Source: Octopus vulgaris | Lineage: Eukaryota | Assembly: GCA_951406725.2 (NCBI GenBank) | Contig: OX597825.1 | Coordinates: 40,734,001 to 40,798,000, forward strand | DNA: 64,000 bases | Direction of reading: 5' to 3' | In this document: in pieces, positions 1 to 64,000 of the stretch | Layout: the number at the start of each line of letters is the position of its first letter | Position numbering within the stretch: position 1 is the first letter of the stretch | Made by a program: the position numbers and the translations under genes | The notes under the pieces: generated by a model | Told to the model about the DNA's origin: nothing | The model's database searches: none | The model's input: only the letters and a program-made list of their open reading frames with translations

Positions 1-55
1 ACAGAGCTGCGCTTGGTAGTGAAGTGAAAGCACGCTATAAAAATAAAACTACTGA
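1..55 (+). mobile_element. 3' UTR end of R4/Dong-like non-LTR retrotransposon (copy 1, runs off window start)
   Basis: Nearly identical to 3' UTR ends at 877-937, 3895-3955 and 49621-49675 (ACAGAGCTGCGCTYGGTAGTGAAGTGAAAGCACGCTATAAAAATAAAACTACTGA), followed by (TAA)n. Confidence 0.9.
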
Positions 56-68
56 AAATAATAATAAT

Positions 69-122
<54 letters not shown>

Positions 123-131
123 TATAATAAT

Positions 132-937
132 AAAATCCCAGCAATGGTTGAGAAGCTCAGGACTCAAAGCATAAAACAGAGGGATTTTTAATTGCAATAA
201 TAATAAAGCCTCCCCACCAGAAATTACCAAAAACATGTAATGAAAAGAAATATTACAAGTAACTGCAGAATATGTGGAGATGGACAAGAAACAATAAATC
301 ATATTATCTCTAGCTGCCCAGTCCTGGCTAAGAAGGAATATATTCACAGACATGACAGAGTTGGAACCTACATACATTGGAAGCTATGCTAACATTATGG
401 AATAATAACAGAAAAAAGATGGTATAGGCACACACCAGAAAAGGTCACAGAAAACGAGAAAGCAACCATACTCTGGGATATGCCGATACACACAGATAGA
501 GAAATTAAGGCCAACAGACCAGATATAGTTGTCAGAGATCATGAAGAAAAAAAATGCTTTTTAATTGATGTATCAATACCGGCAGATGACAACGTGTCTC
601 TAAAAGAAATGGAGAAACTCTCAAAATACAAAGACCTGGAAATAGAGGTAACTAGAATGTGGAATCTGAAAACAGAAACAATTCCTATCATAGTAGGTGC
701 ATTAGGCATGATAAAAAAATATTCAGACAAATACATAACAAAAACACCAGGACTTACAAACACATATAACATACAGAAAATTGCACTACTAGGCACTGCC
801 CACATCCTACGCAGAACACTTCCCATACAATAACCATCAGAGCATCACAACAAATCACAGCACATACCCAAGGCACACAGAGCTGCGCTCGGTAGTGAAG
901 TGAAAGCACGCTATAAAAATAAAAATAAAACTACTGA
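132..937 (+). mobile_element. 5'-truncated R4/Dong-like retrotransposon (copy 2): zinc knuckle, restriction-like endonuclease and 3' UTR; disrupted
   Basis: Near-identical to 3149-3955. Encodes CRICGDGQETINHIISSC, RHD, NRPDIVV..IDVSIP..EKLSKYKDL. In-frame TAA at about 390. Flanked by (TAA)n on both sides. Confidence 0.92.
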
Positions 938-988
938 ATAATAATAATAATAATAATAATAATTATAATAATAATAATAATAATAATC

Positions 989-1056
<68 letters not shown>
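938..1056 (+). repeat. (TAA)n microsatellite separating Dong copies 2 and 3
   Basis: Direct reading. Confidence 0.97.
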
Positions 1057-1057
<1 letters not shown>

Positions 1058-3955
1058 TACGTTACGATCCATCAACACCAGATCATCTCTGACCTCAAAC
1101 ACCATGTACAAAAAAATTACAAATAAATTAAACAATACCGGTATTATTCAACCCAAGAATAACATTCGGGAAGTGCGCACTTTAATCTTGTTACACAACA
1201 AGTACGAAAAACTAACAACACGTGCAAAACAATGTGACAACAGAAGTGAACGGACGGGTACCATACGAAAATGACGACCGTCAAAATCAAGGGCCGGACG
1301 TTGTTCCTCATGTCCTGCAAATAAAACTAAAATGGCATAAATGGACACGTGAGGAACATATTTCAATCCTACACGCTTACTTTACAGCAGTGCTCTACCC
1401 AAAGAACGAAAACACAACATATACATATAAAATATGGAAGAAAAATAACTTAAATAAAGACTTGGACACAGTAATGAACCCTAATAAACTAGCTAACATA
1501 CGAAGATAAATTCTCAGCGCAAAAAATATCAGAAATACAAATATAATATAAGGAAAATGTAGATAGAAGCCACAAAACAATGCCAAATAATATAAACACT
1601 GAGATAGTAAAACACGAAGACAAACGTAACATTTCCAAAAAAACAACAAACCCAGACCGTAGCGATGCATAATAATGTACAAAACACCACAGACAAACAT
1701 ACGAATGAGAAAGAAAACGAAACAAATCTAAACCTGGAAACAACGAAGGGGAACATATTTATTATGATACTATAAAAACTAGAATAATCAAAGAACTGAA
1801 AAACACAGATCTTAGAATGGACCACCGACCATACCTCCCAAAAATCAAAATAGACAACAAAACAACATCAATAATAAATAGCATAAACCTGGCCGTCACG
1901 GAACTAATAGCCACTGAAACAAATAGCAATATCACTGAGCTAAATGACATAATATATGCAGCTGCCACTGCCGCCACAAAAGAAGCTGGATACTCCCTCA
2001 AACCCATCCAAACAGGAGTAACGCCACCCAAACAAACCCTGTGGATAAATAACATCCAAAAGAAAATACAAAAAATGAGAAAAGATCTGTCGATTCTTCA
2101 CGAAATCAGTAGACAATCAAACCTACTGAGCAACAAAAAGAAAACAAAAATACTGTGCAAATACAACATCACAGAAAAAGATTTACCTGAGATAAAAGAA
2201 AAGCTAAAGCTAGATATCCATGCCAAAGCCCAATGATCCGCCGGTATGAGAAACGACAACGTTTCTTTGAACAAAACAAACAGTTCAACTCCAGCCCCCA
2301 AAGGTTCTACAAATAACTTGGTAAAAATAAAATAGACATCACTGCAGCACCAACGGCAAAATAAGTGGAAGTATTCTGGAAATAAATATGGTCGGGGAAT
2401 GAACAACCACAGAAAAGGACTATTAAAACAACAAACTTTGCACCTGAGCAACTCTGGACCCCCAAAACAACTGAAGAGGTCACCCAGGCACTGCAAAGAT
2501 TAAGCAACTGGAAGGCACCTGGGCATAACAAGATCCCCAACTTCTGGGTGAAATATCTACCAGGAATGCACAAAAAGCTGGCTGAAAACTTTAACAACAT
2601 ACTGGCAGAGCCAGAGACAATGCCTAAATGGCTCACAAAGGGGAAAACCATCTTAATTCCCAAATCCAATGAGACAGAAAAACCAGAAAACTACAAACCT
2701 ATAACCTGTCTCCCTACAATGTATATAGCATTTACTGCAGCAATATCACAATATCACCCAAAATCTGACATAGAAAGACTATATATACAACTTATAGAAG
2801 GTGGTAGAGGCCTTATACAGCTGGAAAACTACTATAAAATAACCACCATAGGACTGCAAAAATATCTACTTCAGAAGGAAGGAAAACTGATCCAGATAGC
2901 GGCAAAACACGAGCAAAACAAAAAACTGTTCTCAGTATTTAAGGAAGCTGACAAATACAAACAAGAAATCATACCACCTAATAAACATGAAGAAGAAGAA
3001 GAAGAAGATGAAGAAACAACAAAAGCTATAAAAAAATGAAATACAAACTAAAAATAGAACAGCAACGAACCATGATAAAACGATGGCAAGAAAAGCCCCT
3101 TCATGGTAAATACTGGACTAAACTAAACGCAAAAGAAATAGACAAAGAAAAATCCCAGCAATGGTTGAGAAGCTCAGGACTCAAAGCAGAAACACAGGGA
3201 TTTTTAATTGCAGCACAAGACCAAAGCCTCCCCACCAGAAATTACCAAAAACATGTAATGAAAATAAATATTACAAGTAACTGCAGAATATGTGGAGATG
3301 GACAAGAAACAATAAATCATATTATCTCTAGCTGCCCAGCCCTGGCTAAGAAGGAATATATTCACAGACACGACAGAGTTGGAACTTACATACATTGGAA
3401 GCTATGCCAACATTATGGAATAACAACAGAAAAAAGATGGTATAGGCACACACCAGAAAAGGTCACAGAAAACGAGAAAGCAACCATACTCTGGGATATG
3501 CCGATACACACAGATAGAGAAATTAAGGCCAACAGACCAGATATAGTTGTCAGAGACCATGAAGAAAAAAAATGCTTTCTAATTGATGTATCAGTACCGG
3601 CAGATGACAACGTGTCTCTAAAAGAAATGGAGAAACTCTCAAAATACAAAGACCTGGAAATAGAGGTAACTAGAATGTGGAATCTGAAAACAGAAACAAT
3701 TCCTATCATAGTAGGTGCATTAGGCATGATAAAAAAATATTCAGACAAATACATAACAAAAACACCAGGACTTACAAACACATATAACATACAGAAAATT
3801 GCACTACTGGGCACTGCACACATCCTACGCAGAACACTTTCGATACAATAACCATCAGAGCATCACAACAAATCACAGCACATACCCAAGGCACACAGAG
3901 CTGCGCTCGGTAGTGAAGTGAAAGCACGCTATAAAAATAAAAATAAAACTACTGA
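1057..3955 (+). mobile_element. R4/Dong-like non-LTR retrotransposon (copy 3), long but internally deleted and frameshifted
   Basis: N-terminal KWTREEHISILHAYF..NPNKLANIRR. RT start (NWKAPGHNKIPNFWVK, WLTKGKTILIPK, NYKPITCLPTMY) fused directly to post-RT YHPKSDIERLY..GGRGL. Then WQEKPLHGKY, AAQDQSLPTRNY, CCHC knuckle and PD-(D/E)xK RLE. 3' UTR ends in (TAA)n. Confidence 0.93.
3036..3851 (+). pseudogene. C-terminal ORF fragment of Dong-like protein (zinc knuckle + RLE endonuclease)
   Basis: 271-aa open frame with CRIC..ETINHIISSC, RHD, RPDIVV, IDVSVP, EKLSKY; disconnected from upstream frame by an A-run frameshift near 3036. Confidence 0.9.
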
Positions 3956-3970
3956 ATAATAATAACAAAT

Positions 3971-4148
3971 AACATCGAAAAATACCATAAGAATGAGAAC
4001 CCAGGCTCGAAATGTATCCTGATGAAGACTGTAGGGTATATCCAGCCGAAACGTTATGTTAACAGCAAACAAGATAAAGACAAATATCCGTCAAATGTAA
4101 ATAATGTAAACAATGTCCATAATTCCTCATCTCTTAAATATAGAATTG
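3971..4148 (+). mobile_element. 3' part of PLE terminal unit (pLTR-like) with degenerate minimal hammerhead
   Basis: Aligns with reverse complement of 48060-48205 and 51545-51714 (ATCGAAAA..GAATGAGAACCCAGG..CTGATGA..CAGCCGAAACGTT..GTTAAC..AATATCCGTCAAATGTAAATAATG..AATTCCTCATCTCTT). Confidence 0.85.
4014..4060 (+). ncRNA. Type I hammerhead ribozyme motif, degenerate (stem I 5' strand damaged)
   Basis: CTGATGA 4019-4025, stem II GACTG/CAGCC with 1 mismatch, GAAA 4048-4051, palindromic AACGTT. Confidence 0.6.
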
Positions 4149-4433
4149 AATTTCCACACTTCCGTACTCCGAATTTTAAAATCAATTCATCGCATCTCCT
4201 CACCAACCTGTGTTGGAATAAAAAGTCCAAAGCGAGCATGTTGGGGTCAGATTAGTTGAAAATACACGAAAAATAATTTATTTAATGTTGTAAGCGTTCT
4301 CCTTACAAACTTACATTTTATAAGTATATATCAATAGACAAGATATGTACTTCGAGAAACAATTCCAGAAACAATTTCTGCCCATTCTCTGGAAAATTTA
4401 TGAATGCCTGTGATGTCAACAGCATACATACAT

Positions 4434-4502
<69 letters not shown>

Positions 4503-5770
4503 TGTATGTATGGATATACGTACACAGAAAATGTTTTATAAAACCTCTGCAGTATTCCATATTTTAAACCCTTTATCCAACATTTTTTTTTATTCGTTCA
4601 AGGTTTTTACATTTTCCTTTGAACAATAAAGTTCCGACTTCCAGAATTAATGTTTATATACATACATTTGTATATATGTGTGCGTGTGTAAGAGGGAGAG
4701 GGACAGAGAGTGAGTGAAAGAGTGAGTGTGTGTGTGTGAGTGCGTGTGTGGAAGTTGGGGGTATTTTACTTGTGTGCATGTGTGTCTGAGAACATCTATA
4801 ATTATTCCCATAATCACACACACATATTCATAAATATATTGTCAGTAAAGTTGGATTTGGGAGATCCAAAACCTTCCTCCTCAGGACTCATGCAGAATCT
4901 CAGGATAACAGATATTTAGAAGTGTAAAAGAATCCAGCAATCCCATACTGTTCTGCGTAAAATTGAAATCCAGATGACCATCAATCGGATGGTATAAACT
5001 ATAACAAATAATGACTGAAAAAACTGCTATAATATTTATTATTTATTTACGATCGTATTAACAGCAGTTGGAATAGTTAGTATCATTTAACATGCAGTGA
5101 CTTACACATACAATAATTACGCAAGCCATTGATTATAATTCTTGTATGTATGCTCCATAATGTTATAAGATTTATACGCGCCTATGCGAGTGTCTTGAAT
5201 GTATCTATTTACGGTAAGATATATGTTGTTGCTACTCTTGTTACATTCTCTATCCACCGGCGTTTCTGATATATTAATCTTCTTACAAGCAAATTTATAC
5301 TTTTATTGATATGCGAGCGTTTTGTGATGATAACTTCCAGATGACTATCTTGACACATTTTCAAGTCTGTTGTGCAAGATAAGGGCATCCAACAAATTGC
5401 CAAGTCTGGAACTAGTTTAAATCGCGTGGAAAAAATTTGTGTTTATGTGATGATGTATGTGCTTATGTAAAACGCTCGGAAAAGGCACGAGGTTTGGTTG
5501 TAATTGTATTGTGCTACATGAACCATCGTATATAGCATATGAAATTAACTTGGAGTTAACTACATTGCAAATATACCCAGCGGGTGGTGTGGGAGAATGC
5601 TAATTTAGATAGGTTATTGTCAATCTTGCAGAAGAGTTTGTAATGGCGACGAATGATAAATATATATAGATATCTATAATTATATAATTATGAATACGTA
5701 AAAAATATGAATATATATATAAATATTAGTATAAAATGTGTGTCTGAGCGTGCGTGCGTGTGTGTGCGTG

Positions 5771-5818
5771 TAATGACTCACTCTCCCTAGGCATATGCCT
5801 GGGGAGAGTGAGTCATTA
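5771..5818. repeat. 48-bp near-perfect palindrome
   Basis: TAATGACTCACTCTCCCTAGGCAT|ATGCCTGGGGAGAGTGAGTCATTA, one mismatch. Confidence 0.92.
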
Positions 5819-5940
5819 TGCCAATATTAATAACACGCGCACTGGGTCACTTCCACTCCTTTAGTATTAGTAAGTTGGTCAAAATGCCTATCCAACTGAC
5901 TAATTGAGTGTTGCGTTGCTTGTGTTACAATCGTGTATAT

Positions 5941-5997
<57 letters not shown>

Positions 5998-6421
5998 ATA
6001 CATAAAAATATATGCATACACATTTATACTGATATAGGTTAACAGCAATCGGTAGAAACTATATTAAATTTCTCCTAAACGGATTGATACCATTATTATT
6101 TCGAGTTACTTCTCGGATCTCGGAGTTTGAACTCAGACGTCGTTCATTTATCTTATACCAAAAAAGTATAATGAATATCAAATTGAAAGAAAATAATGCA
6201 TATATAAAATAGTGTGAGCCATGTCAGTAACAAGTTGATAAATTGGGTCACGATGTTTCCTTCATTCCTTGGCTATTTCCCAATTAAATATAAACCTGTT
6301 GTATTTGATGTAGTCTGTTCGAAATCATTTGATTTCAAGTTTGTCTTTGCTTAAATATAGAAGCATATGCTCTAATTAAATCTGCCTTTGGCGTACACCA
6401 CAATGATGATGATGATGATGT

Positions 6422-6467
<46 letters not shown>

Positions 6468-7019
6468 AAAAATATTTTTTTAAGAAAGCAAACCATATAT
6501 TTTACAAATATTTTTGCATTCTCTTTTCACTATGTTCTTCTCAACGTTCAAATCATGCTATAACGTACATTAAATTAAAAATCAAAGACAAAAAGAGAAA
6601 TTGTAGACAACACCCCGCTTCCATTTCTTTCCTTTCTTTAGAAGATTAAATTAGGAGTCATTTATAAACATTCTGGTTACACAAAACAAAAACCAAAATG
6701 AATAACAATAGTAAAATCAGTTAACATTTATTCACAGGAATGTAATTGTATAGTTTAGCTGTAAGCAATATAAAGAGACAACCATGTTAATTTAGTCTAG
6801 AATTCAAGAAGACAAGAGTTTAGACTAAAAAGAACTGTTGTCTAGGAATGTATTTCTGTACAATTCGGAACTTTACACGCCGTCCTGTTCTTAATTAGTT
6901 ATAATTATGGAACTACATTAAGAATGCTTTGTGTACCAAAAGGTATATAGCATATATTATATTTATTTAAAGCAAAATTATCAGTGTGGCACAGATATTA
7001 TTAATTTTCAAAAATTTTC

Positions 7020-7227
7020 CATCAGGATTTCAAACTTTGGCCCAACGCAAACAATTTCGGGGAAGGGAGTAAATTAATTACATCAGGTTGTACTTATTTT
7101 ATCGACCCCGAAATGATAAGAGGCAAAGTCTACCTCGGTGAAATTTATTCTCAGAAAGTAAAGATAAACGAAATGTCCCTGAGCATGTTGTCCAGCGTGC
7201 TAACGATTCTACCAGCTCACTGCCCTG
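7020..7227 (-). mobile_element. tRNA-derived SINE, same family as 11770-12006 (Meta-like central domain)
   Basis: Reverse complement gives GGCAGTGAGCTGGTAGAATCGTTAGCACGC..ACTTTGCCTCTTATCATTTCGGGGTCGATAAAATAAGTAC. Confidence 0.75.
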
Positions 7228-7881
7228 AAAGGCAGATGAGATGCCACTAAGCATTTTTCCCGGCGTGGTAACGAAAGTTATGTTTCTTTCCCCATAATAT
7301 AATTATATATTTAATGTCCAATAGTTTTTGTGCGGACAAAATGGCTGAAACAGAGAATACTTAATCAACTAATCAATAGACTGGGAACCAGCACTTGAAA
7401 TAATCTATTTTTCTCTTGTTTGACTGTGACTAACATATGTAGGGAAGTTTTGAAAATTGAGAGGTTGGGAACTGAATCGACAAATATGCGTCAGAATACA
7501 AGTTAACTCAACGTCACAACTTAGTACTTAATACATGGTGTAGCCTGGACTTTTGTACTCTGATACAATGCAATATTATCAGGGGCTTATACACAAAGCG
7601 GTTCTTTACATAAATTTCCAACATACAACATTATTTACTTCATAAGATGCAGGACAGAGTAGGTCGACATTGCAAATATTACGTTCAATATATTATTACA
7701 AATATAAACAAGAAACTATTGCATTTAATCAGAAAATATCAGAAAACTACCGAAAGCTCAGGCTGAAAATTTCTTCCGCATCACCAAGGAACACGGTCAG
7801 ATGTTGTAAATGAGTAAATAAAATAAAAGAAAGAATATAAATATATGTGTGTGTGTGACTTTATGTATGTGCGAGTGTATA

Positions 7882-7918
<37 letters not shown>

Positions 7919-8076
7919 ACACGCGCAGAAGCACGGACATATATACACATATACATATACATATAGGTATATATATGTATATATGTACGTATATATATAT
8001 ATATACAAACATATAGATGCATGCACACACACACGCATACACACAGAAAAAAACACACACACAAGCACACACACAA

Positions 8077-8114
<38 letters not shown>

Positions 8115-8124
8115 TTATATGAAT

Positions 8125-10430
8125 ATAACCCCAAATAATCAACTTATCTTAGAAAACACTCTCCACAACAAAAATCCTTATATTAGCTAAAGTTTTAAAT
8201 TTTACACTCACCCTACGAAGACTCAACTTCACTGAGATTAAAGATAATATTGCAGAATTCCATTAAAAAATGTTATTGACAAAAGCAGTAACCAACTACA
8301 ACAACGATGATGAATCACTGATGAAAAACAAAAGTAATTATCTACCACCCAAAGGAAGGAATAAAACACTGGACAACTTCTGTAACCGTATCGAAAATTT
8401 TCCTCCCACTCTCTAGAAACCAAAACTTGTACCTAACTTCAACAACATACAATAGAAGCACCTAAAAAACGACCAAGACCTGACAATCAAAGAAGCAGAA
8501 AAACGTAGTGCCGTAGTCCTGATGGACACAGAATACTATAAAAACCTAGCATTGTCCATACTAGAAAATGACTCCATTTCTGAAAAAGTTGCAAATTATA
8601 GGCAGCAAAAAATATTAAAAGATCTTGCATCTTTAATACTCAAACATGGAAAAGTCCTCACAGAAAAAGAGAAAGACTATATCACAAATTTTAAATGCAA
8701 ACCAAGCCTTTTCTATGGCCTCCCCAAAATCCACAAGTGTCAAATAATTACTAATGCTTGCAAATCAAATCCAAGTCTATACATAAATATCCCAACACCA
8801 GAAGACTTAAAATTAAGGCCTATTATAGTAGGCCCAGCCTGTGAAAGACACACCTACACAACTATTTGGACATACTATTGAAACCTTTCCTCAGTTAAAA
8901 GTTTCATTAGAGACGATCTGGACACGCAAGAGCACCTGCCAAAATCCACCAACGAAGAAGCACTATTAGTGTCCTTCGATGTCATCAACCTCTACACTAA
9001 CATTCCACATGACTACAGAAAAGAGGCAATAAAATTCTGGTTAGAAAAATACCCCAAAGTTCTCCCGGATCGCATAAACCAGACCTTTGTCATTGAATCC
9101 CTGAAGTTCATCCTACAAAACACTTTCTATTCGATGCAAAATACTACTGCCAAAAATGCAGTATTGCGATGAGAACGAAAGCAACGCCTGTCCTTGCGAA
9201 CCTAATAATGGGTTTCTTTGAATCTACCCTATATGAACTTTCACTCCAAAAATTTGGGTCCCCATTCCACCAGTATATAAGAGAAAACTAGAAAAGTTAC
9301 CTAGACGATTGTTTTATCATCTGGAATGAAACCTATGATAAACTCCTGGATACCAAATCCACACTAAACAATATAATCTCCAATATTCAATTTACAATGG
9401 AATATAGCAAGAAATATTAAGATTTTCTGGACCTTTTGATTATAAAAACTCCAACAGCCCAATTGAAACTGACGTCTACTACAAACTAAGAGACTCAAAA
9501 CAGTATCTCCTTTTCAGTTTATGCCATACTTAACACGCCAAAATTAAGATCCCATTCAATCTAGCTAAAAGGATCTCTGCTCACTCAAGACCTGAAAATG
9601 AACAACAGCCTAAATACACATAAACTCCTCAAATGCAAAAGACAACACAAATCACTCACAAGACCCCCAGCAAATACAAGACTATACTCAATAATACGAT
9701 ACCAACAGTTAAAAAATGAAGACGATCTAATTGTGGTGCATGCCCAGACCTGACGGAAGGCTCGGAATTCAGAAAGGAGAAAAATTCTCAATTATGACCA
9801 ACTTCACATGTGCTTCCCAGAACTTTATCTATGTCTTAACCTGCTCAGGTTGTGGCCACAATTATGTGGAGTAAACGAGCCTTACTTTGAGACGCAGAGT
9901 CACGCTGCATAAAGAACAGATCCGTTTTCCTCAATACAGGCAGATAGCCCTGAGCGAATATATCGTCAGATGCGCAAGATATAAAACGCTAAATTTTCAT
10001 ATCTTTCCATTATAACAATGCAAACATTCAATCTCTTTACAAGAACGCCTAAACAAGGAAAGCCTGTTCATACAAAAATACAGACCACACCTTAATATTC
10101 TAACTTAAACATTTCAAAAATTATACTGAATAGTTAGTTGTCCTCCCCTGTTACCTCCCTTGGTCCACTCTATAGACTCATTCTTATTTTTGAAGAATCC
10201 AAAATGGCGAGACTCTATTGTCACAAGAATTGATTACTTCACAATGTCCCTAGAAATGCTAAGTTATATAGCGAAAACCGGTTAGATATCATGACATCCA
10301 TAACATATGAATATATTTTTCTAAACATTTCTTTATAAAAAGATATTAAACTATGTGAAGCGAAGGCATTTTTCTCCCACTTTTATACATCTTCCACATA
10401 TTTTCAACTCATAATTTTGCACGTGGTGTA
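8125..10430 (+). mobile_element. Decayed Penelope-like element 1 (RT + C-terminal GIY-YIG, then pLTR)
   Basis: Fragments across stops and frameshifts: IKEAEKRSAVVLMDTEYY, FYGLPKIHK, LRPII, SFDVINLYTNIPH, ATPVLANLIMGFFE, YLDDCFIIW, IQFTMEYS, TDVYYK, IPFNLAKRI. GIY-YIG: FTCASQNFIYVLTCSGCGHNYV..LRRRVTLH. ORF ends at about 10108. Confidence 0.9.
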
Positions 10431-10441
10431 TACTAAATCTC

Positions 10442-10528
10442 CATTAAGTACAGAACATCACCAACGAACGAAAAATGCATAGTGTGTTTACGTATTTTTC
10501 GCTTGTTAGTGATGTCCTGTACGTAATG
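10442..10528. repeat. Imperfect inverted repeat with about 37-bp arms
   Basis: CATTAAGTACAGAACATCACCAACGAACGAAAAATGC vs reverse complement CATTACGTACAGGACATCACTAACAAGCGAAAAATAC. Confidence 0.8.
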
Positions 10529-10539
10529 TGTATTTTTTC

Positions 10540-10577
<38 letters not shown>

Positions 10578-10632
10578 ATTAACAAAGGAGAGAATGTATT
10601 TCCACGCAGGAAAAGATATCGGCAATTTTGCT

Positions 10633-13370
10633 GTTGAAAATTCACGTAAATTTGGAAAACTTGTAATTGTTTTTAAATAAGTTTATTTGCATATATACCA
10701 TACAATTTCATCAATAAATTTTTTGTTTCTCAATGGTAAAAATTTAGAATTATGAATTAGGAAAACATGTTTAAATGTTTCAATATTAACAAGTTTAAAA
10801 GTTCATAACAATCAATGATATAAAAACTGTAGATCAGCTTGTTTAAATGCACAAAGTTCAATAGGGTTATTAGTGATCGACAAGAAATGAATATCATGAA
10901 AGTTTCAGTCTTACCGAGTTAACAGGGAGAAAACAAGGGAGATATGAAGAAAAGAAAATAGGGGTTGTTTTGCAATTTCTGTGATTCTCTTTCCGTCGTG
11001 TGCACCGAACATTCGCTTGTAATGCCGTTTGTTGGAATCCGGTGTAATTATAAATTTTTCTGTGAACGGATCTGATTTTTGATCCGTTAAAGTGCTGGTG
11101 AGGTCTTGCTTTTCTGGTGGTCAAGTTTGTCGTTCATTTTGGTTGGCTTCCAGCTGGTTGAATTTCTCAAAAGATCATTTTCTTTTATTTGCTGAAATTC
11201 GATTTTTATCGGAGGTAAAATTTCCTGGGTCTAGAGTTAGGTGACGTCAGCAACTGGTGTTTGTATGTTATTATTGTATTGTAATTTGGAGTTGTGGTTT
11301 CACAGGCCGGGTTGAAAACTGTTACTAAAGTTTCTAAAATTGTCTGTTGTATCTGGTTGTTGTTTTATGGAGAGGTTTCTCGTTCTCCTCTTTAGTGTTT
11401 TTTCTTGTTTCTAAAAGATATTCAGCTGTGCTTTATATTTTTTAATGAATTTGTTTCCCTTATTTAATCTGAATTCTATTCTCCTCCTGCTACTCAAAGC
11501 ATATTAAAATAAATATACCGTTCAAGTTAGCAAGAAGAATTTGCACGATTGCATCAAATCCTGAAACCCGAGAAAAGCGACTCCAAGAACTTAAAAGCAT
11601 ATTATTAGATAGAAAATATCCGGCCAGTCTATTCAAAAAAGGAACAGAACTTGCAAAAATGATAGACCTCCGAGAGTTACAGAATACAAAAAATACCATG
11701 ACACACTTAAAACTTTATCTTACGTATCAACACACAATCTGCGGAACATGGAAGCATACAATATCATTCGCCGCTAAGTCGGCGAGCTGGCAGAAACGTT
11801 AGTGTGCCGGGCGAAATGCTTAGCGGTATTTCGTTTGTCGTTACGTTCTGAGTTCAAATTCCACCGAGGTCGACTTTGCCTTTCATCCTCTCGGGGTCGA
11901 TAAATAAAGTACCAGTTTCACTGGGGTCAATGTAATTGACTTAATCCCTGTGGCTGTCCTTCTTTGTCCCCTCTATTTTTAGCCCCCTGTGGGTAGTAAA
12001 GAAATAAATATCATTCACCAAAACATGCCCCTGAAGGACCTGCGAATGAAACAGGTCTTGGAAACACATAAGATAATTAAAAGCAAGAAGCAGCCGCAAT
12101 CCCTTAAAATTTACTCAACAGCGCCAAATTACCCACCAAAAATGCAACCCACTAGTCAAAAAGTGCAACCGCACAACTGCGGGACTTGCATCTTCCCCTT
12201 AGAGGGCTCAACATACAAATTTACGTCAGGTCAAACTTTTACCATAAAAATTACTTCATCTATGCTTCGAAGAGCTTAATCTATGTTCTCAAATGTGGAG
12301 GGTGTGGTGGAGACTACATAGGTTAAACTAGTTCAACCTTGATGGACAGACTAACAGCGCACAGACAACAGATCCAGGACCCCATGACCAGAAAAATTCC
12401 CGGAAGCAAACAATTAGACCAATGCCCTGCAAACATAAACCCGAAATGCCAAATCTTCCCTCTCTATCAATGCACTGGAAACAATTCAACACAATTTGGT
12501 TTAAATAAAGAAATGTTATGCATTAAAAAATATATACCAATGCTTAATATCCTTTAGAAAGAAGATAAAACACTAAAGAGAAAAGGAGAAAGACTCAAAT
12601 TCTCCACAACAAAAACAGCCACATGCAACAGACAATTAAAAATCTTTAGTAACAGTCTTCAACCCGGGTTTCGAAACCGCAGCTCCACATCACCAAACAG
12701 CAACACCATACAAGCACCAGTTGCTGACACCACCTAATTCTGGGCCAATGAAATTTTACCTCCGATCAAAACCGAATGTCAGCAAATACAACAAAATGAC
12801 CCTGTGAGAAAATCAACCAACTGGAACGGCTGATGACTGTTCCCCACAGGGAAATCAACCAAGCAGAACCACAAACTTGACCACCAGAAAAAGAAGACGT
12901 CACCAGTACTTTAACAGATCAAAAATCAGATCAACTCGCGGAAAAAATTATAAAGACACTGGATTCCAATAAACGGCGTTACAAGTGAAAGTTACTGTAC
13001 ACGATATAAAGATAATCACAGAAACTGTAAACCAAAGCCGTCTTTTTACTATCTTCATTTCTCCCTTGTTTTTTTCCCTCTTAACTCGGTATGACTGAAA
13101 CTTTCATGATATTCATTTCTTGTCGATCACTACTAACACTATTGAATTTTGTGCATTTAAACAAGATGATCTACAGTTTTTATATTATTGATTGTTATGA
13201 ACTTTTAAACTTGTCAACATTGAAACATTTAAACATGTTTTTCTAATTCATAATTCTAAATTTTTACCATTGAGAAACAAAAAAATTATTGATGAAATTG
13301 TATGGTATATATGTAAATAAACTTACTTAAAAACAATTACAAGTTTTCCAAATTTACGTGCACTTTCAAC
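10633..13370 (+). mobile_element. Penelope-like element 2: inverted pLTR (10633-11480), 5'-truncated thumb/GIY-YIG body (11490-12557), pLTR (12558-13370)
   Basis: 10633-11480 is the reverse complement of about 12490-13370. Body encodes KINIPFKLARRICTIASNPETREKRLQELK..RKYP, CGTC, LIYVLKCGGCGGDYIG*T..DRLTAHRQQI. Confidence 0.9.
11770..12006 (+). mobile_element. tRNA-derived SINE (Meta-like domain) inserted in PLE 2, with 10-bp TSD
   Basis: A box TGGCAGAAACG, B box GAGTTCAAATTC, GCCTTTCATCCTCTCGGGGTCGATAAATAAAGTACCAG. TSD AATATCATTC at 11760-11769 and 12007-12016. Confidence 0.9.
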
Positions 13371-13559
13371 AAACTAGAGAGAGAGAGAAAGTTAGTCGTC
13401 TGTGCGCCGTATCTACACCTTTTTGTCTTCAGCAAGATATTTTCTCCGTAACAAAATACACTGAAAAGCTTTCTTACGGGTTCGAATAGCCCTCACGTAT
13501 ATTTGAACTGTTAACAAGTTCTTATATAGGGAGAGAGTGACGGAAGAGATGCACAACTG

Positions 13560-14530
13560 TGTGGGCTTCATGAGGAATTAAGCGAGCGTAAATAGACAGA
13601 ATCTTCCCCCAAATAAAGGCGCAATTCCACATACTATAAGCTATGCCCCTACAAGCTAGCAATCATTTTTGCAATCACTGAATCAAGTCCACTTTGAAGA
13701 AATTCATTGGTGCACTTATACCCACTTTCAAAGATACTATTTCCTCATTTCGGTTATCAAATTATTTTCTGCGAAGATTGGCCTTTATTTGACAAATTGG
13801 ACTTAGAATTTAGATGTGAAAATCGTTATATCCGGCTAATAAGGTGGATAGGTGCCACTCACCAGACCAAGTTGCTAATGATCCCATTTTCTTCCAACCA
13901 AAGTTATCTACGGTTATTGTCATTTTGAATGGGTATCTTTTTTTATTTCTTACAGATGATTCTGAGTGTTTTATTGCACCGTTTGTTCTTCACGATAAAG
14001 TATATGCCAGAAAATCAAGTAGAATGACTGGCGAAGAGAATTGACGCTTTTAGTTGAATTGCGGATCTTTTCTTTTCTTTTTTTTATTTTCGAAGTTGTG
14101 ACCTTACAAACAGGTTTCGCTTCTAGCGGAGCAGAAAAGCGTTCACTGGTAATGTAACCGTTTTACTACACATTCCGGTACCCAAAATCTTCCTATATCT
14201 TTTGTGATGCTTTGAGCCTGACCACAATCTAGTTATGCAAAAGATCACCGATAGTAACTTGTCTCTCTGCACCAATTAATTCGTTTTGTGGCTGGTTATT
14301 CGTAGCAGTGGCAACATTTGATAGCTTCCCACTACGTGTTTTTCTCCAGTGCTGATTTCGCTTACTTCATATTTCTTTATCCATCTGTGCGCATCTCTCT
14401 TGTCAATGATCTCATATGCGTAAACAACCTGTAAACTTTTATGCATGCGGGCTCCCTGCATTCCTCCTATGCCTCGAATTCATCGACAGCACGTTACACC
14501 TGCTTTGAAATCAATCATTTTCCTGCACAG
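13560..14530 (-). mobile_element. Old mariner transposase relic
   Basis: HTH-like MHKSLQVVYAYEIIDKRDAHRWIKK at 14461-14276 and decayed downstream motifs. Confidence 0.5.
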
Positions 14531-15954
14531 CATGCAAAATAGTTGCTTTAGAGGTAAAGATGCTTACTATAATGGATACATTTTACGCTTTCAATTGTAT
14601 AAACGCTAAAAATAAGTTATGCTAATATTAAATGACTTCAAGGTTAGTTAATAAAAAATTATGCAAATTTTGCATTCTTTTTTTTGTGATTACTTTTTTT
14701 GCATTAATTAAATCCTTTAACCTACGTCATTACTTCTAGATTTAGCTAGCTTAGAGGCTTCTTTTGCAAATCCAGTGTATCCGTTATTTTATCGTTTTAT
14801 GAACTGGAATCGTGGGAAATACTGCGGCCAGCATCAAGGGACATAACATTTTCTTGCTGGCAGCAATTCAGCGGTTCAATTATAATTATATTCTATAAAG
14901 GAGCATAAAATTTTCGTCTTAAGAAAGGGCAATTAATTGGAATAAATAGCATATGTTAAGTGATTGACAATTATTAAATCATTATTACAATTAAAAATAT
15001 CTACACACCCGTTCCAACTATCCCACCAGTATTATTACTGCGTCTATTAAATTCTATCCCCACCGATGTCTCTGCAAACAACTTAAAATACGACACTTTG
15101 CAGTATATCATGTGTGTGTGTGTGAACTGGTGTGATTAATATGTCTGTAAATAGCTTTCTCTTTCCACCCCTAACTACTACGCAGCTCCTCCGGGAAAAC
15201 ACTTTTTTCTCACTCTCTTTCTCTCTCACTGTCTCTCCCTTAGTCTTCCAAACTGTCTGTCTCTCTCTCTCTCCCTCCTCCTCTCTCACTCTGACTTTAC
15301 GTATATTTGTGATTGTGTGTGTGTTTAAAACACAGAGAAAGAAAGAAAGACACAGACAGCCTCCTTGTCTCTCTCACCTCTACCGCAGTTCTCTCCTATA
15401 AGTAACCTTCTCTGCTGAGCCATTTAACTTTGTAGAGTAAGTACATAAACATAATTAAAATAAATGTAGAGCTGATCTTTTCGTTTATCAACTATATATA
15501 AAGGGTTTCTACAACTCAATCCGGGACTTCTGAATGAAGCGGTACAGCAGATGCGAGCAATTCTCATTTGAGGGCTGATGGTATCTTATCACTACCAATA
15601 AGAATTCAGTGAAAAGATATAGACGGAAATTTTCTTCAGCATCAGTCCTTGAAATTTTGGAAACTCCGAGACTGCATAATAATTAGGTAGCAAGACAGAA
15701 GTGATATATACATTGAACGGGTAACGACAGTAATAGAGTGTAGCACAATCTATAACTACTTCATATAAGAAACAGTTTGCACAAAAGTTTCCAAGCGGAA
15801 CAAGGCGAACTACTTATGCATTAACAGAGAAGTTGAGGGACTGGGACAAAGAAGCATTTGGAGAGGATAACAACCGCAGTAATAGCAAGAATATCAACAA
15901 ATCGAAGACGATGATTACAATGGCAAAGAAGGAGAGGGGGGAAAAAGAAGAAAA

Positions 15955-16183
15955 TGAAGAAGAAGCTGGAAGAAGTAGAAGAAGAAGAAGTAGAAGGAGA
16001 AGAAGAAGAAGAAGAAGAAGAAGAAGAAGAAGAAGAAGAAAAAGAAGAAGGAGAAGGAGAAGAAGAAGAAGAAGAAGAAGTAGAAGAAGAAGAAGAAGAA
16101 GAAGAAAAAGAAGAAGGAGAAGGAGAAGGAGAAGAAGAAGAAGAAGAAGAAGAAGAAGAAGAAGAAGAAGAAGAAGAAGAAGG
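15955..16183 (+). repeat. (GAA)n purine microsatellite
   Basis: Direct reading. Confidence 0.97.
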
Positions 16184-16449
16184 AGGCCCTAAATCGTTTT
16201 GCTTTAATTAATCTTTTTTAAATAATTAGCATTTGGGGCGAGGGTGTGTGTTTGTGCATTGTGTCGGTCAGTACCTTAGTACTAGCAAATGTCTATAAAG
16301 ACTAACATGTAGGTGTGATATGAAGATCATTACATAGGTTGTTAAAAATAATAATGATGTCAGCCGAAGATGTCTCATTTTCCCTGTCATAAATCCCCTG
16401 TAACGGGCTTTATTTTATTATAGTATTCCTTTGCGTGCTGGTGCGGAAA

Positions 16450-16605
16450 CGGTTGCCTATTAAAATCGCATGACTCCATTATCAGCTCGAGGGGAGGAAA
16501 GGCAATGTCGAGCTCAGTGCAATGTGAATTTACAACAAAAACATCCGCTCAAATATCCCTAGGCATTGTGTTCAAATGTCTAATTATTATGTTAGTCAAC
16601 CAGCG
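16450..16605 (-). mobile_element. Highly decayed Meta-like SINE
   Basis: TTATCAGCTCGAGGGGAGGAAAGGCAATGTCGAGCTC resembles reverse complement of the core of 11770-12006. Confidence 0.45.
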
Positions 16606-16724
16606 TTCACAGCTGAAATACAAAATGAAAATTAAGATATAAAACCAGGTGTAACATGATTTGAAGACAACCAATGTCACTTTTTGCGTTGCTAGTAAAT
16701 GAATTTTACAAAAAGGGATCAAAG

Positions 16725-16951
16725 ATCCGATATAAGTCATAGGCTCATGAGGCAGATTTCCTGAATTCTGTAGCGCATATATTTCCCACCTGGAGGGATA
16801 TCGGAGTTACTCATTGTTCCTGTTTAGTGGACTGGAGCAACGCGAAATGAAGTGTTTTATTCAAGAACACAATGCATTGTCTAGTCCTAGACTCGAAAGT
16901 ACATTCTTACGATCACCAGAAAATGACACTAACCAGTAAATCATGCTCCTC
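16725..16951 (-). mobile_element. tRNA-derived CORE-like SINE, decayed
   Basis: GTGGACTGGAGCAACGCGAAATGAAGTGTTTTATTCAAGAACACAA is the reverse complement of the core of 18756-18965. Confidence 0.75.
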
Positions 16952-18244
16952 CTATGTAAATGAATCAAAGATTCTAAATTAGTATAGAAGAAAGCAAATG
17001 TCTCATGTTGCATTATCTATACTGAATCAATAACTAAGTGACATATATGCATTTTTAGTGTAGAATGCATCATAGATTATCAGAGGATCCAAAAACATAA
17101 GATATTCTAAGATTGAGAGATGCTTGATTTAAAATAAAATACATATAATGATAAGAATGTACATTTAGTTGTCCAGTTGTAGAATATGGAGATGTAAAAC
17201 GCAAAATGGCTATTTGCAGAACGACAGCGGCAAATCTCAAAACCATATACGTTACATATAGGTGACAGAATACCTAAGTTCAAGGCAATAGATAATGCAA
17301 CATGAGAAATTGGTTTTTTTTCTATACTAATTTAGAATCTTTAATTCATTTACAACTAAAATATAAAAGATGTAACACAGATATACCTGTGCATGTATAT
17401 ATAAAGTGAGAGGGAGATAAACAAAGAGAAGAGAATAAAGGATGCCCTTAATTTTTATCAAGTTAGCTGAAAGAATATCCCAGAAGGAGTGAGAAACTAG
17501 TTGCTAAATATATGACAACAGTGTACAAATGTGCTAAAACATTTGAAGTTAAAACATTGTTTTGAACCTTTCGTTTTGATTTCCTGATGTATGATTTTCT
17601 TTATGATAACTAAATGCAACAAAATATGATATTCAGCATTTCTTTCTTTTGCTTGGTAATCACACAGAAGTATCACAGACTAAAACCACAACTATTTCTT
17701 TAAATTATTGATACTTCTAAATTTCTAAAAACATTTTTTTCTTAATTGCTTCATTGTTTCTGCCGTTCAATGTAGACAATGTGGTTTTGTTTAGAATATA
17801 TTCCATTTAACACTTATCTGAAATTTGACAATACTCTTATACATAAACAAACTATATTTCACACCTGAACTGTGTCAGATTTTGACAACGAATAATCGTA
17901 AAAACACCAAAGATCGTTAAACACTGTAACATTTTGTAGCTATTTGATAACAAAAACGATTACAATTTTCTTAGATATATTAAGAATGCCTCATGAGGAA
18001 TATTATTTCACTATCGATACTAACTCTTTCATAACTTGACAAAATTTTAGATACATACAATTATGTTTGTATTATGGTTGAATGTATATATATGTGTACA
18101 TTTAAAAATGTAATTGTATGAATATATGGTGCTTTTGTCTTGTACATATGTGTGTGTGTAGAAGTATTAAAGTAAGTGTTATTAAAATCTAACTATTAAA
18201 AGTAATAAGCATTTACTCATGAGAAGTTCAAATTTCTTACACAT

Positions 18245-18530
18245 ACGAGGTGATATTAAAAGGTCCCCGGACTAATTCTGTAATAAGCCAACAGATGGCA
18301 GCATACGGTTGTATGCTCAGTGAGTGGTAGCAGTGACCTTCATTAGGTAGTGTGCTGATGTGCTGAATGACATTGCTGTTAATAATCCGCAAGTTTTAAA
18401 ATTTATGTTTTTGTAATCGCGAGTATGCTGAATCTGCGATTTTATCATGGCGACAAGTTGGAACAAAGATCCAACGTGAAATTTTGCATCAAACTTGGAA
18501 AATCTGCTACAGAGACAATGAGATTGCTAT
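18245..18530 (+). mobile_element. Mariner 5' end fragment
   Basis: TA-CGAGGTGATATTAAAAGGTCCCCGGACT TIR-like start; LEQRSNVKFCIKLGKSATETMRLL N-terminus. Confidence 0.8.
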
Positions 18531-18755
18531 TAATTAAAGAAATATTAATTTTATTATTCTGTAAGATAATATTTAATTAGTTCAAATGTACACAAATGCA
18601 TAAAAATAATTTTTAATTCCATTATGTATTCTAAAATACTATTAAATTTCATTAAATTTTAAAAAAAGTAAAATTGGATAGAACTTATGGGAAGACCTGA
18701 TATATATATATGTGTGTTTGTGTGTGTGTGTGTGTGAGTGTATGTGTGTGTGTGT

Positions 18756-18965
18756 GGAGGCGTGTGGCTTAAGGGTTAGGGTCTCAGCATCATGATCGTG
18801 AGATTGTGGTTTCGATTCCCGGACCGGGCGACACGTTGTGTTCTTGAGCAAAACACTTCATTTCACGTTGCTCCAGTTCACTCAGCTGGCGAAAATGAGT
18901 AAAGCTGCGATGGAAACCGGGCCCATGGGCCTGGCTAGGCTTTAAAAATGTACATTTATTATTTT
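18756..18965 (+). mobile_element. tRNA-derived CORE-like SINE
   Basis: A box TGGCTTAAGGG, B box GGTTTCGATTCC, CORE-like GTGTTCTTGAGCAAAACACTTCATTTCACGTTGCTCCAGTTCACTCAGCTG..AAATGAGTA. Confidence 0.85.
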
Positions 18966-20533
18966 ATATATATATATGTATATAAATATATATGTATATA
19001 TATATATACAAAGACATATAGACATATTCATATGTACATACGACTACACGTGCGCACATACACACGAATGCGCGCGCGAGTAGTTTGCACAATTCCAATC
19101 AACTGAATTCCAACTATGAAATTTTGGTCAAGTGTTTCACAACTGAGCTTTGCTAAAACGTCTGCATAGATTGATGAGCCCGATATCATATTATTTCAGA
19201 ACTTGTTCAAACACACACCTGTACCTTTATCACTGTCATGCATAAGTCTATGTTTTATCGAACTAACTACTAAAGAATGATTGCATGCTAGCCAGCATAC
19301 TGGTTACCTGGAGCGAAACACGTATATTACAATACAGTGGCCTTATCTCTGTATTGTAACATACTGTGTACTAATGTACTGTGTATTAACATCTAGGTAA
19401 ATATCTGAAACACTTTTATCTTCGCAACTATCTTCAAAAATAACAATTTTACGACAACCGAAAGATGTGTTAAGGTTAGTAAGAGGAGTACCATAACAAT
19501 ATTATGATGAATAAATAGAATTTTATAGAAAAGAATGACTGGTTAAAACTCCACTACTATTGTTTTGAAATCAAATGCAAGCATCAATTATTTAAAAATT
19601 CACGAAGAAATGCCAAATTTATAGGATACATCTCTAGATGTTTTCATGGCAAGAACTTACATAAATTTACTTAATTGTGCATTGTAGTGATGGATTATGC
19701 AAAATAATGTTTTAGCTTCAGGTGATATGGAAGAGAAAGATATTAAGCTCTAGATATCCGATATTCGACAACAAAATATTTCAACAAAAGTTTGTGTGAT
19801 GAATTAGGTATTATAGAAATTTTATACATCTCAAATTTGCATGTATCCAAAAAACTTTCTCGTTATGATTATAATAAAAGAAGTGGAAATAAAATCATGA
19901 CAAAATATCACTAGTTCGACATTTACTCGATTGATAAAATCAGGAAGGCGTAAAGTGCTTCTCAATTTAATATTATATACCGACGATTTAACATTGGATA
20001 TTGATAGTTTTACACTTCAAATACACATGCAATAACCGCATTAGTAACCTTGTGGAAACAACCTGAATAACCTCTGCACTTATAATCTAGATGATCCCTT
20101 CTGCAAACGGAGCTACAACTATATAATTTCAATAAAATTTCACTGTTATTGCAGATTTGCCGCATAATTTAAACTCCAGGTTTTGAGTATATTCTACGAA
20201 TAACTTATATTGTCGCAATGCTGCTACACACTTGTCGACCTACGTGTACACTCACTTGCTTACACTGACAAAAGAACACATAAACAAAAACAGTAGCACA
20301 ATCATATATTCATATATTCATGGATTCATATATACATACAAACATACAAATAAACATAGAATAAATACATACATGCATACTGACCATGCGTTTCCTGTCT
20401 GTCTTTGCGCACCTATCACCTAATATGTTTGTATACCTGAGTTTTACTTCCCTTTCTACTCTCTTTTATAATCTTAACCGTTTCCGGCATTAATATTCCT
20501 TTTCACTTCCTTCTGTCTGTCTCTGTCTGTCTG

Positions 20534-20576
<43 letters not shown>

Positions 20577-20745
20577 ATACTTTCTTTCTTCTATTCTGCT
20601 CTTTATCATCACTTTTCTCTTTTGTATTTTAAAATTACCATATCTTTCACTCTCTAATTTTTTTTTTCTTGTATCTTCAGATTTCTGTATCTGATCACTT
20701 ACATTTGCAATCTCATTTGTATATTTCTTTCACTCGCACGTCTAT

Positions 20746-21575
20746 TAAAAGGTATACCCAAAAGAAACTGGAATTTTGCAATATTATTTCATTCGGTTTT
20801 ATATGTTTATACTTTTATCGCCTTCAAATTATTCATTTGAAGCAATGTATCGGTCCAGCAATGCTAGAACTCTTGCGAAGTGATGCCTTTTAATGCTTCC
20901 GTGGTTTTTTTCTTCAACTTTTCCACATTTTAAAATTTTGTAGCACCATCTTTCGTCACCAGTGATGACCTTCCAAACAGGTCCGGATCAATTTCCAACT
21001 GTTCTTTCAATTCACAAGACGCATTCAATCGTAACGGCTTTTCATCTTCCATGAGCAAATGAGGCACACATTTTGCTACAATTCTTTTCATTCGCAACTC
21101 CTCGTTCAAAATTCGCAAGCAAGAGCTCCAGGACACGTCAATTGTTCAGTGACGATCCTCCAAGATCAGTGCATGAATGTTCATGATGTTTTCATTCGTT
21201 CGGGAGCTCGACAGTCGCCCTGATCGAGGTTGGTCTTCAAGCGACAAAGGAGCATTTTTAAAGCTTGGAAACCACACATAAGCTTGTTTTTTTCTCATTG
21301 CTGCATCCTTGTAAGTTGTTTGAAGCATAACATCTTTTTCGGCTACCTTTTCCCCAGCAAAAAAATTTCACGGAAGCACGCTGTTCTTTCGTTGCATCCA
21401 TCACGAAAATCGACGAACAGGGGAGAAGCGCTGCAAAATAGAAGCGTAACATGTGGCAGTACGTTGTCAGCCAATAACGCCGGTCTGCAGACTGATGCCG
21501 GAGGGTCATAGCTTGTCTACCATGGGCTTGTCATACAGAGAACGTATCCGGTTACTTCGGGGTACCTCCTCAAAT
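20746..21575 (-). mobile_element. Internally deleted mariner element
   Basis: MDATKEQRASVKF, LEDQPRSGR, SCLRILNEELRMKRIVAKCVPHLL; degenerate TIRs at both ends. Confidence 0.88.
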
Positions 21576-22099
21576 ATATATAAGAAAAACACACTGATAT
21601 TGCCATTACCAGTGTTTTCTCCTTAAAACTAAAACTAAGGAAACATTCACTTGATCACTAAGCGCCATATGTTTGAACCAATTAGGCATCAAATGTCCTT
21701 CATGTAATGTAGAAAGAAAAGACTTCCTACTTCATCTGATGAATAAATAAATGTTAAGAAATGTATTCCATCGTATTTGCTTCTAAACTCTGGTAGTTGT
21801 AAGATGCTGACTGTATTGATAAATCCCGAGTACACATAAGAATTCACTTTGCATGGAAAACAAACGAACCAAAAAGTATCCACTTTTATATGCATTAGAA
21901 AAGTCAATAATACTATCTGTATGACATACATAACACCAGAGAACGTGACTTCGAAAACATGTTAGAGGGAATAATATAAATTACAGTTGGATAGTTCTTT
22001 AGTGTCCGATACAGACTATGTCATTTAATGCACACATCAATTTTCAGTCCATAAAATACGTCCGTAAAAATATTAGTAACATTGTTGCTGCAAAATAAG

Positions 22100-23900
22100 C
22101 AATATCAACTTTGCAAATTGCAACAGCCAAAATATGACTGTGGTATTTAGGTTCCCAATGAATTTTTCACTTTTTCCATTCATAAAATAAATTGTAACAT
22201 TTAGTTACTTACTATCCACTTTGAAAATATGCAAAAGCTTTACTCCAACAACATGTGCACAGCAAGCAAAACATCCATGAAACACAACCCCAGTAAGATA
22301 TTGTTATAATGGTCTTTGTGCATATCCAGGCTGCCCGATAATCAATGGAAAATTATGAAGTTTAACATAAACATTGCATGAACGTATATTCTACGACTAT
22401 ATATGACTTCTGTGAATTATAAAGACCAATTTCACTTCAAAGGTTTTTGAAGAATGCATGAGGAAATTTGCTCTACTTATAGAGAGTATTGGTTCAGACG
22501 CGGAGAATGATACCCAGTGGAATGCATTCAGAGCTTCCTCAACAACATTATCGGCTTCTAAACTACTCGGTGGATTGAACCATATAGCATATATTTATTG
22601 ACAGCAAACCACAACACATAGTTCAGAATTAGGTTCCAAGTCCCCGTGAGGCTTATGCCTCTCGATGGCACTGGATACAACATTATCAGCGTTTTCTGTA
22701 TGTCAGTCTGCCAAACGTTCTCTTGGCCATGCAATGAGCGTGTGGGAAACTATCTAATGCACTTACTATTTGCACTACTTTATAACGAAGAGATTTCTGA
22801 AGTTTTCAACCGTCAAAGTTCAACACGTATACCTTGACATCAAAATACGGCACACACAGGAAATTTACAATGCAGCTTTTATTAACATTTTGAAAAGGAT
22901 TCAAGGCAGTTGTCTGTAAGTCACCGATCGAAATCTCAAGAGAAACAATGATTTTTATACATAAACAACGAAAATCAATGGCAATGAACACACACCTATC
23001 GCAGAAGTAAGAAAAGCCTACGTTGCTATTTTGATCGAACACGACAAGAAGTTAGAATTTACTACCTTGGTGCACCCTGTGGGCTGTAAAAGCATTCTTA
23101 AATATGCGACTTAGCTGAATGTGTTACGATAACGGCAGAGATATTGCAATTGCTTCTCCAGGCATCTCCACTATGCTTCTTCCATTAGGCCATACAGCAT
23201 TTTCTACTTCTCATCTTCTGGGTTTTATATTACAAACTTTCCAAGATATGGGAAACCAAAATGTTCTTAGGAAATGCCTGATGATTGCTTAGGACGAAAA
23301 CACAGTGGCTCACAAACAAGCTCTGAATTTATACTGGGACATTTGAATGGTCATAGAGCAGTTGTGCTATAAGGTTACGTCTCTTCAACATATCCAGTGA
23401 TCATAAAAGGAGCAAAACCTGAGAATATCCGAGCTTAATAAAGTGTTATCACTTTCGACCAAGTTTGTTTCGGAAACCTCTACAAACTTAAGTGCCAATC
23501 GACTTGGATATGAGCTTGCTTTTCAGTTTGCCAAACACATTGCTAAAAAAAGAAAGTGAAGATTTCATTCTGACATTCTCCCATACATACACTGAACAAT
23601 TCGACCGATTTCATGATAAACTTGTTGCGGTGAGTGAGGTATTCCGCATATCTGCATCATAAATTCAGGTTCATGGAATATATAATACAAATGTTAGCAG
23701 TAGGAGTTTCTGCTCTTCACCCACTCAGACGCATCCATTGAGAAGTGTACTGCCCAGTCGTAATTTCACTCGAAAGTTTGTAGTTTTCTATGAAGATAAT
23801 AGGTTTTCACTTACCACAAGAATGTTCTAACATTCATGAATCAGGCTGAGAACAGCTTGAATACTCCCTCATACCTGTGATCTTGTGTTATGAGATTATT
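22100..23900 (-). mobile_element. Very old LINE RT relic (APE-type clade uncertain)
   Basis: Ordered remnants on minus strand: CFRPKQSS (about 23290) and RVHQGS (about 23070), matching GFRP..S and GVPQGS; boundaries approximate. Confidence 0.4.
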
Positions 23901-24104
23901 TTTATTTCGCATTTTGGATCATTTTCATCGGTGAGAAATTAAATGATACTTTGGTCGAACTGAAATAAGCGACTTCAAAAAGATGGTATCATGAAGTCTT
24001 CAGAAAAATTTGGCAGAACGGTGTTATTTATATATATATGACCATTCCGAAATATAACAATATATATATATAATTATTATTTTAAATATATTATTATATG
24101 CCAT

Positions 24105-24157
<53 letters not shown>

Positions 24158-24177
24158 AACATATATATATATTCCTT

Positions 24178-24405
24178 TGTTCTTTTACTTGCTTCTGTCA
24201 TTTGACTGCGGCCATGCTGTAGCACCGCCTTGAAGAGATTTAGTTGAACAAATTAACCTCAGGAATTTTAAAAGCATGGTATTTACTCTATTGTTCTCTT
24301 TTGCCGAACCACTAAGTTACGGGGACGTAAACACATCAACACCGATTGTCAAGCGGTGGTGGGGAACAAACACAGTCATAAAGACACACACACACACACG
24401 CACAT

Positions 24406-24437
<32 letters not shown>

Positions 24438-24632
24438 GTATATGTATATATATGTATATATATATATATATATATACATATATATAAGACGGACTTCTTT
24501 CAGTTTCCCTCACAACACTTTGGTCGGCTACAGGCTATAGTAGAAGACATTTGTCCAAGGTACCACGCAGTAAGACTGAACTCGGAATCATTTGGTTGGG
24601 AAGCAATTTTCTTACCTCACAGCCACTCTGTG
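24178..24632 (-). mobile_element. tRNA-derived SINE with internal (TA/TG)n and RTE-like 3' tail
   Basis: Reverse complement homologous to 32172-32562, including tail GGCGGTGCT.CAGCATGGCC.CAGTCA..AAGTAAAAG. Confidence 0.88.
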
Positions 24633-24937
24633 TAATAAGTTACTATTGCTGCTTTTTATATCTTCAACAAAAAGTTAAAATACTTTGGGATTTAACCAAT
24701 ACATGTGTGTTCATATATGTGTGCAGATAAGTGTGTGGGCGTCGCTATGTCGGTGCACGCATGTGTATGTGTTTGTATGGGGGTGGTATAAACACATAGA
24801 TACAGAGGTATTTAAAGATTTGTTAGTACGTCGATTATAAAGTCTTATAGTATTAGTTCAAATACTGCCCAGGCATTTCATTCTTCCTTTTTTTCGAGAG
24901 CGAGAATAATGAAGAAATCCAGTACTTCAAATAACAA

Positions 24938-25065
24938 CTTTTCGTCTACCAAATCCACTGACAAGTCTTTTGCTGGACCGAGGCAATAATAAGTGCCACA
25001 CTATGGAAGTGAACCCGGAACCATGTTGTTGGGAAGCAAGCTTCTTACCACACAGCTACGCTTGT
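24938..25065 (-). mobile_element. 5' fragment of the same SINE family
   Basis: CGTCTACCAAATCCACT..GGGAAGCAAGCTTCTTACCACACAGC matches head of the 24178 and 32172 copies. Confidence 0.75.
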
Positions 25066-27224
25066 GAGAGTTATCTGTGAAGAAATGAGTGAATGAATGA
25101 ATGAGTGAAGGAAGGGAAGAAGGATTGATGGATGGAAGGAAGGAAGGAAGGAAGGAATACAGGACATCTATTAATACTATCTAAATATGTCTCCATCCCT
25201 TGATTCCTAATCAAATATACTGAGATAATACATCTAGCAACAATAGAATTAAAACATAATTGTAATATAATAAAACAAACATTAATAAAAGTATTTTTTC
25301 ATATTTAAGATTTCTTTAAACTCAAAAGTCTTTGACAATTCAAGAAATGCAACCTAATCTTAAGTACCACAAATTTACAAATTTATTCAAGCCAAATATG
25401 CATTCCACTCACACATACCTTTATTTTCTTGGAAATCTCTGTTACCGACGGTCGGCTTTGTATATAGTTAATGGCCCCCTGTAAAATGGTGCTAAAAGTG
25501 GCGACAGTTTAGTCGATCATCTTACTCTGAAAGTAAATCTTAATTTATTCTCTCCAATTCCTTAAGGAACTGTGTATGTTATATTCATAACGCTTAAATA
25601 TATTTAGTGTTTTGATTTGCTGAACAACGTTTATGTGTGTGAATGTGAGTGTTTGTGTACAAAACAATGCGTATTGGAAATCTAAAATAAATTTTAAAAT
25701 CGTGATTAAAAACAAAATCAGTGTCTCACATGTACGACGTTAGCCTTTAAAATGATGGAAAGGGAAACAAAGCAAAAATATATAGATCTAGAAACAAATG
25801 AAAAAGTCAAAATGCGTTTGAAAATCATTTTAACATTTATAAAGTATGATTATATGTTCGTGTAACTTAGTATTTGATTGCATTTGTTTTGCAAAACATT
25901 TTTGTTTGTGGTTATTGAAATTAATATTAATTATATCGTACAAGAGTCCTATTTTGTGTTTGAATTCCAAATATACTCTTTTGATCTGTTTGTATGTTTT
26001 TTTGTAATAGATATAACAATACATATAAAAAAATATGTTATATTATTATAACCTGAAAAATTGAAACTCATATATTACGTGTAATATTATATTTCTGTAT
26101 TGTGAGAGATTATTACACACACGAACAATTTTCAAACTTTTGTAAACTTTGTGAAAAAATTCAAGAAATCCAATCAGTAAAATACTTAACTACGCAGTAC
26201 CTCAGGTGTTTTAATGATAATATTTCCTTTTCATACAGTTAATGACAGCAATATATACATAATAGATACAGGAAGAGTAACGTGCCGTAATCATCTCATC
26301 AGCATTAAGTAATGTATAATCTTCATTGAAATCATTCTATTTTCTCCCATTTCCAATGTGTTTATTTAAAGTAGAACACCTAATTCATATTTAGAAATAA
26401 CACCGGATCAGCTTTAGAATGAATATAATGTGCTTCAATTAAATTTTTTTAATTAACGACTATAAATCAGAAAATTAAAATAATTTAATGCATTAAGCCC
26501 ACACTTAGAAAAGGTTTCTCCCCTCACTAACGTTTCTTTCTTTTTTTATTTAAAACATATAAAACATTAAAATGAAGCAACTGTATTCTGATTAAATGTT
26601 TCTAATTAAAGTTTATCAATTGCAAAAGCAATACATTTAATTGGAGCTTAATACAAATTCTGTCCTTCAACATATTGAGGGTAGAGAAAACCGTATGTTC
26701 TTTCAATTTGATAATGGAAAATATTTAAACAGGTTTAATTAGAATATCAGTACAAGTTTTCCAGCAATTAGACACTTTTTTATCACCCGCTGCAGAAAGC
26801 ATTAGAATAATGTTTGTCAGTTATTGTACAATAAGAATTAAATGAAGTTCTCTGAAGCATAGTTTCGTGTGTATCTAAGATTTGTATATGTGTATTTATG
26901 TTTAAAGCTATAAGCGACTTGGCACATTTCACTAAATTCACTTCAGATTTAACACTTGAGGTATCTCAAGAAACTGATTAGCTGTAAGCAATCTAGTTTT
27001 GGTATTTTACAGTTATATATTGATTTGCTTTCATCAAAATAGATGTTTTATTTACTGGGGCCCAATTCCTTCCTTTTTAATAGAGAGAATATAATTTAAA
27101 ATAAGATGCATTATGAGAGGATTTACAATTTTAGAATAGCGTCATATTCGAAAGTCAGTTTGCATTAATGTAATTCAGCCTCAATTCTTAAAAGCAAGTT
27201 ATTTTATTTAAAATACTGACATGG

Positions 27225-28215
27225 TTACTACATTAGGGGTGACGCTCCTGCTTTCTTAATAGTGCAAAAGTGGTTAGCTAAATTTGGGAGGGAAGGGTCA
27301 TTCAAGAAGATGACCAAAACCTGGACTTCCTGCAAATGCCACCACGACATTGAGCGTGTACACCACACGCTGATGGATGACAAGCGACTGACTATAAACC
27401 AAATAGCCAATGCTATTAGCATACCCCGTGAGAGAGTTGAGAATATTCTACATAATGAAATTGGCATGACGAAAGTCTTTGCTCTGCGAGTACCACCTCC
27501 TCTGACACCTGATCAAAAGCGCACCATGTTACGAGTTTGAGGCAGATCCAGCTGGTTTCCCTGAACGTTTCTTAAACCAGGATGTATGTTGTCTTCATCA
27601 CTCTGAGCTAGAATCGAAAGAGAAGCTATGCAGTAAAAACACCCCTCCTCAACGACTCCGAAGAAGGCCATAGTCATTTCATTTGCTGGGGATGTGATGA
27701 CCTTGACTATCTTCAAAAGGTCACACCATCCATGGAGAATACTTTTCCAACTTGCCAAGATAGTTACGAAAGTCTGCCAAGACCAAAAGCCTTGGGAAAC
27801 TGACGAAAGGTGTTTTGCTTTATTACGACAATGCTCCAGTACACAATTCCTTTGTTTCAATGGCTGCTGCGCGTCACAGTGGTTTTTAACATGTTCATCA
27901 CACTCCCTATTCTCCTGATTTGGCCCCATCCGACTATCATCTGTTCCCCAACATGAAAACAACTTGGCTGGGAATCAGTATTCTTGTGATGATATCTGCA
28001 GTTGGTAAAGTTTTTGACAAGCAAGATAAAAGCATGTTTGCCAATGGGATTGAAGCACTGCAACACACACACACACAGAGAAAGACTAACACACACAGAG
28101 GGATGAGATTGACATGCAGGCAGACAAGCTGATAGACAGACAGGTAGACAGATAGGTAGACACGCAACGGTAAGATCCAGGGAGTCAAGTATATGAAGTT
28201 TGTAAGCTTCATGCG
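27225..28215 (+). mobile_element. Decayed mariner transposase
   Basis: VQKWLAKF, DDKRLTINQIANAISIPRERVENILHNEIGMTKV..RVPPPLTPDQKR, PYSPDLAPSDYHLFPNMK. Confidence 0.9.
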
Positions 28216-29223
28216 GTCCATTGTAGGTAATGAACAAAAAGCGGACAGTGCAAGATAAGGAACAATAACAAGTAATTGGGATCAAAGCTCAAACACTTTT
28301 TCCTATGTCGATATTACACAGAATTTGAAAAGCTGATAGCTTCTTTATAGCTCACGGTTACCAACTAGAGTTACTACAAATGCGAAGAAAAATCAAAATT
28401 GAGGGAGTGGAATGGGTAAAATGTGGATTATATGTGTCTCTTAGCTAACTGACCTCTCATGTAATAGCTGCTCAGCTAGGGGAGCTTAGCTTAGAAAACC
28501 ATCAGGCCGACATTACCTTAATGGAATGAAGATTACATTGTCGCTTGGAATTTACAAACTGACTCACTACCCATGTGAACTGAAAGGGAACACTCCTCGT
28601 TCACTAACTGTTGCATCACAGTATCAGCTAACAAAGAAACATATGTAACCTAACCATAAACACTCCCTCAATTTGGCGCTGTGTGGTGTGTGTGTGTGTG
28701 TGTGTGTGTGTATAAATATATATATACATGCATATATTCGTACGGGGTGTCACCGAAGCTGCAAATAACATGAAATAGGTAAACAACGAGAAAGAAATGG
28801 AAAATAGGTAAGTAAACACACAGAAAGGACCCTTCCTCAGTTTTCGGCTGTCCATCTACTACTCATTTCGAGCATTCAACGACAATATGAGACTTCAATG
28901 ACAGTTGCTCCCATAAATTCTAAAATAAAGTTTGGGATTTACGGAGGGTCAAATTTTGGAAGAAGAAAAGATAATAGTGGAGACATCCAGACGTAGAGGG
29001 TCGTTAGACCAGAACGAGAGGAAATAGGGAACCCTGAAAGAGACATATTTTTTAAAAGAGAAAAGATGGAAGAGAGAGAGGTAAAAGTCCATTCTTTTAA
29101 TCATCCGTAGAGGAAAAGAAAGATGTACGATGGTCACGTGTGAGCAACAAGGGAGAGAGAGACAGACAGATATATATATGTATATATATATATATATATA
29201 TAAATATAATATAATATAATTAT

Positions 29224-29358
<135 letters not shown>

Positions 29359-29376
29359 AATACATATCTGTATATA

Positions 29377-29927
29377 TTGGTTGTCCGGAAAGTTCGTGCC
29401 GATTTTTAAAGGAAAGAAAAAGGTCAATAAATACTTGGCATTACATTTTTAATCAACCAAATATAAACATTTTGTTGCACAATGCGTCTCCATCTTCCGT
29501 TTAACTTGAAAATATCCTCTTCCCAGAATTGAGGTGGTTTCATGGCAAAGAATTCATCAAGATATCTTTTTACGTCATCCAAGGAATTGAAATTTTCACC
29601 ATTAAGACTATTCTGCAGAGTCCTGAATAAGGGGAAATCCGAAGGAGCAATATCTGGTGAATATGGAGGGTGGGTAACACATCCCAGCCGAGCTGCAGCA
29701 ATTTTTGTCTGGTTGCCAAAGCATCAAGTGCCGAAAATGAACTTTCTCATCTTCTATTTACAGAATTAACACAGATTATATGAACATAAACCTTCTTTCA
29801 GGAAAAGATAGCATAAACTCTGCTCTAAATGATGTAGTCAAATCCTATTTTATGGACTCAACCATGTTCTAATATAAGTCGAAAGGTAAGTTACTATAAA
29901 TCGGCACGAACTTTCCGGCCAACCCAC
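29377..29927 (-). mobile_element. Mariner deletion derivative (MITE-like) with TIRs, in (TA)n
   Basis: TIRs TTGGTTGTCCGGAAAGTTCGTGCCGATTT / AAATCGGCACGAACTTTCCGGCCAACCCA. Minus strand HPPYSPDIAPSDFPLFRTLQNSL. Confidence 0.92.
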
Positions 29928-29934
29928 TATATAC

Positions 29935-30002
<68 letters not shown>

Positions 30003-30136
30003 TTATATATACACACAAGCACACACAAATAGGAATGAATTAACAATATGTATTTCCAATTTTTGAGACGTCATTTTCTAACATAATTATTACTTGTCAG
30101 TCAAATGTCATATGACCTAACTGATCATTTGTAATA

Positions 30137-30211
<75 letters not shown>

Positions 30212-30294
30212 TGAGTGAGAGAAAGAGATCAGTGACACTAAAAATTCTATAAGCAATTTCTAATGCCTTGGTACTTTCCACCCACTTTGTTTAT

Positions 30295-31167
30295 TAGGTT
30301 GTTCGGAAAATTATGGCTGATTTTTAAAATACACCTATATTTTTTTTTTAATGAACCTATACTATCATCTGGTTATTCAAAATATTATCCCTGAACAGTT
30401 ATGCAGTCTTCTCATTGATTAAAAATGTCATTGATGCTTCTTCGATACAAGATAACAAAATCTCTTTTCTTTCGATTTCAAACGCGTTTGTGTAACGGAA
30501 GGTCTTTGCCTTTAAAAATTTCCCAGATGCTTGAAAAGCGGTCATCAGTGGGTGAAAGATTAGGAAAATATGGAAGATGTCGTAAAGTTTCATATCCGAA
30601 CTCTGTGGGCTTCTGCAGTCTCGTGCTGGAAACATGCACTCGAGTATTTTCGTGGAGTAGAATGAGACCACGCTGATTTTTAAATGCCTGTCTCATTTTC
30701 CTAAAGGTAAAATGCATTTCTTCAGCTGCTGACAGTAAGCCTAGGCTTCAGAAAACAATTGTTTTCAAATGCTGATCAACAATGGTGGATGGACGTCCCC
30801 TACCTTCTTGATCTTCAAACCTCTCATCCCCACTATAGAAACTCTCAAACCATTTTCGTACCGTCCGATCACTAGTGGACACCTCACCTCATACTCTGGT
30901 AATATTGGCGGCTGTGTGTGAAGCAATGTGTCCAAGCTTGAATTCATGCAAAAAGAAGAAAACGCATTTCTTCATTTTTCATGCTTGTAATTAAGAATTT
31001 CTACACTTCAGAGATATATTCTGAATGAAATCAATAAAATATTATTAAGTATACATCCATTATTAAGCATGAAAAATCTCGTCTAAAATACTACAAATAT
31101 AACATCTTAAATCAAACCCGAAAAAGTGCTTTTGAAATGTCAGACAGTAATTTCACAAAAACATAAT
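30295..31167 (-). mobile_element. Decayed mariner
   Basis: TIR TTAGGTTGTTCGGAAAATTATGGC (like 52926); ILLHENTRVH, ETLRHLPYFPNLSPTD. Confidence 0.82.
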
Positions 31168-31245
31168 ATATAATGCATATAATACATACATACACACACT
31201 GAAGATTTAATCTGAATGAAACAGTTCTAGTCCTGTAGAAGCTCC

Positions 31246-31294
<49 letters not shown>

Positions 31295-31295
<1 letters not shown>

Positions 31296-31495
31296 TTTAT
31301 TTAAAGCAGCAGAAAATTCAACAAAACCTGTTACTCTGAGTTTCGCGTTCCCGTTCATCGGATAGTTTTTGCAACGCAAAACTCAGAGTAGCATGTTTTG
31401 TTGAATTTTCTGCTGCTTTAAATAAAGCATATTACTCTACCACTGGTATTTGAGTACTCTTTTTCCACCTTATTTCACATTTATGTGTTTACTCC

Positions 31496-31497
<2 letters not shown>
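31295..31497. mobile_element. Fold-back PLE pLTR-like remnant in (TA)n, with 55-bp inverted arms
   Basis: Arms 31295-31349 and 31373-31427; flanked by (TA)n on both sides; carries HHR-like motif. Confidence 0.75.
31323..31370 (-). ncRNA. Degenerate type I hammerhead motif
   Basis: AAAACTAT-CCGATGA-ACG GGAA CGC-GAAA-CTC A GAG-TA-ACAGGTTTT; core U4 to C, single mismatches in stems I and II. Confidence 0.6.
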
Positions 31498-31557
<60 letters not shown>

Positions 31558-32171
31558 CAGTATTCAATTAGTAGAGGAACTAAAAATGGAGAGTTGAAAG
31601 TTAATAATTATTTATTAATAAAGTGATATTTCATACTCCCTGCAGGTGTTTTAATTCTGCTCATGATGTAACTCACAAATTTATACTTTAAATTTGCATT
31701 TATAAGATATGGGTGCAGTATAATCAGGAAAATAGATATAGAGTAAAAGATTGCCTCATAGTCCATACCGGCAGACTAAATATATGCCGTTATTTTATTT
31801 ATATATTTGTGTGTGCGTGAGGGTAAAAGGATTAATTTGAATATAATAAGACATAAAGTATGATAAATAATAAGGTAGAATAAAATAAAATAATATAAAA
31901 TTAAAAGGTATAAAATATAAAATAGATAAGGTAAAGATAAAAATAACATAAATAAATGAAACTAAAGAAAATAAGACAAAATAAAACAGAATAGACTATG
32001 AATTGATCAGTGCCCATTGGTTGTAGAAATTTAAATCAATTTACATGCGATTAAGCATTTCAGAAAATATCTAATCATAACGGTTTCTCAATATATGCGT
32101 GTGTGTGGAATTAACAGTAATAAAAGTCTCCAAGATATAATTGCATGCATATATATATATATATATATAAT

Positions 32172-32562
32172 AGGCGCCGGAGTGGCTGTGTGTTAAGTAG
32201 CTTGCATACCAACAACGTCGTTCTGGGTTCATTAACACTGTGTGGCAACTTGGGCAAGTGTCTTTTACTATAGCCTCGGGCCGAGCAAAGCTTTGTGAGT
32301 TAATTTGGTAGACGGAAACTGAAAGAAGCCCGTCGTATATATGTATATATATGTATGTATGTGTCTGTAGGTGTGTCTGTGTTTGTCCTCCTAACTTAGC
32401 TTGACAACCGATTGTGGTATATTTACCTCCGCTGTAACTTAGCGGTTCGGCAAAAGTGACCGATAGAATAAGAACTAGGCTTACAAAGAATAAGTCCTGG
32501 GGTCGATTTGCTCAACTAAAGGCGGTGCTCCAGCATGGCCACAGTCATTAAACAAGTAAAAG
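32172..32562 (+). mobile_element. tRNA-derived SINE with RTE-like tail
   Basis: A box TGGCTGTGTG, CORE-like CTTGGGCAAGTGTCTT, internal microsatellite, tail GGCGGTGCTCCAGCATGGCCACAGTCA..AAACAAGTAAAAG. Confidence 0.88.
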
Positions 32563-32572
32563 TGTGAAAGCG

Positions 32573-32631
<59 letters not shown>

Positions 32632-32912
32632 GTGTTTGATCGCTAAATCCACATGTTTTTTTTCATTCTCACTCTGTTTATTTTCACTTATTCCTTTCTG
32701 TTGAAGACTTTCACACTTTCCCAAGCATGAAACTAATATACCCGCTTGTTGTTCACACACCTGTCTTAGTTTTGTGTTTTTCTGCAAACTTCAACTATAT
32801 GTATATATATATATATAATATCAGCAACAATTTAGATTCAAATAAATATGGTACTTAATTTAGATGCACCAGAATTTTGTATTGTGTTACCCATAAAAAT
32901 TTGCGGGCTGAT

Positions 32913-35142
32913 TATAATCAAACATAATCAACAAGAATGACTCCGTAATTTGGTACAATTGTTTAGCACTACAACATTTTATTAAAAGTTGTAAGTATTA
33001 CACCAGATTTAAGATGCTGAGTGCTCTTTACCCAATTATATATGTTTTCCAATAATATAAAAGCTTTCAAGTCAAGTAGTAACATTTCAGAGAAGGTAGA
33101 TATACAGATAAAGATGTAGATTTAAATTTTAAGAACATATGAGGTTGTGAAGTTCAGTCGCTAACTGACCAAAACTATGGTTGTATCTGACTGCTATAAG
33201 AATTTTTAGTTGTATGAATGAGGGTAAAGTAGGTTCCAGAATACCATAAAAGGAATTCAAGTTAGTTGTAGGAATGAGGGTAAAGGAGGTTACAGAATAC
33301 CATAAAGGAATTCAAGTTGCCACTAACAAAAAGCCAATTACTGCTATGTGGTGAGAAGAAACTAGGTCATTGTCAAAAGGTCATTAATTTCTTTTACAGA
33401 GAGTAGGGAAAAAAACTATCACTTACTTTTAGTAGGCATAGTATTTTATAACTGGAGGAACAGCTTTAAAACTTTAAAACTAGATTAGATTTAGGAAAAG
33501 TTCCAATTTCAAGATTACAGTGAACTTTTTCTAGTCATCTATGAAAGTTAAGTTGAAGGCTAGTATAGTATATTTCTTATTAACTAAATTATTATAATAA
33601 AATGTTAAAATTTGAACTAGATATAGGAATAATGGCGTAGATTAAAACTGCGAATTTTAACCAATCAGAGCATGTGTAAAACTTGACTGCATTCTATTAG
33701 TGTGACGTAGAAAGCCTTTTGTGACGTACTAACGTTCGGAAACTAGATAAAAAATATTTTATTTTTAAAAATGAGAGAATAAATAATACTTTTTTGAACA
33801 TAATTTTTATTACCGTACAGTTACGAAGTATCTGCATAGAAGTTGGGATTCATAAAAGCTCTCGGCGGGCCGCATGAAAACCTATGGTGGGCCGCATGCG
33901 GCCCGCGGGCCGTAGTTTGCCCACCCCTGGTCTAGGGGAAGCATTGATGTACATGTGTGTGTGTGTGTGTGTGTTTGATGGGGTGTGGGAGACAGTATGT
34001 TGTGTAAGTGAAGTGCTTCTGTTAGTGTGTGTGAAGAGACAGAGAGAGTAATGTGTGAAAGAGAGAGATAACTGAAATGTTTTACTCGGTGTATGTGTAT
34101 ATTTATGTCTGCATGTATGTGTGTGTGTGTATGTATCTATGTATGTATGGCCAATTCATCGTAATTACGATTACGATGAATCGGCTATACATACATACAC
34201 ACACACACATACATACACACACACACATACTTACACATACATACACACACACATACATGCAGACATACAGAATGGAAACGTTTTCAATTTAATACATGTG
34301 GCTTATTAACTAGTTTTAAATATTGTTATTAGAAGGTGGCTGACTTGTTTACATTTAAGATGTTAAATACGTCACGAAATTGGTGGTCGAGACGGAGTAA
34401 ATAAAATAAAGCCGAATGACGGAATATCATTGGTTAAAATTCTAATTATTAAACAACGTTAAACTTAGAAGTTACAATTCCGTTTTCATTCTGGTTTACA
34501 ATTAAGTTTACTTTTGACACATTCTACCAGTATACGAAGTTTCAAATTGTTTGGTTCAGTAGGAAAAATTTGAAAAAACTGGCCTCAAAATAGAAAAGAT
34601 CCATGAAGTTTTTCTAGTCATCTATGAAAGTTAAGTTGAAGGCTAGTATAGTATATTTCTTCTTATTATTATAATAAAAAGTTAAAATTTGAAAAATATA
34701 TAAATAATGGCGGTGCCCCAGCATGGCCACAGCTTGTGAGCTGAAACTAGATAAAAATATTTAAAAAAGGAATAAATAATACTCATAATTTTTATTTAAA
34801 GTATTTAAACGTTCGAGTTATGGAATGTATGCAAGATAATTCATACAACTAAAAAATTATTATAGCAGTCAGATACAACCATAGTTTTGGTCAGTTAGCG
34901 ACTGAACTTCACAACCACATATGTTCTTAAATTTAAATCTATATCTTTATCTGTATCTCTACTTTCTCTAAAATGTTACTACTTGATTTGAAAGCTTTTA
35001 TATTATTGGAAAACCTATATAATTGGGTTGAAGAGCACTCAGCATCTTAAATCTGGTGTAATACTTACAACTTTTAATAAAATGTTGTAGTGCTAAACAA
35101 TTGTACCAAATTACGGAGTCATTCTTGTTGCTTATTTTTGAT

Positions 35143-35146
<4 letters not shown>
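32913..35146. repeat. Long inverted repeat: about 307-bp arms (32913-33219 / 34839-35146) around a 1.6-kb spacer
   Basis: Arms are closely matching reverse complements by eye; the spacer holds direct repeats 33522-33790 / 34604-34783. Confidence 0.9.
33855..33929 (-). mobile_element. hAT (Charlie-like) transposon terminus
   Basis: Reverse complement CAGGGGTGGGCAAACTACGGCCCGCGGGCCGCATGCGGCCC, with GGCCCG subterminal motifs; adjacent GTCTAGGG resembles the NTCTAGAN target. Confidence 0.8.
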
Positions 35147-35182
<36 letters not shown>

Positions 35183-35405
35183 CATATATATATATACATA
35201 CGCATGTATACAGAGATGTGCATATATAAATGTATCCTTATATGCATGGATACACCAATACACGCATATAAATATGTACATAAGGCATATAGTCATACAT
35301 ATATATACGCATTATAACCTTCAGTTCGATATTATTTGTTTATATTGTTTATATTGTTTTCATTAATGCTTCTCTTAAAAACATTTATATAAAATGATAA
35401 TCAAA

Positions 35406-35697
35406 TGTATTTATGTACCATATAACCAGTACGACGAATAATACTGTTTGTTTACATTCTAGAATGGTAGAGAACTTGTGCATTACGCCATCCCAAATGT
35501 AGTTTATAGAAAAATTCCTTAAAGTATATATTTTTAGGTGTGATTTAATTAATGCTTCTATTAAGTACATTTACATAAAATAATAATAAGTATGTATCTA
35601 CCATATAATCGTGACGAGGAATATATACTATCTGTTTACATTCTAGATGGATAGAGATCTTGTGCATTACGTCATCAATAATGTTCTTTATGGAAAA
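35406..35697 (+). repeat. Diverged local duplication (about 110-bp units, about 183 bp apart)
   Basis: 35406-35515 vs 35589-35697 share TACCATATAA..TGTTTACATTCTAGA..AGAGA.CTTGTGCATTACG.CATC. Confidence 0.8.
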
Positions 35698-36660
35698 TGG
35701 GGATATTATTTAATTTATAAGTAGTGTTTAACCCATGAGCCCCATTTGCGGATCTGCTAAAGACATTTTCACTGCTGGTTGTTCGTTGTATTTAAATTGA
35801 ATTGTTTATGTACATTGCATTTGCAGAGGTCTGTTTAACAATATTTAGTATGTAAAATTTGTCATTATCAGCTCTGGCTAATTCTAGAGGACATCTTATG
35901 TCACAAGTCGAAATTGTTGAACTGCAAAAATATCGACTGTTTTCAAAAGCATTTTTCGTGTTTTTGAATTTCCCGTCTATACCATTCTTTGATATTTCAT
36001 GCACATTCGAATTTGATACTATAGTTTCAAAAACAAAAAATTTAAATGTTTATTATTGCAATTGAATAGAAAAGGATAAATATACTCTTTTTCAGCGATC
36101 TCTACTTGATATTTGTTGAAACATTTGTCATAATTTCCAATTTAAATATTATATATTATTTTAACTTCTAAGACACCTGGCAAATCCAAAAAATACACGT
36201 TGAAAATTGGGCAGTTAATCACTTAAAATTAATATTAAAGAAAATATTATGTATTGTAAGATAAATATTATAAACATTCAGCTAGGTATAAATATAGAAT
36301 GCCTGTTGTATTATAGACAGGAATTTGTTACTTAATGTCTTTTCAATTAATGTTAATAGAAACCGTTACAAAATCTTTTCAGTATATGGTGATTAAGTCG
36401 TTATCAGTAAAATAGCTAATAATCATTATTAATTATTGTTTAGGATATTTTTAGAATTTTAGTTGTTAATTTAAGGTACGAAAGTCGAAAATATTATGTA
36501 TCTTATGTGGTGCAATCAATAATGATTATCTCAATTAGTGTTTATAGATCTACTTATGAAGCATGTTCAATAACGCTAGTCTGTCATATCAATAGGTAAT
36601 ATGTATCCTAGATGTTAGAGGACATGAGTAGTATATTATATAGTTTATTATTACCCTATA

Positions 36661-37200
36661 TTATGAGTATAAGGCTGAATTATACTTAGAGAAAACATAT
36701 TTCGCCGAATAAAGGCAAATTACATTTTCCTTTTTTAAATTTAGGAAATATTTTCTAAATATAAGGATTTTATAGGCTTCTTCAGTACACAACTCACATA
36801 TTTTGTTGGATAATTTATATGATTTTGCAAACTGCAATATCCCTTTTAATATTAAATTCAAAGTTTTGGGAGTTTAAGTTGGTTTTTAGCTGAATTATTG
36901 AATTGGATATTTCTATTTCTGTAGAAGCTATTAATTTTTATTTTTAATAGATAATATAATTATCAGCAGGTTACAAGTTTAAATAAAACCAATTTTTTAC
37001 ATGTTTACAATTAATAATGTCGCTATATTTATTATCATTGTTAAATAGACTTGTGTATAGATCTTATCAAATTATTTATAGTTTACTTAGCATATGGAAT
37101 AATGAGCCAAATCGTATTAGATTCTTCAGAATTATTTTTCAAGAGTTATAATCTATTTTTGATTTAGCAAACTTTATGTAAGGAGTATATGGTTTAAACA
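36661..37200 (-). mobile_element. Highly decayed PLE C-terminus (GIY-YIG tail)
   Basis: KSYKLSNKICELCTEEAYKIL..FLNLKKENVICLY resembles the C-terminal CxLCxxE..LNKxxE..C motif of GIY-YIG PLEs; WLIIPY at about 37100. Confidence 0.55.
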
Positions 37201-37262
37201 AGTTAGTTACCTTATTTACATTATTTACAGCTGACGGATATTACCACACAGCCACTACTGTG

Positions 37263-37302
<40 letters not shown>

Positions 37303-38228
37303 CAGCTGTAAATAATGTAAATAAGGTATATATATATATATTTCAAGTTTGTTTATGGTAACATAAATAAAACTTCTATTTCTTTATGATGTCCACCGTC
37401 TAATGATGCTGATTAGAGAACCAATGTTTCTGGGTTGCATCATGTTATACCGACATAATGTAGAATAAATATACACAAAATTGCTGCACCGTGTAACATA
37501 AAATCACGTGTATGTAGCCCATGCCTAGAAGATACCTTGTAAATAATCACATACTGGGAAAACGTGATAAATAAGCACACTCAGATGGTCATATGTGAGC
37601 GTAGGAACAAAACATTCATGGATTTTGAAAAAATATTTTGAATCAAAATGACACATTATAGTGAGGAACCCAAACAAATAAATACACCAACCGATATTTG
37701 AGATGCTAAACACTATACTAACAAAAACAATGAATGGGTCACCATAAGAAAGGAACATTTATCAGTTCAGTCAACACACCCAACTGTATAGCAGCAGTAC
37801 TTGACCACCTGTTGAGTTCTGAATTTCTGGAAGATATTCATGCCTGAAATGAAATCAAACAAAAGATTTTACAACCTATCCTTAACATTTGCTAAATGAA
37901 TAACAAAATAAATATCCGACACCATCTCACACACTCCCATCCCCATGTAACTACCATTTCTTCTATTCCCATAAACTTCTACTCCTTCCATACAGATATG
38001 CTCACATAACGCGTTTCACTTTATACTGGTAAAAAGAGAAAAACATCCGTCTGTGGTTCATCCACTCAGGTTATTTCACCTGAAAAATGAATAAATGATG
38101 ATGTTCAACCGCATGCCCTCGCATACTATCGACTACACTGTAATAATCCCAGGAATATGGACTGTGACCATAAAATTTATGTGGAATGTAGAAACGCGTA
38201 GCGATGCATTAAATGCATATAAATTCCA

Positions 38229-38248
38229 TATTATTATTATTATTATTG

Positions 38249-38322
<74 letters not shown>

Positions 38323-38383
38323 GTTATTATTATTATTATTATTACTATTATTATTATTATCATTATTATTATTATTATTATTA

Positions 38384-38429
<46 letters not shown>

Positions 38430-38460
38430 CATTATTATTATTATTATTGTCATTATCATT
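38229..38460 (+). repeat. (ATT)n microsatellite, no insertion
   Basis: Direct reading. Confidence 0.97.
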
Positions 38461-41400
38461 GTGTGGGTCTGTGTGTGTGTAGTATAAAACAGAAGTGTTG
38501 ATCTCAGTTATAAACTGTTTGTAAGTTTGTGGGATCATGTGTGAAGTGAAATTAAACATTAACTACAAAAGAGACAGCAGCATAACAATCACGGATATAC
38601 TCGTGTTATTGCTATCATTTAGTCATAGTTTAGAGTGAATGGTAGATGCATGATCACAAGAACGTCTACTTTGGCTGTCTATTCTGAGATTTTTTCCTAC
38701 AAATAGGAATGAATTAGCAATATGTATTTCCTAATTTTGAGACGTCACTTTCTAACATCGTGATTACTTGGCTTTTAAATATCATACGGCCTAACTGACC
38801 ATTTGTAGCTTTCCACGATGTTTAATTGTGTAGTCTATTAGAGCAGTTACATCGAATTTTGTGAAATATCATGAGAGAAATTGAAGTAATCATCACGGAA
38901 TTCTAAGGCCAGCATACGCGCAGAAAACAAAAAACAATTACTTGTCCGCAATACCACAAAAAAACATAATAGCATATCCCTGGTACTGATTTTATTGATA
39001 TTTGGTTGACGGATCAAATGCGGATCAGGACGAAAACATAAGAAGCTAGCTATACATTTATATTAACGAGGCTCACGATCTTAATAAAAGTGTTGTTTTG
39101 TTCATCTCTTTGACATAGCCGTTCTTATTATTACTTTTGTTTTTGATATAATTGCTTTTTATATTTTGGGCTTAAATCACTCCTTTGATCAATTTGGAAT
39201 CGATAACATGTAGTGCCAGTCAATTACTATAGTTGCTTGCATCGACTTCAAAACTGCTGGCCTTGTGCCTAAATCAAAAATCACAATCATCATTATTATT
39301 ACTATTAATATTAATATCATCATTTGCGTTGTTGTTGTTGTTGTTGTTGCTGCTGTTGTTGTTATTGCTGTTGCTGCTGCTGCTGTTATTTATCGCCAAA
39401 GATAAATGCGTTTTGGAAACTGTAAATTTGTTCCTTGTTTCCCTTGATAGAAGTCGGAATTTGTTCATTTTATTGATCAACATTATTTATTAATCGTTCA
39501 GAACAAAATGAGATAGAACAATCGTTTTTGTCCCGCTCGACGGGAAACAAAGAAAAAGTTCAAAACGGAATCTTCAATGTTCACCAGTCTGACTGACTGA
39601 TGGACAAAAATGATAGTGAAGTTTGAAGGTAAAACTATAGATTAAATAGTAATCAAAAACAAAACTACAGATTAAATAGTAATCAAAAACAGTAGCAGCA
39701 GTATAAGTCTCAACATAAGCAGTATTAACTATAAAGCCAACAAAAACAATTAGATCAAAGACAGTAGAAATAAGGAAAATGTCATGTCAAGCAAAGAAAG
39801 TTGCAAATCACCAGTAGCAGCATCAAACTGGGCATTGCCACCACCACTATCAACAACGTCACCACCTCTACAAGAAGCAATAATAGTAGCGACATCTGCA
39901 GCAGCAGTTAACGCCTCGCCTTCTTTCAAATAATATGCATTACTTTTGCCAAAATCACAAATGTATTCGATTTCATTCTACTATGCAATAAGTACGAATA
40001 CTTTAAAAAGGTAGAGATACGCATCAACTGTAAAATGTTATGCTTCATATACACCAGTACCTTTTAGACCAAACAGAAAGGTTAATAAGAAACCAAATAA
40101 TACAAGCTTATCGATGAAAAGAAGCAAATGAAAGCGTATACATTCAGACCAAGCTGCACTCTGTTTAAGGAAGACATCATTTTTGTGGGGACATGCTCTG
40201 ATAAATATTAGTTATTTTCCACTCAGAAGCTCTAATCCATTATTCACTTTGAAAGAATGATAAGCAATAATTGTCTATAACTCTTTCATGAAAGAAATCA
40301 TTATTTATCTTTTATATCATATATCTAACTGTCATGGCATATTCATGAAACAAAAGCTTTTTACGTAACCTTCTCGCCTGACTGCGACGAGAACGTAATA
40401 CATGACGCTTCACCAATCAATTCGTACGTTAACGGATAGCATTCTGAACCTCATTCCTACCAACTATTTTTTATAACAATGGCAACTTGTTTAGATTATT
40501 AAGAATTAATAGATATATTTTGTAAGAAAATTAACTAATCCCCTATCAACTACAAAAGCAGAAAAATATAGTACTGCAGATACATTGTAACAGCTGGAAT
40601 TATTTTCACCAAAGAAAGTGAATTATAGCTAAACAAAAACTATATATCTAAAACAACACATCAGTTTTCTCTTTTAATTCATTTACATAATTAATCTACT
40701 TGGGCGCCTCATAATTGTATGAGTCATGAACTTTCCTTAAATCGTTGGTTAGTTATCAAATATAGACAAAAAGTATGTACATAACCAAAGAACACATGAA
40801 AAATAAAAATCTCCACAATTAAAACAGATGATAGGAAAGACATAAACATCTAAATTAATATTATTTTCCATTGATCTGCATGAGATCAATAATAGGAAAG
40901 ATGAGGCTGGAAAGCATTAATAAAGATTTTTGTTACCTGATTAATGACCGGGTGGCTGTGATAAAAATGTAACCCTCAATTTGGTTCCAAGTACATTATA
41001 ATATTGTTTTAGACTATATTTATGGGTCTAACAATATTTTACATTCAGCCTTTACATGAGCGATGTATTAGTTTCCAAATCTGTACATATATCAATATGT
41101 TCACCTTATATATGCGATTCATTGATGCACAGAGATAACATGGCTGTCAGTTGCTGAGATTTGTTGGAACGTACTTAGAAGTCACGCCATAATATTTCAA
41201 ACTGTTAAAATGACACGACTTCTGAAAGTATTCCACCCTTTTCTCTTCCAAGTACATACATTGAACTAAAAAATGAATATGTACACAAGTCTAATGCAGC
41301 TCGTATTCCTAAAATATATCAGACTGAAGCAAAAATAATAATTTAATTTCACATTATTTCGACAGTTCATCAAAATTTCAATACGAGCCTACAACATACA

Positions 41401-41774
41401 ACAAACGAGTTTTAAGATTCATCAGCTCATCACAGAGTAAAATAGTGGCTCTATATACTGAAAAATAAAACTATAGTGTTGACTCATATGCAGAAAGCAT
41501 ATGCTTGACATATATATGTAGGAAGGTACTGATTTATTGTCATTTAAACATCTCTGCAAATACAAGTGGTTTAACAGTTATCATTCATGTCACAAATTTG
41601 ATATTTTGAGAATATGATACAAAAGTTTATATCATCCTGAAATACAATAACTGCATTCAGTTCCCATTCCGTTGACGTGTTTGTATTCGGATTTATAGCG
41701 TGTAAATCGTGCTTCTGTGTTTATTGTGTATATCGGGATCGTTAATTTATCTCTTGTCCGCGAATGAATTTTTC

Positions 41775-42270
41775 AATCAGGTCTCGAAGGGACTCCAACT
41801 ACGCAAACCTGTTCGTCAACAATGTTAAGGTCCAAACATTTTCTCAGTTTACCGATACTACTCCTGAGCTATATGCTCGTTACATTGCCGACTGTATTTG
41901 CACGACAATACACTCACGCGGACATCTGGACTCATTCCCGTCTTTTGTCCAGTCCTTCAATCCTGTCCTGGAATTCTCTTGTTCCGCCTCCGACACGTCC
42001 ATCAACCTTCTCGACGTTTCTGAGTCCATCAACTATTCATCCTTACCCTCTCCATCCACTATAAACCCACAGACTCACACTCCTATTCCAACTATTTCTC
42101 CTCCCATTCTACTCTCACCAGACTGTCCATCCGTTACTCTCCGTTCCTCCGTCTCCTCCGGCACCTCACTGATAATCATGACTTTGAGACACAATTCGAA
42201 CTCATGGACTCACCACTTTACCCAACGGAGATACACCTTCCGTTATCCAAACCGCCATCACCCGTTCCTG
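41775..42270 (+). mobile_element. PLE reverse transcriptase fragment (C-rich lineage)
   Basis: SNYANLFV, PELYARYIADCI (YIDD motif decayed), FVQSFNPVLEFS, INLLDVS, then HYKPTDSHSY in a shifted frame. Confidence 0.82.
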
Positions 42271-43322
42271 ATCACACACACACACATACACACCCAGACT
42301 CGCACGCACTATGCACACGTCCACATACGCGCACATATAAATACACATACCATACATGCTGATATTGCTCCACGCAAGTTCTTGTTTACTCACACACAAA
42401 CATGCACAATCCCGTATGTACACATCCACATTCTCACATAATCTTCATACACACATTCTTGCCCACATACACATACGGTTCGCCCAATCAGAGATGTACA
42501 CTCGCACATAACCACACATACACGTACACGCTTGCGCACGCAATTTAGCCAGGTTATTGTTACATTCCTTTCCGCCCACCACTTCCTACCGCTCAAGTCA
42601 ACATGTTAAACCTTTAATACAGACAACGGTTTCTCTCTCTCTCTCTCCCGTTTTCTTTCTCTCTCCACTCTTTTCTTTCCTCATTACTTTCTTCATTCCA
42701 TTCCTTTCCAGCCTACCTCGTAGTAGGCTGGAAACGTCAAAGATTCTTCTATTTTACCTCAGCGTCAAAACTAATGCATCTTGGTTTTCTTTCTGTCACC
42801 TTTCTTTGTCTTCTGTATTTTTTTGTATTTTGATTTTTGTACGTTTTGACCGATATGTATACAGCATATATATATCATAAAGGACACACGAATGCGTCTA
42901 CCTGCTATAGATGAGAGTTAAAACCAATGTTCAAACCAAATAATAGCGTATTAATACTATTAATAACGGTAATAATAATAATACTTCTTTATTTAAACTT
43001 AAACTTTTTCATGCTCACGATAATTTTCTTTTAAACGGAGCGGGATGTTTAAAGCAAGGAACGCACACGCGCTAATGTGAATATTTTAGAAATAGATATC
43101 AAAATGTTATTTTCAACTGAAGATCATAGCGTGTTTGTCACACAAAGCATGAAATACTCATGTATTCAATGCAAATGTAAGCCTATTTCCCATGTGTTCA
43201 TTGCATTGCTCGTGTATATCTTTATCGTAAGTTTACGGTGGTTTTTGAAGCATTGTGTCTGATTTTATCAAGTGGTATTATATACCCTACTGAATCTCTC
43301 TCTCTCAATCTGTCAGTCTCTG

Positions 43323-43373
<51 letters not shown>

Positions 43374-43580
43374 CTATGAGCATATTTGAGCTGCCATCAG
43401 TAGTTCTATGATGAGATTTTGAATTTTTGTAGACTGTCACACAAATTTCCGTGACAGTCGAGTGTCTATTTGCCTACAAGTCGTTGCACTGGATTTGGTG
43501 TCGGGTGTCTGTACATGTTTATAACTGTTTTACTCACCATGTTTGTTTGAATTTAATATGTCCTTATTATTGGTTTATTG

Positions 43581-43627
<47 letters not shown>

Positions 43628-45482
43628 TTTCGTACATTTAGAGGAACAGTGTACGATATCATGTGTTTTCCTTCTTTATTGGCATGCTGTATCGTTTTCT
43701 GAAGCGACTTCTGAGTGATTTTTTTTTATGATTTCGAATTGTATTCTCAAAATGATAAGATTGAAGATTTTATGTATATTTTAGAACATATGAAAGAAAT
43801 TTTGAGTATGACTAAAACATATTTATATTCCCCTTCTTATAAGCGTTGAGTAACACACTAACACACAAGTGAATTGCTGTAAACATAAATTCCATTTATA
43901 TATAATGTTTTTAATGATTATAATGCAATCGGATTCAAATGAAGTTGGGGAAATTTTATGCAAAATTATGAAAATTCGTTTTCAGATTTCTTTTGTTTTA
44001 AAATATTGAAATGAAAATCAATGTATGTTATGAAATAAAACGCTTATGAGTCCATATGATTCAGTTATGCAACATTATGTCGTAGAACTGAGTCACAGTC
44101 GGTACTTTTTATTCACTATACTATTATTAACTCTAACATTATTCAACCTCTAGAGTTGACTGTTCATGGTTTGATAAACTACTAGAATTTCTTTGTAGAT
44201 GTCAAAATGAAATCAACTGTTTTGATTAATTAGATATATAATATAAAATGTCCGCTTCAATCCAGTCAAACATATTAGCTTATCGAGGAAGTACCCTGTA
44301 TAATTAATTGGCACAGAGTGAAACACATGTTTAGAGACTTCTGAATCTTCACTATCAAGTTTATAATGTTATTTGTCAATACATAAGAAGAATGAACATG
44401 CTTTCTTTTTTTTTTTCTAGAGAAAAATTACGATGCTGTTCGCAACCAGATTCAATGTTAATTTCATACACAAAGAATTAACATTACGAAATGTGAAAGA
44501 CAGAATATATACATGAACTATGTCGTTTATATGGAATATAAAGCTGTTATTATAAAAGTCAATACCAAATCAATTAAGAAAATGACGACAGCAAGAGCGA
44601 CAGCGGCGACGATGATGATGATGACGACGACGAGGATGACCACAACGACGACGACGACGACGACGACGATGATGATGATGATGATGATGAAATATGTGAA
44701 GGACGACGGATATGACTATGACGACGAAGACGACAAAATTGCTATACTTTAAATAAAAACCTTTGACAAGATATTTACTTTTAACGTTGCTGCTGAAGTA
44801 GTTGGTGGTTATGGAGATGTTACTGGTTTTAGCTTAAAAAAACAGAAACATTCATTCTGAAAGAATTTGTTGGAATTTTTCTTAGAAGAAATGGCTTCTA
44901 CATTTTGTAAGACTGTTGTTTATGTTACCACAGACATTCAATTTTGCTAATGCTTCCAGACATATACGGCACCAAAAGTTGACTACAACTTCAGAAATGT
45001 AATCAATAATAGCAGAGAATCAATCAACAAGCTGTAATGCAATTTATTAATAAACACTTTTGAGCAGCAATAACAGTATGAAACATTTTAACAATAAATT
45101 AAAAATATTATATGAAGATTCTTAAATCGAGAGTAATGTTATTCCGTATGTATAGGGGTGCATGTGTGCGTGTACAAAATGAGAAACAATAAAAAAGCTA
45201 GACTGAGAATGAGGCAGAGATAGACACTGTGGTATAAGGGTGTATATGTATAAATAGATAGTTAAGATATACATATACATATTCACACACACACACATAT
45301 ATACTGAGAGAGAGAGAGAAAGAGTGACGTAGTGATAGTTAAAGGGTAAAGAAACTGAGAATGAAAGAGATTTATGTATATTAACGTTATTGATAACCAA
45401 ACAAATATCTGAATTAATACTATTATTTCGCAATTTTTACCAGATGAAATTAAATTAATAAAAATCTAAAAAAGAATCCATA

Positions 45483-45530
<48 letters not shown>

Positions 45531-45606
45531 ATACATATACATATGTATGTATATATATATAATTATATATATATTTATATATATATGTATGTATATATAT
45601 ACATAT

Positions 45607-45637
<31 letters not shown>

Positions 45638-48059
45638 CATACATATATACATAAATGCAAATATATATGTATACATATACATATATATATTTATATATAT
45701 ATATTGTAAAAGTATATATAATCTCTAATGTCTGTATTGAGTGCATTTTCCATCATTAATGTGTACAAGAATTTCCATATATGCGTATGTGTTTGTGTCT
45801 GTGTTTGCATACAAGTGAGTATGTGTCTATGTACATATATACAAATATACTTATATATGTATCTGACTATTATATGATTTACTGCAAGTAACGTTATTCA
45901 TATTCAATTTGTGCTTTGGAGAAAATAGAAAACTAATTTGGTTTTGAATCTTGAAGCTTTTCAAGAGACACACAATCTGTCTGTTTTCTCTGCACAAGTT
46001 GGAAATAAAGCAGTGCCACTCTGTCTGGGATGATAACTAAATATCATTTGTAATGTTTATATTGAAGAGTTCAATACCTAAAGGTCCTAATATTTCTCTC
46101 CATGAAAAGTTCGATGCGACGAAAGGATAACAATTGTATTTCAAGTTGTTGAAATGAAACAAAAGATTGCATCTACAAATAAATAAAGAAAGAAAGAAAG
46201 AAGTAGATGAAATAAAAATATATTTATTGTTTTATTTTTGGTGAAAGCTGAATAATTTCTGTTTATTTTTCTCTTTCTTCTTTCTATTAATTCTTATGGT
46301 TCAGTGCATGCGTGGATCAATAGAACATTGTGTAAACTTACAGAGCGCTAAAAGCTTGGCACCAATCATAAGGCCTTCTGGGAGAAAGAAGATGGCTTCC
46401 TAAAATGTGAATCAGAAAATAATACATAAGAAGGATGCTAGAATTAATGAGGTAACAAGGGACATAATTATCAATGTAGAAATTTTGTATCTTAATAAAA
46501 TTTTCATCAAATGATGGTGTCAATACAAAAGCATTTTTAATTATTTTTTTACGTCGGTAGTTAAGAAAGAGACAAATTTATCAGTATGAATATATTACTT
46601 TAAACTATTTTAGTGTGGTGAGGAGATAGATAAAACTGTTGAAACGGAGTGGGATATCTAAGAAAATACAATTGCAACTAATAAAAGTGACAAATGAAAT
46701 ACAGGAAATCAACAGACATGCTGAAATAGTGAGAGAAATAAATTTACTGTAGGTACACAAACTAACTAGAGTGGCTCGATAAAACATAATATCTCGTAAT
46801 GATTGGCATTGTGTTTTTCTTTTTTTCATTTGCTTGCCTTTGATTGCAAAAGGGGATGCTAACCTCCACACGGAAGGTCTTTCATTTTATATCCTGAAGT
46901 ATTAAGATACGAAAATCAAATCTCATTTTCAAACAGGATTAGTATCCCAACAAGTACCCTATAATATTTTAGGACTTAACAGATATTTAGCGACATGTAT
47001 ATTTTAAAACTTTTTCTTGTGAATTTTTAATCAAAAGTATTCGAACACGACACCAACTCAGAGATCATCGGAAATATATTTTGCTTCGTGATTTTCTCCA
47101 TACCTCCTATCTTGTTTGCGTCACAAACAAGATAAGATAGCAGTTTCATCAACATAAATCCAGTATAATATAAATCAGAGATTAGTACTTTCTTGGAATC
47201 CAGATTCATAAATTTTCTCCAATGTGAGAGGCTGCTTTCAGCCTGGTAATTCAATTAGTAACTGATGAGTATTAATCTATTGTTCTTTTTAACTAAATAG
47301 GGTTCTAACTTCAAAAACATGTTTCTTAATCTGGTAACAAACATGCCTCTTTTATATACCACCATAACTATTGAATAATACAGAGATCCACATTAGTGGA
47401 AGCCCATCTATTGGCAACAATATCTTACCCTTCCTCTCACATATGTCTAAGCTAGTGTAGCATACAAGTAGAAAATATTTGCTAATTATACCCACGGGCC
47501 TCAAGCAGCCTATGTCTGTAAATCAATATGTTATACATTTTCATACCTATACTTTCTATAACAGTAATAAGAGTAAAACGAAAAGCAACCTGACATAATC
47601 GAAGAAGGATTATAAAAATTTCCTCTATCATCAAAACGCTAGAAACTTTCAAGATTGCAACATACACTTGTGTGTGTTGCATGTCTACATGTGTTCTTGT
47701 CTCCTAATGCATAGCAGAGCATTATGGTACCATACTTAGAGAATCTTTAACAACGTCCAAGAATTCTCTCAAAAACCACTGCTCCAGTTTCTTGATTTCC
47801 AAAAACAATGTTCCAAAAGTCAAACCCACTTGATTTCCAGTTAATTTTAGAGCCAATTTTCGCCCTACACATTTATATCATGTGTCTTTCCATTATTACC
47901 TACTCCAGCATTTTAGTGAATTATGACATATTTTATCTCGAGAAGAGTGGTGATTTTCAGTGGTGAATTTGTCATTGCAAACTATCAGCACCAATTCCTG
48001 TATAGCGACATCATGAACAGCTGCGAAAAATAAATTATCTGAATTACATACCAATAATT

Positions 48060-48204
48060 ATATTATTTACATTTGACGGATATCTGTCCTCAACTTTTTT
48101 CTTGTTAACACAACATTTCGGCTGATATGCCCTCCAGCCTTCATCAGGTGTCTTGGGGAAATTTCGAGCCTGGGTTCTCATTCCTAAGGTATTTTCCTTT
48201 TCGA

Positions 48205-48236
<32 letters not shown>

Positions 48237-49160
48237 TCAGTGTCTGGAATTGAACTCGGAATCTTCACTACACCATATGCCAGTGGGAAATTATGGAGAG
48301 AATTTTAGGGCTTATAAATCTAATATTTTCCTATATTTCCTTAATACCGGTTCCGATATGCTACTTGTATCTGCAATCGGTCTGCCTATGAGGTGGTTGT
48401 GTTCTAGCATATGTGCTGCTTCTTTTAGTTTTCGTATTTTCCAGTGGTGTTCTCTGTCTATTATTTTAACTTCATCCCACAGGGGAAGGTGGTCTCTATT
48501 TTTCCATACATGATCAACTATACTCGATTTATCAATATCTCCTCATGTCACAGCTTTGCGATGTTCATGTACCCTTATTTTGAGGGGGCGGCATGTTTCG
48601 CCTTTGTATAACCTACCACAGCTGCATGGGATGGAGTACACGCAGTCTTTGGTCATATTCTCTTGTATTGGTGGTTTTACTCGAAGGAGATATTTGCAAA
48701 GTGTTGGAGTAATCTTGAATACTGTCCTGATATAATATGGGCCGCATATCTTTTGTATCTCTTCGGACAGGCGTTTCACATAGGGCAGACAGACTGTGGA
48801 CAGTTTATTGGTTTCATCCTCTCTTTCCTTCATAATTGGAGCGGATATTATTATTTTGGGGGTAGTTGTTGCTTAATAGATCATTATTGAGCTTGATCAT
48901 TTCTTCGTGGAGTGTATCACGATCGCTACCTATATTCTTTGCTCGATGTTTTAGGCACTGAGCAATCCCTCCCTTTACACTGAATGGATGATGGGAATTG
49001 AAGTTGAGGTATCGTCCAGTGAAGGTCGGCTTGCAGTGTACGGATGTCCTGAATCCATACTTGGTGCTTGTTATTAATACGTCCGGGATTGCTATCTGAT
49101 TGTCTTTTACCTTTTCCATTGTGAACTGTATGGTTGGATTTATTGAGTTCACATGATCTA
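48060..49160 (-). mobile_element. 5'-truncated Penelope-like element 3: RT end, GIY-YIG, then terminal unit (tRNA-like head, (TAA)n, HHR)
   Basis: LDHVNSINPTIQFTME..DVLI..TSVHCKPTFTGRYLNFNSHHP, CLPYVKRLSE, CVYSIPCSCGRLYKGETCRPLKIRVHEH, RKLKEAAHM; stop at about 48312. Confidence 0.93.
48107..48152 (-). ncRNA. Minimal type I hammerhead ribozyme in PLE 3 terminal unit
   Basis: GACAC-CTGATGA-A-GGCTG gagggcatat CAGCC-GAAA-TG-TT-GTGTT: stem I GACAC/GTGTT, 5-bp stem II, loop-less stem III. Confidence 0.8.
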
Positions 49161-49198
49161 ACAACAACAACAACAACAACAACAACAGCAATAACAAC

Positions 49199-49271
<73 letters not shown>

Positions 49272-49675
49272 TTGTCAGAGATCATGAAGAAAAAAAAATG
49301 CTTTCTAATTGATGTATCAATACCGGCAGATGACAACGTGTCTCTAAAAGAAATGGAGAAACTCTCAAAATACAAAGACCTGGAAATAGAGGTAACTAGA
49401 ATGTGGAACCTGAAAACAGAAACAATTCCTATCATAGTAGGTGCATTAGGCATGATAAAAAAATATTCAGACAAATACATAACAAAAACACCAGGACTTA
49501 CAAACACATATAACATACAGAAAATTGCACTACTAGGCACTGCACACATCCTACGCAGAACACTTTCCATACAATAACCCTCAGAGCATCACAACAAATC
49601 ACAGCACATACCCAAGGCACACAGAGCTGCGCTCGGTAGTGAAGTGAAAGCACGCTATAAAAATAGAACTACTGA
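49272..49675 (+). mobile_element. 5'-truncated R4/Dong-like copy 4 in (AAC)n/(TAA)n
   Basis: Near-identical to 529-937 and 3548-3955; (TAA)n on both sides. Confidence 0.93.
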
Positions 49676-51632
49676 ATAATAATAATAATAGTAACAACAA
49701 CAACAACAGCAAAATAAATTCTCCTGACATCAGTAACGCATTCCACTCCGTATGGCGCACGAATACTGGCAAAATTGTGTGTTTTTGGTGTCCATGTATT
49801 TTTTATCAACTATATTTAAACCTTTATGTCAAACGTTTCCATCGTAAGGCACCTCGACCGGTTTCACGGTATATGTATCCCCTCTATTCAATAGATCAAG
49901 AGGCAGATTATGTTTTGAGGGGGAGTTTGATTCCTTTTTCAGGCCGAAACTGTGTAGAGGCCTTCACATTTACTCCTTTTTCGTGTTTTTATCATTTTTT
50001 AGTTCCATTTCAACTTTGATGAGGAAAATCTATGATCAAAAGGCATTTGGTTTTGACTATTCATCCATTATAATAAGATTTTAAATCTTGTATCAAAACA
50101 CGCAATGTGTAGTTTTATTTTAAATAGTAGTTTGTGAACTGAAGAAGAATTAACTTCTGTTTGTATCAAGTCGAATGACTAGATAGAAGCTCCTTCATTT
50201 CATGATAGAACGGTTTCGAAGGTGTTAATAATAATGAGAAGGGGGAATGTGGTACTTGCTTGTAATTTGCTGTTTAGATAAGCTCCTACACTTGCAAATA
50301 GCAGAATATGCACAGAAAGATAAAGGGTTTGTTTAGCATGAGAACATCTCGTTACACCGATGTAGGCAGACCAATTTATATTAATGTCATTTAGCATCTC
50401 TGTAAACTAACGAAATGTGTGGTCTTTATGGAAATTTCATGCAATAAAGCACTATCTAAGCTTTAAAAGTAATTCTCATTTTGTTATCCATCTCTCCATT
50501 TTCATTTTATGGATCAATGTGTTTCTTTAGGAACACATTTTCTAATTCCCTTGTTCATATGTTATTTCACTGATCGATTTGAACAACAAAAACGTGTCAT
50601 AAAATTAAATCCATTACTTCGATTTACACGTAAAAGAAATTATTTAGCAGGAGGACGAATACAATAGGGAAAGTTAAACAAAGGAATCCTGACAATCAAA
50701 ATAGAATGTGTGTTAATAAATTCGTGCCCAGGAAGTCTATAGGCAACATTGGGCAGGGTACGATGATACAGTTTCTCTTTCTCCAGCCTAGATTAATGGC
50801 AAAGTTTAAGACCATCTGTGTAAGCTAATAAAATATGTATCAATGTTATTATAGTTAGTTGACAAATATAACAGTTTGGATTCTAAGGGATCTATAGTTA
50901 TGATTGACAGAATCGGCCTCGTCATATACTGTCTTATGCTGATCTACCCGAGGAGTATGTTAAGGTAAATGTACATGTTTGTGAAATCATTAGCTACTAG
51001 CACCTTATTTCAAGCTGTATACAACTCACCTGAACAAACAGGGGAAATACTCGTTGAACTTGATAGGATCTCCATTTCATTAGATTAGCTACCAGTAGAG
51101 CATCTTAATAAATACCTAGAATATTTCGTTCTCATTCTTCAGCTTCTGGCTTCAAATTCCGTCATGATTAACGATCTCATTCATTTTTCTACGGATTATG
51201 TAAGCAACACTAGTAATATGTAATTGTTAATATAATTGTCATAGCTTGTCCCTAGAAAGCAGTTACATCAAAAGAAATGCATGTTAATATAGTGAATGGC
51301 TGTTATTTTTCATTTAGCTTCTGGTCAGTTTTCCTGGAACAGACCTAAAGTCAAAGATATTCCAGCTCTTATCAACCAATCTTTTTTGTATATCTATGTA
51401 TATCAATGTAACAATTATTTTGGGTACGATTAAGTAGGCATTGGGAAGGTGAGACTGCTGCTTCTACCAAGTTGTGCTATGACATAGAATCATTTTTGAG
51501 AACTAGAAGACATTACACTCACATACTGACTAGACTAATTGACACAGTTCTATATTCAAGAGATGAGGAATTATTTACATTATTTACATTATTTACAATT
51601 GACGGATATTTGTCCTCATCTTGTTTGTTGTT

Positions 51633-51677
51633 AACACAATGTTTCTGCTATATAACCTCCAGCCTTCATCAGGTGTC
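51633..51677 (-). ncRNA. Minimal type I hammerhead motif, partly decayed
   Basis: GACAC-CTGATGA-AGGCTGGAGGTTATATAGCA-GAAA-CA-TT-GTGTT. Confidence 0.65.
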
Positions 51678-51722
51678 TTGGGAAAGTTTCAAACCTAGGT
51701 TCTCCTTTTTCGATGTTGCTGT

Positions 51723-51755
<33 letters not shown>

Positions 51756-51778
51756 TCTTGTTGTTGCTCTTGTTGTTG

Positions 51779-51960
<182 letters not shown>

Positions 51961-52925
51961 GGCATAGTAATGAGAACCCAGGTCCGAAATTTCCCCAAGA
52001 CAACTGATGAAGCCGAAACGTTGTGTTAACAACAAACAAGATGAGAACAAATACCTCTCAATTATAAATAATATTTCGTTCTCATGGATGTATAGTGTTT
52101 TTGACTGGATAAAACCTCCAGTCATTAATACCTAATTTAGAACCCTATCAACTCAAGCAGCTTATAATATTATTATAAACTTCAACTAAAACAACAAGAC
52201 CACAATGCCCAGTCAAATATGTTGGGATATTTTGTTTAGATACAGGAGTTAGGTAGGTGAAGAAGCGTATTGTTATTATGAATCTTTGTGTTCAGTTTAT
52301 TTTTGAAATGAACAAATGTTCAATATAAAAAAAAAATTTCTTTTGTTTGTCTGAAAAGAACCGCGTGATCTTCAGGGAATAATGAATACAAAGTAAGATT
52401 ATCATTATACAATTTGCATATGTTTAAATATACTTCTTTAAAGAATATCTTTAAACTGTATTTCACTGTTTTAGAACAGCAGCCTGAGTTCATTTTTTAT
52501 TCGATTATATATCGTTGCGCTTTTTCTGTCACTTCTATTCTGTAAATTTATTAAAATGGATATAGTTTAGAAATATATTTCGATCGTGAAATTCTAAAGA
52601 TGTTTGTTTAATCTTAGAATGAAATTAAGTTCTTTTTCTTTCTTTTTTTAAACAAAATAATGGAATTTATATTGTTATGCGGTATACAAATTGGGGCCTT
52701 CAATATTCTTAAAAATTAATGTTTACTCTCCTCGTTTTCGTTACTTCCACGTGGAGATCCTAATATCCCCTAATTTGAATGCAAGAACTGTGCTAACTAC
52801 AAAATCTTCGAGCTATTTTACAGTCATTCGCATAACAAGGGAAAATGTCAATTTACGGCAAAGTGACGTAGTGTTAGCAATGTAACTTTTTGTACTGGAT
52901 ATTTGACATTCACACTGGTATTGTA

Positions 52926-53230
52926 TTAGGTTGTTCCGAAAATACTGACCGGTTTCAGAAACATAATTTTATTCTTGAATAATTAACAATATTGTGCCCA
53001 AACTTGAACTCATGCAAGAAAAGTAAGCGAAAGTCTTTTTATGTCTTATTCATAATTAAGGGCGCCGATGCTTCAAGAAGGTTTTCTGTTTGAAATAATT
53101 AGAAGATTATTAAAGAGCATATATCAGTAATTAACTTTGTCGAAATTCACCAAAAATATAAATATACTATGATAAAATTGCGTTTCAAAACATATCACTT
53201 AGAGTGGCCATTATTTTCGGAACAACCTAA
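52926..53230. mobile_element. Mariner-type MITE with TA TSD
   Basis: TIRs TTAGGTTGTTCCGAAAATA / TATTTTCGGAACAACCTAA, flanked by TA. Confidence 0.9.
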
Positions 53231-54929
53231 TAGCTAACTTTGTGAGAGTATAAGTGTCTGAGTGTCATTCTTGCTAAAAGTTGAGTTCGGTTAATGACGA
53301 GAAATGAAGATAAGTTTTTACTTGTGAAGTTCTTAAACACTTATTGTATACTGCAGTGATATGCATACCACTTTGTAGATGATCTTGCTTGTTTCTATTA
53401 CAACACTGCTGGAATGGTCACTAATTTTGTAAACTACGTCACAGTTATGCAATTCTTCTCAAGATATTGTTCAGATACTTTATATTTCGCTAAACGTTAT
53501 GTATCATTTGAAATGTGACATGAACATTGAGTAATTAACTGTTCCTTGAGTCCTTTCGAAGCTACATACAACAGTAAAATCTTGTCTGCTTCTGACTGGC
53601 AGTATTTGCGTGTTGTGTTTATGTTGTATCAGCAGCTGTTATCCGAGTTACCTCTGTTTTCGTTAACTCTTTTATAAATAATACCATTTTGTTTTTTAAC
53701 AAACACGTTAAGGCCGAACATGTTAAAAGGATTTTTTTAAATGTAGTTAGAACGGAAAGACCAAGTGGAAAGAAGGAAGGACGTTACTCTCTAAACATAG
53801 GCTTGAATGGACTGTTTACAGGAGTGTGTTTTGCCAAAACAAGATATTGTTCAGATAAGGGATATAAAGCTACATAAGTTCCAAGTAGTTGTCTAAAACT
53901 GGGGAGCGGATCAAGTATACTAATCAAAAACATGAGAGGTACATCCAACAGATTTTCACAGACTACTGCAGCGAATTGTGTTTACCTCATTGCCAAACCA
54001 CCCCAACTCCACCACCTTGATTAAGCCTACACGATCTAGAAAGGCTGTACTTCAGTGTGTGTATAGAGGATTACTTCGTGAGATGTGTCTCTATTAAAAA
54101 GGTAAAGTTTTATACAAGATATAGTTACTACTTCTAGCAGAGTAGGCGGCTTCGTAAAATCTCCACATTAGCTCCACTAAAAATATTGTAAGCTCCTTTA
54201 GTATTTGTAGCATTATAAAACCATAATATTTTAGTGGGAATAAAACAAAGTGAAATAAAGTGTTTAGTTCTCTTTCATCAAAGATAAATTATACAGTGTG
54301 ATGAAAATTTTCTGAAAGTAAATAATTAATAATTCAATTAATTATACGATAATATAAATAATTAAATCTCATTAAATTAGTGTACTAATGATTTCTTTTA
54401 ATGTAATAATAAAATATAAATTGCCGTTTGTATGCCATACTTGTTCGATGCAAATGAAACTTGGGAAAGTGAGTGTAGTCATAACCATGTTCTATAGACG
54501 TTCGCTTCGCATCACGCTGGGTGGCATCTTTGGCCTTCGAATACGTTGAGTGAAAAAGTCGGAATCTACCAGGGAAACGGGTATCGTCTACATGTTTGTT
54601 TGTGTGTGTATGTCCTATGTATGTATATATGTGTATGTTTGAGAAAGAGAGAGAGTGTGTGTGCGTGTGTGTGTGTGTGTACGTGTGTGCGTGCGTACGT
54701 GTTTGTGTGTGTGTGATAAGAACATTACCATTCCACATAGTACTGTACATCGAATCGTACTTCACTGGTTCCAATAGTACAGTTGTTTTTCTATGATGTA
54801 AGTCTGCTGGTCGTTCGTTCACCCATACTCAAATTCGAAGCCTTTAGTGCTGTCACCTACCACGAATCTCAAAGTACAATATAATATTTAGAAAGAGAAA
54901 GAGAAACAGAAGACGAAAGTATTTACTTC

Positions 54930-55045
54930 CGTTTCTTCTCCAATAATTTATATATCGGTCTTGAAAGAATTAAAGGTAAATTTGACCTTAGCTGGCTTTC
55001 AACTCCAATCGCCAGAGAACGCGAACAAATGCCACAAGGCATCCG
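54930..55045 (-). mobile_element. Decayed Meta-like SINE
   Basis: TATCGGTCTTGAAAGAATTAAAGGTAAATTTGACCT..AACTC resembles reverse complement of the core of the 11770 copy. Confidence 0.45.
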
Positions 55046-57299
55046 ATGTTCTAACGAATCTAACATAAAGTGCGAACTGCATTGGGTAATTAAGCGAGAA
55101 GTTATAACGTAATGCCTGACATAATAAATTCTTAATTTCTTGAAGTTTCTCTTTGATGCTTTGAGATGAAATAGCTTAAAGGCAATTGTTCTCGACTCTA
55201 AAATAGAGAAACAGATTTCAAGAAATTTAGAGTAACTTCTTGTTTGGTTTAGGCTAGGGAAGAAATTAGAGTCTAATCTTCTGAATCAAGAGACAGCTAA
55301 GTATATAATGATTCAGGCAATTATGGCAAGGAACTGTGACAGGCTTTCAGTATAGCAAAATCGTAACTTGACATCCAGATCAACGTCAAAAATATTTACA
55401 TATATGAAACAAGTTTATTCAATCCTTGACCGATGGTAATTTGCATAATTAGAATTAAAGATAGTTGAGAAAAATAATTCAAAAGAGTTAATAGTATTAA
55501 TTTGAATAATGAAGTAATAGGTGTATCGGATGTAAGGTGCATCAGGTTGCAGAGGTACTTGTCAGTAGATCTTTCTAATGGAGAGTATCTAGCAACGGCC
55601 ACTAGTCCAGTGAGGCTTTACTTCATGATAATATTATCATCTTTGCAATGTTTACGGGAGGTAAATGTTGGTTTAACTTTTCTGTGGACTACAGAGTAAT
55701 AATCTACCAATTTATGGCTGTCATAAGCTAGTCCTGCCCTGCTTGATTTACACAGTAGTTCATCCGGACGTGAATGATTTTATGAAATATATTTGAATGT
55801 ACGTATACGCACACATTCTCTCTCTCACACACACGCACGCACACATACACATATTTATATATAGATACTCCCCTAGAAATCAAGAAGTGAAGGACAACCT
55901 TATACCAGCAATGACTTGGCAAGAGAATCATTATACACAGCACATAAAGGTTATACAGGGACGTTTATATACATATAAGATATATGCGTGCGATTGTTTG
56001 TGTATAACTAGAAGAGGAACATGATCACTATTGAAAGTAGCTTTACAGGTAAAAGTAGTTTTATATGTAAAAGTAGTTTTATAGGTAAAATTAGTTTTAC
56101 CTATAAACTTTTTACGATTTTAAGTGGAGCTTCTTTTAAAGCATTTCATATATAATAAACTAGAGAATTTGGTTAATTGAAGGAAGATTAGCACAGAAAA
56201 GTGATTGATTGTTCAAATACACAACGTTGTAGATAAATTAAACGAAATATTAAACTCTCTCTATATATATAGACATACAAATGTAAGAATATTTCTAAAA
56301 TAAACTTTACTGGAAAGCGATTAAAATTATATCATTATGTTTTAATTAAAATACATAAGCTCACAAACGTCAGTTTTTGTAACATTTTCTTCAAATGAAA
56401 TATTCAACGTCTTAGACAATTCTAAAGAAATCGGCCATAAATATAAAAGTAATGTTAAAATTCCATATTAAAAATTTTAAGCTTATGAAGGAGTTATGAG
56501 CAGTAGAATTATTAGAATTTGTGAGAAGGGAATACTTCTGCATAACAAAATATTTCCTGGTGTTTCAGTAGTGTTATTTACAAAGTGAAACCGCTTCCAC
56601 ATCTTTCAGTAAGTTTTATTTCGTCATATATGATATACAGGTTAGAATTTCTAAGTGCTCGAAAACAGGTATACATCTGCAAGCCACTTCAGGAAGGTGG
56701 TTAAGAAAAGGCCACGGAAACACTATTTCATATCCTCCAAAGTAAGATAGAACTATTGCAATGAGACACATGTACGGCACTATAAATTTATTTCTAATTA
56801 AGATCATTATATATTTTGATATTCTTAAAACCGTTTCCCATATTAAAAAAAGGGGGAAATATTTCAGATAGTTGTGAAATGCGTGGGTATGCTGTTTATA
56901 AAGAAATAGTATTTTACCTAGTAGAGGATTTAGATAATTTATGCATGAACAATTCCTTTACATGTACATCAACAGCTGAAATGACATTTATTCAGAAATG
57001 CACAAAAACGAATGAAAATAAAATTTGATAGTGGAAAAGAAATCATCTAATTTACATATGTTTCCGTTCGAAAGAGTGTATGCAAAATTAGACACACTGA
57101 AATAAGGAACAAATCTAATCACCAGGACGTTTCGGTGACTCAAAGAGATACTGCAATTGTCTATGTAACGATTATCGCACGGTCCACTAGTATTCTCTCG
57201 TGAAACACGTATAAAAGTTATGATAGTTATGTTATAATAAAAATATAAACTGACATGCTTGTTTTAATCTGTTTTTGCCTATATACTCTCTATTTATTC

Positions 57300-57331
<32 letters not shown>

Positions 57332-57595
57332 GTATGTATATATATATATATATATAATTTTAAAACAGGATAAAATCTTCATGAGAATTTATCAAGTAGT
57401 TAGCGTGAACAACCTCATAAGAGAAAAAATACATCAATCTTTTCATTTAAATATATTTATATGTTATATAGAAGGCATTATTACACATAAATGCCACATG
57501 CTAGGAGGGACTCTTAAAGTCAAAACTACTAGAATAAATAAACATATCGTACCGAAACCAACTCTCAAAGCAAGTCATTTAAACACAGAATTCAA

Positions 57596-57659
57596 CTGCA
57601 TATCACAATGTGATTTCGTAATCAGTGCAGTGGTATACACTCTTTACTCCTCAGTGCAG
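57596..57659 (-). ncRNA. Type I hammerhead ribozyme, intact core
   Basis: CTGCA-CTGAGGA-GTAA agagtgtataccactgcactga TTAC-GAAA-TCACA T TGTGA-TA-TGCAG. Confidence 0.88.
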
Positions 57660-58088
57660 GCATAATTCAAGATTTATAATGAAGGAACGAAAACAACATA
57701 CCAGGCGAACAACTATCGTATCCAACGCCGCATGTAGAAATGTTCACCCCTTATACGCCTATGTAAATGGTGGGCTTTTACGAATTGCATTTCGATAACC
57801 ACGTGCTTATTCGGAATAAAAATTCAGTATTGAATATACCCAGATTAAATTTACAATTTAAAAATAGGATGAAATCTCCATAAGAATTTGTCAAGTAGTT
57901 AGCGGGACAAACCTCATAAGAGAAAAAATACATCAATTTTTTCACTTAAATATATTTATATATTTATAGAGGGCATTATTACACATAAATGTCACACGCT
58001 AGGAGGGACTCTACATGCTACATTGGATACGATAGTTGTTCGCCTGGTATGTTGTTTTTGATCACTCATTATTAATCTTGAATTATGC

Positions 58089-58152
58089 TTGCACTGAGGA
58101 GTAAAGAGTGTATACCACTGCACTGATTACGAAATCGCAGTGTGATATGCAA
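58089..58152 (+). ncRNA. Type I hammerhead ribozyme, intact core
   Basis: TTGCA-CTGAGGA-GTAA agagtgtataccactgcactga TTAC-GAAA-TCGCA G TGTGA-TA-TGCAA. Confidence 0.88.
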
Positions 58153-58335
58153 CTGATATGCAGAGAGTTGGTTTCGGTACGATATGTTTATTTATTTTAG
58201 TAGTTTTGTCTTTAAGAATCCCTCCTAGCGTGTGGCATTTATGTGTAATAATGCCATTATATATATATTTATAATAGAAATATTAAAATTACTAAGTCTC
58301 TCTAAAGGAGATTACGGCAGCGTTACTGGATATTA

Positions 58336-58679
<344 letters not shown>

Positions 58680-60038
58680 CATACATATATATATATATAT
58701 TTATATAAAATCGCAAACGGAAATAAAAGAGCAAATTGTTTTAATATCCGATTGAAAATTGGATGTACATGGATTTACATGGTATTGTAAACATTGGTTA
58801 ACCGTTATGCAGCCTGCATACATATATATGCATGTATGCATGCATGTTATATGTATATTGTACAATATACTTCACTGAAGCTAGCTTCAATGCAAAAGAT
58901 TAGTAATACTGGCCCTTTAAGTATCATATAATCAAATGCATTTTCCGAAGAAATGTGTTGTGATGTGTGGCATAATGGTCCTTTTAACGATTACTACTAA
59001 AACAATAATGATTAAAACAGAACAAATTTCGAGTAGTAAATATTCAATTCCCAAAAATCTATATATGTCTCTACGTTTGCCTCCAGAGTAAAGGTAGCGA
59101 TGTTGCTCTTGATAGTCATTATGTGAACGAGGATGAGAAGTAATGGTGATGGTGCTCTGGTAGTGGTGATGCAAGAACTGATGCTGAAAATCATTCTTCC
59201 CTTTTGAATGAATTTTATTGCTGCAACAATTATATTTTCTATTAGTAGCAATTCATCATGTATATACATTCATACCTATATACATATATGCACAGATGAA
59301 GGCGTACATATACTTAAATATACGTGTGTTTGCGTACATATGAATGTATATATATTTATAAATGTATCTGTATGTATGCCTGTGTATAAACGTATATTGT
59401 TTGTACATGTACGTATATGCATGCGCTTATACTTAACTCCTTTACCGGTTTAAGCCATCGACTTCACTGGTTTTATCAACAAAATCGACTGAATTCTTAA
59501 TTGCAAGCTTGCTGTAGAGCCTGGCTACGGGCACACCACAATCTATGTGTCGGTGCGTGTCACCCTGGCTCTGTATGTATGTACGGTTGTATATGAGTGG
59601 ATGTAAATAGAAATAGAAATAGATGTAAATAGAAATAGAAATAGATAAAAAGATAGATAGACAGATAGACTGGTAGATAGACAGACAGACATTCTTTTAA
59701 AGATGGGATAAAAAATTTCGGTTGTAAGTCTAGAGGTAAGTTAAACAGAAGTTTATCTTCAGAGAATATACCACTCCTTAAGTATTTCGGCCTTTAACTC
59801 TATATATGGTGGAACGGGTCGCATCCAGAGGGATACCCCTCTGTTAGCAAACTGTGTATTACTATCAACATTGCAACTTCTACTTTCTTGGGTCATGAAA
59901 GTTCACCAGAAACAAAATACCTTAGATCTCGTAAGCAAACTTCGACCTTAGACACCAGTGAAAGTTAAGGTAAATTATACCTTCTAAAACGCACATTCAT
60001 GCGATTCGAGAATCAGGTCAAGTATATGTAAATATAAA

Positions 60039-60256
60039 TATGAGTGGTACTGAAAAGTTCTTGGCTATGGGTGAAAGAAAATTCAGGAGGATCAGTTAAT
60101 TAAGATTTTATTCAACATATTCCCCTCTCAAATTCACACACTTATTGCCGCGTGTCCTTCAGTTGTTCTCAGCCCCAGTAAAAGAACTTGGAAGGTTGGG
60201 CCTCCAACTAGGCCTTTCGAGTCACCCTCTAAGCCAGAAACGTTTCAGCCCTCGTA
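60039..60256. mobile_element. Mariner-type MITE
   Basis: TA-TGAGTGGTACTGAAAAGTTCTTGGCT / AGCCAGAAACGTTTCAGCCCTCG-TA imperfect TIRs. Confidence 0.75.
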
Positions 60257-60785
60257 TGTTGTGCCTCAAATTTTTCATATCAGTGGGTGTTGATCATAGT
60301 GTAAATCCTCTTTCCTCAATCTACTTATATTCTTTCATTTTCCTACGAAGAACGTAATCTTCAGTTACTTCACTTGTAATGTGTTGATAATCAGGATCAT
60401 CTCCATAAATTTGAAAGCATTCCTGAAAACTATCGATATTTGTAAAAAGCAAGACAGAAATACGCTCCTCGTTTAACTTGAAAACCATGAAACAGTATTG
60501 ATATCTCTGGAAAACCACGATCGAAGTTAGTTTCAACATCATTGTAAACCTGTGATAAAATAAATACGTTCATATCTAATAATTATATCTTTTAAATTTT
60601 CCAAATGTCTTATCATATGATGAGTCGAGTTTGGAAGATTTAATGCAGGTTTTTTTCTTTCATTTTACGATGCCTTGCTTTTTTCTGAAGCGACACTGCC
60701 GCTTGCCACGCACCTTAAGTTCAAGTCCCATATATTTCACCAAGGTTACATTTGCAAATTTCCAGCCCGCAACTTCTCTCATTCT

Positions 60786-60952
<167 letters not shown>

Positions 60953-63024
60953 TATTCTTATCTCTTAATATTACACGCACAATTATATACATTCTTTCAA
61001 TTAATTATCAAACACTTTTGTTGTACTTTCAAAAGCAACTTTCTATTAAATTCAAGATCCTTTAAATAGATATATATTATTTACAGGTAATTACTTATAG
61101 ATTATCAGCGTATTCTAATAAGATAGGAGTTGTGTTTTCACAATATAGTTTTAATACTTGGAAAATTAAATTAAAATTTAAAATATGTTTATTTTAATGA
61201 CATTTATTTCTGAGTACGATCATATAGTTGCTTAAGTTTCTCTTCCTTTCTATTTATCTTGCTCATTTTTACATAATTCATGTTCACAACAAGATTTACC
61301 ATATACTAATTGACAGAATTTAGGTGAATTTTTGCAAGAATTTTAAAAGAGCTAAAATTTTCGGTAATGCAATTTTATATTCTCAGAATTTAACAATCTG
61401 AAATTTAATTTGATGGATTCTCAATGAATTGTATTATTCTCTCTGAATCACCTAGACAGAAATGGCTGTCAACGACCTGCAATGTTGTTGAGGACTTTTA
61501 TAGTTGATTTTTTCAAACAATCTCATTGCCATTTTGTTGTACTAGGAACATTTAATTTTAATTTGAATTGAAATAAAGTGAGTTTATTCACATTTTGATC
61601 AAGTGATACATTTAATTTTCCAAACCTTGAAATTAATAATAACTTCATTTAAATACAAAAATTACCCTGAAATGAAAGTGATTAATGTACTGTGTGGAGC
61701 AAAATCATTTAGCTTACTAAAATTGAGGCCCTTACATTTTCGTTACCAAAACTAGTTTGATTTTACTCAAACATTTAACAAATCTTTGAAGTATTTAGTA
61801 CGACAGAATCATCGTACTCTTCTAAATTTGTATTGACTTATTTGCTTTGAAATAAAAGTAAATTTCATTCACGTTTATTTAAAGACGAGCTTCTATTAAA
61901 TTATCTATCTTTGTCATAATGCTCAATATCTCCTCGAAATCTGTAAGGCTTACTGCTGTACACAGTAGTTCATGGTGAACGATGCAAAGGAGAGACATAA
62001 GGAAATGACCAGCATCTGCTGTACATTGTTTCTAAAAATCAATATTTCGACCAACCATATAACAGGCACCAACTCCCATGCAGGAGACTTGTTGGCTAAT
62101 GTATTTGATTTTCACAAAATATTTTAGCATCACAGACGATAATATCGTTTCCTATGAAGTTTCGAGGCAACTTTCATAACTAAATTAAATCAGTATCAAC
62201 AGAATCGCCAGAAAATATCAGTCAATAATTGCTAATCAAGCTGATGACACTGTTTCAAAGACGTTAACAAGTCAAATAGAAAGCAGACGCAAATGTATAA
62301 GTGTTCTTGAATTTCATTCTGTTTTGGCATTAATTTTAATCATTCTTGTCTTTGAGCAGTATTTCAACTTACTACTAACATCTCCACACACTTAATATAA
62401 GTCATAAAAAAAAATGTTGCACGTTTAGCAAAAGATCATCTCATAATCTCAAAAATACCTAGTGACATTTTCATTATGGATAATATTAAAAGGTGAGTTT
62501 AAATTCCTTGGTTGGAGAGGGTTTTACTTCGAGGTCTTCAACAATCTCTTTAGGAGTCGTTGGTGCCTAGTGAAAAACGAGGTTTGTCTTTTTGCAAATT
62601 CAGATCTTATCGCAAATACAAATCATATTTACCTTTTCGGGAATATACGAGAAATATGAGAGGAGCTTAACAACATAGTTTAACAACTAACGTCATCTTA
62701 TGTTCGGCAATCCTGAATATTTCGTGCACTTTTGACAATAGACCATACGTGCCTAATGACAGATATATTTGAAAATTAGTCTGTTGGTTTATACAGTATA
62801 TAATGTATGCGATAATGAATATAGCATAGGATGCCTGTCTCATGCTGTATATGTCCAAAAATGCGAAGAAATTGCGTTGTAGCTAAAAATTTTAAACAAG
62901 ATCCCATGTTTGATTCCAGTGTGCGATATTTCTATTAAGATGAATGGCCCAATGTTTGCCAAGGAGATTGAGTAATTACAAACTATTATATTGCCTGCTC
63001 TTATTCAATATTCCAGCTATGTAA

Positions 63025-63074
<50 letters not shown>

Positions 63075-64000
63075 AACATACACACATTCTGGGACGTTGA
63101 ACATCCTATAGAAATACGTTGTAGATAACAGTGTCGTTATATTTGATGGCCTCAAGAATCGTATAAGTCTGTTTTTCCATTACACAGGGAAATTAACCAA
63201 ACAGAAATTAGTGGTAGAGAAACGAATTCTACAGCCTAAAATCTTAATTAAAAGACGTTGTTTATTCGTTTACTTTCATTTTCCAGAGACTTTATAGAAG
63301 TCTTTTTTAACTCAGTGATCGTCGTTACAGCTTCTAAGTGCGGAAAAAAGACCATTGACTACAGGCTGTATTCTTTCGGAGAAGTGATGAATCCAATAAG
63401 AATATTAAGCGAATTAGCCAGTTATACAAGAAAGGAGATTGTTTATTTGTAGGAATAGGCCTTACGTTGATGGATTTGAGCTTAAGCTGTAAGGATGCAT
63501 CACGTTATAACGAATTTCATTACCTTGAATACAAATAGACTGAGTCTAAAATCAACATTTATCGTTATTCAATGTCATATTAGATCTATGGGTAAATATT
63601 AAGAATTTTGATAAATGTTTGTTAATTTCCTGCTTTATATAATATTACTTCTAAGCACATATGTTGACGTTATGCTCGTACGTACCTATCATTTGCTTTC
63701 CAAAAGCATGATTTCGTGCAGATCCCTTGAAACACGTCATGTTTTGTACGCTTCAAAACTAAAACGTTTAAACGGCAACAGTTGACCGTTTGTCTCAAAA
63801 AAAGGGGGATAACTATTTCAAAATAATAATGGTATACAACTCAGTGATGTGCGCTGCGTAATCAACGTAATTTTCTTGTAAGAAGAGATTTTAACAAAAG
63901 CAATCATGTAATTATTTGAATTTATGAATGTTTATTGTCCCTTCCACTAGGTTTATTTATAGAGCTAATACTTTTCAGAGTTAAAAAATGTGCTGTGTTA

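Follow-up and report, generated by a model that had tools for sequence, protein, structure and literature searches.

Elements of the Dong type are already known to target TAA repeats (PMC3812793), and an HDV-like ribozyme has been described at the Dong 5' end (PMC3774820). Among the recently active LINE groups of Octopus vulgaris, Dong-R4 is the largest, with 5 families and 1129 insertions (PMC13282606). N-terminal zinc fingers differ in number between the clades to which such elements are assigned (PMC5678591). Stacking of transposable elements through repeated insertion at a target that is kept has also been published (10.1101/158386), and several Penelope-like clades show an insertion bias towards microsatellites (PMC8557442). 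For Dong itself, no description of arrays was found in the literature covered, which included few subscription papers.

We analysed a 64,000-nucleotide stretch of O. vulgaris DNA, here called the window, which begins with three broken Dong/R4-type copies, arranged head-to-tail in a TAA microsatellite next to a Penelope-type repeat of greater age. The copies were probably inserted separately, the element taking any (TAA)n tract as its target. The first-pass annotation had placed copies 1–3 head-to-tail with (TAA)n between them, and this layout (1–55, 134–937 and 1058–3955) was borne out:

1 to 55, + strand: Dong-type copy 1, cut by the window edge so that the final 55 nt of its 3' UTR are left; these match the 3' ends of copies 2–4.
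57 to 133, + strand: (TAA)n tract of ~25 units, spacer between copies 1 and 2 (TRF).
134 to 937, + strand: Dong-type copy 2, 5'-truncated, with zinc knuckle, RLE endonuclease region and 3' UTR; 97% identical to copy 3, tblastn match to residues 1017–1224 of the relative P0001.
938 to 1057, + strand: (TAA)n tract of ~40 units with two interruptions, spacer between copies 2 and 3 (TRF and sequence).
1058 to 3955, + strand: Dong-type copy 3, dead, of almost full length (three full-length relatives aligned by tblastn; Pfam zf-RVT, E 5.5e-7).
3956 to 3973, + strand: short tail of three TAA units, then the leftover end of the tract of the Penelope-type unit (sequence; in public contigs, TAA/CAA runs at 3968–3971 come before the unit copies).
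49160 to 49271, + strand: (AAC)n(AAT)n tract at the 5' break of a Penelope-like ORF; distinct from the unit tracts, being on the opposite strand and having neither a head nor a following unit (TRF and sequence).
49272 to 49675, + strand: Dong-type copy 4, 5'-truncated, then (TAA)5 and (AAC)n; 96% identical to copies 2 and 3.

The TRF figure of 48 copies at 913–1057 takes in A-rich UTR, and the tract proper is 938–1057.

The elements had been called Dong/R4-like and inserted in TAA, and domain order, RT0 motifs judged by eye and TAA on both sides all agree with this. Copy 3 is collinear with relatives of ~1220 amino acids in which a single ORF runs from RT through a CCHC knuckle to a restriction-like endonuclease. 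By tblastn it spans nearly the whole protein, with ~309 reverse transcriptase residues missing at 2751/2752 and with stops and frameshifts; its C-terminal frame (3015–3848) is intact and holds the CCHC knuckle and a PD..D..K motif in a motif scan. All Dong-type copies in the window are dead. The relative P0001 matches R2 structures (E 3e-31). Dong and other elements of the R4 clade are not known to have N-terminal zinc fingers, only a Myb-like motif. None of the 42 full-length relatives has an N-terminal C2H2/CCHC pattern, and 36 of them carry a KW(S/T)xxE motif, which copy 3 shares (near 1340). Judged visually, the RT0 motifs follow those that the supplement of PMC5678591 shows for Dong and R4, and depart from those in its R2, R8, R9 and HERO rows. 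With its gap restored by length, copy 3 measures ~3.8 kb against a mean of 4.2 kb (computed from the table in PMC13282606), and may be slightly truncated at its 5' end. Rfam gave no match for an HDV-like ribozyme at that end, where 1050–1200 folds weakly; copy 3 may lack its own 5' end. No viral relatives of the Dong alignment were found.

Copies 1–3 end in one common 3' UTR followed by TAA units. Including copy 4, which the first-pass annotation had omitted and which occupies a non-unit tract, TAA is found at the 3' end of all four copies and before all three visible 5' ends. The copies lie ~1% from each other's majority, with 3, 4 and 2 private substitutions in copies 2, 3 and 4 over 381 columns. 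In the alignment these copies have three different 5' ends, and near its 5' end copy 2 has a short ATAATAAT patch in place of 10 nt of copy 3. A rival account has the array grow in place instead of by separate insertions, whether by duplication at the site, by unequal exchange of TAA tracts or in one round of template jumping. An A-rich 3' UTR longer by 6 nt is common to copies 2 and 3 and absent from copies 1 and 4, as expected from duplication, although a shared subfamily would give the same, and two private columns of copy 4 could instead be changes common to copies 2 and 3. However, an alignment of copies 2 and 3 shows 19 differences in 804 columns, 13 of them beyond the 5' junction patch, and these two are no closer to each other than either is to copy 4. 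Copy 1 carries a private change along with the short UTR, and the 5' ends differ. We regard an origin in place as highly improbable.

Contigs from four public runs were compared with 3780–4420 only. Among those listed, locus-specific contigs begin at 4122–4124 and none spans a Dong-unit or Dong-Dong junction, as would be seen if the stack were an assembly artefact made by joining reads across TAA tracts. Each copy, however, has its own substitutions and 5' end and each tract its own interruptions, the flank 4122–4420 occurs once in each of the four runs with 0–3 differences, and the same layout is seen in relatives. An artefact is thus scarcely credible.

Beyond the short tail, the sequence had been described as continuing with the segment that follows (TAA)n further along the window, in matching orientation. 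The alignments agree, placing it with the unit after (TAA)n at 48205 and 51725: 3938–4148 aligns to 51751–51545 (76% over 221 nt, E 3e-39) and 3955–4109 to 48223–48058 (79% over 168 nt, E 8e-34). The end point given earlier, 4148, is the true 3' edge of the unit, since matches of contigs from the four runs stop at 4145–4152. The Penelope-type features are as follows:

3974 to 4148, + strand: Penelope-type terminal unit, old copy of 175 nt; core CTGATGA..GAAA at 4019–4051, where a deletion has removed 8 nt from the 5' strand of helix I.
48041 to 48204, − strand: terminal unit closing a Penelope-like element on its 3' side, with the best preserved of the hammerhead cores (48147–48116).
48205 to 48285, − strand: remnant of a tRNA-like head (B box kept, A box to part of the anticodon deleted), then ~9 TAA units; no Dong.
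48330 to 49158, − strand: Penelope-like ORF, 5'-truncated, with RT end, HTH and GIY-YIG-type endonuclease; 61–64% identical to P0241 (E 5e-96).
51545 to 51960, − strand: free-standing element of head (51960–51892), ~55 TAA/CAA units (51891–51725) and unit (51724–51545); no Dong.
51961 to 52075, + strand: inverted partial unit abutting the head at its 5' end, helix II deleted; resembles inverted Penelope insertions.

The ORF at 49158–48330 matches residues 301–578 of P0241, a protein in which Pfam finds an RT. Pfam gave no GIY-YIG match in the window pieces; Atlas grouped P0241 residues 400–582 with GIY-YIG clusters (score 0.97), the family being on 19–24% of their members. The order of RT followed by a C-terminal GIY-YIG endonuclease is that of a Penelope-like element (EN+). 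Against prokaryotes, the Penelope protein returned one weak, unrelated match only. All four unit copies hold a putative minimal type I hammerhead core. The copy at 48147 folds with both helix I and helix II; the array copy has a broken helix I, half of which is lost, and in the inverted copy helix II has been deleted. Rfam returned no hammerhead for the unit, and on the window only microRNA noise driven by microsatellites, with no tRNA and no hammerhead.

Both other unit copies that keep a tract have a head directly before it. The unit under the array may itself have been head-less, with no B box plus TGACCTGA before the first tract, so that a Penelope-type piece and Dong used the same TAA run. 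The Penelope-like copy does break, at 49158, on an (AAC)/(AAT) run that Dong also used, and a bias towards microsatellites is reported for several Penelope-like clades (PMC8557442). Besides the heads of the other copies, the letters at the tail junction, which are those of a normal tract-to-unit join, argue against this version. It is possible but not likely, and would change the anatomy and not the Dong mechanism.

The array copy of the unit has 8 private changes in 109 columns and is ~7% diverged, against ~1% for the Dong copies, so the unit was likely inserted before Dong. With some seven times the divergence of the Dong copies, and with half of helix I gone, this unit copy did not move together with Dong. 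In our preferred reading, separate insertion into any (TAA)n tract, the unit would be a passive landing site. The RLE endonuclease would nick the TTA strand, and the UAA tail of the RNA would prime reverse transcription at the nick, often giving a new copy truncated at its 5' end. With TAA remaining on either side, the target would be preserved, and indeed doubled, for further copies to land in. That each insertion keeps the TAA target, so that arrays can grow, had been proposed before and is supported.

Relatives from other animals show the same behaviour. The comparison set comprised 80 related loci from other hosts, whose relatives are 32–59% identical, which leaves room for a preference peculiar to the octopus genome. 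Counting non-redundant 3' ends with enough flank, and defining a TAA tail as (TAA)4+ within 260 nt of the stop, we found tails at 30 of 48 related ends vs. 71 of 1069 background windows; the 18 ends with no such tail count against our reading. Another copy is reached within 150 nt by 4 of 29 TAA tails, directly after the tail in L032 and L038 and after 137 and 76 nt in L039 and L046. Neighbours in these stacks are only ~30–55% alike in protein, and were therefore inserted separately. No hammerhead unit follows the TAA tails of the relatives, and no Penelope protein match was found in the 80 loci. Elsewhere, 15 of these loci hold 26 hammerhead cores. A loose hammerhead-like match 73 nt after the tail in L038 was rejected, as it has no helix II.

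A stronger version of events was the linked parasite system of PLE, tRNA cassette and Dong put forward in the first-pass annotation: Dong would favour the TAA tract inside the Penelope unit, or be coupled to it, for instance because chromatin there is open or because polymerase III reads on from the head. Three of the four Dong copies in the window do lie in the unit's tract, a point against our reading, and the window's only array is there. Both families are very abundant in the four public runs, where summed contig depth is not copy number and serves only as 'far above flank'. Two features of the head also favour coupling: it is intact at 51959, with A and B boxes expected by chance 0.06 times per window, and it shares with the Dong tails a CTGA before (ATA)n, all five window matches of that 12-mer being these ends. 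However, relatives stack with no unit present, copy 4 occupies a tract that belongs to no unit, Dong is absent from two unit tracts (including one of 55 units), and the unit under the array is old and has a broken ribozyme. The linked system is not supported, and we judge coupling improbable.

A weaker claim, that the unit spreads ready-made Dong sites, stands in part. Contigs of the four runs show that the unit family carries the TAA tract throughout, and three of the five long TAA tracts in the window are the unit's, so this abundant unit likely supplies many Dong targets. There was no sign that Dong favours this unit, depends on it or moves with it. Dong occupies one of three unit tracts vs. 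one of two other tracts in the window, counts too small for a test of enrichment. The stack is most likely the ordinary product of a known TAA-targeting family. It is nevertheless a clean example of array building by site-specific elements, with the same stacks common in relatives, and if most of the genome's long TAA tracts come from the unit, the number of targets open to one transposon family would be set by another.

The tRNA-headed, Penelope-tailed unit is a better lead than the Dong stack. The related locus L078 holds a similar head with boxes, 77% identical to the one at 51959 over 64 nt. Neither ARAGORN nor Rfam called a tRNA on the head, and ARAGORN found nothing in the window or the 80 related loci. 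Copies of tRNA-derived SINEs are dispersed, start at the head, are produced by polymerase III and have their tail in common with the element that mobilises them. The window holds one copy starting at the head (51960–51545), with a tail common to the Penelope-like element. Exact DNA patterns of Dong tail, unit and head had no match in metagenome, prokaryote and viral collections. We found no description of a tRNA-headed, Penelope-dependent SINE in the literature, again with few subscription papers covered and with Repbase and Dfam outside the scope; the unit may already be catalogued there. If Penelope machinery does carry a Pol III-headed element, this would be a type of SINE partner for which no description was found. 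Speculatively, such a SINE, with tRNA head and hammerhead tail, could be the origin of a large part of the genome's long TAA tracts, and in this way have fuelled the recent Dong expansion; since head-TAA cassette and Dong both end in CTGA(ATA)n, the cassette might even be a Dong-mobilised SINE captured by a Penelope 3' end. We consider this doubtful. If true, it would close a loop among Penelope, tRNA cassette and Dong.

Among described systems, Bombyx mori Dong, DongAg, DongBg and the octopus Dong-R4 families share with the array a single ORF with RT, CCHC and RLE, and TAA flanks; unlike in those families, the copies here are all dead. The tRNA-derived SINEs of octopus include OK, OR1 and OR2. 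Their tRNA-type promoter boxes are also a feature of the window head, a likeness by description and not by compared sequences. Penelope/Poseidon-type elements have the order RT-HTH-GIY-YIG, the CUGAUGA/GAAA core, helices I and II and the position of the palindromic helix III as here (PMC4209133, PMC8557442), and an inverted partial copy on the 5' side is common to both. The window differs from them in having a tRNA-like head and TAA tract between stop codon and ribozyme, and in that its head-tract-unit piece also stands alone, SINE-like. Non-autonomous Penelope derivatives, the animal retrozymes, are non-coding, pLTR-derived and hammerhead-bearing like the window unit, but in the available part of their description they are tandem repeats with no tRNA head, whereas the window unit has one (10.64898/2026.07.22.740005). 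The array itself resembles the tandem dimers of R1 and jockey described by McGurk and Barbash, which are likewise head-to-tail, with the target kept at the junction and differing 5' truncations (10.1101/158386). In contrast to those tandems, the target here is a microsatellite, so that tail and target duplication look alike.

Three copies of the stacked retrotransposon lie at the start of the window, spaced by TAA tracts, and a fourth, absent from the first-pass annotation, stands apart from them.

Dong copies and intervening tracts in the window
1-55: Dong copy 1, part of the 3' UTR (window edge inside the copy)
between copies 1 and 2: TAA tract, ~25 units
134-937: Dong copy 2, 5'-truncated
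between copies 2 and 3: TAA tract, ~40 units
1058-3955: Dong copy 3, near full-length
49272-49675: Dong copy 4, between (AAC)n(AAT)n and (TAA)5(AAC)n

In an alignment, copy 3 is collinear with single-ORF proteins of ~1220 residues, with ~309 RT residues absent at 2751/2752 and several frameshifts and stops. It is followed by three TAA units and a 175-nt unit, a Penelope-type terminal repeat that matches the minus strand at 48223-48058 (79%) and 51751-51545 (76%), where a TAA tract precedes it too. The earlier observation of an array that runs on into this unit is confirmed: the copies are TAA-spaced, the unit adjoins the last tail, and its other copies likewise come after TAA. Just 3-5 TAA units lie 3' of the last Dong copy at either locus (3956-3966 and 49676-49690), versus 23-40 preceding each Dong 5' end. 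This asymmetry would be expected if Dong inserted close to the tract's 3' end or if the tract grew afterwards. At 190-206, close to the 5' junction of copy 2, a ATAATAAT patch stands where the element would have 10 other nt, and three further changes lie nearby; repair or template switching may have left this scar.

C-terminal to its RT, the stacked element encodes both a CCHC knuckle and a PD..D..K endonuclease motif. Its relatives (protein sets of 210 and 341) match R2 structures from the RT onward only, and none of 42 full-length relatives has an N-terminal zinc finger pattern. In Octopus vulgaris no recently active LINE group is larger than Dong-R4 (PMC13282606), and octopus Dong is also reported in PMC9115989 and PMC8967140. 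Read by eye, the RT0 stretch shares its motifs with the Dong and R4 rows of the PMC5678591 alignment supplement, and lacks those of the R2, R8, R9 and HERO rows shown there. The Dong/R4 assignment is based on motifs and target.

We compared the window with 80 relative loci from metagenome contigs (32-59% identical; the best 80 of 447 confirmed), which contain 66 3' ends of the element. The second of each of four redundant pairs was removed, as were ends flanked by <260 nt, leaving 48; 30 of these carry (TAA)4+ no more than 260 nt past the stop, against a background, tails included, of 71/1069 windows. Four of the 29 TAA tails with >=200 nt beyond them reach another copy within 150 nt.

TAA-spaced stacks of different subfamilies in other hosts
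L032, 1987-2040
L038, 2665-6032 (tract, copy, tract, copy, tail, as in the window)
L039, 1040-1194
L046, 640-1963

Tails in these four stacks often open with TGA units before TAA. Stack neighbours share only ~30-55% protein likeness and are thus separate insertions. A Penelope protein match was found in 0/80 relative loci, and none of the 26 hammerhead cores (in 15 loci) follows a TAA tail; a single loose hammerhead hit after a tail was rejected on reading. Since relatives form TAA-spaced stacks without the unit, stacking in TAA is a general habit of this family.

RLE elements encode a protein that nicks the target and copies its own RNA from the nick. For Dong, the UAA tail of the RNA would prime copying at the nicked target, reverse copying is proposed to stop early often, and TAA would lie on both sides after insertion, so that each insertion would leave more target than before. 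For the array, nicking, priming and the order of the insertions are inferred. Copies 2 and 3 differ at 19/804 columns, six of them in the 5' junction patch, and their 5' ends are not the same, as expected of separate insertions; against this, a longer A-rich UTR is common to copies 2 and 3 and absent in copies 1 and 4.

The unit is likely older than the Dong copies stacked on it. Over 381 columns, copies 2, 3 and 4 carry 3, 4 and 2 private substitutions, and the three unit copies 8, 6 and 8 over 109 columns; the majority sequence of sequencing run X1 differs from the window at >=1 position within the Dong stretch and >=6 within the unit. Beneath the array, the unit copy is also missing 8 nt that make up one helix I strand. 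By the time Dong arrived, this unit had likely been dead for long, and the array was therefore probably not carried in by Penelope. The suggested three-way system linking Penelope unit, tRNA cassette and Dong is accordingly not borne out, given the older, damaged unit and the relatives that stack without one.

Contigs of four runs from four organisms (4/24 listed runs) were compared with window 3780-4420. Dong tail and unit are both plainly high-copy in the four runs, at a summed contig depth (which is no copy number) of 10^5 to 10^6 on each, versus 5-35 on the flank. Contig matches stop at 4145-4152, which fixes the unit edge there, and the loose contig ends ahead of 3968-3971 consist of TAA and CAA repeats in 4/4 runs, so the tract belongs to the unit family. 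The flank is present in all four with 0-3 differences over ~260-300 nt, and none of the contig pieces listed for these runs crosses the Dong-unit junction.

Penelope-like element, free-standing element and shared 12-mer
49158-48330, minus: Penelope-like ORF, 3' part, 61-64% to the relative protein P0241
51960-51545: tRNA-like head, tract and unit standing alone, with an inverted partial unit 5' of the head
934, 3952, 49672 (+): CTGAATAATAAT in three Dong tails
48235, 51894 (-): CTGAATAATAAT in both heads

P0241 has an RT by Pfam and a GIY-YIG neighbourhood; the sole named relative among six is an Octopus sinensis protein (74%), which points to a likely octopus host. A partly deleted tRNA-like head, nine TAA units and the unit lie 3' of the stop codon of the Penelope-like ORF. 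All 4/4 unit copies have the CTGATGA..GAAA hammerhead core, and in the copy at 48147 helices I and II fold, as in the minimal Penelope hammerheads described in PMC4209133. The break in the Penelope-like copy falls exactly at the (AAC)/(AAT) run in which Dong copy 4 also sits (49158-49710); the two are oppositely oriented and meet at the microsatellite without a unit.

The free-standing head carries A and B boxes (chance expectation 0.06 per window), although ARAGORN and Rfam made no tRNA call for it, and its tract is TAA/CAA (51545-52075 including the inverted partial unit that adjoins the head on its 5' side). The arrangement resembles a SINE that ends in a Penelope tail, and we regard it as a candidate Penelope-dependent SINE and a more novel object than the array. 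CTGAATAATAAT has these five window matches only, and Dong tails and heads have a common CTGA end before (ATA)n. SINE and LINE tails usually share far more than three or four letters; here only three or four are shared beyond the tract, so this lead, noticed post hoc, is weak. A boxed tRNA-like head at 77% to the window's over 64 nt occurs in another host (L078, 1365-1427). No description of a tRNA-headed, Penelope-tailed SINE was found in the literature, the 1994 octopus SINE paper, Repbase and Dfam being outside its scope, nor in the available parts of PMC8557442, PMC7229834, PMC5786205, PMC4758252 and 10.64898/2026.07.22.740005.

Other repeats also occur. A second Penelope-like element, degraded and from a different family, lies at 8300-10330 (+; 24-35% to P0241), with what may be a worn hammerhead core around 10250-10285. 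Inverted repeats of ~850 nt (82%; 10632-13371) flank frames at 11473-12557 that read, by eye, as the end of a third Penelope-like element, with its HTH and endonuclease. Pairs of ~300-nt inverted repeats at 32913-35146 (95%; no long coding frame seen) and 57347-58580 (84%) are likely non-autonomous DNA transposons. At 37213-37328 the unit 3' tip flanks a (TA)n run on both sides in inverted arrangement.

The unit had been proposed as a source of Dong targets. It does hold three of the five places with >=8 pure TAA units in the window. Dong occupies one of these three and one of the two others, counts too small for an enrichment test, and this occupancy equals the chance expectation. The earlier interpretation is partly supported: what stands of it is that most long targets in this window come from the unit. 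TAA targeting by Dong is known from silkworm, mosquito and a snail (PMC3812793), and 10.1101/158386 concludes that tandems with unlike 5' truncations arise when elements insert repeatedly at a site that is kept. The array adds one more example of this known behaviour.
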